Assembly (NCBI GenBank): GCA_951406725.2
Contig: OX597831.1
Location: forward strand, 59,334,001-59,398,000
DNA: 64,000 nt
Source of the DNA: Octopus vulgaris
Lineage: Eukaryota
Direction of reading: 5' to 3'
Part shown: piece by piece, positions 1-64,000 of the stretch
How positions within the stretch are numbered: the first letter of the stretch is position 1
How the letters are laid out: every line of letters starts with the position of its first letter
The notes under the pieces: generated by a model
What the model saw: the letters and a program-made list of their open reading frames with translations, nothing else
Told to the model about the DNA's origin: nothing
Database searches by the model: none
Translations under genes and position numbers: made by a program

Positions 1-189
1 AAGATGCGTATAAAACTGTTTGAAGAGTGGCTCCTCATCAAATTCCTCTCAAATTAAACTTTTGATTATATTTTGAAATACGATGTCAATTCACACCTTA
101 CCTATTTGTATATTCTTATATTTTTTTATTCTTTTCTACGTTTTAGCCCAAGGATATAGTCATGCTGCAGCACCGCCACTGTGATTTCA

Positions 190-840
190 TTTTCAATGGC
201 CGGGGAGTGAGTTCAACATTGCCACCTTCTTTTGAGTTACCTCTTTCGATATTAGTTCCCCTGTGACATTGGACAGCGAGAGGTCAAGTTCTTTCAGGAA
301 AACATCTACTGCTCCAGTAAGATGCCTCAGATATTTTGGCAAATCCTTGAACAGCTGTGGGCTCTTGAATCCCAAGTTATTGTAATATATGGTCCTCACT
401 CTAGACATTTCGAACAGTAGAGATTCGGGGGCTGGTATTGCTCTGGATACCAAAGTTCGATGCCAATCCCTCTGGGATCTGCCATATATATATCACTGCT
501 ACCCTTCCCGTCTTCGCTCCAGGGAGTAGAGTCGTAGCTCTTTAAGTCTCTCCCAATAGCTCAGCTGTTTCGATGATGCAAACTTCCTGGCGTATCACTG
601 CTTAACTGTCTCACATTCTGCTATTAATTGAATAGTCGAGAGCAGTAGTCCAGATGGCTGAGAGGATGGTCCTCCATAGAACCAGAAAGGTTTCCTGGTC
701 CTTTGTATTGATGGTTCTCAGAATCCGACTGGCTCATCTTGGTAATATGCACGTGAAACAAAGCATCGTGGCTCATATCTATCCACAGATAACGCACTGT
801 ATGTGACCCTGAAATTGCCGCACCTTTTGGTCCAAATTGT
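190..840 (-). mobile_element. Decayed CR1/L2-type LINE, RT C-terminal fragment
   Basis: Minus-strand translation contains LKELRLYSLERRR and ...FKDLPKYLR...VDVFLKELDLSL; homologous to the better-preserved copy at 29955-30660. Confidence 0.75.
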
Positions 841-849
841 TGCGGTTAT

Positions 850-1091
850 GGGGACGTGACCACACACCAGCATCGGTTGTCAAGCTATTTTAGGGGACAA
901 ACACAGACACACAAACACAAACATACATACATTCGACCGGCTCCTTTCAGTTTCCGTCTACCAAATCCACTCAAAAGGCTTTGGTTTGCCCGAAGCTAAA
1001 TTAGAAGACACTTGCCCTAGGTGCCACGCAGTGGCACTGAACCCGGAACCATGTGGTTGATGAGCAAGCTACTTACCACATAGCCACTCCT
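850..1091 (-). mobile_element. tRNA-derived SINE family A (5' part)
   Basis: Reverse complement of GGAGTGGCT.TGTGGTAAGTAGCTTGCT...GGTTCCGGGTTCAGT.CCACTGCGTGGCACC.AGGGCAAGTGTCTTC; same family as 38631-39043 and 44955-46405. Confidence 0.85.
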
Positions 1092-2377
1092 GGTAACATT
1101 TTCTGAACTAAATTTATGCTGCCAATTTTCTCTTGGTATTTTGATCATACTAGCATAATTTCGAGTTCATAAAAGACCAAAAATCTTCCCTCCTAGACAT
1201 ATTATCACTGAACAAATGTGGTGAAGTAAGAGAAAATTAATTCTACAAATTCCCTTGAAATTCTATATACAATTTATTTCATTTATATATTTTACTACCT
1301 ATCTTACTTGTCGTAGTTCCATCTGAGAGGGTATTAATCCTTTACCGTAATTCCTTCCGTTCAGATCTCAGGTGTGGCGGCGGATTTTCTTCATCGATTT
1401 CTAAACTACTCAGTTGTATCATGCGTTGGTCATGAAGAATCAATATTGTCCCACTTTATCGTGACAATCTGCTGCCCATTATTAGGTTTATGTCATAAGA
1501 TTTTCTCAAATTCTGTTTTTGTTTGTCAGTTATTCTCATAATCATTTATTACATCAGCTTGTTTTGTAGTTGTAGAATTATTTGAAAGTAGAAACGATTG
1601 TTTCGTAGCTATGTGAATTAGCTTTCCATTGTTCGCTAGATATATTAATAGCCCATTTTATTATTATGTATATTATTATACGTATTTGTATTTCAGTAAT
1701 CTTAAAATTGCGTGGTTTGATTGTATAACTAAGTTTGGTTAGGCGTATCTTATATTTGTGTGGTTTCTGTTTCTTTTATATTTTTGTCATTTTATTACTT
1801 GCTTATGCCTAGAAGACACATAAATAATTACATCTATAGACACTAGATTTTAAACTAATGTCTATAGAAATAATTATTTATGTGTCTATATCTGCTTTTG
1901 TTTTATTATTCCCAACACACATCAAAATAAGTTAATTGTTTATATTTTACCTCTTGAAAGTCTGGATGTTTCTGTATTTGTTTGCATAGGAGGGGATTTT
2001 TACCATTTTATTACAATGTATTATTTAATATATCAGTGATTATATATTTTATATAATATCACCATTCTCATTGTTCTTTACAATAACATTGCAGACAAAC
2101 GTTGTATTTATTTTCTATCGTTTTTGCCTAGTATAACACCTCATGCGCGTAGGTTCATTCACCTCTGTATGTGATAAATATACGATAGTTCTCCTTTAGG
2201 ATTGCACCTACTGAATACATAATGTGAGTAGAACAAGTAGTAATATAATTATCTCTAACGTCCGTAGGAGCACTTAATATTTATCGGGCATAAACTTCAC
2301 GTGAAAATGAAAAGTTATTCTTCCTTACATTTTTCTCTTATACCAAATTTGCCACACTTTTATAGCTGCATCATACT

Positions 2378-2484
2378 CTTCTTCTTCTTCTTCTTCTTCT
2401 TCTTCTTCTTCTTCTTCTTCTTCTTCTTCTTCTTCTTCTTCTTCTTTTTCTTCTTCTTTTTCTTCTTTTTCTTCTTCTTCTCAT

Positions 2485-2572
<88 letters not shown>

Positions 2573-2597
2573 GCTACTACTGCTACTGCTACTGTTG

Positions 2598-2654
<57 letters not shown>

Positions 2655-2680
2655 TTATTATTATTGTTATTATTATTACC
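2378..2680. repeat. Compound microsatellite (TTC)n(TAC)n(TAT)n
   Basis: Seen directly; explains the poly-F/L/V/R ORFs. Confidence 0.97.
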
Positions 2681-2689
2681 TCTGCCTTA

Positions 2690-5250
2690 GTGTACTCAGT
2701 TCGGAGTATTTGGTGATTGTTTTCAAACTCTTTACTCACAACATTCATGTCATTTGGTATGGCTACATCAATGATCTCACAGTATTTGTCGCTCCCATTA
2801 AATATGAACGTATCTGCCGACGGTTTTCGATTACGCGATCCGTCTAAACATCACAGTCCCGGAGTATCGTTACTTTTCCATCCTCCTCCATAATTTACTT
2901 GGTACATGCTCATACCGGTTCTCTGTAACTTCATATTGGTGTTTTCAGCATACGAGCCAATGTACTCTTTTTGTGCAAGTCTCTCATACCCTATTAGTAA
3001 GTGGGTCGAATTTTCCGGACTTTATGCACAGAATCTGCATTTCTGGGTATCTGGATTGGTAGCGAAAGCCCGTCTTGTGCAGCTTCGCTTCAAATCCCCT
3101 CGCTCAAGCTATGTCCACGATGCTGTATTACCCTTAATGTCTTATGAATTTCTTTCTAACTATCAAACCGCTTCTATGCACTTTATTCTACGTAAATCAA
3201 TACTGCGCAGTCTTGTAATCCAAATTCTATTCAAATATCTTTAGAAATATTCAAATACTATTTACTAGACTATCCAAATTCTCATTTTTCGCGAACAGTT
3301 TAAAACCATCCACGTAAATAACAATATTCTTCTCTCTAATGCGTCTTCCCATGCACAGGTCGCCTTTTCCTTCGGTGATATCGCAGAGTGTGTTAAAAGA
3401 TCTTTGACGATTAAAGCAGTGACACAAAATATTTCTAGTTTCATTTTAACTTTCCCAATGATTGTGTATTAGCAACTGCTTCGCTGTTACATTATCTTAT
3501 GTTTCCACAGCTTTGTGCTTTAATGTTATCTGCCCCCCCCCATAGATATTGATATTTGTTCTACTCTAGTTATTTGCAGTGTATGCTCAAATTTATCAAT
3601 TCTCTTTTACAGTTCTTTCTTACCATTATCACTTCAATATTTGGTCGTTACTATCCTTGGTGTCCTTCTTGCATCCTCTTTGTTTCCACTACCAACATTC
3701 CTTTGTCTTCAAGTTAGTCGTATAGCAATTACACACATATAACCGTGAGAAGCGTCCATGTTCAGGAGAAACAAATTATCGGATCAAAGTTAGAATCTAT
3801 GCATACCTTATCGCTATGCTTAACACACACAAAACATTAGTCATCCAAAGTGGCAAAATCCCTTGTTCTTGTATAGTCTTTAGCATATTTGAGATTCTAT
3901 CACGTGAAAATCAAAAACTCTTCAGTCAAAATCCTTGAACAACACCTGGCCATTGTTTATTCCAATTTGACATTTCTTTCACATTTACTCTCCCAATAGA
4001 TAGTCATCCCTATTTCCTTACATCCTCCATTTACTCTACCAACTTTTTAATCATTTTGAGATATTGTCAGGTTCAACTGGCGGATTCCAAATTCCAGTTA
4101 AAAATTCTCTTTCTTTCGGCGTTCAGAATCGCTGCTTCATTTATCTTACTCCTCTCCATATAACATCTATTCAGTCATTTCCATTCTTTACTAGCATCGT
4201 GCCTTTCCAATGTTCCATTATCTCAACTTCTTATGCACCATGTCAAGACCTTTGTGTCGTGTTATGATTCTCATTTGAAATTTTCTTTAAGTGCTTCATC
4301 GTGTAAATAATTTTCAACCTCTTGCTTCTTATCAAAGTCTATAAATAATTTGTTGAGCATAAAACAAATTATTTGTCTTCATAGAGGTTCCTTATGATTT
4401 CTATTATTTCCTTGCTTAAACTCTACAGCTTCCGCTACAATACTTGCTGTAGTGTGTATCAATGCATTTGCCTCGGATATATTCTTGGATCCCTAGGTAA
4501 TCTATTATTCAAGCCATTTGCTATTCGTGTTTCAAGTGTAACCTGGTTCCTCTCTATGTATCTGAAATTTGGCGGAATTTCGCAATGTCCTCTGGTATAT
4601 TTGTTTGCACTGAAAATTCTGTAAAAACTATTTTTCTTCGTAGAACATTGCTACTTGTGTTTTCCTAACTGTTCTGTTTCCATCTGTCTTTTGAGTCAAT
4701 GGTAATTCTTCAGCAACTGCTTCCAAGAATTCTATTTTCATCAATCTCTTCAACTAATTCTTTTCTGGGCCATTGAAAATTTTCCTTTTGATCTCCTCAA
4801 TTTCAATTTCAGTCATTTGATTTAATTACAATATACTGGACAAACAGCCTTTCATCAGTGACCTCGGAAAGGCATTTTTTGGCATTTATAATTGCTTCAT
4901 CCCATATCCGTAAAAAACATTCATGCCAATCATATTGACTTCCGTTTTCCGTTTCTTTCTAAATTCGTTCCGGCCTATAAATAGACATCAAGCTCACCAT
5001 TTCAATTCATACCGGAGAAAGGACCTTCAGAGTTATTTTTCCCAATCCCCAATCCCATTTACATCATTATTTGTTTCAAACCTAATCAAAATTGTCATGA
5101 TATTTTTGGTCTGATACTGTATTTTTTTTCCATTTAGTGCTTTTTATAGGAACACAATCACTAGGAAGATTATCGAAACAAGAACTCACCCTACCCATCC
5201 CATATGAGAAATATTTCTCACTGGACATCAAACCAGATTGTTTCTAATAT
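2690..5250 (-). mobile_element. Highly decayed R4/Dong-like (restriction-like endonuclease) LINE
   Basis: Frameshifted minus-strand remnants: CRFC..PEN.THL..G.ERLAQKEY (CCHC knuckle, ~2960-3050), IL.D.D..TDRVIE.RR.D.FIF....CEIIDVAIPND (RLE, ~2750-2880) and KEFE.ITKYSEL. The 5' extent is approximate. Confidence 0.7.
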
Positions 5251-5424
5251 ATACATTTGGGTTCATTTCAGAGCTTTCCTTCCCTTAGCAGGGTTACTTT
5301 CACTGCGGCTTTGCAACAATGGGAGACATTTACTGTTGAATAATGTTTGATTCAAATGGGTTCATAAGTCACCGACGATTCGACTGGGCGGCACATTGTA
5401 CCTGATTGCATATTAGCAATAACA

Positions 5425-5545
5425 TTTAAGAGCATTTCGTCCGTCTTTACATTCCGAGGTGAAATTCCGGCGAGGTCGATTTTGGCTCTCATCATTTCGG
5501 TGACGCTAAAATAAGAGCCAGTTGAGCAATGGACTTAGATTCTCC
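5425..5545 (+). mobile_element. Degenerate SINE family B fragment
   Basis: GAAATTCCGGCGAGGTCGATTTTGGCTCTCATCATTTCGG matches 40155-40368. Confidence 0.65.
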
Positions 5546-5954
5546 CCCGAAATTTTCATCACCATCATCATCATTTCAACGCATTATTGTTATCCTCCTC
5601 CTCCTCCTCCTCATCATCATCATCATTTGATAATTTCAGATGAAAATTTCCACACCTTCATCTGCTACAACACCGTGTTGCTGAGGTGTGTGCAGCATTA
5701 TTTGTTCTTGTTTTTATTTTCCTGTTGTGCGAATACAAACACTTCTCGGTATTGTATTGATTCAGTTTGTTTTGTTATAGGGCTTGGCTACAGTCTTTTG
5801 TTGAATTAGTGCTTGTATTGTGCGATGTTCTTTTAGGTATTCGACACGTAGAGTACACGTTGTGAAGGTTGTGTATTTTTTTCGATATTTACTGTATACA
5901 ATGCGTTCGTGTTTGCGGATTATTTTATTTTGTTTGTACTAAAAAATTGACGGT

Positions 5955-6240
5955 AACTTGCGTAGAATGTGAGCCGTTCTAGAAGGGCTATTTTTGGAAA
6001 GTTTGTAGTGCTGAGGGTCCCGGTATAGCTACTATGTATTTGTTCATATGTCTTTTTTCTCATACCTGATGCTCCAGTTATTATGGTATTGTTTTAAATT
6101 TCATACCCCACTTCTTGAATACTCCAATTTCGAAATCATTTTACTTTTTCTCGACTTCTTTTAGGTAAAATTTTTGTTAGAAAATACTGTAATATCTATC
6201 CATAAGACAGTGATTTCTTATGGAAGATGATATGACACAT
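5955..6240 (-). mobile_element. R4/Dong-like LINE C-terminal (RLE) fragment
   Basis: Minus strand gives CLWIDITV...KEVEKK...KWGMKFKTIP.ITGASG...IPG...QK.ALL.TAHILRK, the typical end of an R4/Dong ORF. Confidence 0.7.
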
Positions 6241-6890
6241 ATCTTATCTCCTCTAGAGAAATTCTTAGTACAACGTAATTATTGGTATGAAATGCTTACC
6301 TGCTACTATATAAAATGTTCTTTATAATTATAGCACTTGTTCTCTTTAATATAAATGTATTGAGGATACTAAAATATTTTCTTGTAAGTAATATAAAATC
6401 AGTTTTTATGACGACAATATTAATAGCTATACTTCCATCAAATCCGAACATGGATGTTGAATATTTTTATAGAAAAAGTTCTTTGTAAGAATATGGATTG
6501 AATTTTACTTCTAGTAAAGTTTTGGATTGTTAGATGAATGAACAATATATTGATTTTTGAGACCGCAAGAAGCATTGCATTTAGGGACATGGAATTAATC
6601 GATTAAATCGAATATATTACATGACAAGTAATTAAATTAATTGACCTCAGAAAGATGAAACGAAAATAACGATATTCATCGAGTGGTGGGATTTATTATT
6701 TTTAATAGAATTTTTCACTGGCGATTAGCAACAGCCTAGCCTTGGTGGAGGTGACATGTAATCTAACATGTTTCAGCTAGGATAATACGTATAGTTCAAC
6801 TATATTAAGTTCTTAAAAGAACGGATGCGGAGATGTATGATGTAATGTTTTTCATCGCAAACAGAATAACAATGTGAGAGTTTTTCTCAT

Positions 6891-8018
6891 TGCCTTGCTC
6901 AACACAGTAAATTCATAGGCGATATTAATGTTGTAGAGTGTTATATAACACACGTTTTCAACCTGCTATCAAGGATGCTCTTTTGGTAGAACAGTATATA
7001 TAGATATGAGACGTACTGAACTATTTCCAAAGTACCTTATCAAAATGTACAGAAAGCGGGGGAGAGAAACTACATGGTCAGAGTAATTTCTAATTTATCG
7101 AAAACTTTACTGTTTTTCTTTACTTTTATTCAGTTTTTATTGAAATTAATTTTTTCAATACTATAGAAACATTTCGTGCTGTTTAAAAAAATCATCATCT
7201 CATCAAAAATATTCTTTACATCTACGTATATTCATACCGGCATATTGATGTTTCACCATAATGTATCAAAATATGCCTTCCGTATATTAGATTGGCTGTT
7301 ACCTGATAATTATCATGCATTTCAATTATATTTAAATATAATTCAACGTCTAAAAATTACTCTGGATCTACAGAACATTTTGTCGGACCTCAACACGATA
7401 TTTGACGTGTCAAAGGACTTATATAATAGAGTATTCAGAATTCAGTGACCGATACACACACTCTCAGACAAACGTTCACGCACACACACCAACACACACA
7501 AACACACACACACAAACGCTATTAGTAAGTTGGCTTTTTATATATTCATTTCCTCGGCGTCACAAGTGTGTATGGATGATGTACTGTGGTTCTTGAGTCG
7601 TTTGGACTCTTACTTCTAGTAATGCCTTATACTATATTGTACACTGATTATACATATATATAAATTAATAATTTTACTTTTTTGTTATTTCATGCTGCCT
7701 TGCTCAACACAGTAAATTCATAGGCGATATTAATGTTGTAGAGTGTTATATAACACACGTTTTCAACCTGCTATCAAGGATGCTCTTTTGGTAGAACAGT
7801 ATATATAGATATGAGACGTACTGAACTATTTCCAAAGTACCTTATCAAAATGTACAGAAAGCGGGGCAGAGCAACTACATGGTTAGAGTAATTTCTAATT
7901 TATCGAAATCTTTACTGCCTTTCTTTTCTTTCATTCAGTTTTTATTGAAATTAATTTTTTCAATACTATAGAAACATTTCGTGCTGTTTAAAAAAATCAT
8001 TATCCCATCAAAAATATT
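6891..8018 (+). repeat. Direct duplication of ~323 bp (6891-7213 and 7696-8018)
   Basis: Near-identical copies 805 bp apart, starting TGCCTTGCTCAACACAG and ending CATCAAAAATATT. Confidence 0.95.
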
Positions 8019-8269
8019 ATTTTTTATTAATAATAATATCCTGATATACCTAATATATAATACTTTTAATTATTCTGACTTATCTCCTCTCTCCTTGCAT
8101 CTCTTTTTTCGCTTTCATCACTATATTTCAATATATTTACGTATACATATATGTTTTAAGATGTTTCTCTCAACTTCTAGAAACTTTCTTTAAAATCTGT
8201 TATATTCCGTATATATTTTTCATATATATATATTTATAGATATAAAAAATTATGTACCAAGCTTACAAT

Positions 8270-8360
8270 AAATAAATCCAGTGGTTGATTTCTTTGAATA
8301 AAACGCGGAGCTCCAAACTAGCCACAGTCAAAATGACTGAAACAAGTAAAAGTATAAAAG
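8270..8360 (+). mobile_element. SINE family A 3' tail fragment
   Basis: GCTCCAAACTAGCCACAGTCAAAATGACTGAAACAAGTAAAAG. Confidence 0.7.
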
Positions 8361-8384
8361 GACACACACACACATGCAAATATA

Positions 8385-8418
8385 TTGACGAACGGGAACG
8401 TGGAACTCTGAGTAACAG
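8385..8418 (+). ncRNA. Degenerate hammerhead remnant (same family as 44860-44896)
   Basis: TTGACGA ACGGGAACGT GGAA CTCTGAG TA ACAG; GAAA is mutated to GGAA and the 5' strand of stem I is lost. Confidence 0.5.
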
Positions 8419-8713
8419 TTATTGTGATATCTACTGCTTATTAAATAAGGTATATATATAAATATATATATATAAATATATATATAATTACAAATAAGGG
8501 TGAAAAATTGGATATTAAATTAATAATACCATCAATTCAACACCAAGTGGCTTAGCGCATAAAAACCAGGGATACAATAAAATACGTTAAATGTTGTGTT
8601 GATTCTCCTTGGAAACAATTTTTTAGTGGCTAATACCATAGCGGATTTATTTTTAGCGCTAGAGTTGACCATATAGTGGTCACTCTCTTTTATTTATGTT
8701 ATTATATATATAA

Positions 8714-9150
8714 ATATATATTGAAAGATACAGACAAGGAAATAATTTTATTCTCAAGCGCAGGACAGTGTTAATAAAGTGGCATGAACAGGATATACTA
8801 TCCATATTTTGGAGATAAATCGGTCGGCATCCTGCTATGGGACTCGAACCCACATTTCTGTGATTACGCATCTAGTGCTTTACTATTAAGTTAAACCGAC
8901 TCAACGACAAATTTAGGATATACAAATAATCTAGCAGAAGAATTTGCAGAAGAATTTGTTGTCGGGTCAATTTACCTTAATAGTAAAGCAGTAGAGGCGT
9001 AATCACAGGGATGTGTGTTCGAGTCTCATGGTTGACTGCCGACAGATGTTTCTGCAGAATATAGTTAGTTTACCCTGTCCATGCTGTATTATTAACATCA
9101 TCCTGCGTTTGAAAAAAAATTATTTCCTTATCTGTATCTTTCAATACATC
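8714..9150. mobile_element. Head-to-head inverted pair of tRNA-derived elements
   Basis: 8714-8913 (-) and 8952-9150 (+) are diverged reverse complements; each has a tRNA-like head (TTAATAGTAAAGCA...GCGTAATC...GTTCGAGTC). Confidence 0.75.
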
Positions 9151-9224
9151 TCGACGCTTCTAAAGCAAACTTTGCTTTTTGACCTTCAATGTAAATTGAA
9201 TTATATATATATATATATATGTGT

Positions 9225-9268
<44 letters not shown>

Positions 9269-9274
9269 ATAAAT

Positions 9275-9920
9275 ATAAAGGACGTGATGATAATCTGCTG
9301 TCTAAACTCCGTAGAAATGAAAATGATATTGACATCTCATTTTAAGAGATATACTTACGCAAATTACATAAAGATATCTTGAAATACTAAAGAGTAAACT
9401 TATTCAATAAGATCGCCATTGGCTTCATCCACAGCCTCCAGACGACCTCAGAATCTCTTGCTGCTCTTCTAGACAGTCTCCTTGTTTAAGTTGATGGATG
9501 CTGCTATAATCCTTGCCTTCAGATCATCGTTGGTGTTACTAGGAGTTTATGCGCCCCACACATAATAATGAAGATGATTGAAGTCTGTGGAGTTAAGTGG
9601 ACAGATGTTGGGGTGATGATGTGGCCGCATAAATTTTATGGCAGTCATGACTGGGTTCTCCTGCTTGCGTGGCATGGTGCAGGGTCCTCTTGCCAGACAT
9701 AGGCTCGCCCATCGGAGCTTCTGGCGCGGATGCCAAGCAATACGGCAGGTTTTTTCCAAATTTCTGGTCGAGTAAATTGCTGCGCGGTGCAGTGTTTCTC
9801 ACAGACGGTGCCCAGCTGATCCTACTATACTGTGTGGTCAGCAAAATCAAAGGCGAACAATGCGTATATGCGAAATTAAAAATATAAAATTGTGACAATT
9901 TGCCCGTCGCACCCTGTATA
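9275..9920 (-). mobile_element. Internally deleted Tc1/mariner-superfamily (DD37D/maT-like) DNA transposon
   Basis: ICPLNSTDFNHLHYYVWGA resembles WPPNSPDLNPLDYYVWG; C-terminus RLEAVDEANGDLIE*; right end reads TA-CAGGGTG on the minus strand. Confidence 0.75.
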
Positions 9921-11588
9921 TGTGTATATATATGTATATATACGTATCCATAACTTTTTCTATCGATAGTTATATTTCTTCATAAATACCTATCATATAA
10001 AAATGTGTATGTGTGTGTGTGTGGAGAGAGATAGAGAAGAGAGAGATAGACTGAGAAAGAGAGAGAGAGGGAGAGAGATCGATAGACATCAATAATACGA
10101 AATACTCATTATTTTTACCCATTTAAAAGTTTCTTGTGAAGTTGTTCCCTTTAAATTTAATTAGCTATGTTTTTTCATGTCATTTCCTTTTCAGGATGCT
10201 ATCATGCGATAAAATTTTCAGCTCGCTTCACAATTATTGTAACATTGATATCTTCAATATTTCTCAATAAAGAGTAGCTTCAAGTAGATGAGTTTGCTGA
10301 TACTTAGAAATATGTCACATGTATGAGACATATATTACTCTACATATCAGCTTATATGTCATCTTCCGTTACATTTTTAATGATTTATGTTAGCATTCAA
10401 AGAATCAGCTGTCATATATTTCTTTTAGCAATATATTTTCTAAATCGAGTCTGTACTTTAAATATTACCACAGCAGATGTTGCAAGAATTTATTTTATAG
10501 CCTGTTCTCCCACATTACTTCCAATTAAACCATAGTAATAACTATTGACTTCAAAGGCATCACCACCAATATTAACTTCGGGCAATCATATGCTCAGGCA
10601 TATTTTCTTAATATTAAAACTTATGTACACCATTACATATTGTTTTATTTGAGAAATATGTTATTCTATAGTATACAATTTCATTTCGTTATGCAATATT
10701 GGCTTTCAAAACGTGTTATTTGACATATTGTTGTCTTATGACTTCCTATAGACACATCTGACATGTTACAATCGACAATAATGCATCGATGTAAAAGAGT
10801 TCTCTTCGTGATATTATTCATGAGAAACATTTACTGGCAAACAATATGTATTGTCTCCATTACTGACATTCTGTATGTTATTTCATCTTTTATCAACGCA
10901 TCACATAGTTTTTGATTTTATTCTTTATGTTAAGCAATGCAGTTATCGATTTTTTTTACCCAAAACATCAATAAAGCAATTTTGTTTCATGCACTTCTAA
11001 TGTACCCCTGACATGCAAACTATTTGTACTTTTTTCTTTTCTTTTCAGTTTAATATTGCGCTCGGCACATGAAAATTCAGAAGTAGAATCATTACATAAT
11101 TAGTTGAATATTCTAAGCTCAAATCCCACCAGGGTAGGGGGTGCCTATTATCATAGCACATAGGAAATGAGTACCCTGTATAATGACCTGTTAAATTGTT
11201 TAGCCTTACTCCTACAACCGCGAGGTCATGAGAGGCTATAAGAAATCTAGCATTGAGCTGTGAGAAACTTTATAAGCAGGAGTAAATGGAATTTTGTTTT
11301 TGGAAATATGTGATTACCCATTCATATTTCTAATCTTGACAAACAATTTTTATACGGACAAGAGAATGGTACTAAAATTCGGAATTGGTGCCTTACAACC
11401 AAGCAAGTTCTCTTCATTATTTATCATGATGATGATGATGATGATGATACTGATGATAAAAATTTCAAAATTCGGCGCATGATCTTAATTTATTCTCAGG
11501 TGAACATATATATAGACAGGAAATGGGCAGTATTGCCCATTGACCATGTGGAATTGCATTCGTATACTCTTCTTGTACAATTCGTTCC

Positions 11589-11643
<55 letters not shown>

Positions 11644-11868
11644 TCACGCATCACAAATTAACCAGTCAGATACATTTTGGTTGTAGGCTTTTATAGTCTG
11701 TGTGGAATGTGTTACATCTTTCAGTATCGGATGGTAATAGTGAGAAATAAATTTGCATCAGTTATATCAGTTTTATATATATTTGTAGGTGATAGCTTTG
11801 ACTATAGATTGTGTGTGTTGTTTTATTCTATTACGTTGCGATTGTGAATTGATATTTTGTAGAAATGT

Positions 11869-12078
11869 GTGGCAGAAACGTTAGCGCGCTGGACGAAATG
11901 CTTAGCGGTGTTTCGTCTGAGTTCAAATTCCGCCGAGGTCGACTGTGCTTTTCATCCTTTCGGGGTTGATAAATTAAGTACCAGTTACGCACTGGAGTCG
12001 GTGTAATGGACTTAATCCCTTTGTCTGTCCTTGTTTGTCCCCTCTATTTTTTACCCCCTTGTGGGCAATAAAGAAATG
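11869..12078 (+). mobile_element. tRNA-derived SINE family B
   Basis: GGCAGAAACGTTAGC...GAGTTCAAATTCCGCCGAGGTCGAC...CCTTGTGGGCAATAAAGAAAT; matches 40155-40368. Confidence 0.85.
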
Positions 12079-12881
12079 AGAAACTTGCTTGAACGGCGTA
12101 TGTGTTGAATATGGAACTGATTATTGAATTAAAAAGATCTTAAAGTTGTATCTAGAAGACGGCCTTGCTTTGTTAATCAACCTAGATTCTCATATAAATT
12201 CAGTGTCGCAAGTTCTTTATCCTGTATAGTTTTTCACACGCGTATACACTATAACTCATCCCTATTCATGTGAAAGAGTTACCATATTCCGTAGCAGACA
12301 TTACTGACGATACTATTTTATCACTAGGCATACTTGTCAACAACTGAGAAACCAGAATTGAGATGGTCAACTACCTCAGCATTTTGCTACGTAGCTTGCA
12401 TTTTGATATAATCTTATCTTTATAATATTTTGCTTTAGTGTCTTTTTGTTGTCTAGTATAAACTGACACTGGTCACATTCAGTTTGGTGTGTCTTCTATT
12501 GTCTTCTATTCGTATTAGTTTGGGTGTGGATACTTTTGAACATTGCTCGTCTTTCCAGTTTTTAAAGTTTAAACGTTCCAATTCATATAGTGTCCAGCTC
12601 CTTCGATTGAATCCGTAGTTGATATACGTTGCCCGATTCCATTTACTAATGTGTTCAAATTAAGTGATCTTATTCGTTATCAGTGCACATACGCGTGCGT
12701 TTCACAGATACCTTGTAGATATCCCCAGAAGTGAAAGGTTACGAATATGAGTCATTAGCAAACAATAAAAACATTTTCCAATATATGTATGTTTCTCCCT
12801 TCTTATCTATCAGGCAACCCATCTAGATAACTATCTTCCTACCTATCTCTTTCCTTACTCACTCTCTTCCTGCGTGTATGA

Positions 12882-12918
<37 letters not shown>

Positions 12919-12960
12919 TTTATGTATATGTATATATATGCATATATATATATATGTATG

Positions 12961-13037
<77 letters not shown>

Positions 13038-13046
13038 TTAGCGTTA

Positions 13047-13440
13047 AAATATGTGGAAAATATAAAATGTGGAAGAGAAACGCCTTTGTTTCATATAGTT
13101 TAATATCTTTTTATAAATATAAATATATTATATGGATGTAGTGAAATCCAATTTTTTGTTAGATAAATTTAGCTTTTCAAATGACATTGTACGGTAATCA
13201 GTTCTCGTGACAGAGGGGTTTCGTCATGTTGGATGTTTTTGATTACATCCAAACTGACGAAACCCCTCGGTGTCATGAGAATTGATTATAGTACAATGCC
13301 CCTTGAAAAGCTAATTTAAATAGCGAAAACCGGTGGGATTTCATGACATCCATCTAATATGTATATATTTACAAGAAGATACTAAACTATATGAAACGAA
13401 GGCATTTCTTTCCACTTTTTATATTTTTTTCACATAATTT
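13047..13440. repeat. ~190-bp-arm inverted repeat with a degenerate hammerhead (13296-13340)
   Basis: Arms meet near 13241 (GTTGGATG...CATCCAA). The right arm has ATGCCC CTTGAAA AGCTA..TAGC GAAA ACCGGT GGGAT. A (TA)n tract lies directly to the left. Confidence 0.8.
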
Positions 13441-13660
13441 CAACTCATATTTTTGCCACGCAGTATATCCTGAATCTTTAGTATATTTACAGCTTGTATA
13501 TTTTTAAACACTTTCTAGATCTTCGACCCAAACCCCAGCCTGACACGTCCACATTCTGTCGTCTGTCAGAACTTGTTCTTCCCCTCAACCGCTCCTCGTT
13601 CGTTGAGGAATTTTACCCATAGGACTCAGGAGTAGCCAGGGGAGCGTCATTTGCAAAACT

Positions 13661-14170
13661 TCTGTCGCCTTTCTCGACATTTCGGTCAACATACACAACA
13701 CATTTCTCACTACTTCCATCCACTACAAATACAGCGACTCACAATCATACCTCAACTTGTCCTCCACCCACGCTACACACGCCAAGCTCACCATCTCCTT
13801 CTCCCAATCCCTCCGCCTGCGCACGATCTGCAATGACAACCATGACTTTGAGACTCAGTCTCGACTCATGGCTCGAAACTTCATGCTTCGTAGATATTCC
13901 CTCACTATTATCCACAACGCCCTTGCCAGAGAACTTCTGTAGATCGTGCTTCGGCTCTCTCTCTCCTCGCCCCCGCCCCGCCATTGCCCGTGTCCACCCC
14001 TCCACCCTACTCCTCCAACGCACCATTCTCCGAGCCTTCCGGCGACTGTAGTCCGACCCTTCTACTTCTCATATCTTCCCCAACATATCCCTCCCCTCTT
14101 TCAAACGAGCCCACAACCTACATGACCTCCTGTTCCACATTTTTTTCGCAAACTCTACCTCCTCTCAAAC
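13661..14170 (+). mobile_element. Penelope-like element (Neptune-type) RT thumb/linker fragment
   Basis: SVAFLDISVNI...SIHYKYSDSQSYLNLSSTH..HAKLTISFSQSLRLRTICND..DF...RRYSLTII..AL, then HPSTLLLQRTILRAFRRL..DP...IFP...SFKRAHNL.DLL; these are PLE-diagnostic motifs. Confidence 0.88.
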
Positions 14171-14306
14171 TGTCAGTACGTAGACTTGTGGTTCTTTGCG
14201 GCTAAGAGAGATTTTAACCCTTATTTCTAGCAGGTTAGGTGCTACTCTTTACCGTCAGTCACAATTAGTATCTATATACATATATTCAGAATCACACAAA
14301 CACGCA

Positions 14307-14425
<119 letters not shown>

Positions 14426-14500
14426 ATGATAAAAATGAACAGAAATAGCCTTTTTTTCCCAATATATAAAACTGTACCAAAGACTTTCTGTTTCTTATTC

Positions 14501-14555
<55 letters not shown>

Positions 14556-14594
14556 TTCTGTCTCATTTGGTCTAAAGTCGTATGACAACCACCG

Positions 14595-14880
14595 TTATAT
14601 ATATTTTTGTTTATTCATTACTGTTTTCAATTTCGTTTTCGTCTCTTGTATTTACATCCGTCTTGTGCGTTCACATTCCTGTCTTCTACCAAGAAATCTA
14701 ATGCTTACAGCTTAGTTTTTTTTCTTGGGGCTGGCCGAGTTGGAGCAAATATCAGAATTGAACAGCTGAAATTTGCTATGATGATTCGGTATCTGACTGA
14801 AGATTGAAGGCTTCGAATGATTTGTCTGTGTTCCGTGTTCGTCCCTTCCTGTATTTCACGTTCATTATATATAAAAACAT
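14595..14880 (+). mobile_element. Unclassified short element in (TA)n, homologous to 54780-55080
   Basis: Both copies share CAAG.AATCTA.TG...TTTTT.CTT.GGGC.GGCC...TTGGAGCAA...CAGC.GAAATT.GC...CGAATGA..TGTC. Confidence 0.6.
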
Positions 14881-14882
14881 TC

Positions 14883-14948
<66 letters not shown>

Positions 14949-14962
14949 ATATCTTTATATAT

Positions 14963-15020
<58 letters not shown>

Positions 15021-15034
15021 ATATCTTTATATAT

Positions 15035-15078
<44 letters not shown>

Positions 15079-17129
15079 CAAATGTGCGTGTATTTGGAGT
15101 GACGCGTGCGTGGGTTTCATATAACTATTGTCCGAACGTGGTTGGCAGCAGCCTTAAATTGAAGGAGATTGCAAGGACTATCATTAACTATAGCATTGGA
15201 AACACTCTATTTTCTAAAACAACCGCTACAGCGCGTGTGAACGCTGGCTTATTTCAACGTACAGGGATACGCGCCGCAGTATACCCCTATGTAAATTATC
15301 ATTTGCTAAATATCATTTTTACAAAACAAGTATGCTCTATCTCTCTCTCTATATATATTGATGGGAAGCATTCGAAATGCCGATACACAGGAAAGTGCAG
15401 GATAACTCCTATGTCAACAATGTTTTATGAAAGAAATATATTTGGAACAATATCTCTTGATATGTTAAATGCAGAGAACAGCATGCACAGTGGCTACTGA
15501 GAGAAATGGAACAAGTTAGTCACCTACTTCTGTGCTAGCGTCATAGGAGAAATAACATTAAGACCATCATTGAAGCATATAACAGCTACTCAATAATGTC
15601 ATTCGAAACACGATCACTCATCAAATAACAGATTACCCAACAGATGGGACATTCTCCATTTTTTCTTTTAATTTAATGATACTAATATAAATTGCCTTCT
15701 CCTAATGCCTCCCCAGTTCTTTTGTTGACAACGTTTGTATACGTGCTACGCTACTCGCGCATTCCTTTCGACAATGTTATTATACAATATAAACTTAGTG
15801 CATGCAATCTTTGGATGAGGCTTATATTTAATCATTATGATATCGTAAACATGAAATGGTTCTCTGATCAGTGGACCAGATCTCTTACATCAGGCAATCT
15901 CTCATTTCATTTCACGTTGGAGATGTTTACGAAATTTCAATCTACGGCTTTCATAATGCTGTCTTCCGTATTTAATCCTTTACATGAAGCCATATACATA
16001 AAGTCACAGATTTCATACACATTTACATAAATGTATATATGTTCCCTATATATAAATGTATGTGTGTGTATATATTCGGAGGAATTGGAATTTATATTGT
16101 TTCCAATATTTAATATTAATTTTATCTGTAGATAATCATTCATATTCATTTTACAAAAGAATTATCCCACATACCCAACATATCGACACGTACATGCAAA
16201 AACACAAGCCCAAAGATTTACATACACAGACACGTCTACACTGACACACACAAACTCATAATGAAGAATACCTATTCTTCTCACACATACATCTACAACG
16301 ATATAAATTATATTTCTTGTTAGAAGACACAAATCCATAATTTCCAGGAAATATTATTCACAATCTAATATGACAATTTTGTTTATTCTAAGATATAGAA
16401 ATATTTGATAAGGAAAATACTCATAATTTTTTTTATTCTTTATTAAATATTCCTTTCTTTGGTGCATTTACTTATATATTTTTCGTTTTGTTTTATTTTT
16501 GCTGACAGATAATGGTTTGAAAAATATATTATTTTTTCTTTCTGCTTGCAAGGGATATTGTGGTGAAATTAAACAATATCAATATAGAGAAAACAGAAAC
16601 TTATGCAATGAAGAATATAATTACATTTCTTCAAAGAGAACATAAGTTTGCTTTTATATACGCCAAATTTCTTTCATAAAATTGGCTTTACTAAAATTGA
16701 TGTGCTCTTACATATAACTGCTTATTTATCAATATATCCAACAAGCTATGTCGCTAGCTATATACGCATGTATTTATGTATGAATGCATATGAGTATCTT
16801 CTTGAAAAATCTTTCTGTGTAGAAATCATATAGATAGGTAGATTGATATATACATGTGTGTGTGTGTGTATGTGTGTGTATGTGTGTGTGCATTATATGT
16901 GCGTGTGCATTATATATGGAGGCATGCATAAATACGGAGCCGAACATACACATACGGGTTTCACTGTTAACTTAAAGAAGATTTTTTAAATAGATTGATA
17001 TAAATATCGATTGCTGTGCGTATATGCTTATATACATACATAGATACATACACACACACACACACATGAGTTTACGTGCGTTTCTATTTATACATTAATA
17101 CACAAATAAACAAACGTACTTATGTATCA

Positions 17130-17198
<69 letters not shown>

Positions 17199-17789
17199 CG
17201 CATGCGATCAGAGAAATTCAAATATGCTCCATATACGTGGGTATATATACATTTATATTTTTCTGTATGCGTTTATACATATGGTGTCTCTACATTTTTA
17301 AAGTAGTAACTATAAATGTAATGTTATAAATTTAATCACATAGCGCAGTATCTTTAATATTTATCAACATTGTCTGGATTCAATTCAATAATGTACGTAT
17401 CTTCTGGCTTGCGAAGTGGATTGTTCCAAACATTATTGTAGACAATATATCAAAGCGCATGAAACGATAAACATTAAGTATTGTATTTGACCAAAATATT
17501 TTACAAAACACACGTTCGAAACATTTCAGTTATTTTCCATCAGGTCTCAAAAATTTCTGGTAATTTTTGAATGTCTGTAAGATTTAGGTTGGGTCAACTA
17601 AAATATTTTGTTATATAAGAAAGGAATGTTCGCCAGTAGTAAAAGTTTATGTGGCATATGATGTCTGAAATTAATTTTGCTGCAACATTTTCGATAGCGT
17701 ACCGGTCACAATTTGTTTGCCGTACACACGTTTTCGTAGACGAAATAAAATTATTTTCTTACAATGTCTAATCATTTATATAGATTCCT

Positions 17790-18070
17790 TTGTTGTAGTA
17801 GGTTGTGTGTTCGATTCCCGGGAGTGAGCTGTGTCTCTGAGCAAGACACTTTATTTCACGTTACTCCAGTCCTCACAGTTGGCAAAAATCAGTTGTACTT
17901 GTAATTCAGAAACGTTTAACACTTCGTGTTACGCTAAATCTCCCTGAAAACTAATTTAAGGGTAAGCTTCTCGTTGTCCTGCCCAGCTAATTGCCTGTTA
18001 ATTTCACGTGCATGCTTCTTCCATCGATCAGATCAACTGGACGACACATTGTCGAAATCGACTGAGAACC
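17790..18070 (+). mobile_element. Degenerate SINE related to family C (46514-47017)
   Basis: GTTCGATTCCCGG B-box; TGAGCAAGACACTTTATTTC; GTGTTACGCTAAATCTCCCTGAAAACTA. Confidence 0.65.
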
Positions 18071-18091
18071 AGGCTAATTTTATACACAGAG

Positions 18092-18123
<32 letters not shown>

Positions 18124-18336
18124 TTTTTCCTTGACCTTCATTCGAAATGTTGTATGTACTACTTTCTAATATAATTTGCCTTTCTAAATACACGTTTCCT
18201 TATAGAACTTTTCGGCTGTGCATTCTAAATACAATCATTATTCTTCTTCACGTTGTCTGCCTCTAGCCATTCTAATTCGCTTGAACTCCAGTCCTGAAAA
18301 GTATAAGTACTTATTATTATCTGAACAACTGTGAGA

Positions 18337-18375
<39 letters not shown>

Positions 18376-18388
18376 GTATGTATATGCG

Positions 18389-18438
<50 letters not shown>

Positions 18439-21133
18439 TGTGTGTGTAGCCATATTTCTGGCCTTTTCTCCTCACTATTAAATATTAATCGAGCATATCT
18501 ATAAAATTCCTTCTTAAAAGTTGGCTTATCCTCTGTGTCTGTAGTTCATTAATTCTTGAGCGTTTTTATATGTGTTTTAGGTGTAATGCTCTTTTGTCTA
18601 TCTCTAACTTCATATTATAGGTTTTATAAACTTTTTCTCTCGTTAAGCATGAGTTAGCACATATTTTTTTTCTTACAAGCCGAATTTTATGCCAATTTTC
18701 CGATCGAATATCTACACCGTGTGTTGCAGTTCTGAGTCATTTGTAATTACACCTTCATGCTAGCCAACACAAGATGGTTGACTTTAATCGCATACCATTT
18801 GCATCTGATGCAAGTTTGATTTATAACGACGATGAAATATGTTACTGCCATACAAAGCAGTGCAGAGGAGTTGCCTACTTACAAAATTCTCATCTCGCAG
18901 AGGCAGCTTTTGTATTTATAAATAATTAGTTTTGTTTGGATCGGTGGGAATATGTATTTTTCTAGTTTTAAGCATTTGAATTATCTCCTTATTATTCTTA
19001 CCACCATGAGAATTAGTGGTTTGTCTACTCACAAGAGTGCTCTTTGCAGTATCATTTGAGTGCCTATCGATCTAAACCTCCGGCACGTTGTTTAATTGAT
19101 TCATTAGTTTATCGAAGTGAATAGCTTAGAATCATTTTACCAACTCATTCTCTTCTGATTTCAAATTTCACCACAAGGAAATTTGCTGTCCATCCTTTAT
19201 GTGCCCCCCACAAAAAATAATATTGAGAGTTGTATTAGCAGAACTATTAAAGGGACGGATGAAATTAATTACAGTGTCATTCTACCTGTTAGCATTTAGA
19301 TAGCCCCATTTCTATCGACGTAAATGCTGAGTTGGCCTGGTTCAAGTCTTTAGGTTTCCCATGGAGAATCCTCGGTGAGATAGTGAGAAGAGATATGCAT
19401 GAGAGAGCAACAGCAAGTCCTCCTCAAAATCATGTTGTCGGGGACTCTACATACAAATGCAAATACAAGGTCTATCTTGACTGACAGAGTGTATAAATCA
19501 GCTGGCTATGTCATGATATTTTGGGGTGTGCGCTTGTGACATTTATCATATACATTTGGCAATTATATGATGTGGTTGCGTATTTTGTCGTTCATCTTTT
19601 GTTCTCTTCTGCAGAATATAGATTATTTCTTTGTTGTTATTTCTTTTCATCTTTTAGTGCGTGTGTCTTTGTGATATTTTTTCATTACCATGTTCTGCTT
19701 TAGTGATACATTTTCCAATGGCTAAAAATATTTCTTATTCAGCTATTTAACTTCTAAGTTCACACCTTGCGAAGTTCGATGTTGTATTTCCTCCTTGCGA
19801 TGTTGTTTAAATAATAGTGAATTATTGAAGTGTAGGCTCTCTACTTATATCTCCCTCTTAAATGAGTGGCCTTTTGCCTAAAGTAGGCAAAATATTACTA
19901 TTTTGTCTTAAACGGCGATGCCCCATAACGACCGCAGCTATGAAGCTGAAGCTGAAGCAATTTAAAGATTTAATGATTCATCGCTTAATTGTACTGGTTA
20001 CATACATTGCTCTCCATGTAAGATTCATGAATTATTTGTTGTCATGTATATGTGCTGTATCCACGAATTCAAACCCATTTCAATCAGTAATTTACAATTC
20101 AAAAGCAGGCGAACATGTTGAAAGTATAACAGATGACCTTGGATGACACATCTTCGTATGTATATGTGACTGGTTTTAAACTAATTATATTTGCCTTCTA
20201 ATTTTAGAGCGTTTTTTCATCCAACATGGCACTTTCGATTTGTCAGAACACAATAAAATAATTTTACTAGTGAATCCCTGTCTTGCGAAAGTCTAGTTTC
20301 CTTTTGATTATTTTTACTGTTTTATATAAAAGGCCTGTACATAAGCAGCCTTTTCTAATTTTGCAAGACATAACCTAGATACCATCACATTTGTTTCCAT
20401 ATTAAAATAAGATAATACCGAAAATTCACTTGTAAATCATAAGAAAGCTATCGTGTGTACAGACGTGGGTTATCGTATTTTGTTTCGTGTGTATTCAATA
20501 TTTGCGTTTCATTTTGTTTGATCAAATTTTTCATTCTTTGAACAAGGTATTTAACCTATAGTAACAACTTGGAAATTATGAAATACATGTGCTAGTTGTC
20601 CTTAATTCTGAGTATTCCCTCTCATTTTTTTGTGAAAATTAATGTCAGTGCCGTTTTTTTTATTCTAGTCGCCCAAATGCAGAAATACATACACGTGTGA
20701 GTGTGCGTGCGTATGTGAGTGTGTATGTATTTGCAATAATAATATCTACAGAGAACATGGAGACTGGAGCATCCTCAAAATTTATTTTATTTTCATTTTA
20801 CGGTATGTCATACGGCATATATTTTAATGATTACATCGGTCAACACGGGTTCCTGCTGCAGACATCATGAGCAGTTGCTTAATCAACTGGGTATAATTTT
20901 CTGTGCAGCTTCGTTCATTGTCTTTCTCCGTATTCTCTATCATTATAATTATTTGAAATATACACTCAAGATAATATTACGAACTAGTGAAGAGACAACC
21001 AAATACCCATTTAGGGAATTTACAGCGTGAGTAACAAGTCCTAGTAGTCATGGCCGCGGTTAACCGTAATCTGGTATATAACTGAAAGCTACTACGGTAT
21101 CTGTTCGGATAATATATTTCTCAAAACTCACAT

Positions 21134-21173
<40 letters not shown>

Positions 21174-21226
21174 TTGAATGAATTATCCTATGTTTATCGA
21201 CACATAGAAAATTCTTGAACATACAT

Positions 21227-21257
<31 letters not shown>

Positions 21258-21374
21258 ATGTGTATATATATATATATAGTGTGTATATATATATATAATG
21301 TGTGCATATATATATATATATAATGTGTATATATATATATAATGTGTGTATATATATGTGTGTATATATATATG

Positions 21375-21439
<65 letters not shown>

Positions 21440-21523
21440 AGAGAAAGAGAGGGGGAGAGAGGGAGAAAGGCAGACACACACACCGATAGAAAGCTAAAAG
21501 TATAAATACAAGTTTACATTACA

Positions 21524-21610
21524 GTTCCCACGCGTGTTTCGGCATTATGGTTGCTTGGAGCCCATCTGTAGTTGTTCAAAAGGCTCAAAGACAACCCATC
21601 ATCAGGCATC
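21524..21610 (-). ncRNA. Degenerate hammerhead ribozyme-like motif
   Basis: Minus strand: CTGATGA TGG-GTTG..GAGCC...GGCTC..CAACC..CC GAAA CACGCGTG; the cleavage triplet and stem I are imperfect. Confidence 0.5.
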
Positions 21611-22199
21611 ACTTTATGGCATCTCTTCATTATTAGGAATTCTTAAATTTTGGTGCTTCGTTTGATGACGTTGGCTAAAATTTTCCGTTGTTAATAATAC
21701 TGTTTATCCCGACATAGTCTCCATCTGTATTACTGTATATTGAATAATTCTATAGAACATTGTTTCTGAATAATTCTATAGAAACATGATGTTGCCAAAT
21801 TAGTTTGTCATTGCATTGAACAGGAAGCAATTCCCATGCGCGGTCGAAAATATCAACTTCCAGACTTTCGTGCAAAATTGATTTTACTCAAATCCGCCTG
21901 GATAAAAAATCAGTGTCAGATTAATATCGCTCACCGCGCTTTGAAGCTATAATTTCATTTGATATCATATGTAAATCTGCTGACATGAATTTATTTCACT
22001 GGTGGTCAAATCTGTCATCCCAGAAATAATGTCCGAAATATTATATATGTAACTTCTATCAAAGTTTACAGTATTCTAAAATATCAAATTGTATTAATTG
22101 ATATGAATTTGGAAATATTTAATATAATACAATTTCTTTATATAGGACAATATGACTGAATTAACTGCCAATATTAATCCCTCAAAGGTGGACGTATTG

Positions 22200-23200
22200 A
22201 AGGAGCATTTAAGGCACCTAATAGTTTGCCAGTTGAAAAAGGGAAACGGTGCAGGAGAAGCAACCCAGAACGTCCGTCCATTCCGTTCATGTAGAAGAGT
22301 GCTTGAACGAACGAAGTTGTAGAAAACGGTTTTCAAAATTCAAAACTGGTGATTTCAACCTAGGATTAAGGCTACCAATAAGATAGCCTGTTGAATTTGG
22401 TAATGAGTTTCTATTTTCAGACTTTAAGAAGTATAATGCTGTGTCAGTTGAAGAATTGGCAAGCAATCTCTATTCAAGCCATTCAGCTGTTCACCGCCAC
22501 TATCAACAACTTGGTAAGGTACCCGATTTCAGGAAATGGGTTCACCATGATTTGACAGAAGCCAACCAAAATTAATGTGTGGACATCTGCTTATCGCATC
22601 ACTCTCGTGAATGTATCTCACCGTTTTTTAACACATTAGTGATTCATGATGAAAACTGATTGGCAATTGCGCAATTGTGGAGAACAGGCTAAACCACAAC
22701 CCAACAAGAACCTCCATGCAATAATGCTTCTTCTTTCTGTTTGTGGGATGGCATTGGAGTCATCCACTTTGAGATGCAACCAACTAATGCAACTGCTATA
22801 GCTCTCACATATTGCCAACAATTAGAGCATTTCGATCCTGAGTTGAATAAAAACAAGGCCTGTTATGACGAATCGTGAGGGAGTAGTTTTTCATCATAAT
22901 GCTGCAAAGATTACCTGAGAAGACATCGAGGAACTTGGATGGGAGAAAATCCCTCATTCATCTTATTCTCCGGATCTCGGCACTTCTGATTACCAGTTTT
23001 CCGAAGCTTACAATATCATTTAAATGGATTAGTGTTCGAAATCCCGCAAGAGGTCGAAATTGTCCTCTCTTCCTTCTTCTCATCCAAACAAAAAGAGTTT
23101 CTCGTCAATAGAATTAAAGGAAATGATGAGTAGACGGAAGATAACAATCGATAGCGATGAGTATTACATGCAGGGTTAAATTTTAATACAATGTAAAATT
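22200..23200 (+). pseudogene. Decayed mariner transposase
   Basis: GKWVHHDLTE (~22532-22560, WVPHEL motif), VVFHH.NA, PYSPDLGTSDY (~22960-22995, YSPDL motif); many stops and frameshifts. Confidence 0.88.
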
Positions 23201-23856
23201 AGATCAATGTTTAGATATTACTTACGGGATGAACAGATAATTACTAAAACTCTTTAATTACGGAGTCATTTGTGGAACTACCAAAAATAGGAACATAGCA
23301 TTAGAAATTCATATTGATTTCAAACATCTTATACATGACTGAAATTTGTTTTCATACACTACCTATAAATTAAATGAATTAAAACTGCTGGAAAGATATA
23401 ATCGTACTGTATAAATTAAACGCAGAGGTATACCTCACATCAGCTGCATTGAAGAAAATTTGATATCAGAGGAAATATTTATACAAATACTGTTGGTGTT
23501 ACCATTATACGCAAAGTCCACAAGCTGGAAATATCAATCTAGTAAAAGACTGAAGCCTTCATATTTTGGAATACATGGAAAATAGGTTACCATCAGATAT
23601 GTAGACAGATGTGGATACGACTTTTGAATATAATTTCTGCAGTTTGCATAACTGAAAATATCATTTGCAGATTCAGATTCTTCATGAGTATAAGTTTAGT
23701 AAAATGCGGCAATCATTCTAATAATTAAACCAGCAATAATTCTAGTGAAACTCTATGAATGCTGAAAGGTGAGTGAGAGATAGGAATATGAGGGAAAGGA
23801 TAACAAATAAATGATGTATTTTAAAGATCATACGAGTCATATATACATACACACAA

Positions 23857-23913
<57 letters not shown>

Positions 23914-23926
23914 CAGATCTCACTAT

Positions 23927-23973
23927 CCTGGGCTGATGACGGGTTAAGACCCAGAAACATGCATGTCCTCGGG
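23927..23973 (+). ncRNA. Type I hammerhead ribozyme
   Basis: CCTGGG-CTGATGA-CGGGT TAAG ACCC A-GAAA-CATGCATG-TC-CTCGGG: full core, palindromic stem III, GUC site at 23965-23967. Confidence 0.85.
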
Positions 23974-24280
23974 TGTGAATCTAGGCTGAAAGGGGTGCTT
24001 GCCTCCCCTTCACAAATATAAGGACACAGAAAATGTGTCAAAGCCGACAGGGAGCGCTCGATGCTTCCTGGGGCTAAACAGCGGTGGTGTAATTCCCATA
24101 TGGGTCTGTCACGTTAAGTTGACAGTATACAACCACTATATCGCTCCACCACCGCTCATGTCTCTTTGAGGCATTTAGAAATTTAATATTTCTGATTACG
24201 ATAACCAGTGAATAAATTTCACTGTAAATATATATATTTGTGAAGGCTGGACAGGCACCTCAATCAGCAGATCTCACTAT

Positions 24281-24327
24281 CCTGGGCTGATGACGGGTTA
24301 AAACCCAGAAACATGCATGTTCTCGGG
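24281..24327 (+). ncRNA. Type I hammerhead ribozyme (second tandem copy)
   Basis: CCTGGG-CTGATGA-CGGGT TAAA ACCC A-GAAA-CATGCATG-TT-CTCGGG; GUU site at 24319-24321. Confidence 0.82.
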
Positions 24328-24544
24328 TGTGAATCTTGGCCGATAGGGGTGCTTTCCTCCCCTTCACAAATATAAGGACACAGAAAATGTGTCAAAGCCG
24401 ACAGGAAGCGTTCGATGCTTCCTAGGGCTAAACAGCGGTGGTGTAATTCCCATACGGGTCTGTCACGTTAAGTTGACAGTATAAAACCACTCTATTGCTC
24501 CACCACCGCTCATGTCTCTTTGAGACATTTATAAATTTAATATT

Positions 24545-24581
<37 letters not shown>

Positions 24582-24814
24582 TATACAGATGTGTGTGTGA
24601 ATGTGTATGTGCGTGTGTGTGTGTGTGTGTGACTTTATGTATGAACTCAGTGACGATGTCCTATAATGTAAGCAGAAATAGATCAGAGAATAAAGTCATG
24701 AAAAGGGCAGCAAGAACTGCGACCACGTCAATTGATATTGCTGCTAAAACAGCCACCAGCAACAGTGCAACTACAAGTATTGCTGCTGATACAAGAACAA
24801 GTATAACGACAACA

Positions 24815-24844
24815 ACAAGTAACAATAATAATAACAATAATAAC

Positions 24845-24927
<83 letters not shown>

Positions 24928-24931
24928 CAAC
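24815..24931. repeat. (AAT/AAC)n microsatellite
   Basis: Seen directly. Confidence 0.95.
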
Positions 24932-25369
24932 ATGAATTATATTCATCCGCATAATCATAATGACATTTTTAGTAGTGATGAAAATACTATATAATTAACT
25001 AAATTAACGCAAATACAGAAAGGAAAACCTTGTTCTAATGATTTTATTTTTCGATAAAAAATATTTTAGTTCATATATTTTCTATTACATTCGACTTCTC
25101 ACAACTTTAAAAATAACTGATTCCCATAACTTTCGAAATAATTTTTCTCTTTGCCAATAAAACGGTATGACCAAAGCAATTCAGGAATGTTCTGTGTACA
25201 TATTATTGCTTCTTTAAAATGTGCCATAAATAAATTATTGATTTCCATAAGTAATATCGATTTTGTGAAAAGCTTATAAGGGCTGGTTGGGGGCAGATTT
25301 AACGGGCTAAGCAATTGTTAATCTCTGTGTAAGACAGGTATGTATATCTATACACATATATTCATATAT

Positions 25370-25430
<61 letters not shown>

Positions 25431-25750
25431 ATATATGTAAATGTCATGTAAGTGTATGTGTGTCTCAGCATGCGTGTCTATGTATGCGTATGTGTGTGTG
25501 TTGAGTAACGTGAAATTATATCAAAGAATATCCGGTAGAAGTGTATGGATTTCTACTACGAAATGACTAATCAATAAGTATAATATCGAACATCAAGGAA
25601 GACATGTCGTTTACGCATTCAATAGGCGTTACTGGGATGGTATTACTCATTTATTAACTTCGAAATAAATCATAACATATTCTCTCTGTCTCTACCTACA
25701 TACATACACACTCATATATATATATATACGTACGTGGATGAGGGCATACA

Positions 25751-25789
<39 letters not shown>

Positions 25790-26271
25790 TATATCTAAAA
25801 TGCGCACATATGCGCACACATACATATATATAGGTGTATGTATGACTTTTGAAATGGGCTTGAATGATAGCTGAATATATAGATAATTAGTGTGATACAG
25901 CAACGAATCCAAAGCAAATCGAAAATTAAATATAATACGAGTAGTAAACATATTGAATCCTTACATAACCATTACTGAATTAGCTGCACTACAAATGGGA
26001 TAAAAACGTTACACTCATTCGAGTTCGCACGTCAACAGAATAGGTAATTCTTACATCACTTGTTTTGTTCTATAAAAACACAAAAGTGAATATTTAAATG
26101 GGAAATATTTGGGACCGATGAAAGTAATTCTTACGTAACGTTTTAATATATTGCTTATTTCTCTATGCAATCTTCTAGTCGCATAACTACTACCTTGCAT
26201 ATTCCTAATATATATATATATAAAAGTGTGTGTGTGTGTATGTATCTATGGGTTCATGTATGTAAGTATGT

Positions 26272-26321
<50 letters not shown>

Positions 26322-26344
26322 GCATTGATAAGATCACAGCTGAT

Positions 26345-27070
26345 CTTATCAATCGGTTTCGCGTTAGGAATACAATGGAGTGTTAGGTAATAATCCTATA
26401 ATATAACCTTATGCTCCTCACAGTTTGTCGATATGGAAGGGAATATGGTGACTGCTCTCTATTGTCGGCGTTTCATCAATACCTTCGAACCCAGCATAGT
26501 GTTTGACCAGACTATACACCAACACTCACATGTACATACACGCACGTCCCAACAGGGCGGACACTTACCAAATAGACTGCCTTCTATCACTCCAGCAAAT
26601 CCCACTTCACATACATTGTACCTCCACATATATAAACCCCTCCTACACGCCATTACACACTGCTCACTAACATAAATCTACAATGACTTTAACCAAGGAA
26701 AACAGACTAACGAACACAACTATATATGTCTACACCTCTGGAAAAAATTATACATGTGACACCACTACACATATGACATCGCCACAGGAGCACCACACTT
26801 AATAACGCACGTATTCTCACAAACACTTCAAGATAAAACTTAACGGCTTTAAAGCGTATCCAACAAAGGGACATAACTGCCATTTTTCGTTTCACTATCT
26901 TTTTCACAGCAACCGTAAAGCGGATGTGTCACCTGATATCCCACAATAGAGAGCAGTGGCTATATTCTCTTCCATATCGGCTAACTGTAACGAGCGTAAG
27001 GTTATATAATCGGATTATTACCTAACACTCCATCGCATTCCTAGCGCGAAACCGAGCAGCCGTGACAGAT
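26345..27070 (+). mobile_element. PLE-like remnant with inverted terminal pLTR copies and a degenerate hammerhead (26927-27067)
   Basis: 26350-26478 is a diverged reverse complement of 26935-27055. The right copy reads TGTCAC-CTGATAT...GCGC-GAAA-CCGAGCAG-CC-GTGACA. Confidence 0.6.
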
Positions 27071-27689
27071 ACATAATACTGTACTTTTAGAATAACAGAT
27101 AGTAAGAGAGAGGAGGGATGAAGAGAGGGAAAAGGAGAGAGAAGAAGTGGCAGAGGGAGAGACAGAGAGAAAGGAAGAGAGAGAATGTGACTAGATGAAG
27201 GTAACAAAAAGATCGACGCTTTTATGAAATACTATGCAAAAATGTAAAACGAAAATGAAAATTGTTTCAAGTTTTTCCATTCTTGTGTTTTGATATGAAG
27301 ATATGTGGTTTGTTAATATATTGAGCGGGATCTTAGAAATATAGTGCAACAGTGACTAATTTTCATTCTAATACTATCAGCTGTCCTTCTATATCTGTTG
27401 CCCATACTTTTATCTATCACCCTGCCTGTCTCTTGCTCTAAGACACAGGTCAATTCAAAACTACTTACCAATGCCAATTGATCGTATCACCGACCTCGCT
27501 TTATTTTCTGCGTTTTGTAATTGTTTTCTTTCTTTCGTTTCTTTATTTTCCGGCATGTCAGTTTCAATTTGCGTGTCATAAACATGCACCTCTCTCTCTC
27601 TTCTTTTCTCTCTCCTTCCATCTCTCACTCCCTCTGTATCTACTTCTCCGTATATTTGTCTGTCTATCTATTTGACTGTGTGTCTGTCA

Positions 27690-27900
<211 letters not shown>

Positions 27901-28287
27901 TATTCCTACATCTGACAGTCTGTCTGTCTGTCTATCTAACTATCTATCTCCCTACTACCTACCTACATACCAACATACATACATAAATACATGCATACGT
28001 ACATACCTATCAACCTACTTACTTCTTACCTACCTATCTCTTTCAGTCTACGTATTTATTTATTAATCTGATATTACTTAAACTTCACATTTTCTAATTT
28101 TTGCACGATTCCTGTATATTGAGAGAAAGTGATTATTTAATTAAATCGAAATGCTTTTTAACTGTCAATTATTTCATCCACTCCGAGCACATGAAATATA
28201 AAATCTGAGTGAGCAGGATTTAAATTCATAATTATTCCAACAATTGTATTTACAGTATTTTTCTTCATAATTTTGTTTTCTTGGGAG

Positions 28288-28438
<151 letters not shown>

Positions 28439-28461
28439 TCTACCATAGGAATGAGAACCCA

Positions 28462-28507
28462 GACACCTGATGAAGGCTGGTGGGTATATCAGTCGAAATG
28501 TCGTGTT
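28462..28507 (+). ncRNA. Minimal type I hammerhead ribozyme
   Basis: GACAC-CTGATGA-AGGCTGG TGGGTATA TCAGTC-GAAA-TG-TC-GTGTT; homologous copy at 56946-56991. Confidence 0.75.
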
Positions 28508-28962
28508 AACAACAAACAAGATGGGGACAAATATCCGTCAAATGTAAATAATATAAATAAATAAATAATAATAGCAGCACACGTTCCAGTTCAATATGAC
28601 TTCTTTATTGTTTGTCAGTTAGTTAGGTTAGGATTATAGTGATAACAACACAGAAGGAAATTCGTATAAATGAATACATGCAATCTCTCGCTCTCTCTCT
28701 CTTTATATATATGTATATATATATATATAAACTCTTATGTTCCCAACGCAATCCCAAACAGCCCAACCAAATCAGATGCATGCTGAATACATTTGGTGTT
28801 CGTTAGGTATGCTGATTTTATGTGTCTTGATTATGCCTGCACTGACGATTGAAAAGTACATTTTGTGCACTAATTATGAAATCATATGATCTGCGGCTGA
28901 ATCTGTTTTTAAGGAGCTCGCTGCGAGAGTTGCATACCCTCACGTTCGGTACACTGTATTTA

Positions 28963-29415
28963 TTATGGTAGTTTTGACTTTAAGAGTCCCTCGTAGCTTG
29001 AGGCATTTATGTATAGCAATGCTCTTAATATATATATATATATATATCCTTCATGCCAGGTTGAAGGGGTGTTTCTTTTGGTATGTCTTGGGTGGCATGA
29101 ATTAAATAGATGTTGGTTGGCATCTGGGGTTTTGTAAATTATGCCGGTTTCTATTTTTAGACTTATTATTTTAATTAGTATATTCAAGAATCGGAACTCC
29201 TTTTCGTTGTATTCTATTGTGAACTGTATGATGCGGTTCAATAGTCTTTTCAATTCCAGGAGTTTGTCTGTGTTTTCATTCCAGAGGATGAAACTTTCGT
29301 CTAGGAATCTTTTCCAATTTTCTTTTATGTGTTGCGAAAGAGCGCTTCCAAAGGTGGATAATAAAGTTTCCTGGTATATTATTATTTCTAGATAGCCCAT
29401 TCTTAAGTTCGCATT
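28963..29415 (-). mobile_element. Penelope-like element RT fragment
   Basis: ANLRMGYLE...WKRFLDESFILW...IQFTIEYNEKEFRFLNILI...IETGIIYK.PD..QHL.FNSCHPRHTKRN.P matches PLE RT domains 5-7 and thumb. Confidence 0.9.
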
Positions 29416-29429
29416 GTCGATAAAATGTC

Positions 29430-29596
29430 ACCACCGCTTGAAACCGATTTTGGTGTACTTACATCCCAGTAACTTAGCAGTTCAGGAAAGACATCGATGG
29501 ATTAATTACCAGGCCTTTACAAAAAATACTGGGGTCGATTTATTCGACTAGAAGTGATCCAGGGCAGTGCTCCAAAACTGAAACAAATAAACGATA

Positions 29597-29600
<4 letters not shown>
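29430..29600 (+). mobile_element. SINE family A 3' half, degenerate
   Basis: AACCGAT..TGGTGT...AACTTAGC.GTTC...TACCAGGC...GGGGTCGATT...GTGCTCCA...CTGAAACAAATAAA. Confidence 0.7.
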
Positions 29601-29632
<32 letters not shown>

Positions 29633-29667
29633 GTAACTGTAATATGTAACAATTATTCGGTAGACAT

Positions 29668-29728
29668 GATAAAACTCTGAGTTTCGAATGCCGAAGTGGA
29701 AATCCACACCGCCATCTCTTCAGTTATC
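29668..29728 (-). ncRNA. Type I hammerhead ribozyme
   Basis: Minus strand: GATAA-CTGAAGA-GATGGCG GTGTGG ATTT CCAC TT CGGCATTC-GAAA-CTCAGAG-TT-TTATC. Confidence 0.78.
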
Positions 29729-29779
29729 CGGCGATCGGAAAAACACTATGCATTTGTCATAGTGTTTTTCCGATGGCCG

Positions 29780-29840
29780 GATAACGGAAGAGATGTCGGT
29801 GTGGATTTCCACCTCGGCATCCGAAACTCGGAGTTTTATC
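29780..29840 (+). ncRNA. Hammerhead copy with a core substitution (CGGAAGA)
   Basis: GATAA-CGGAAGA-GATGTCG...CGGCATCC-GAAA-CTCGGAG-TT-TTATC. Confidence 0.65.
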
Positions 29841-29954
29841 ATGGCTACCGAATTATTGTCACATATTACATTTACAGATAAATTCCTCTATTTGCATAAT
29901 ATCGAGGTCTCTTTCATTCTTTTGTTATCTTAACATTTTTATCAATATATATAT

Positions 29955-30660
29955 AATTGTTGATGACGATCTCAGTTGGAGTGCACACATCAAGAAGAAT
30001 GTCGATATAGCTCGTAGGATGAGTTCCTGGATCTTAAGAACTTTCCGGTCCAGAGAACAAGGTGTCATCATACCACTTTTTTCCTCCCTTGTACGGCCAC
30101 ACCTTGAATACTGCTGCCCACTGTGGTCTCCCCATACAAGACAAAACATCTCCAGAATTGAGTCTCCCCAGAGGGCACTCACTAAACAAATTGAAGGCAC
30201 GGCCGCTCTCGATTATTGGGATCGCCTTAAAGCCTTGAAACTTTACTCCCTCCAGCGTCGCCGTGAGTGGTACATCATTTGTACGATGTGGAGAATATAC
30301 CGCCAACTTTGCCCAAACGACCTTAACATTAGCTTCAAGGTTCATCCCAGACTGGGACCACGGGCCATACGACCCCTGCCCAATTCAAGATCACAACATA
30401 CATGTGCACTGCAACATAATTTCTTTTCCTCGACAGGCCCTGTCCTATTTAACATTGTTCCGAGGGAGATCAAAGAGGAAAAGGATCCTATCAATTTTAA
30501 ACGGAGTCTGGATAGATTCCTTCAAAGAATACCAGATAAGCCACCCATAATTGGATACAACTCACCCAACAAGAACTCACTACTTGAACAAAATTTGACT
30601 TAAACAAAACTTGCCTTAAACAGGATTCGAATAATCCTATCAGGTGGTGCTATTAAGTTA
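29955..30660 (+). mobile_element. 5'-truncated CR1/L2-type LINE (RT C-terminal ORF 30019-30603 plus 3' UTR)
   Basis: IIVDDDLSWSAHI...LFSSLVRPHLEYCCPLWSP...IESPQR..TKQI...LDYWDRLKALKLYSLQRRRE...FNIVP.EI...FKRSLDRFL. Confidence 0.92.
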
Positions 30661-30681
30661 GACCATATCTAAGTTTATCTA

Positions 30682-30828
<147 letters not shown>

Positions 30829-31771
30829 ATGTGTGTGTGTGTCTACTGGAACCAACAAATCTGAACACAGCAAACTCCATTAATAAACCGCCTTGAGGCA
30901 GAAATGCGTTTCCAAACCACTGCTAATACTATATTCGTCTCTCACCGATATATGTACAGTTGTTTCTAAACTGAGATGTTATCTCCGGACGAATACTTGC
31001 GTAAATTGCCTTTCAAAGTTCTATTCACATCGTGTATGTTGACTACATGGCAATTATAGTTTAAAACTACTTCTATTTCATATACAGGAAAAGTAAGCAC
31101 ACACATACACGCACACGCACGCATGCAAACACACGCACGAGCGCGTGCGAGCACAGACATATATACAACTTATGTTAAGCTATTTTATCTTCTGTTACTT
31201 TCAAAACTTCTGTTTACAGGTTATACTTTACTTAATGCACATCTATGTTCTCTTCTGTTCTTTTCTGTTTATTTTGTTGTTATAAACATTTTCTTAATCT
31301 TTATATTTACGAGACTTATGTCTGTGAAAATTCTTATTGTAGTGCAGAATTTTATAAAACAAATATCCAGTTGTCCCATGTTAACAAAGTAAAACTTAAT
31401 ATCATTTTATTATACGAACATATCTGCTGATATCAAACTGCAAATACTGTAGTATCAAACACGGAACGAGACTCCTCAGAGATTGTGCTATTGATTATCG
31501 TGTTAGTATAACAGATCTAGAAAACTCTATGGAAAACAACACGAAGAACATTATCTACACCAACCCACCCAGAACACATACAGGAGCACTTACACAAGCG
31601 AACAGATGCACAAACAAACGCATAGACATATGCAAAACTTATGTGTTAGTTTTCAGTCGGCGTAAGAAAAAATGCAAATAAAAATTACTTCTCGTTGTTT
31701 CATTTACGCATTTCGATTTCGTTGCTGGATATTTTACACGCAAGTTTTTTGCATATATACATATATATGCA

Positions 31772-31855
<84 letters not shown>

Positions 31856-32599
31856 TGTGTTTTAATCATAACTACCCTAAACTACCTCTGTGAGCTAAAT
31901 GAAGCGATATGTCTGAGTATGATCAGGAAGACCCATTGTTGTTGCTCCAAGTTCACCTTGGCTCATTCGGAAATTCGACTCGTAACCTATCAGATATCTG
32001 AATACGTCAGGATATGTTTTCAAGCCATTCTTACGGATTAATTCAACACATTTCTATCTTGCGCCCACTATACCGATCCAATTACCTACAAGTACTAATG
32101 AGTGGGATGTCTCTAGGAAAGAATGTAGTCAACTAAAAAAATCTGGCCGTCTTGTCTGTGCGGGTGCATAGACGAACGCTACTCTGACAGCACTACCTTT
32201 ATTGTAAATCACTTCCAGTACCAACAATTACCTTCCGGATTCAAGAGGATCGTCCCTACCTCTAAACCGCACATACACCAAAAAGTTCTGCCCTATTCCA
32301 CCAACCGATTAATCAGGGCACAAAATAGTACGCTTGCTGTTGTAAAAAATAGGGCTTAGTGCATGCGTCCCAGAAATTCAGATTTCTGCAACGGCGACCA
32401 CATCTAAGTCAAGTAGTCTGAGATCGTTTAGCAAGTGGCCTTGCTTCGAAGATGACACTACACCACTGCATAAATATGTTCTACTCTAAGTGACACCATA
32501 TTTGTTGGAGAAAATTGAGGGAGAGATTACTAACGACATTTCAAATTGAAGAGGTTGTATTTTGCTCTTGTAGGTGTTGAAGCGACTGTCTTGCTTATT

Positions 32600-33800
32600 A
32601 TATTAATGTGTTTTTAGTTTGTGGGTTTTGTTGATGTTGATGCTGTTTCATTGTCTGCACGGGGGTGTGGCAATTCGAGGCCCTTTTTGGTGTTTCGTCT
32701 ACGTTTCTTATTTCTGAAGTGCGTTACTACCTTTCGCTTTTTGTTTCTCGCCCTTTCTGGTGACCACTCTCTTCGCCCTAGATTTTTACGTCTTTCTTCT
32801 TATTCGAATGACATTCAGTGAGAAAAATGGAGGCTGATTTTTTAAAAATATGTACACTTTACAACAGTTCCTGATGTTGGTATTGGAGTCGTTGATGTCA
32901 TGGTTGTGGAATAGACTGTAAAAGGGATTTAGTTGTCTTTACAACGGAACGGAACGCCTTCCGAGATTGTGCAGCAACACACTTAATACTTGTCCTTCTT
33001 GTCTTCTACCACACAGAAACAGGGTCCTCAGTCTCTTCGTGAATGAGTAATTGGATTCTTTGTACACTTTCTGCAATGTCCCGCATCTGAATCTCTACGA
33101 TTCAGTCTACGATTTGTATGTGTTCGATTTCATGTTTACTTTCTACATGTTCTCCTCCAAGATTATTCTAAGATAACTCTCGTTTATTTCCAGAGTCACA
33201 TTGTTTAGTGTCACCTTACATAAAAGCCTTCCTAAACTAGAAGGTACGCGAACATATTCCGTAGAGGAGCAAATAACAGCAGCTAATTTTATAACCTCTT
33301 TTCGTTAAGTCAAAGAACTCCCGCTGCTTTCCTCTTCTAAGATCCCACACTAATATCACAGATCCTTTCAGCCTTTCTCTGCCTAGTTGGTGCTGCGTTT
33401 TCGAACCTTCTACTTTTCTTGTTGATACATTTAATAGATGAGAAGCTTCATGTTACTACTTCCTTCTACTCCTAAGGGAATACGATTAGATCCATCTAGC
33501 TGTGTAGCGTTGGTACCTCAAGTTGAAGACCATGTTCTCCGTAGTTTGAAGAATCTGTTTCCATTATTGTAGAGAACGACAGGCCTTCTTTTAAATTTGG
33601 TTGGTGCCATCGTCATTGTCGTCGTTTTCGTTGTTTACAAACTCAGTGTGTTTCTTCTTTTCCTTGTTGTGGCTAATGTTTATGTAGTTATTCTTAGCCA
33701 TGCTGCTATTGTTGGTGGTAGCCGTGATGACTGTTAGTTTGGTCGATTTTCTTACGTGTTTCATTTTGATGTTGCTCTTCTTGTTATTGTCGTTCGTGTT
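32600..33800 (-). mobile_element. Possible decayed LINE ORF1/gag-like remnant
   Basis: Strand-biased, purine-rich minus-strand sequence with a weak CVVE.RR..C..C..H-like stretch near 32940-33030; there is no intact frame. Confidence 0.3.
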
Positions 33801-35607
33801 AATATTTTGAGAGACACAATGAGGTGTCTGTTTAGGCTTGGTTTTTTCCTTTGTAGACTGACATTCTTTTCCCGCAGGAGTGGCCGTCGTTATGCTGGCT
33901 AACGCGCTAATTCATATACTACCGCTGCTTTGCGTAAATAAAAGGAATGTGTATTCGGCGGTCATTGAATGAGAGAGAAAGAAAGAAAGAATGGAACAAA
34001 TTAGATGGTACAGAAAGGCAGCGACATTAAATTTATGACACTCAAATAGAGAGAACCTGCTCTGTAGACTGTAGATGTTAGTTCGTGTGAGTTTTAGAAA
34101 TGTGCTACACCTTTCAAGGAAGAACAGCAGTCATGAATCTTCGCGGTTTTTCTTTGGGTTGATCGAGCACGTATGTCTAGGCTTTTGGAAAATCTATCTT
34201 GCATACAGGTTTGTTTATGTTTAGGCTGTATGTGCGCATATGTATATAATTGTAAGTAAGTGAACACGTAGGACAGTTCAAGGCAATGTTTTTAAGCCTA
34301 TTAAGCAATGTCAAACTACAGTGAAAACTGCGGAAAACACCGCAATAATAATACAAATCAAACGTCTTCAATCAATGTATTTACATCTCCAGATGGTATA
34401 AGATGTCTACATACTACAATTGTGTACTGTTTAAGTTTAATTATAACTCTTATACCTATTATAAATATTTCTCATAACATCAATGTGGCGCATCCATAAT
34501 CCTTTTTAAAATGCGGAAGGGAGAAACAATGGACGGTGAAAATTTCACTGCTTTTCATTTTAGGTTCCATCAATCAATTAAAACATGGGCTAAATAACAA
34601 AAGTGAAATTCTGATTTGTGTAAATAAAATTCCATTTTATTCGAACTATAATGACGCAGTGAAGTATATTGTGGTTACGTATACGTAATTAGTTGTGTAC
34701 AACAAACCAATTTTATCCTTTATAAACATATTTTGCCACGTCTCGCTTTTTCTTGGAACTCACCAATCTATACTACATTCTCATTATAGTAGTATTATAG
34801 AAGTATTGCAGATAGAATAAGCAGAACAAGAGGTAGATAAGTAGGACTGGAGGTTGCTGAAGTGTTCACAGAATGTGTGACAAAGAAATTATGATAGTAG
34901 TAGTAAAACCGAAGAGAAGACCTAATATATAGTGCATGATTTTAATTGGCAAAATATGATCGACCCCCAAGTATAAGAGGATATATATATATATATATAT
35001 GTGAGTGTGTGTGTATAGGAAAGAGTCGTCAGAATAAAATCTTTTTGCTTTTTCATTACTATTAGCGATTTCGTTCGTTTCTCGAAATTGTCAAGTAAGT
35101 TGTTTGTGAATGTACAAACACCTTGTTCATTTATATAAAACAGATGGTTTTGGGTGGGGGTTTGTTTAGATGAAAATATCATTGTTTCTTTTTTTCATAG
35201 ATAGGCTGATAGGTTGGTAGATAGGTGGATAGGGTGATAGATAGATAGTCAGACAGATAGATAGATAGGTAGAGAGAGGGAGGGAGTGAAGGAGGGTCCC
35301 TTTCCTCTTCACCTTCATTTATTCATTTACCATTGTATTAGAATGGGTTTAAGGATGGTGATCTCTTCAAAAAAGAAAAAAAAAACAGGTGCAGTGTGAT
35401 CATCACTGAAATTCTTTTTGGTTCCTCTTTCTTTCTTTGTTCTCCCCTTTGAGTTATATTTTGAATGTACTCTCGCCCCTTTTCTTTCAAACATTCAATT
35501 TTGGAGTGAATGCGTTGCTGAAATGTACTTCTGCATGAAAAAGCATTAGTATATTTGCAAATCTAAAATATTTTAAAATAAAAAAAAGTTAAAATATATG
35601 TAATATT

Positions 35608-35609
35608 AA

Positions 35610-35654
<45 letters not shown>

Positions 35655-35689
35655 AAGTAGAAGTAGTAGTTGTAGTAGTAGTAGTAGTA

Positions 35690-35757
<68 letters not shown>

Positions 35758-35760
35758 TGC
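35608..35760. repeat. (TAG)n microsatellite
   Basis: Seen directly. Confidence 0.95.
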
Positions 35761-36533
35761 AGCCATCCCCTGAAGGTTACCACTGTCCGAGTCTTAGTGT
35801 AAACAAATCTCAGCTATTGTAGGCCATTCACTATTTGTCTGAATAAATATAGTAATGATTTTTGTTTCATGCAGAACTACATTTCATCAAAAAGAGTCTC
35901 TCCCAAAATTTCATGTTTGAAAGAAAAGCGAAGAGAGTACATTTTGTATTCTAAATATAACTCAAAGAGTAGAAAAAGAAAGTAAGAGGAAAACAGAAGG
36001 AAAAAGGAAGCAAAAAGATGAACACACTTCACCTACGTTTTTTCCAATTGCTCGAAGAAATGCCGGTATTTTTGCAGCCGACAAAAAACTGCGCTTGCAT
36101 GCGGTGGATTTGAAAAATTATAGTGTATAAGCAAGAGGCACATGCTGGATTTGCCTCGTACTTATATGTTTGATATGGCGTACCTGTTCATGGAGACTTC
36201 GCCTAGCAAATTATTTTATTTGGTAAAAAATCCAGAAACCATGGTCCAAGAAATATATGGTAAATATTTTTATTTTTCATTTCCTTCGAGTTTTTATCCC
36301 TAATAGTGGTTTGGACTTTAGCTGTTTCTTCTAGCGTGAAAGGAATCCTATGAAGGATACCTCTTATGTGCTTAAATGTACACTGTATCTACATGAATAA
36401 TATATAGTATATTGACTAATTTTTCTAGACGCTAGGCCACAGGTACTAAAAATTTCTAAAATATTTATTACCCTGATATATATATATAAATAAAAGAATG
36501 GAGTCGAACGAAGATGTTAGCAAAATTCCTTTA

Positions 36534-36615
36534 CTCTCGACGTATGTCTCGAAGACAGCATAGTTTTATTCCAAAGGAATAAAGGATGCAAGATGCAATC
36601 TTCTCATCAGGAAAG
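36534..36615 (-). ncRNA. Hammerhead copy with GAAA->GAGA substitution
   Basis: Minus strand: CTTTC-CTGATGA-GAAGA...TCTTC-GAGA-CATACG-TC-GAGAG. Confidence 0.62.
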
Positions 36616-36667
36616 AAAGAGAGCCTCTCTCAACATCAAGACAAATAAAAATTTCGAGGCTCCCTTT

Positions 36668-36749
36668 CTTTCCTGATGAGAAGATTGCATCTTGCACTCT
36701 TTATTCCTTTGGAATGAAACTATGCTGTCTTCGAAACATATGTCGAGAG
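36668..36749 (+). ncRNA. Type I hammerhead ribozyme with a long stem II
   Basis: CTTTC-CTGATGA-GAAGA[43 nt]TCTTC-GAAA-CATATG-TC-GAGAG; GUC site at 36742-36744. Confidence 0.83.
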
Positions 36750-37000
36750 TAAAGGAATTTTGCTAACATCTTCGTTCGACTCCATTATTTTATTTATTCA
36801 TATATAACACAAATTTCTGCACATGAACCGGAGTTTCTACTCTTGGATAGGTCGCTTGAACCGTGTTTCTGACGTGAATTTGCTACCCTGGTATCGGTTC
36901 ATCGAATTTTCCATGCTGACGGTAAACAGGGGATAATTCATTCACCTATATATATATGTGTGTGTATATATATAAAAATTAGAGAAAAAGCACTATTATA

Positions 37001-37084
<84 letters not shown>

Positions 37085-37377
37085 AGCGCGTGCTTGTGTG
37101 TAAAAGAAGCTAAAAAGAGAGAAAATAGAAAGCCTCTGATATTGCCTTAAGTTTGCTAAAACCTTTTTATTTCAATCACAACACCTAACTTCAGAAGAAA
37201 AGAATAGTCTGAGGAGAGTCCAGTTATGTAGGTTTCGTCAATCAATTCAAATTCCCTATCGTTATGTAACAGTAGTAGTCACACTCCCAACGTAGGCGTA
37301 AACGACGTTCCACGCTTTGCTGTAAACACCCAACTGTTATTTATAAGCTGCTCACCAAACGTGGTGTGGCAGTTCTA

Positions 37378-37403
37378 TATTATTGTCATCATCATCATCA
37401 TCA

Positions 37404-37492
<89 letters not shown>

Positions 37493-37556
37493 ATTATCAT
37501 CATCATCATTATAATTGTTATTATCATTATTATTATTAGTAGTAGTAGTAGCTGTT

Positions 37557-37599
<43 letters not shown>

Positions 37600-37615
37600 C
37601 AGCAGCAGCAGCAGC
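37378..37615. repeat. Compound trinucleotide array (CAT)(TAT)(TGT)(TAG)(CAG)
   Basis: Seen directly. Confidence 0.95.
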
Positions 37616-37706
37616 CATCTTTGAGTGTTACCACTGTCCGAGTGTTAGTGTAAACAAATCTTTGCTGTTGTAGGCCACTCACTATTTTTCTGAATGCTGT
37701 CATAGG

Positions 37707-37942
37707 AACAACCATCTTTTGAGCGGGATGGGTTACTGAACCAGAAGGAAATTCTAACTGGACCCCACCTGCGTGATCATATGCTGTTTATCTTGATATG
37801 GGATCACCATGTCACGCAGCCTAGTGTACTCTTATCAGACGGGTAGTGATGATGGGTATACTGGGCTTCGTATATTTTACCCCAGCGTCAATTTGATGGC
37901 ATGCACTGCTCTCTCACTCAATAATAATAATAATAATAATAT
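37707..37942 (+). mobile_element. SINE/LINE-like 3' fragment ending in an (AAT)n tail
   Basis: GC-richer block ending CACTGCTCTCTCACTC(AAT)n. Confidence 0.5.
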
Positions 37943-38116
37943 AAAGCTCTCACATCACAGATGGCGAGGGGCAATATTTGACATTTTGTTTACATCGACA
38001 CGTGGAACATCGATTACGCATACGCTTGGAGAGTGAATGCTGCTGTTATATAATGTTAGGTGATTTGAATAGGTTAACGGAACCTGTATACCTGGAGTTG
38101 TCTCAGATTGTTCTAT

Positions 38117-38154
38117 TCTTCTGAAGATGGGCGTTTGCACCTGAAATATAAAGA
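38117..38154 (+). ncRNA. Minimal type I hammerhead ribozyme
   Basis: TCTT-CTGAAGA-TGGGCG TTTG CACCT-GAAA-TA-TA-AAGA; one mismatch in stem II. Confidence 0.62.
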
Positions 38155-38630
38155 TGTTATTAAAATTTGCACTTTGTCAGTAGCTTTCTATTTTCTGTTT
38201 CGTTACCTTCTTTGATATTACAATACGTCAAGGGAACTGCAACGCTCTTATAAATATGTGTATGTGTGTGTGTGTGTGTGTTTGTGCGTGTGTATAAAAG
38301 AATATATACATACATGTACACACATACATACGAACGAGTGTAACTGAAAAAGTAATGCAATTTTTATTTGTATCACAATGTGACTGTCGTATACGTATAG
38401 TTTTTCCTTGTTCTTTAATGTATATTTAATTGTCACAGTTCTCACGCTAACATGTAGAGTACGTTCTTAACAGGAGTCATCTTAGCAGGTGATTTTCTAT
38501 TAGAACGCTACATGCTCTAGAAGGATCAAACTCAAATGTCCAACAAAGAGTATGTACGTCGAAACAACATGTGGCAAATGTGTGATCAAATTTGTGACGA
38601 TGCAGCTGTTACAGATAAAATGAAAATAGA

Positions 38631-39043
38631 TACTCTTTTACTCTTTTACTCTTTTACTTGTTTCACTCATTTGACTGAGTCCATGCTAGAGCATCACCTT
38701 TAATCGAGTAACTCGACCCCGGGACTTATTCTTTGTAAGTCCAGTACTTATTCTATCGGTCTCTTTTGCCGAACCGCTAAGTGACGGGGACATAAACACA
38801 CCAGCATCGGTTGCCAAGCAATGCTAGGGGGACAAACACGGGCACACAAACACACGCGCACATATATATATACATATATACGACGGGCTTCTTTCAGTTT
38901 CCGTCTACCAAATCCACTCACAAGGCTTTGGTCGGCCCGAGGCTTAGTAGAAGACACTTTCCCAAGATGCCACGCAGTGGGACTGAACCCGGAAACATGT
39001 GGTTGGTAAGTAAGCTACTTACCACACAGCCACTCCTTCACCT
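38631..39043 (-). mobile_element. Full-length tRNA-derived SINE family A
   Basis: tRNA-like head, TTGGGAAAGTGTCTTC (CORE-like), internal (TA/TG)n and (GAGTAAAA)n tail. Confidence 0.9.
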
Positions 39044-40154
39044 ATGATATTGATAGATTTTTAGGAAAATAATTTGATGTAGTTATACCGATCAGAAATT
39101 TGGAAATTTATTTCCAAATGTAGAAGCTGAACGAAATATGTTCAAAATCCTTTTCCCCTTCTATAAGGCGATTGTTATTGTGTGCCTTAGATGAAGATGT
39201 TCATGGTTTCTCTACCTGTTTTTAGATTGGAAATGTGAGTCTAATTGGATAAATATTTCATTATTCAAATACACATTTCATGTTTGATAGTCCTTTCCCT
39301 AGTATTTCCACGCGTTCACCGATAATAAATATCTAGTTGCTAAACTAAACCCGACTGCTGTCCATACAGTGAAATCTGTCAAATAAGTGTAGCAAACTTT
39401 CAATCTTTACCTAAAAATAAACCTCTTGTATTCTCTTAATTCCCTCTAGTTTCCCTTTATCAATATCTGTGCTATTAATATATTTCCTTGGAGAGAAATG
39501 TCAGCATTCATTACAAAATTGGTTTCATATGGGCATTCTTTCCTTTAATTAAATCATTCCTTTTTTCCAGTGTGGCAGCTGTGATTTTCGATACTATCGA
39601 ATGTTACTAAATACACACTTATATGTAAATTAAGTCTTGTGGATGGCGTGTTCAAATTTCATCATCAGCAAAGTTAATGCCACCGTTATCGCTTTCAATG
39701 TCAACAAGCAGCCAAAATCAATCTCAATCGATTAATTTCGACTCACCACATCACTACTGTACTTCACAGAGATAAAGATACTCAGTAGTAACATACCCAA
39801 ATACAATATACATTTAAGTTAGAAAACATCCACGATGCATAATTCTGCAAATATAACTATTTCGGAAAGAAGCATCGAAGGAAGTTCGAGCCCGATCAAT
39901 TCAAAATGATATGGTCGCTAAATAATGAACGGATCAAAAACTTTTGAAATGAAATGACATATCCTAGAAATGGCTACACCTTCAAAGACAGCAGCAAAAT
40001 GTACACCATTTAAACAGCAATGAAACAAATAACTGAGCATCTGTATATGATAACCTGTTTTGCATCCATTCCTAAATGTCTCTTGAAAAGCATTAAACCA
40101 AGCTCACATGTGTAACACCAAGTTTCCAAATAAATAATACTCTAATATTTCGAG

Positions 40155-40368
40155 GGCGGCGAGCTGGCAGAATCGTTAGCACGCCGGGCAAAATGCTTAG
40201 CGGTATTTCGGCTGCCGTTCCGTTCTGAGTTCAAATTCAGCCGAGGTCGACTTTGCCTTTCATCCTTTCGGGGTCGATAATTAAGTACCAGTTACAAACT
40301 AAGCCCTTTGTCTGTCCTTGTTTGTCCCCTCTGTGTTTAGCCCCCTGTAGGCAATAAAGAAATAAATA
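40155..40368 (+). mobile_element. tRNA-derived SINE family B
   Basis: GGCGGCGAGCTGGCAGAATCGTTAGC...GAGTTCAAATTC (B-box)...CAATAAAGAAATA. Confidence 0.9.
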
Positions 40369-41549
40369 CTCGATGGTACCAGATATATTATTCATTCCAT
40401 ATCCAGAATATTGTTTGTAAATACAACTCATTATGTACGTATTCATATATTTGAATGTGTGTGTATTATGCGTAGAGGGGTATATCTATGTATCAATCTA
40501 TGCACGTATACACAGGTACACACAGGCACACACACACACACACACACACACAACCATACACAAACACATATGCACACATTATATAATTAATGGCTTCCAC
40601 TATAATGAGTGGATTTAAGTAATGGACTCTGAAAGAAGCTCCTTGTATAATATAGTGACATATACATGTGTATATGAGTGTGTTTGTCCCTTACCCCCGA
40701 CTGACAAACGGTATTCACTTTACTTCCCTTACTTCCGGCGATCCAGCAGTTCAGTACTGAAATTCTTGTAGACGATATATCCAAATATTTTGTTACTAAA
40801 TTCTTCATAGCAGTGCATGGAAGTAGTTCATGGTTGCAGCAGTTAGAAGAAAGTATAATACTTCATACTTCCAACAACTGTTTCGATTGTGCATATAAAA
40901 TAAGTTATAAATTTATGGCTTAAATTTGCATTTATAAGGTATAACCACAATATAATCAAGGGAAAATATATACAATAAAATATTACACCTTGACCACTTA
41001 GTTCATACTTGTAGACTAACTATGTGGAGTTATTTTATTTATATTTATGTGTGTGCTTGAAGGCTGAGGGATTGGTTCGAAAATAGTAAGAAAGAAAGTA
41101 AAATAAGTTATAAGGTAGAATAAAATAAAATAATATAAAAAGTAAATATGATAAAAATAAAAATAAAAAAAGAAATAAGATAAAATATAAATAAAGTAAA
41201 TAAATAAGTAAAATTATGGTAAAAATAAAATAAGGAAGAATGTATTGATCAGTTCCTAAAAGCTGGAGAAAATTAAATCAGTTTACATGCGGTGAAGCGT
41301 TTCATAAAATATTAGATCATAAGTGTTTTACAATATATGCGTGTGTAGAACTATATGGTAATAAAAGACTGACACTAATAATCGTATGCATATACATGTA
41401 TATATATATATATTTATATATATAAATACACATACACACACTTATATATAAATACATCCATACATATACGCGTATGTGTGTATACGTGTCTCTATATATA
41501 TATATATATGCACGCATACACGTTCGTATACACACATATGCGCATACAT

Positions 41550-43150
41550 AAATGTATACCCGAAATGCAGAGCTACGCGAATACACGCACATAGGTATGT
41601 ATATAAGGCATACAATCATTCACATATATATAGATATTATAACCTTCAATTCAATGGTATTTATTGCTATTTATGTGTAATTTAATTGATGCGTAAATTT
41701 TTACATAAAACGATAAGCATAGATACTTATCTGACATAAAATCGGTACGCTGAATATATATAGTGTTTGTTTACATTCTGGCTAGATATAAATCTTGTGC
41801 ATTACGTTATCATAAATGCACAGATACGCAAATACACGCTCATAGGTAGGTACATGAGGCATACAATCAAACATATATACGCATTATAACCATAAAACAC
41901 GCACATATATATGTACATAAGGCAAAAAGTTATACACTTATATGCGCATTAGAACCAGATCTATACCTAAAACAAGACTCTTTCTACCTTACCTACTTGT
42001 ACTTGTACTTGTGGCGACATTCACCCTCGGCAGGTTGTGTCGGCTTCTTCTACCATGCTCGAGGCATCTCGAACCATGGCAGTGGAAGAAATTTCGTGAA
42101 GATATGAATTTCACAAGCGGTCCTTAACAATCCCGCATGTAGAGACATCCTGTTTGCCGCAGATTGTCCGCAGACGCAGGGACAGAACGACCGAGGAGCC
42201 GCCGGTTGCCAAAACAGACACTCCGAGGATTTTCACCAGAGCCCCGTCTGCCGGGTTGTGGCCCTACTACCACTCGGTGTCAGACCAATCCGCCTTGGGT
42301 GGCACTACCAGGAACCGACGTTCGCGACGGCATAGCTCTGACACTACCTGTTGCCAGCATCCCCACCACGGTGAGGAGGGGATGGACTTTGGGGACGCTT
42401 CTACCTAACTAAATACATAATAATTTTGGCCTATTATCTTATGTGGCGATTAATTTTAAGGTATATTTAACAGTACTTATTAATTAAATAATATAGATGA
42501 AGTAAATTCCTATAAATTGATAATATCCCGAAATTAATTCCATAAACTAAATTTTAGCTGACTTAATGTACAAGATTTCTATCTATCACGAAAGTAAACA
42601 AGCAATATATATTATATATATATATATATATATAATAATATATATGTATATATATATATATATATATGTATTCATAGTGCTGATTATATGGTAGATAAAT
42701 ACTTATGCTTATCACTTTATGTAAGTGTGTTTAATAGAACCGTGAATTAAAACATGCTAAAATATAAATAAATACTACCGAATTGAGGGTTATAATGTGT
42801 ATATATATATATATGCATGTGTGTATGAGCGTATGTCTTATGTGTTTATCTATATGCGTGCATTCGAGTATCTGTGCATTTACGATGACGTAGGGCTCAA
42901 GATTTATATCTATCCACAATGTAAACAAACACTTTATATATTCATCGTGGCGATTATATGGTAGTAAAATACCTATGCTTATCATTTTATGTAAATATAT
43001 TTAATGGAATATTTAATTAAATCACATTAAATATAAACAAATACTAACGAATTGAAGGTTATACTGCTTATATATGTGTATTCTTGTATATCTTATCATA
43101 AATGCGCATATCTGTGCATTTATGTATACATTTATGTATATATTTATGTA
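41550..43150. repeat. Large diverged fold-back built from ~270-bp subrepeats
   Basis: 41636-41850 is the reverse complement of 42850-43063; 42683-42795 is directly repeated at 42952-43063. Confidence 0.7.
41993..42398 (-). mobile_element. Short non-autonomous RTE-derived retroelement with TSD
   Basis: Minus-strand 5' part CCGTGGTGGGGATGCT...GAGCTATGCCG...CTGGTAG.GCCACCCAAGGCGGA..GGTC resembles the RTE/BovB 5' UTR; (TACAAG)3 tail; flanking TTCTACCT.AC direct repeats at 41982 and 42399. Confidence 0.75.
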
Positions 43151-43230
43151 CGCGCATATATCCGTATGTCTATGGATATGTGTATATGTGTGTGTGAGTA
43201 TGTGTATAGGAGCTGGTATGTGTGCATATC

Positions 43231-43281
<51 letters not shown>

Positions 43282-43282
43282 G

Positions 43283-43420
43283 ATATAGTGTATATTTAAA
43301 TACATAGGGAATCCACTTATAGGGATTCTACGCGCTAGAAAGAACAGCTAAGTTATATAACCACCAAAAATTGGGGATAAGATAAGTGGATTCTCTATGT
43401 ATTTAAATATACACTATATG
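43283..43420. repeat. Short fold-back next to (TA)n
   Basis: ATATAGTGTATATTTAAATACATAGGGAATCCACTTAT / ATAAGTGGATTCTCTATGTATTTAAATATACACTATAT. Confidence 0.88.
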
Positions 43421-43537
43421 GTATGATTTATATATAGTCTTTTTGACTAGAATTTTGTTACGCGTTGGACCACTGGAAATGTAATTTTTGGTTGAATGTT
43501 TTTACTTCAATTAAATTCCATTTCCCTTTGATATGAT

Positions 43538-43581
<44 letters not shown>

Positions 43582-43734
43582 TATATGTCACTATTGTATC
43601 TAATTTTTATATTACTTTATTTTAGTCTACCTTCTTGCTCATATTATTTATTTCATACTGCATTCAAATTCAAGCACACACATAAGTAAAAATAAAATAA
43701 CCCAATACACATATTCCGCCACCATGCCCGTTAT

Positions 43735-43826
43735 AAATTTGCATTTATAACGAAAAAGATATACAATACAAGATCACATATGTGATCTTTTATTGTATAT
43801 CTTTTTCGTTATAAATGCAAATTTAA
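43735..43826. repeat. Near-perfect ~90-bp palindrome
   Basis: AAATTTGCATTTATAACGAAAAAGATATACAATA.AAGATCACA-TA-TGTGATCTT.TATTGTATATCTTTTTCGTTATAAATGCAAATTT. Confidence 0.92.
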
Positions 43827-44086
43827 GCCATAAATTTGTAATTTCATTAATAAGTACAATTGAAACAGGTGTAGGAAGTTTGATATATCATTATATTAAT
43901 AAATAATTATTAATTTTCCTCTTATCACTTTCGTTCCTTTTCTGCTATTAAGAAAAATCGGATTATATGCATAACATATACCTACTGATTTAGGGAAATT
44001 TTATTCTCCCAAAATATATTTCGTATAGATCCAGTGTTTTCGTGGATATAATCATATCTTAATGACGTTAATAATCCTGTATTTAA

Positions 44087-44128
<42 letters not shown>

Positions 44129-44237
44129 GTGAGTGTGTGTATGTGTGTGTATATATATATATATGTATATATAGATATATAAATATATACATATATATAT
44201 TTATATGCATATATATATACACAAACACACACACACG

Positions 44238-44305
<68 letters not shown>

Positions 44306-44654
44306 TTAAATACGGAATATGTTAACCGCATAAAATGATGGCTACATCCGAAAAAATGATTATCATCACATTCCGTCACTCATCACTGATATTATCACTG
44401 TTATTTTTTATGCAAGTTTTTTTTCTATAAATACATCGATGATTTCTTTTCATTCTTTTGATTTCTATCCTTTTATATACGTCGATTATGTTACTTTTTT
44501 TTACATATTTAATACGCCTTTCTATGCTTATTCAATATGCATTTTAGAGCCTATGTGCTTGTAGATATGTTTATATCTGTAAATATATAGAGCTGTTGTG
44601 TGGCATGAATGGCATGCCCAGTTGTGTGAGAGTAATGTAATTCAGATGCATATG

Positions 44655-44756
<102 letters not shown>

Positions 44757-44859
44757 GAAGTAAACACATAAATGTGAAACAAGGTGGAAAAAAAGAGTAC
44801 TCAAATACCAGAGGTAGAGTAATATGCTTTATTTAAAATCAGCAGAAATTTAACAAATA

Positions 44860-44896
44860 CTGTTACTCGGAGTTTCACGTTCCCGTCGTCGGACAG
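44860..44896 (-). ncRNA. Type I hammerhead (CCGACGA core) on a long extended stem I
   Basis: Minus strand: CTGT-CCGACGA-CG GGAA CG T-GAAA-CTCCGAG-TA-ACAG. Stem I extends ~30 bp (44828-44927). The element sits between (TA)n tracts. Confidence 0.72.
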
Positions 44897-45162
44897 CTTT
44901 GTTAAATTTCTGCTGCTTTTAAATAAAATATATACATATATATAATTATATATAGTAGTGACTGTGTGGTAAGTAGCTTGTTTACCAACCACATGGTTCC
45001 GGATTCAGTCCCACTGCGTGGCACCTTGGGCAAGTGTCTTCTACTATAGCCTCGGGCCGACCAAAGCCTTGTGAGTGGATTTGGTAGACGGAAACTGAAA
45101 GAAGCCCGTCGTATATATGTATATCTATCTATCTATCTATCTATCTATATATATATATATAT

Positions 45163-46108
45163 AGTAAAGAAAAAATAGTAAAGAAAAAATAAGATGGCTA
45201 GCAGCAGGCTGTTTCGCCTCATACCGAAGGAATTAGAAATGGCAGTCAAAGACCGTTTTTCCATTTTCTATAAGTGGAGAATCCAAAAGCGAAGGCCCTT
45301 ACGGCTCACATACACAAAACCGGAGTGGCAAATATACGAAATCAGTCACTTACCGTTAACAGCGAACACGTGTTTCTGGTTCGCAAACATAGAAATTAGT
45401 TTGAATTCCGTCATCGGCGCTATATTCGATAGCTTTACCAAATGCCACCAGCCCTCACTTCTGACCCAGCGACATCAGATAGTGGGGTAAGAGCGCAGAT
45501 GTTAAAACTAAGTAGCGACTGGGAACGTAAATTTTCCCTCCAAAATTCTGGCATGCGCGCTTTCTGGGTAATCGTAATGGAATGAGGAATCCACATGGTA
45601 ATGCAATAAAGATGGTAAATAATTTTCCTGTGGTTTTTCATGTAACCAACAATTATTTACCGGTAAATTTCGGTATGTAAATACGACAAATTAATTGTCA
45701 GGACCTTTGTAAGGTTCAGTATATAGTAAAGAAAAAATAAGATGGCTAGCAGCAGGCTGTTTCGCCTCATACCGAAGGAATTAGAAATGGCAGTCTAAGA
45801 CCGTTTTTCCATTTTCTATAAGTGGAGAATCCAAAAGCGAAGGTTTTGTGTATGTGAGCCGTAAGGGCCTTCGCTTTTGGATTCTCCACTTATAGAAAAT
45901 GGAAAAAACGGTCTTTGACTACCATTTCTAATTCCTTCGGTATGAGGCGAAACAGCCTGCTGCTGGCCATCTTATTTTTTCTTTAGTATATACTGAACCT
46001 TACAAAGGTCCTGACAATTAATTTGTCGTATTTACATACCGAAATTTACCGGTAAATAATTGTTGGTTACATGAAAAACCACAGGAAAATTATTTACCAT
46101 CTTTATTG

Positions 46109-46111
<3 letters not shown>
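45163..46111 (-). mobile_element. pLTR/retrozyme-like insert: 549-bp unit, partial tandem repeat and inverted copy
   Basis: 45177-45294 is repeated at 45726-45843; 45602-45843 is inverted at ~45866-46111. Confidence 0.85.
45361..45421 (-). ncRNA. Type I hammerhead (CCGAUGA core)
   Basis: Minus strand: AGCG-CCGATGA-CGG AATTC AAAC..GTTT GCGAA CC A-GAAA-CACGTG-TT-CGCT. Confidence 0.75.
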
Positions 46112-46173
<62 letters not shown>

Positions 46174-46404
46174 TGTGTGTGTTTGTGTGTCTGTGCTTGT
46201 CCCCCTAGCATTGCTTGACAACCGATGCTGGTGTGTTTATGTCCCCGTTACCTAGCGGTTCGGCAAAAGAGACCGATATAATAAGTACTGGGCTTACAAA
46301 AAGAATACGTCCCGGGGTCGAGTTGCTCGATTAAAGGCGGTGCTCCAGCATGGCCGCAGTCAAATGAGTGAAACAAGTAAAAGAGTAAAAGAGAGAGTAA
46401 AGAG

Positions 46405-46435
<31 letters not shown>

Positions 46436-46513
46436 CTATCCACAAGGATATATAGAGACAAATGTGTTTATGCATATTCGTGTATGTATTCATGCAGCTA
46501 TATGCTAGCATGT

Positions 46514-47017
46514 GGAGGCACAATGGCCTAGTGGTTAGGGCAGCGGACTCGTGGTCGTGGGATCTCGGTGTCGATTCGCAGCCGGAGTATTGTGACTGTT
46601 TATTGAGAGAAAACAATTAAAGCTCCACGAATCTCCGGCAGGGGTTGTGGTGAACCCTGCTGTACTCTCTCACCACAACTTTCTCTCACTCTTACTTCCT
46701 GTTTCTGTCGTACCTGTATTTCAAAGGCCCAGCCTTTTCACATTCTGTGTCACGCTGAATCTCCCCAAGAACTATGTTAAGGGTACACGTGTCTGTGGAG
46801 TGCTCAGCCACTTGCACGTTAATAAGTGAGCTGCGACGTCACTGGTGCCAAGGTGTATCGGCCTTTGACTTTCCCTTGAATAACATCGGTGGTGTGGAGA
46901 AGGAAGAAGGTATGCATGGGTGACTGCTTGTCTTCCACAAACAATCTTGCCCAGACTTGTGTCTCGGAGGGTAACTTTCTAGGTGCAATCCCATGGTCAT
47001 TCATGACCGAAGGGGTT
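46514..47017 (+). mobile_element. tRNA-derived SINE family C
   Basis: GGAGGCACAATGGCCTAGTGGTTAGGGCAGCGGACTCG (A-box)...GGTGTCGATTCG (B-box) followed by a ~430-bp body. Confidence 0.8.
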
Positions 47018-47119
47018 GGGGGTCACAATATGCCGTGCGTATGCAATTTCCGTGTATGAGTCTATTTGCTTCTTAACATATTCTGTAAATGGAAAACTTT
47101 CATGATGAATATTCTTTTA

Positions 47120-47248
47120 TTCTTTTATTCTTTTACTTGTTCCTATTATTTGAATGCGGCCATGCTGGAGCACCGCCTTTGCCGATCCGCGAAGTTACAG
47201 GGACGTAAACACACCAGCATCGGTTATCAAGCGATGGTGGGGCACGAA

Positions 47249-47339
<91 letters not shown>

Positions 47340-48008
47340 GTGTACACAAGAGAAACTACCTTTAACAGGCAGCTTTAGGTGCTAGACACAGTAAAAAAGA
47401 ATTGAATGAAAAATAAACATTTTTACCTTGTCATTTTTTTATGGTAAAACCTAAGTTTCGAATTTTATTTAGCAAATAAATTAACTTGCTAGACGAAGTT
47501 ATCTTCAGTGACCGCGCCATAACATTAACATATAATTTAAAGACAAATAACAACATCTCTCATCATTATATATTATGATTTTTCAAATTCACCGCGTAGG
47601 CGCAGTTTCAGTCGGCAGCAGATGAAAAATGCCGAGCTAATTTTCTGAAAATTCTAAAATCATATATACGTAAAATATATAGGGTAGTGAGTCTTTAGAA
47701 ATTTCACTACCAGTAGTCTACCATGTACAAATAATGTCAATAGACAACATATTCTCAATATAAAATAGTGTACATTTAAACACAAGAGAAACTATCTTTA
47801 ACAGGCAGCTTTACACGCTAGAAGAAGCAGTCAAAACGACCAAGACCACATTTAAGATGGGCTTCTTTGAGTTTCTCTCTACCATATCCACTCACAAGAC
47901 AGTGGCCTGCCTGAGGCTATAATAGAAGACACATACCCAAGGTGCCAAGATGTGAAACTGAACCCGAACCATGTAGTTGGGAGGAAATCTACTTACCACA
48001 CAGCCACT
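47120..48008 (-). mobile_element. SINE family A split by a ~520-bp insert at its internal microsatellite
   Basis: 3' half at 47120-47260 and 5' half at 47858-48008. The insert (47337-47850) has terminal direct repeats ATAGTGTACA..CAAGAGAAACTA.CTTTAACAGGCAGCTTTA. Confidence 0.8.
47443..47513 (-). ncRNA. Degenerate type I hammerhead
   Basis: Minus strand: GGTCA-CTGAAGA-TAAC...TAGCAA..TTGCTA...TTC-GAAA-CTTAGG-TT-TTACC. Confidence 0.58.
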
Positions 48009-48819
48009 TTTTTATATGTATATAAAAATATATGAAAGTATAGACTGCGGTAAGTAACGTGAATATATTCACTGCCTCTCTCAAGGAGACCAATAATATT
48101 TTGCATAACATTTATGCCTTTCAAATAATCTTTCTTGCTGTCAATCAAATATAATTATAAATTCTTTATTTATTTTTTATCAAGCCGGGTTTATAATTTC
48201 TGTGTCGCTAAAGATACGGCCTACTCTAATGTAATGTTGCAAATTACACAAAATTTTATATTAAACGTTTGTATGATTTTAGTAATTGTAAGATTTTCTG
48301 CAAACAAGTATTTTTGAAAGGTTCATCATATTACATATACAATATAATTTGTATCGATTTAGTTCCTCTTTAAAATATATCTCTATGCAAATTTCTAACA
48401 CCTGCTTATACATTTAAAGATCAAAGTTTACCCGACTGGATATTTTGAGAAGAATGTGTAAAATACAAACGTGTGTGTATATATTATATTCAGTCACCTG
48501 ATAATCCAAAGCTTTCATGTTACGATCTAAACAAGCTGGCAAAATGGACGTTACACTCTGATACTATCAGAGAAACGAAAACTACCAGCATAAATTAAAA
48601 TATAAATGTAAAACACTTTTCAATATGTCGCTGTGCGATTTGGTTTGCAACATTCTTTATGTGAGTTCGTGTGTTGAAGCATATTTTGTTGTGTCTGGGG
48701 AGAGTCATACACAGAGCTAAATATGAAATATACGTAGTAGGCAATAATACCCCATACCCATAGATTATATTTATATACAGGTAGAAGAGTTAGTGGTCTG
48801 TTATGTAGATGTATGTATG

Positions 48820-48877
<58 letters not shown>

Positions 48878-50418
48878 CGTGTACGTGTGAGTGTGTGTGT
48901 GCGTGCGCGCGCATGTGTGTATAAGCATATATACATATATATATATATGCATATGTATATGCACATGTATGTAGGCAAATGGATATGAATGTAAATAGAT
49001 CGAGATACAGACGGATAGGTACATAGGTAATATGAACAGACAAGCACACATACACACATACACACATACGTGCATACATACACACATGTGTATGCGCGCA
49101 CACACTGACCCACACACATGCGCACAAACAAACAAAAAGAACGCAGCTCGGACAACGGACAGTTAACGACTATTGAAAAGGTTGCAAGACGCAACGAAAA
49201 TTTTAGAATAATAAATAAGTAATTGAGTGTTAACTTTACCGGTGAGTGTGTTAAATAAGAAGGTACTAAACGAGAATGACTCCCCAGACACAACAAAACT
49301 TTTCAATATGGTTTTACAAGAAAGAGCCATGCAATGGCAGAAACATCTAAGCGCTAGGAAAAATAGCTAGTACGTTGTTTTCTGTCATTTTTACGATCTG
49401 TTGTATTTTGCCTTTCACCCGACTGAGTTCTAGCGGTACAAATGAAGTATTGATTCGATTTGTTCAACTTCCAGCCTTAGATTTCCGAACAATATGATAG
49501 TAATAGTGCAGAACTAAAAGTTATCCCTTGTACATTTTTTGAAGTAAGTTCTCAAACATTGCAAGCCTTTTCAATTGACATAGATACTCAGAATTAATGA
49601 ACCATTCGCTAAGTTTTGTATTTAAATGTAACGGGGATATATATTCAGAAAAACTCTAAATAATGGTTTCAATTAATAATTAATGAAGAAGTATATTTTT
49701 TGTTTTCAATTAGAAAACGAAACTGTTATTGATTTCTTATTTATTCGAAATATGATTTGTTATAACTTCATTTTTTCTGGCATAATTTATTAATAACAAA
49801 CTACACCTGTTAGTATAATCAGAAATAAAATGAATTCACTGCAAAAACATAAATATTAAGAAAGATTTGCTGAATTCATAAATGTAATTCTCAGGAAAGC
49901 TTAAAATTATTGCAATGAATGACAATCACGAATTGAGTCATGTTAAGACCATGTTCGAAAAAGAGAAAAACAACAACGTTATATTCTAGATTTATACAAA
50001 TTCTGGAATTAAAACAGGAAATTACATTTAAGTTTAATTTAAATAAACAATGAAAATTGTCAAACTTTCACTGCCAATGCAAATTTAAATTTCTTTCATT
50101 AAATATCTAATGAGGCTCTCAAGATAATCATTCGGACTTCATTTAATAAATTGCATATCTGCCAAACAGGTACAAGTCACTAATTTTTAAATTTTATTTT
50201 AATGTTCTAAAATTTGTTTTGATTGCTACATAAAAAAGGGAATCTTTTCGATTGCCATTTACGTCAATTACTCTAATATTGATAGTCAAAATCTAGGCGT
50301 AGACCAGTGCTGAGCAATTCCCGCAAAATAACGTTAGTTCTGACTAAAGCGACATTTATTTGTGCCTCCTCTATTTTTCATATATTCATTCATACATACA
50401 TGCATACATACATACCGC

Positions 50419-50467
<49 letters not shown>

Positions 50468-52089
50468 ATACACCCTCTCTCAAACATAGTGTACTCTCTG
50501 AAAAATTAATTCAATTATGGTAGTGAACTTACATCTTATTTAAGGTACTACTACAAAATAGCCAGTGCATACCAAAAGCAGTGTTTAAGAGAGGCGAATA
50601 CGATAGTGTCTTTGCGATGTTACTCGCTCCAAAGTGCTACGTGGAGCTGCTTTGTGGTAACAATGCCTTTGGAGTGCAAAAGATGCTTCCCGCACAACGG
50701 ACAAACATCCACCCCACACACATTTACTTAACTCAAGCGATGTTTTCGACGCAGGCGTAATCTCGACGTTTTGGGAGTTGGCTGAAAAGGTAATATACTT
50801 GAGATCTAGCGTATGATTTCTGAATTAGCGTTGCTTGAAATTCTAAGTTAAATGGTTAAATCCAGAATACCTTCTCTTTCTGACTCACTTTGGTCATGTG
50901 TTAAGATTTCTTTCATATATAATAGCTTTTCAGTGAATCCACTCCTCGTTACAAGAAGAGCGGTCTTGTTAAAGATACCCCTATATGCTGATCAGAGATA
51001 ATTCTACTAGGCATGTGACTAGGCTGTGTGTGCACACCGCAAGATGTACTAAGTTGAAAAATAATCCTCATTTGGTCACATTCCATGACAGTAAATTCGT
51101 TAGCCTATGAACATTTCATCCGACCCTTCTACGGCCTATGAACAAAGAAAATAACCGATGTCACTTCCAGACCAGTAACACAAAACCAAGGGTCCTGGCG
51201 GAAATGTCGGTTTTGGTATTTAAAACAATATTGTAGGGAGATAGACATTATGTGTGTATGTGTATGTGTGCGTGTGTGTGTGTGTGTGTGTGCATGTGTG
51301 TACATATATATATATGCATATATATACGTGTGTATTTACACTTGTGGTTGTATGTTTTAATGCCTTTGTTAATGTTTCAAAGTATGCGTTTAAGAACTTC
51401 ACTATCATAAGTTGTTGCCAAAATTCACTGCTTTATACCGCGAGGTGAGAATGCACGACAAAGTAACTAAAACCTATGATGTATTTGCGTTTCCTTTATT
51501 CAATCATAATTTGCCGAAATAGACATGTTTAACTTGTACTAAATAATGAAATTAATTTTGAATCCTCCATTTTGCCTTGTCAGTGAGAATCTCTGTCTAT
51601 TTGATGAATTGGTATCGATGCTATAATGAACATGTGTGGCTATAATCGAATTTTCCACATTCATGAACACTGCTTGTTACTATTTCTCTTTATAGGGAAT
51701 ATACATTAAATATTCATAGCGGTAAGTAATGTGATATATTCTCTTTATCACTTATTCAGCCCTTCAGGGAAACTTTAATGAGATCACCATGTACAGTGCG
51801 GGGACGGTATGTTTCCCATAATTTCAAAGCTGCTTACATTCTCTCGCTGGCGCTTTATATGAAGCGTCTCATCGTCTGGCTCTGGTTGGTACCAAAACCT
51901 CTTTCTGTCAACAAGTACTGAGGTGGTGGGACGTAAACACGCAAACACAGACACAGACACAGACAGACAGACAGACACACACACACACACATACACACAC
52001 AAACTCACACATACAGGTATACGACTGGATCTATCAGGTTCCTTGATAGATCTCTGGAAAACAGAGATCCTCCTGTTAGGGTAATTACT

Positions 52090-52700
52090 GATGTTATTAA
52101 AGAAACTCAGGTACTGCTTCGATGAAATGAGAGTTCTTGAACATGTCAAACTATGTATCAGTGACAATAAAATTGTGTTGATGGCTTTTGTTCAACCAAA
52201 TGTAGACAATGGGTCTAATATCTGGTCTGTAAATGCAAAGCACAAAGGAAACAGTAAAGTAAGAATTGTCTTGGCACGGTCAGTGATGAATGTGATATCC
52301 GCAATATGGGACACCGATGAGTTAACGTCATGAAAACACAGATTTTAGTGTTGCTGCAAAAATAACATATTTTTTTTAATGAATTTGAATGTTGGGCACT
52401 TATGAAAGTAGCAGAGCGCAAGTTATATGGGTTTATGTTAAGGTTGATTAATAATGTTTTTTAGTGAAACGTTTATCGACCGGTGTACACTTAAGCATGT
52501 AGAACACCGGTGGTATAAAAAGGACGATGTTGACTGTAGGCAATTGCTAAGGAAAATAATAATTCATTAAAGGGAAAGAGGCCGACCATGGGAAAGTATA
52601 TGTAAGAGTTACCAGAAGACATGAGCTTTGAAAGAATCTGTAATGCAGCGATGATGGAGACGGAGACTGGCCAAACAGATCTGAGTCCGCTCGACATGGC
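52090..52700 (+). mobile_element. Very old LINE 3' remnant
   Basis: KIVLMAFVQPNVDNGSNIW resembles LY.A.I.P..DYG..IW; downstream GRP...AM.D.D.W-like sequence. Confidence 0.35.
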
Positions 52701-54452
52701 ACACATAAAATATTGCTTGTATGAATGTTCAAGCTTTTTGGAGAGAGAGAGAGAGATAACAAGACAAAAAAGAGAATAATATTTCGTGAGGCACACATCG
52801 TATACAGTGTGGCCACGTTTGCTGTATATATTAGATATCTTTATCTCTCAGTGTCGAAATCGCTGCTTGAGCAGGCAGTTGAGATCGCAAAATAATATGT
52901 TAATACAGACAACATAGATCTTTCCTTTCATTATTTTTCGTAAATGTGTGAGAATTTATATACAAATATAATCTCTTTAATCATTTAAATATATTTGACG
53001 CATAGCATATGAAAAACATTAGCGATATGACAAAAATTCATTACTAGTTAATATCTCGTACGATTTGTGAATTTTATATTGCAGAAAGTAAATTTTGGCA
53101 AGTAAATTTTGGCAAATCTAAAATGCTCTCAACACTAAGTATATATCAATTCATAACAATAGCGACAAAATTCTAATTCATAGCAGATAATCCGCAAAAT
53201 AAAATAACTTTGGTGGTGGATTTAATTATCAATGATCCAGATAAATCACTTTATACACTAAGCTTTCAAATCCAAATTGAATACAGTATATTACTGCTGA
53301 TCTACGTACTTCCAAAGAAACTTGTTATGTCTCATAGAATTTGTTTCTTTTTAAACTAGAATTTAATAATTGGATACGGATGCTAAATTATTTATGAATG
53401 CTGCATCGAAATGGTACACTTTCGTATATCAATGTGAATACTATAGTTTGACGGTGGGGAGTAATTTTTATCAATTAACATACAAAACACAATGCAATAT
53501 GGTGATTCATAATGTAGGGAAAACATGTGACTCGCTATATAAAAACAAAAAGGAGTGTGTTAGAAGATAATTCACTTTCTTGGTAGAATGTATTTTACAT
53601 TATATAGTCTACATTGTTTGTGACCGGTTTTTGTGACAGGTTCCATTTTATTGTTTATTAGTATTCATATATAAATGAATATCACTTTTTCAGAAAAAGA
53701 TATAGTTGCAATATTTCAATATGTGAAACCAGAAGTCACGTATGTTAATTCTTTTCCTAGTCTTTCATGTCGGTTCTTTCGGGATATATTCTATAGTGAG
53801 ACTATACTCCCATCTGTCCGTATATAGAAATCTGTCAAACAATAGTGGCAAATGTTTGATTTCTAACCAAAAGTAAATCCTCTGGGGTTTCTTAATACGC
53901 TTCAGTTTCTGATAATCAATAACTGTGCTATTTATATAATTCTTTAGAGGGAAAATGTCATCGTTCATTACACGATTTTAGTCAGATTAAAACCATATGG
54001 GTATTGTTCATTGTAATTTTATTGTCCCATACATCCAGCACGGTAGTATTTGCTTCGGGACACTAAATGTTCCATATAAATTAAGATTACTCCATAATGA
54101 GTTCAAATTATGTGCGATGAAGCTTGGATTTCATCCAACCAAGAGGCAAGACTAGGTCTGCAAGGATTCGTTTTCACTTCCAAATACGGTCATTTATCTA
54201 AGCAAGTTTAAGACCTAACATGGTTAACCATAAAACGTATGTAGGCATGTATGCATGATGCATGCATGTGTGCATGTTGCATGTATACATACATGCCCGC
54301 ATGCATGTATATCTGCATTTATGTACGTTCTATACATACATACATACATACATACACATGTATACATACAAGAATACAACTTAGACTGGATTATACATAA
54401 ATATACGTGCATACATGTATATGTATATATAAATATACGTGAGCATACATAC

Positions 54453-54493
<41 letters not shown>

Positions 54494-54613
54494 GCCGAAG
54501 TCCAAAATGGAGAAGTTGAAGACTTCCGTTCTTCCCTAATGTCAAATCAATACACTTGCATGTTCTTCCTTCAACTAAATTCGTCTTTAGTTTTATGAAA
54601 ATTTGGATTATAT

Positions 54614-54648
<35 letters not shown>

Positions 54649-54649
54649 C

Positions 54650-55085
54650 GCCCGTTGTCCGTGCAACATCTATAATCTTCCCTGTGCCTGTGAAATCTTG
54701 TATCCCTGGTCGTAAGGCTTCACTTCCACACACGTCAGCTTAATTTAATTCGTCCTTAGTCGAAAGACAACTGTTGTTATGTCCTGTTATTTGTATTTGT
54801 GTAACTTTCTCCGTTTCTTCTGCCATTGTTTTTGTATACGTTCGACGCTTTCTTGCAAGGAATCTAGTGTTCATAATTTCGTTTTTTCCTTAGGGCCGGC
54901 CAGATTGGAGCAATCTCGAGTGTAACCAGCGGAAATTGCAAAGATAATCTGGAACTCGCTTGAGGAAAGGAGACTCCGAATGACCTGTCCTTATTTTCTT
55001 TGTATCGTCTATCTGGATGTTTTGCTGTCCCTTACTTGTATCACCTAACTGTCTGGATGTTTTGCGTTTGTGTCCCATTTTCTAT
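54650..55085 (+). mobile_element. Unclassified (TA)n-flanked element, homologous to 14595-14880
   Basis: See 14595-14880; bounded by (TA)n at 54609-54648 and ~55084. Confidence 0.6.
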
Positions 55086-55099
55086 ATAATATATATACA

Positions 55100-56340
55100 T
55101 ATGCCTTTCTCTGCAGCAGGGTCGGCCTAACTTAGCCCTTACATCAGGTCGAAGATGTCCTTAAAGCCTTGGGATCATGCTCGAACTCTGTTGTCATATC
55201 TTGGCTTCAGCAAAGCATTCGACAGGGGCACGACCACAATATCTTTCTGTCAAAATTGTTAAATGTTGGAATCTGTAGAAAACTGCTTAACTGAATTGAG
55301 TATTTCCTGGAGAACAGAGCCTGAACACAACATGTGATCGGTGGAATCGATTCAGGCTCGGAAAAGTCACTAGTGGTGTTCCTCAGTGTATATAAACGAT
55401 ATTTCAAGTGTCATCTAACAGAAAAGTGAAAATATTCGTCAATGACTACAAGTTTCCGAAGCGTATCAACAGAGAGGAAGACCGAAATGAAATCCAATCT
55501 GATCTACAAGCTGTAAGTCAATGAGCAGACAAAAAACATAATGAAACTAAACGAGGGGAAATTTGAACTGATGCATTTTGGAAGAAAGACTATGCTAGAA
55601 CAATCATATTCTCTTCCTTCAGGGGAACCAATCAGATCATCTAATAATATCAGAGAATTAGGAATAATCGTTGACAACAATCTCAGCCGGAGTGTCCATA
55701 TCAACAACAAAATCGGTGTAGCTCCTAGGATGAGTTCCTGGATGCTAAGTACATTTTGGTCCAGAGAACGATGTGTCGTCATTCCTCTTTTCCTCCTCCT
55801 TTGTATGGCCACACCTCGAATAATGCTGCCCCTTGTGTTCTCTCCATACGAAACAAAACATTTTGAAAATTGAATCACTTCAGAGAACATTCACTAAAAG
55901 AAGTAACGGGATGATTCATCTCGATTATTGGGACCCTCTTAAAGCATTGAAAACCTATTCTCTCCAGCGTCGCCATGTGCGAAACATTATTTGCAAAATG
56001 TGGAGAATACACCACCAGCATTGCCCCAACGACCGCAACATTAGTTTCAGTATTCATCTAATGCTAGGTCCATAGGCCATAACTTCCCTGCCAAAATCAG
56101 GATCCGTATTTAACAATGTCCCACAACAAGTCAAAGAGGAAAAGGATATCATCAACTTTAAACGGATGTGGACAAAATTTTTAAGAAATACCAGATAAGA
56201 CACCTGTATCTGGATACAACTCACTCAACAAGAACTTCCAACTCGAATGGGCCACGATACCACAACACTTGACTTAAAAACGATTGAGCAAATCTTATGT
56301 GGTGCTACTATGTTAGACATGGCCTGAACCAATCTTTGCT
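55100..56340 (+). mobile_element. Decayed CR1/L2-type LINE RT
   Basis: L.FSKAFD.(H), IFVNDY (YADD equivalent), Q.DL...W...N.MKLNEGKFELMHFG, IRELGIIVDNNLS, YWD.LKALK.YSLQRR; same family as 29955-30660. Confidence 0.9.
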
Positions 56341-56442
56341 TGAACCATATCTGTTTTATATATATACACAAACATGTGTGTGGTATGTGTGCGTATTTAT
56401 CTGTATGTATATATGTATATATATGTATATATTAATATATGC

Positions 56443-56476
<34 letters not shown>

Positions 56477-56579
56477 ATATAGTTAATCCAAACAAGAAAG
56501 CACAAAAAAACACAACAACGCAAGGACGTGGAACAAATATAGTATTATTGGACGCTCAGGAAGGAAGGAAAGAAGGACG

Positions 56580-56614
56580 GTTTAACGTTTCGAGCGGAGT
56601 TCTTCGTCGGAAAC
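56580..56614 (-). ncRNA. Minimal type I hammerhead (CCGACGA core)
   Basis: Minus strand: GTTT-CCGACGA-AGAAC TCC GCTC-GAAA-CG-TT-AAAC, within a TA-flanked ~210-bp element (56481-56690). Confidence 0.7.
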
Positions 56615-56945
56615 ATAGGAGAAGGAAAGATCCAGAGAAGGGAAGACAGAGGGAAAAAATCGCCAACGGTACACACGAGGTCACATATTGAAAGACCGGA
56701 AGCAGTACATCTGATATAGGATGAAATTTTAAAAAACAATTATCAGTGGCCAGCATATTAAAAAATACCCTTTAAGGTGAAAATTATAAACAACTTACAA
56801 ATAAGGGGAAAAAAAAAGAATTCTATGCCAAAGTATACCGAGAATAGACTTTAAATCGTAAATAACCAGAAATAATTCATTACTATAAGCACATATCTCG
56901 AAGCAAGCTGACAGAAATTTCTAAAAAATACCTAAATTTCCCTAA

Positions 56946-56991
56946 GACACCTGATGAAGACTAGCGGTTATATCAGCCGAAAAGTTGTATT
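56946..56991 (+). ncRNA. Degenerate minimal hammerhead (family of 28462)
   Basis: GACAC-CTGATGA-AGACTAG..TATATCAGCC-GAAA-AG-TT-GTATT; the ~55 bp downstream also match 28508-28560. Confidence 0.6.
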
Positions 56992-57477
56992 AACAACTAA
57001 CAAAATGAGGATAATTATCTGTCAAATGTAAATAATGTAAATGTATTTTCAGTCTTTTCTTTCGTTTTGTATTTCAAAAATATTTCCCCTTGTCAATGTT
57101 TTTCTAACCACACTAGTAATTGCCAAGAATTTGCCACTGACCATAAGGATGCTTTATGGTATTAAGTTTACTCATTGGATGCCAATGCTATTTGCCCGTG
57201 TTACGAGCCTGTTATGGCTTAAGGTTGATGTCGTAAAGTACATGGCCTAGTTCTATTTTGTCATATTGTCCTAATTCGTTCCTTTTATCTTATCCTTTGG
57301 CAGTTGCGTTTTTCGACCATGAAGAAGAAAGCTTAGGCCAGCGGTTTCCTATAATTTCTGTCTCTCAATAGATCGATTATCGATCAATTAAGATTGAATC
57401 ATGAACATTCTCAAACGCTATAAGCTTTTGATGAATAAATAAAGGAGTATCACCCATTACTTCTGTCATATACATAC

Positions 57478-57544
<67 letters not shown>

Positions 57545-59356
57545 TATGTATACATATATATTTATATACGTATATATACATATACACACACGTGAATATA
57601 CGTATGTTGATGTATTCTGGCAAAGAATGAATTAGATTCACAATTATGTATATGCACGGACTATCGAGCATATTTCGTTTTTCTTATAATCTGATCTGTT
57701 TTTGAGCAATCAACAGAATTGCTTTCTTTTAGTCTGAATTATGCCTTGCAGCATAATCAACTTTGTTCATACTGAACTTGATTTTAGGCATGAACATGCG
57801 ATCTAAATATGATTTAATGCATGACACCCTTTCTAGATCTCCGACATCCTATCATTTTGTGATCTAATAACCACGACACTATGGTGAGCTTTCAATAGTT
57901 TTCGTCTGAAAATATGATGAGTGAAATTAAATGTCATATTCTAGTTTCTCAAGTAGCTCATTATAATAACGTAGGATTGGCCTCACTTTATACGCGATTA
58001 TCCTGATCAGAGAAATGATTGGCTGCTTCGACTCAAATGATACAATAAACATACAAATACTGAAATCTTTTTGTTAATACCATAATATGAAATGGCTCAA
58101 CGTAAGTGATACTATATTTCAACACTATATACCTGCTATTTATTTTGTCAGATAATGGTTGAGGCATTGGAATTTAGCAAGTTATATCAGGGTATATCTT
58201 CTGTGAGTACATGATTACGCACTGTAAAATTCCCTGCGATAATATACATGTAAATATTGATACCCGTTCTGAAAGCACAACATGACGTCTCTATAAAGCA
58301 GCACGTTATTGCAAAAAGCAATTTCTCGATTTCCGATGCATAATCCTGCCTCTGCTTCCATCACTGATAATAGCATTCAAGAGACCAACATGAATAAGGA
58401 ATTTTCAGAGCTTTCCTATTAACACTCCATCTAAGCTGATCCAAATTGTTTATTATTTAGCGTATTTTCGTTTCCTAAGACGTCAAAGACATCACACAGG
58501 TCACTAAAAGCTATTTCCAGCATGTCAGAAAATTATAAGGCGCAGATAAATTGATTGGCATCATTGATGATTTTCAAATAAATGGAATGTTCTCTCTTCG
58601 CCCTTCATATCTTTATGGAAGGACAAGATGACATGTCACGTATATTTAACAACGCAACTCTTATCTTGATTATTTCCTAGAAAATTATTCACACGAGTCT
58701 TATGATCCTTCATGGAATCAATCATTATCGCATACAAGCATTTATTTCCTTTTCATAAACTTAAAGCGAGTACAATTTATATGTATTCTTATACAAATAG
58801 AGCAATATTCATTATGTTTGTTAGAAAATATAGTGTCTCCAAAATTGAGATTTACATTATACATTGAGCATAAAGCCATTTATTAATGGCCAAAGCATGT
58901 GTGTAAATTCTTCCCTATCCTTTTCTCATATAATCTTGCTTTTTAGAAAATATACTATACAAATACCATAATTATCATGAGCGAGAACACCTTCTTCTTA
59001 TAGATAAATGAATATCATGCCTTACAAATGTAGTAGATTTTCAATTAAATATGTGATGACATAATCTCATATAATATAAACCTAAACTTAAATGGTGCAA
59101 TATATCTCTGATCTATTCCGCCTTGATTGTAAACGAGAATCTAGATACAAGGCGTCCAATAATCATGTTCAATAACATATGGTGTCTCTATCCCTGTATC
59201 CGTCTCACTCTTTCGATCTGTGTGTGAGTGTACATCCATCTATCCAACCCTTCATCCATCCATCCATCCATCCATCCATCCATCCATCCATCCATCCATC
59301 CATCCTTACATACATACGTATGTACGTATATACATATATACATAGAATATACATGT

Positions 59357-59390
<34 letters not shown>

Positions 59391-59437
59391 TGTATATATA
59401 TATATATATATAAATAAATATATATATATGTATATAT

Positions 59438-59487
<50 letters not shown>

Positions 59488-59516
59488 TATGTATCTATAT
59501 ATTGTATATATATACA

Positions 59517-59555
<39 letters not shown>

Positions 59556-60194
59556 ATGTATGTATGTATATGTGTGTGTTTGTTTCCGTGTGCATGCGTA
59601 TGTTTATACCTATAATGGAATGGACATACACACGCTTATACAGCAAAATATGTATATATCTGCGTATATATTTATATTACAAAACTTAGATGCGAGTGTA
59701 CTGTGATTGCAAACATTTCCTCCGCTTTTTGATGTGCGAAAAAAAAGGCGAGATTTCTCATAGACTTTCCATGGTGTTTTGTAAGTTTCCTCGTTGAAAA
59801 ACCAAACTCTTTTGTTCGCCCGTTAATAGCAAAGGATATTGCGCTACAATTTACTGTAGTTATGAATTACGGGATTATTGTAGTCAATGGGTCCTTTTAG
59901 CAATAGTCTAATGTGACCGCTTCATATTTAATTAAGAAATATATATATATTGTACACATTACTCCTTGGATTTCGAGGAGAGTTGACATAATTTGTGAGC
60001 CTTCACGTATTTGTAAAACTATCAAACCAACTTTTGAATAACCTATATATAAACATACATGCAGGAAGTAAATAGACACCTTTAATTTTCAAAATTTCTG
60101 ATCTAACCGTCATTATATGTTTTCAGCAGTGTAGAATTTACAATGTAATCATTCTTTTTCATTCCTTGTGCCATTATATTAATCATTTGCGAAG

Positions 60195-60400
60195 AGTAAA
60201 AAATCAGCAGATCTGTAAGATTTTCAAAGAGGTCGTATTGTTGAGCAATCTGAGGCTGGACTTAGCCAGCGTAAAATTGCCGAAAATTTTAGAATTTTTC
60301 TTGCTACTGTTAATAGAATTATTGTGAAATTCCAAAGCCAAGGAAAAGAATCAATAGATTCTCGTTCAGCGCGACCTGGGCCCTCAGAAAGGAAGAGAAT
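60195..60400 (+). pseudogene. Tc1-like transposase N-terminal HTH fragment
   Basis: [47 protein letters not shown]...RSARP. Confidence 0.75.
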
Positions 60401-61662
60401 TGTGGAATACAAACCCCGTTCGAATGGGTTTGGCACAAGCAAAAAATATATGTGTAGACGTTTATGTGTGCATACGTGTGGTGGTGGTGGTGAGGGGGGG
60501 CATAGCCTTAGGGCTGAAACGTATAAACGAATAAAAGAATATGTATTAGTCAGTTGTGGGGGCTGGGGACTCCTCTCACTTGGAATAATAATGGTCAAAT
60601 TACAAAGAATTATCATTAATATTATTAAGGCAGCGAGCAGTGAGAATCCTTAGAACGTCGGCCCAAATGCTTTGTGACTTTTCGGCCATTTCTGCGTAAA
60701 TAGTCCAAATCCATCCTAGGTCAACTTTCATCGTTTTGATGTCCATCGTTTCGGTGTCCACAGAAAAAATTACTACTATTGCCCTAGGTCTATCTAATTA
60801 ACTAGCATCCTCGCACGAAATGTCAAGCTTTGAGTTTATAAAAATGAGAAGTATTAATGCTATTATTTATACGCATAAAATACATGAATATTGGCTTGGA
60901 AAAATGACCTGCTGCATTTCGGGATAGAGACAAACTATTGCCTACTTGGCATTTGATAAATTGATATATTTAATAGCATATCCCCTCATTCTTGAAAACT
61001 TAATTCCATTTATTTGGAAAATTGCTCACAAATCGATGCCAAAATTCTTCAGATTTTGAAGCAAAGTGAAATAGAGTATAATTGTTTAATTACTTAACTT
61101 GTGTCCCGCTCAATGTTACAATAGTCCGAAAAGATGACTGTTATATGAATTCAAGTTATGAAAAGAATGAGGAGAGACTAAACCTACCATAAATATTATC
61201 ATAATCTTTCTCTGAAATATTTGGGCTCGATGTGGTTAGCAATATCATGTAATATTAACACCCCTGTATCACTGACTAAAGATGTGTGTTTTTGCAACAA
61301 CTATTCCTTGAAAGAGTCTAATTTAGGACAATGCTTCTCTACATTAATATCTTGGTTTTTGACTTACATTTTTTATTATAAATCTTGCATCAAAAAGTGA
61401 GCATAATGTTTTTACGGTTGCAGTTCCGGTTTAGGCATACATACTCATTTTTCATTGGATGGAAACCATTGTCATTTCTGTCTAAGGTATTATTCAGGCA
61501 TTAAACTATGACTCCACTGCATCCTTGAACAGAAAGAATTATAAGCTATTGAAGTTGTAATTTTTTAAATCCTATTGTACACTCATATAGTACTTCCTTC
61601 TGAAACTGAAACAGACGTATATTTAGTTTGTACACCAGGTTGTTGGTCACGCAATTCCTAAG

Positions 61663-61700
<38 letters not shown>

Positions 61701-61827
61701 AGAGAAGGACGGGATGGACGCTTCATTTATGTGCTGGTGCCGCATTATGTCGTACGCGAAAGAGAGGATCTGCATCCCCAACGTAGAATTTTTGATGTAA
61801 TATATGTCCTTGGGGTAGTAATTGTGC

Positions 61828-61905
61828 GCGGCTGAAGAAGTCCATAGACACACATTATGCATTGTTATAATTCCGTCTAATAAAGGCCCGAAACATATGT
61901 ACCGC
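61828..61905 (+). ncRNA. Type I hammerhead ribozyme
   Basis: GCGG-CTGAAGA-AGTCC ATAGAC...GTCTA..GGCCC-GAAA-CATATG-TA-CCGC, inside a ~245-bp element (61698-61942) bounded by (TA)n on both sides. Confidence 0.78.
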
Positions 61906-61938
61906 TGAATCCTTGGCATCATGTTCTTATTTTGATTA

Positions 61939-61988
<50 letters not shown>

Positions 61989-64000
61989 TCATATATATAT
62001 GTGAGTTATCAGTGAGGAATAATCAATCCGTGCTTATGTGTCTTCACTGTACTTTATTGTAAATACATGATCGTGTTCCCGGACATTCTGGATTTTTTCA
62101 CAGGTATAAGACAAGACGCATGGCGTTTAGCGTGTTGCAGTCGTAATTGCAAGATCCTGGTTTCGACTCCAGCCTGGTGGTTGCGTTGTGTTCTCAAGCA
62201 AAGTCCTCCCCCTGGCAATATGTCTATTTTTCAACTCTCCCTATATATATATATTGCAAAATTTATGTATGCTTTCAGTAAGTGGAACATGTCTGTCGTG
62301 TGTGCAGTATTGAGCAGGGTTTTTTTCTAGAAGGGTAAGAGAATGTTATTAATGCAATCAAGTATCCGCCTTCCGCGACATCGATTATATAGACTGGGAA
62401 ATACAAATGTACTACGACACTGTGCCAGTATGATTACTGGCATCGTACAGACAACGTAAAGAGCTGGAACAGTTTCCTCAAACCATCAAATACTAGCACT
62501 AATCTGCCGCACCACAAGACATTATTAGCTGTTATATTAAAGGTGTACTTTCAAATCATTATCATACAATAAAATATTTATTGGAGTATTGTATTATCTT
62601 CCAAGCATTGCTGTATATAATAACATAAATGTAGACATATACATGCATGCAACTTCATTTCGGTACGTAAGTATCCAAATAAATGCATCTTGATGATGCA
62701 TTTTCCGTTGCAATTATTATCTATAAAGATAGATACCTATATAATACATACATATGTACATGCATACATACATTGATACAAATATGAATAAACACACGCG
62801 TGCTGGCGCACATACACGCATATAGATATAGGCATATGACTGCCCACTCATATATATATATATACATGTATTGATGATCAATCTGACTTCAAGTTCCACC
62901 TCACGGCTTGTTCAATGTGGTTTGAAATAATAGCCTTACATTACATACACATACATAGCTGCATACGCCTATGCATACACATAACCCCCTACACATATAT
63001 ATGTACATGTGTAATATGTACATGTGTTTGTTATATGTTCGTGCATTTGTATTCTGGGGGATATCGAAATATTATTGTGCTCTTTATTTTTGTATTTGGA
63101 TCTCATGATGTTTTACCTTTGCAATTAAATGAGGAATTGCATTTATCCATGTAATCATTGAAAAATGCATTTAGGGTCTGGAATCATTGAAATATAATCT
63201 ATTATCAACCAAATGCATCAGGAAAATCATCTACTTTAGCGTTAAAACATTCTGTGGAACTGATACTTGTTCTTCCTTTATGTTATTATGTTTAGTCCCA
63301 TTATTGAGTTCTAAGGCTGTGAATATATGAAATGTTATGGGTTTCAAAAATCCATTACTGTTACACCGAAACAACAATGTGAACAATTGGACTAAAACAT
63401 ACTTCACAGCTGTCAGAGTGCTCCAGCATTTAGAAGGAAATAAAAAAATCCACTAGTTGAAGAATGATTTCTTTGTTTTTCTTTATTTTTTCTGTCTTAT
63501 TGCATACGCATCAAAATCGGCCTATATTCGCAGTGTATAGCACACTATTCTTCTTAATTTATTTTTACGAAAATAAGGGAAAACAAGGGAATGAAAATAT
63601 AACAAAAAATGATTCCTTTCGATATATTAAAGATATACTTTGATACTGAGTAGTATCAAACAAAATATATTTGTGTGATATTAATGTAGTATTTTATCGT
63701 TAAATACATAGTGCCAAATAGTAGAATGCCCTTTTCGATATGCACGATAAAAGCAACTATTTTTTATCTCTTTTGAATATATCTATATCAAATAAATTGA
63801 TTGAATCTATTCCCAGAGTATTAGGTACAACACAATGTTCTATAAGATAACTTTCCGTAAGTCATATATAGAATGGTGGAAATTTGAATCAGCTATTAAA
63901 ATTTGTCAACATTATGTGTTTGAAATACTGATGAGTACCTTAGAACAGCGGTGAGTGTTGACAGCTAGGTAAATCTGTTTGATAAAAGCGTTTTTCCCTT

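Follow-up and report, generated by a model that had tools for sequence, protein, structure and literature searches.

The repeat at 23909-24550 of the window, the 64,000-nucleotide stretch of Octopus vulgaris DNA analysed here, is a slightly decayed, ordinary member of a described class, the non-LTR retrozymes. We consider it reasonably probable that this locus is a 1.8-unit copy of a dispersed non-coding hammerhead repeat whose transcript would be cut through a dimeric hammerhead into a monomer or circle and inserted by an enzyme borrowed from Penelope elements. The retrozyme class itself is known; what our analysis suggests at the level of the family is a candidate internal promoter and a set of LINE-carrying, protein-coding composites, both of which were overlooked in the original prediction made for this DNA.

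The window copy and its hammerheads

The features of the locus are as follows.

23839-23910, no strand: (TA)n array, left flank; likely insertion target
23909-24262, plus strand: unit 1, complete, 354 nt; its start is the putative transcription start (unit position 1)
23916-23982, plus strand: type I hammerhead 1, called from cores, folding and covariation
23927-23932/23968-23973, plus strand: stem I of hammerhead 1, with a distal extension
23933-23939, plus strand: core CUGAUGA of hammerhead 1, with stem II at 23941-23944/23949-23952 and GAAA at 23954-23957
23957-23966, plus strand: palindromic stem III of hammerhead 1, with GUC at 23965-23967 and a predicted cut after 23967
23968-24321, plus strand: predicted cut-to-cut monomer, 354 nt; a branched rod closed at the hammerhead
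24127-24146, plus strand: AC-rich loop of a stem-loop (unit 219-238); first fixed 3' end and likely reverse-transcription start 1
24142-24196, plus strand: Penelope-type 'tail' of ~55 nt (unit 234-288), terminating at the second fixed 3' end
24228-24239, plus strand: TATA-like box (unit 320-331), which doubles as one arm of the RNA rod
24259-24267, plus strand: initiator-like site at the unit junction; insertion place of the LINE module in other copies
24263-24550, plus strand: unit 2, cut short at unit position 288, where the tail ends
24270-24336, plus strand: hammerhead 2, core intact, triplet GUU at 24319-24321, predicted cut after 24321
24549-24578, no strand: (TA)n array, right flank

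The direct repeat (23909-24196 and 24263-24550) spans 288 nt at 95% identity with a spacing of 354; at this shift 265 of 280 bases are identical, compared with 57-92 at the 29 other shifts tried. Since unit 2 ends at unit position 288, the locus comprises 1.81 units rather than two. The original prediction of two units with intact hammerheads thus stands for the direct repeat and for the presence of both cores, but not for the number of units nor for the second cut triplet, which is GUU instead of GUC. The two predicted cuts are exactly 354 nt apart, as had been proposed, and the absence of an open reading frame is confirmed: no ATG-initiated ORF exceeds 29 aa and no stop-free frame exceeds 67 aa, in a unit that is non-coding, has no LTRs and has a GC content of 0.449. 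The (TA)n arrays reported on both sides are present, and are weakly informative by themselves because the window contains 108 tandem-repeat entries, most of them microsatellites.

Both units carry three alleles that are rare in other loci, and they differ from each other at 15 sites, with one rare allele each time (eight in unit 1, seven in unit 2). This combination of shared rare alleles and private differences indicates that both units derive from one template and that each has since decayed by ~2.6%. The GUU of the second cut triplet is itself a private change, as T is found at this position in one of 65 other loci and C in about 62. The window holds the sole same-strand pair lying one unit apart among 49 exact cores in the genome; three other near-dimers are seen (L002, L192 and L193).

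The conserved hammerhead words CTGATGA (at 23933 and 24287) and GAAAC (at 23954 and 24308) recur in both units, and the self-complementary stem III that had been noted is the palindrome ACATGCATGT at 23957-23966; the base of stem II has a C.A mismatch. No hammerhead family was matched in Rfam, either at the gathering score or at E<=10, so the call rests on motif, folding and covariation. For the last of these we aligned 22 natural hammerheads from the window subfamily and related subfamilies; since the core was part of the pattern used to select them, its conservation is not evidence. Across stems I-III, 96.6% of cells are paired compared with 80.9% in shuffles, and none of 500 shuffles reaches the observed value, a result that is not to be read as a probability because the 22 sequences are related. 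Two-sided changes occur in 9 of the 12 hammerhead pairs, and slid controls give at most 52%.

Folding predictions favour cleavage by a dimeric hammerhead, as the original prediction had it. A single hammerhead is predicted to misfold, and in a 642-nt tandem transcript the cost of forcing single hammerheads would be 10.7 and 8.3 kcal/mol, as against 1.4 kcal/mol for a dimeric hammerhead at the site cutting after 23967 and 4.6 kcal/mol at the second site. In these models the dimeric form would therefore arise far more easily than the single ones, while the full double hammerhead (+5.7 kcal/mol) is predicted to be rare. The cut-to-cut monomer has a predicted fold of -141.5 kcal/mol (z -9.74), forming a rod that closes at the hammerhead, and as a circle it reaches -137.5 versus -85.9 +/- 5.5 kcal/mol. 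In a consensus fold of the monomer body from 10 copies, 11 of 71 pairs show two-sided change, with an unfavourable covariation term of +1.6.

Several other features of the window and of the sampled loci are worth recording. On the plus strand, two related small hammerhead-like motifs of a different family (CTGATGAAG...GAAA; 28445-28550 and 56935-57030) are typical of Penelope terminal repeats, the first of them following a (TTA)n/(TAA)n array; hammerhead-like motifs of yet other families are seen at L106:8685-8790, L036:4151 and L148:640. Near-perfect inverted repeats at 45599-46113 (217 nt, 96%) and 36474-36809 (154 nt, 94%) are either MITE-like or inverted retro-insertions. By eye, a 272-aa frame at 29785-30603 (plus strand) resembles the C-terminal part of a CR1-type LINE reverse transcriptase (RT), with no match in Pfam, and a frame at 60219-60653 (plus strand) resembles the N-terminal part of a Tc1/mariner transposase.

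Family structure and routes of mobilisation

A search of the genome (2.8 Gb in 227 contigs) bore out the expectation of further copies, yielding at least 92 matches to the unit (40 scored of 2194 candidates) dispersed over many contigs, together with 49 exact 34-nt cores and 36 exact junction words; reversed-pattern controls gave none. We mapped 67 distinct loci (70 fetched, with the duplicates L003, L030 and L009 dropped), which were picked by score or pattern and so represent a non-random sample of part of the family. The unit end is joined directly to a unit start in 56 of them, both orientations are present in 29 as inverted 5' parts, and 13 have a target duplication of 8-18 bp. Internal 3' ends are concentrated at two places: among 101 such ends, 44 lie at unit positions 225-240 and 39 at 282-292, with 18 elsewhere. 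The circular permutation anticipated among the copies is accordingly not random, there being two fixed 3' ends and no copy that reaches two units. Among 60 runs that cross the junction, 27 are longer than one unit; two full units are not attained in any of them, nor does any begin at the cut site. The longest end at unit positions 1, 9 and 25, and four further runs at 11-37. Tandem units within one locus agree at subfamily sites in 62 of 71 comparisons (40.8 expected), and inverted parts in 119 of 126 (72.2 expected).

Penelope elements are characterised by partial tandem copies, inversion of a 5' copy and a tail on one side (PMC8557442), and the Penelope tail has been traced to two internal starts of reverse transcription, in an AC-rich stem-loop (PMC11167929). 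The first fixed 3' end of the octopus family falls within the AC-rich loop at 24127-24146, in parallel with that description. The Penelope-type mobilisation that had been proposed is thus borne out by the structure of the ends, with their two fixed 3' positions, tail and inverted parts, and these sequences make it likely that Penelope-type enzymes spread the family. In a homologous but more distant unit family (L108, L151 and L232; 58% over 320 nt) the hammerhead core is degenerate, and this family too is LINE-targeted. Family contigs were also found in four sequencing runs, one contig spanning the junction and hammerhead in a run presumed to be RNA, which makes them uninformative on expression; the private allele of the window at 24343 is absent from the family contigs of these four runs, none of which is recorded as RNA.

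We also searched for an autonomous partner. No coding Penelope element with the unit as its terminus was found in the loci examined, in agreement with the original prediction that the unit should not simply be the end of such an element. The termini of 23 Penelope-RT loci and of 30 loci selected for GIY-YIG do not match the unit, and an RT or GIY-YIG ORF is absent from the window repeat and from the long forms examined; of 66 unit-bearing loci just one has a Penelope ORF as a neighbour, and that ORF belongs with a separate terminus, with (TA)n in between. One of the GIY-YIG-selected loci (L231) resembles a host gene. A young and abundant Penelope family whose ORF is 811 aa long was considered as the partner and rejected, as the sequence that it has in common with the unit is a 17-nt AT-rich word only. 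A young element with such an ORF (L084:1195-7116, on G000:C1) has an inverted part that is 99.8% identical and no canonical hammerhead by pattern search. A Penelope-type RT fragment in the window (28963-29427, minus strand) is ~75% identical to the abundant family (10264 candidates).

Taken in order, the route that we favour would begin with transcription from the TATA/initiator-like site at the unit junction, just 5' of the hammerhead. In the transcript, two hammerheads are predicted to pair via the palindromic stem III and to cut after GUC, releasing a monomer that would fold into a rod closed at the ribozyme and that a host ligase, by analogy with other species, may circularise. A Penelope RT/GIY-YIG protein would then nick AT-rich DNA, a mechanism suggested by the ends that we observe, and copying would begin at an internal site near unit ~233 or ~288, pass one unit length and often add an inverted 5' part. 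The window copy afterwards gathered its 15 private differences, including the one in the second cut triplet. Where a LINE module sits at the junction it could use the retrozyme promoter, and the Penelope route could then move the composite again.

The two leading explanations differ on whether the circle or monomer serves as the template. We lean towards it, as the runs longer than one unit, the agreement of units within a locus and the shared rare alleles of the window are what one template would be expected to give. The lack of any run at two units, or from the cut site, keeps an uncut linear template as a real rival: the same non-autonomous Penelope-type element would be copied from a linear RNA with terminal redundancy, extending from the start site through the second RT start, with the hammerhead a side reaction and circles not an intermediate. 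In that case the window copy, with its span from the start site to the end of the tail, would correspond exactly to a single full-length cDNA, and the lost TATA box could be replaced by the flanking (TA)n. Seven long runs do end 5' at unit positions 1-37, never beyond and none at the cut site; L192 is a dimer whose two units carry hammerheads of different subfamilies, and 9 of the 71 site comparisons disagree; and in the Penelope system unprocessed RNA is the main template, hammerhead mutants insert normally and the ribozyme is dispensable in vitro (PMC11167929). We nevertheless regard this explanation as the less likely one. Were left and right units independent, the homogeneity seen within loci (62/71) would be lost over generations; the 67 loci include no source with an upstream promoter and two hammerheads; and the compensated stems of the hammerhead, together with closure of the rod at the cut site, imply that the product of cleavage was under selection. 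The ceiling below two units is no more than suggestive, as run lengths drop off fast.

It is very unlikely that the unit is just the pseudo-LTR of a coding Penelope element, with the window carrying its 5'-truncated end. Every end feature is indeed Penelope-like and the family was sampled in part, but the direct joining of unit end to unit start in most loci, the presence of LINE sequence rather than Penelope RT in all long forms examined, the unlike termini of the Penelope-RT and GIY-YIG-selected loci and the separate terminus of the sole neighbouring Penelope ORF beyond (TA)n all argue against it. Still more improbable, and already largely refuted, is a local tandem duplication or chance motif without ribozyme function; the silence of Rfam and the C.A mismatch at the base of stem II would fit it, against which stand the dispersed copies on many contigs, the fixed ends, the covariation and the z-score of the fold. 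An origin as a tRNA-derived SINE was dismissed by eye, the B-box-like word being missing from other subfamilies.

LINE-carrying long forms and a candidate promoter

At some loci a 1.7-kb module lies between one unit and the next, giving 2054 nt from cut to cut. The module encodes no RT; it carries a polyA signal and a single ORF, which is intact in two of 30 copies (460 and 463 aa) and has a weak zinc knuckle match, under the Pfam cut-off. A 3' end could be found in 28 of the 30 module loci, and in 19 of these 28, which include several diverged subfamilies, the hammerhead follows directly; on the 5' side there is a short duplication that matches the host, and a few modules are solo. For variants present in at least three copies, pN/pS is 0.14 over the N-terminal half of the protein, 0.47 over its C-terminal part and 0.8 over the linker, versus ~1 for singletons, which indicates selection on the module protein in source lineages.

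The relatives of the module ORF are the ORF1s of full-length LINEs (28% over 197 aa, E 5e-32), whose ORF2 of ~1132 aa encodes endonuclease, RT and zinc finger, and related modules have the 3' end of those full-length LINEs in common. The module is thus an ORF1-only LINE, with an ORF1 homologous to that of a full-length LINE, no ORF2, a shared 3' end and a target duplication; judged from domain content, the passenger family appears Tx1/L1-like. Two ORF2-bearing LINE copies likewise end just 5' of a hammerhead. A single protein homologue of the passenger gene, labelled Octopus bimaculoides, was obtained (one match among 7999 scored candidates); protein searches gave no significant match in the PDB, and recognition in the Atlas was below threshold and serves as a lead only. 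In the composites L044 and L051 the 3' ends are of Penelope type and module sequence is part of the inverted 5' segment, so that these composites were likely moved whole. We rejected splicing as an account of how long and short forms are related, as the junctions differ in sequence and the module, which also occurs solo, has a polyA signal and a target duplication, and we disfavour derivation of the short unit by deletion of the long form, the module being homologous to independent LINEs.

Additional observations were made on the modules. At L092-L100, L147 and L152 (G000:C4, C1, C14, C12 and C19), ORF1-only modules from several subfamilies, in places accompanied by full-length LINEs, form head-to-tail arrays that are inserted at one site after a TATA box; we take these arrays to be reminiscent of those of HeT-A/TART, but within chromosomes. 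At L034 and L038 the 5' leader is doubled, as if the module had brought the leader of its previous host to the new site. The solo module at L043 carries ~14 nt at its 5' end that resemble the 5' end of U1 snRNA, a likeness left unconfirmed by Rfam.

Within the retrozyme, the LINE insertion point lies ~30 nt after the TATA-like box, at an initiator-like word. The same ~30-nt spacing from a TATA box is found in unrelated hosts, one of them an LTR-like promoter that has both a CCAAT and a TATA box, with four others besides; modules lie at this distance after the TATA box of the LTR-like promoter in L094, L104, L110 and L111, the last with a protease-like ORF downstream. We examined 30 ORF2-bearing insertions selected blind to their target, of which 11 have a duplication of at least 12 bp and 19 are unscorable. 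A TATAWA motif is present 24-36 nt upstream in 5 of the 11 scorable insertions, versus a background of 4.8% (binomial 9e-5), with the provisos that this interval was chosen after the first cases were known and that 6 of the 11 lack the motif. As two of the five TATAWA-bearing insertions are clearly 5'-truncated, selection for expression cannot account for those. An earlier, host-biased set had shown a TATA motif at 20-36 nt in 10 of 21 insertions with a duplication (background 5.2%); the blind test is the better one, since 18 of the 39 insertions in the earlier set have no duplication and several of the 21 are array-internal.

Insertion of a LINE at a TATA/initiator-like site suggests that the retrozyme has an internal promoter. 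Alternatively, the TATA-like box of the unit may owe its conservation to pairing in the RNA and not to promoter function. We put forward, tentatively, a joint reading in which the retrozyme would have its own Pol II promoter immediately 5' of the hammerhead, the LINE would target start sites ~30 nt past TATA boxes instead of a particular sequence, and the ~2.05-kb coding unit, bounded by hammerheads, that results from insertion of ORF1-only derivatives would be amplified by the Penelope machinery. As part of it, the composite could be seen as a three-layer parasite, a piece of LINE in a retrozyme with both riding a Penelope enzyme; the ~2.05-kb composite is possibly also a protein-coding retrozyme circle. 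In the literature covered, which takes in neither Repbase nor most subscription papers, we found no TATA-relative LINE targeting in print, and in work on octopus Penelope elements and hammerheads, on octopus Tx1 LINEs and on retrozyme promoters we found no account of the arrangement described here.

Relationship to known elements

The anatomy of this family bears on the machinery that moves animal retrozymes and on their transcription, points that are open in the available text of a review (PMC7761336), according to which retrozymes seem to lack both a promoter and any motif pointing to a partner. The fixed ends, tail and inversions link the family directly to Penelope chemistry, and the retrozyme unit offers a small substrate for the question of circle versus uncut RNA. 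TATA-relative targeting, if true, would be a LINE targeting mode of relevance to transposon biology and promoter-directed insertion.

Among related systems, frog retrozymes have been tied to Penelope termini, with cleavage in one of nine dimers (bioRxiv 10.64898/2026.07.22.740005), and in octopus active Penelope and L1-Tx1 families have been listed in a report whose available text leaves ribozymes unmentioned (PMC13282606). The class of metazoan non-LTR retrozymes was defined in PMC7229834, and the window repeat family belongs to it, with cleavage and circle as predicted properties. Where the class is recognised by at least two consecutive hammerhead units of 150-450 bp, the window has two hammerheads 354 nt apart in 1.81 units. 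In common with other members the family has a non-coding tandem unit in that size range, a type I hammerhead per unit, a GC content of 45%, no LTR, PBS or PPT, longer target duplications, a highly paired predicted circle and a weak stem III that suits dimeric cleavage. It differs in that the 67 loci of the octopus subfamily contain no arrays of two or more full units, and in its explicit Penelope tail, inversions, candidate internal promoter and LINE-carrying 2-kb composites.

With endonuclease-positive Penelope-like elements (PMC8557442; PMC11167929) the family shares partial tandems, an inverted 5'-truncated copy, a tail on one side, internal 3' ends at two places of which one lies in an AC-rich stem-loop, AT-rich or (TA)n targets and a hammerhead near the start. 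In contrast to those elements, as far as they are described in the available text, the octopus unit is without RT or GIY-YIG, has a tail of ~55 nt rather than 30-40, and has extended stems I and II in place of a minimal hammerhead.

The passenger, finally, resembles LINEs of the Tx1 clade, which target other repeats and add 5' leaders (PMC4494074), and ORF1-only LINEs, which were already known (PMC5786205) and include HAL1, HeT-A and Ag-Sponge: it has an ORF1 with a zinc knuckle, a polyA signal, a target duplication of ~15-20 bp and a 3' end in common with full-length endonuclease-RT elements, and it inserts into other repeats, forms head-to-tail arrays and inherits 5' leaders. The targets named for the Tx1 clade in the available descriptions are U2, U5, 5S, satellites, microsatellites and particular transposons, whereas what the passenger's insertion sites have in common, across unrelated hosts, is a TATA box ~30 nt upstream.

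Follow-up and report, generated by a model that had tools for sequence, protein, structure and literature searches.

The 64-kb window (the whole stretch of 64,000 nt of Octopus vulgaris DNA analyzed here) contains a 947-bp insert, at positions 45164 to 46110, inside the internal (TA)n of a SINE. This insert is probably a non-autonomous, hammerhead-bearing 548-bp element of the Penelope-like element (PLE)/non-LTR-retrozyme type that was moved in trans by a PLE protein. We observed directly the anatomy of the insert, the repeat family to which it belongs, and the hammerhead motif that it carries; we infer the enzyme, the form of the RNA, and the order of the steps.

We looked first at the host SINE, whose two halves and interrupting microsatellite are as follows.

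44954 to 45128, plus strand: 5' half of the host SINE (94% over 175 nt against the copy at 38631 to 39035)
45111 to 45163, no strand: internal microsatellite of the SINE, left part, (TATC)n and then (TA)9 at 45146 to 45163
46112 to 46169, no strand: target microsatellite, right part, (TA)29
46165 to 46405, plus strand: 3' half of the host SINE (by alignment to the uninterrupted copy)
38631 to 39035, minus strand: uninterrupted SINE copy, the reference (by alignments)

Both halves were colinear with the uninterrupted copy, and the break fell in the internal TA/TG tract. The 5' half had 7 mismatches in 163 aligned nucleotides and the 3' half 19 in 236, the latter within an alignment of 46152 to 46411 (90% over 260 nt). 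With (TA)9 on the left of the insert and (TA)29 on the right, a target-site duplication is unreadable. By eye, the 5' half has an A/B-box-like head, and we take it to resemble the octopus tRNA-derived SINEs; ARAGORN found no tRNA genes, and the tRNA origin of the head is a judgment by eye alone. More diverged or partial copies of the SINE, at 80 to 82% identity, occurred on the minus strand at 850 to 1091, 47109 to 47296, and 47847 to 48008.

The insert itself is built, from left to right, of a 14-nt duplication, one 548-bp unit, a second unit of which 118 bp are present, and an inverted piece of 269 bp that overlaps its neighbor by 2 nt.

45164 to 45177, minus strand: perfect 14-nt duplication of the element's 3'-terminal bases (by sequence comparison)
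45178 to 45725, minus strand (sense): full 548-bp unit (by self-alignment)
45720 to 45725, no strand: sole TATATA in the unit, where the units join and the element has its 3' end
45726 to 45843, minus strand: second direct unit, 5' truncated, 118 bp, with 1 mismatch (45796) to the first unit
45842 to 45843, no strand: 2-nt GG overlap at the inversion junction (by sequence comparison)
45842 to 45986, plus strand: inverted copy of unit positions 1 to 144 (45178 to 45321), with 3 substitutions and 1 extra base
45987 to 46110, plus strand: inverted 124-nt extension over the junction, the equivalent of a "tail," identical to 45602 to 45725

The inverted piece (45842 to 46110) thus corresponds to unit positions 425 to 548 followed by 1 to 144, and it exceeds the second direct unit by 26 nt, which continue the unit's own sequence. 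An overlap of 2 nt at the inversion junction has a chance of about 0.08. The two arms differed at 4 substitutions and 1 indel, all within the inner 118 bp, with no differences in the outer 124 bp. Alignment of the 64-kb window revealed no further copy of the unit. If transcribed, the insert would form a near-perfect hairpin of about 245 bp, a possible double-stranded RNA substrate.

Most of this anatomy had been anticipated in a preliminary description of the same DNA. The splitting of the SINE, placed there at 45163 to 46111, was borne out by the colinear halves, as were the repeat of the unit's start, estimated at about 120 bp (118 bp here, or 121 counting a shared ATA, with 1 mismatch), and the near identity of the repeats (124/124, 117/118, and 141/144 plus one indel). 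The tandem unit held with a period of 548 rather than 549 bp, and the inverted copy does span the unit junction, at 269 bp rather than about 250. The 14-nt duplication, the GG overlap, and the coincidence of the junction with the unit's sole TATATA are additions to that description. The insertion had also been called young. Between copies within the insert we counted 4 substitutions over 654 compared copy-sites (0.6%), against 4% (7/163) and 8% (19/236) between the SINE copies, so that the insertion is indeed younger than the SINE. If a published calibration in which a Jukes-Cantor (JC) distance of 0.09 equals 25 million years (PMC13282606) applies, the insert would be about 1.7 million years old at most, and less if its templates already differed.

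Next, we surveyed the unit in contigs of four public runs (X1, X2, X5, and X8, of which X5 is by our guess an RNA run), aligned to 45296 to 45870; the survey covered at least 40 of the 78 variant rows, 21 of the 101 loose ends, and 32 of the 1212 pieces. The four runs had 535, 395, 252, and 18 contigs on the unit, with depth in 28 to 29 of the 29 bins, and the unit is a repeat family found under at least three organism labels. Two X5 records (22 and 23) run across the unit junction, with over 31 letters to either side of it, and the junction is therefore sequence of the family and was not made at the window locus. Among the pieces listed, no single one spans the whole unit, and the tandem form of the family is read from tiling. 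In one X1 contig, (TA)6 adjoins the unit immediately before 45720, which is where the window copy also ends; this contig may come from the window locus or from a relative. One X1 contig carries another inversion joint, 45387/45769. Among the joints listed, the window's own inversion point was unmatched, and three of the four runs lacked depth in the last bin; with 36% of the words present in the best run, this absence counts neither for nor against the joint. In addition, an exact 30-nt pattern from the unit had no matches in metagenome contigs, and none of the papers found on hammerhead and Penelope elements describes the family, which may nevertheless be present in repeat databases.

The survey also placed the two arms relative to the family. 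At 45611, both arms have a G where all depth of all four runs has an A, and this shared rare base indicates that both arms came from one source. The window differed from at least three-quarters of the depth in X1, X2, and X8 in at least 8 variant rows, and among the rows listed 45611 was the only one in the duplicated stretch. The extra base of the inverted arm is a variant of the family, making up 5 to 12% of the depth in X1, X2, and X8.

Analysis of coding capacity found no long open reading frame (ORF) in the insert. The unit's longest frame (with X at one stop) matched no Pfam families and, against 1.84 billion proteins, gave just two weak, unrelated matches, one to a low-complexity repeat protein and one to a trypsin. 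A spliced hydrophobic ORF starting downstream of the hammerhead was rejected as a candidate: its first ATG was missing in 70 to 78% of the depth (X1, X2, and X8), its start was broken in two of the three local copies, and it had no credible protein matches. A conserved hairpin at 45640 to 45690 was likewise unsupported (z = 0.28).

The hammerhead lies in the full unit.

45359 to 45423, minus strand: type I hammerhead motif with a U4C core and a palindromic stem III (by descriptor; predicted cut 45365/45364)

Its core, 45417 to 45411, reads CCGAUGA, with a noncanonical C at position 4 (U4C), and the GAAA runs from 45376. Stem I has 6 bp and stem II is long and imperfect; stem III is covered by a 10-nt palindrome, which hints at a dimeric fold. 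The cut site is predicted 187 nt upstream of the element's 3' end. The preliminary description had a hammerhead at 45361 to 45421. As a motif it stands, on the minus strand and with U4C, but detection by Rfam failed: there were no matches at the gathering score in the 64 kb, and the hammerhead family was absent among 45 matches at an E value of ≤10. Rfam matches to microRNA precursors fell below the gathering score and were set aside as reflecting the long palindrome only. The hammerhead fold was also absent from the minimum free energy (MFE) fold of the motif region (z = 0.10 and −0.79). With our own descriptor, we found 8 hammerhead-like cores in the window, compared to a mean of 0.05 in 20 Markov controls.

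The U4C change has been reported to lower hammerhead activity in vitro, and a viroid with U4C was still infectious (PMC3088659). The canonical U at 45416 accounted for 92%, 53%, 51%, and 59% of the summed contig depth in the four runs, figures that represent depth and not copy number. At 45360 and 45380, the window differed from all depth in the three large runs, and the letters of the runs improve stems I and II. Because the canonical base is common and these letters improve the stems, the hammerhead of the 548-bp family is predicted to be better than that of the window copy. Stem III was shorter yet palindromic, by eye, in X8 and X2 loose ends among those listed, and PLE hammerheads with a small palindromic helix III have been described (PMC4209133). 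Separately, X1 and X2 loose ends before 45422 appear by eye to belong to a diverged relative whose core begins UU and not CU.

We propose the following course of insertion. A tandem transcript of two to three units would be made, with its hammerhead mostly uncut, and both strands of the SINE's (TA)n would be nicked. The left end would prime reverse transcription at the unit's UAUAUA and, with one restart, which we infer from the 14-nt duplication, would copy 1.2 units. The right end would prime at a point 124 nt farther toward the 3' end of the unit, using either the same multimer or a second RNA, and would copy 269 nt. The two cDNA ends would then be joined via the 2-nt GG/CC overlap, as in twin or dual priming. 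The PLE protein of anole Poseidon is reported to cut and extend both target strands, to prefer AT-rich DNA, to initiate at two fixed sites within the RNA, downstream of the hammerhead, and to use uncut RNA (PMC11167929). In the published PLE layout, a shorter inverted pLTR adjoins two direct pLTRs, and one inverted copy carries a tail (PMC3846280; PMC8557442); the Penelope-like tandem plus inverted arrangement recognized in the preliminary description matches this layout. The anatomy likewise supports the retro-insertion into the SINE's (TA)n proposed there. The "strand switch" suggested there, taken as that of a single cDNA primed from the left flank, is at odds with the way the 26-nt spacer is oriented: fold-back of a left-primed cDNA would leave the spacer direct, which we did not see.

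Some observations count against a PLE-mobilized element. We found no autonomous partner and no pLTR homology within the window, the unit has no credible protein match, and the right end matches the unit weakly (GGTAA in the unit before the join, TATAT in the target). To the same side belong the length of the tail (124 nt), the roughly 8% chance of a 2-nt overlap, the reading of the family's tandem form from tiling, and a hammerhead that is weaker in the window copy than in most of its relatives. On the supporting side, two decayed ORF fragments, at 28963 to 29427 (minus strand) and 13607 to 13942 (plus strand), matched Atlas clusters with PF26215 at 0.94 to 0.97, one of them also with RVT_1. 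These resemble C-terminal pieces of Penelope-like reverse transcriptases (RTs); a Pfam scan of the two fragments returned no families.

The same element could have acquired its inversion by copying a single template, although we consider this unlikely. Either an antisense RNA multimer whose end lies at unit position 144 would fold onto the GG at 117 to 118 and prime itself, or a single circle would be copied with a strand switch. Self-priming of an antisense RNA would give the 26-nt spacer the orientation that it has, and this model has been proposed for rotifer Penelopes (PMC3846280). A circle is in keeping with the fold of the unit, which as a circle exceeded that of shuffles (z = −3.87 sense and −1.9 antisense; 59% paired; none of 60 shuffles as good), and mussel retrozymes are reported to yield abundant circles (PMC7229834). 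However, one template predicts identical arms, whereas those of the insert differ at the five places given above, all in the inner 118 bp, and the extra base of the inverted arm is a family variant. Moreover, the self-priming helix would be just 2 bp, and the unit is far less self-paired than a 354-bp tandem unit that the window also contains (z = −9.68). Three of the four substitutions lie in one 144-nt stretch of the inverted piece (post hoc P value = 0.036); this clustering mildly disfavors a monomer circle as the template and mildly favors a mixed multimer or two RNAs.

The same clustering in the inner part of the inverted piece could point to a compound locus, in which two separate insertions of the family met within one (TA)n in head-to-head orientation, or copies later underwent recombination or conversion, and (TA)n tracts in the window do collect several elements. 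Against this, the arms overlap by 2 nt with no TA bases between them and have the rare G at 45611 in common, and we regard a compound locus as quite improbable. Such structures do trouble assemblers (PMC8557442), but a mis-assembly or fold-back read artifact is scarcely credible here, given that the SINE halves on either side are colinear and not mirrored, that the arms differ at 5 places, and that the spacer extends the unit's own sequence by 26 nt.

The preliminary description had envisaged permuted ends derived from a circle, and this was not upheld: the 3' end is the unit's single TATATA, and the X1 contig joins (TA)6 at the same site. An end on the unit's only TATATA argues against random permutation. 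Fixed ends had been named there as a refuting outcome, but they are expected of a Penelope origin, since a Penelope-like RT is reported to begin in vitro at fixed positions inside the RNA (PMC11167929). Furthermore, seven of seven independent hammerhead-like cores in the window had a (TA)5 or longer run 94 to 274 nt downstream, whereas 21% of 4814 random positions had such a run within 270 nt (a threshold chosen after the fact). Targeting of (TA)n thus looks general for the hammerhead elements in the window. A bias toward insertion in microsatellites has been reported for Naiads and cited for Neptune (PMC8557442).

It is conceivable, though we hold the idea tentatively and rather doubt it, that base-pairing leads the 548-bp family to (TA)n. 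The nicked microsatellite would anneal to the RNA's single internal UAUAUA and prime there, and another start would lie 124 nt away. Telomere-attaching PLEs make similar use of stretches complementary to the repeats. The element ends on the sole TATATA in 548 bp, and one X1 contig ends there too. On the other side, the unit is poorly matched at the right end, and the 354-bp hammerhead element stops about 40 nt before reaching its own internal TA run. Because these two do not fit, pairing with the target is not a rule in the window. If true, base-pairing would give endonuclease-type PLEs a sequence-based route to microsatellite targeting.

The window contains other elements of related kinds. 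The 354-bp element is a different hammerhead tandem, at 23910 to 24550 (plus strand), with about 1.8 units, (TA)n on both sides, a circular fold with a z score of −9.68, and two canonical CUGAUGA cores at 23933 and 24287; it is a better candidate for a non-LTR retrozyme than the 548-bp insert. An element of about 170 bp, at 44756 to 44925 (minus strand), sits in (TA)n just left of the SINE and has a hammerhead-like core, CCGACGA, with C at position 4, a very long stem I (z = −8.78), and a decayed relative at 8387 to 8455. Four further hammerhead-like cores occurred at 28842 (plus), 29723 (minus), 36673 (plus), and 61832 (plus), each with (TA)n 94 to 274 nt downstream. ORF fragments at 29785 to 30603 and 55517 to 55873 (both plus strand) resemble, by eye, C-terminal pieces of LINE proteins; Pfam assigned no family to the first.

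Finally, we compared the insert with known systems. It shares with EN+ Penelope-like elements (Arkhipova et al. 2013, PMC3846280; Craig et al. 2021, PMC8557442) a partial tandem with an adjacent inverted 5'-truncated copy, an extension on one inverted end drawn from the sequence after the direct repeat, and a type I hammerhead near the 3' end, present here as a motif in the terminal repeat region. Insertion into microsatellites without a clear target-site duplication is shared with Naiad and Neptune (PMC8557442). The differences are that EN+ elements have an RT/GIY-YIG ORF, where the insert has 430 bp of noncoding sequence between its direct repeats; that the tail has 124 nt instead of the 30 to 40 nt reported (PMC3846280; PMC8557442); and that Naiads, the (TA)n-biased clade, are described as having no canonical hammerheads (PMC8557442). 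As the insert lacks the RT plus GIY-YIG ORF of autonomous EN+ Penelope-like elements, it is not an autonomous PLE member. A 2014 paper described hammerheads that derive from truncated PLEs and occur singly or on opposite strands (PMC4209133).

The animal non-LTR retrozymes (Cervera and de la Peña 2020, PMC7229834; Li et al. 2026, 10.64898/2026.07.22.740005), which have been proposed to derive from PLEs, match the insert in having a noncoding tandem unit with a type I hammerhead and in its GC content (41%), and the 548-bp length lies inside the 51- to 972-bp range of Li et al. (10.64898/2026.07.22.740005). In contrast, Li et al. require two hammerheads for an active retrozyme copy, and the locus has 1.2 units and one hammerhead; the unit is longer than retrozyme circles of about 170 to 400 nt and only moderately self-paired; and an inverted arm goes unmentioned in PMC7229834, where the word "inverted" had 0 occurrences. 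Poseidon of Anolis carolinensis in vitro (Frangieh et al. 2024, PMC11167929) offers the same fixed internal starts, AT-rich target, uncut RNA, and extension of both target strands, but the Poseidon start is reported to have no homology to the target, whereas the 3' end of the insert coincides with a TATATA matching its (TA)n target. L1 twin or dual priming (Meyer et al. 2010, PMC2837659) gives the same head-to-head cDNAs with short microhomology at the inner join, and the insert differs from it in having no poly(A), no target-site duplication, and a tandem noncoding template.

These comparisons indicate that the insert works like an endonuclease-bearing PLE insertion, is non-autonomous, and is explained by a known class. 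It is a clean but ordinary single example of a Penelope-type insertion that records both priming sites and the inner join. Craig et al. list the complex tandem/inverted structures and the microsatellite bias of these elements among the unresolved questions (PMC8557442). A high-copy family with short, complete insertions would make the priming and joining steps testable by counting ends across one genome.
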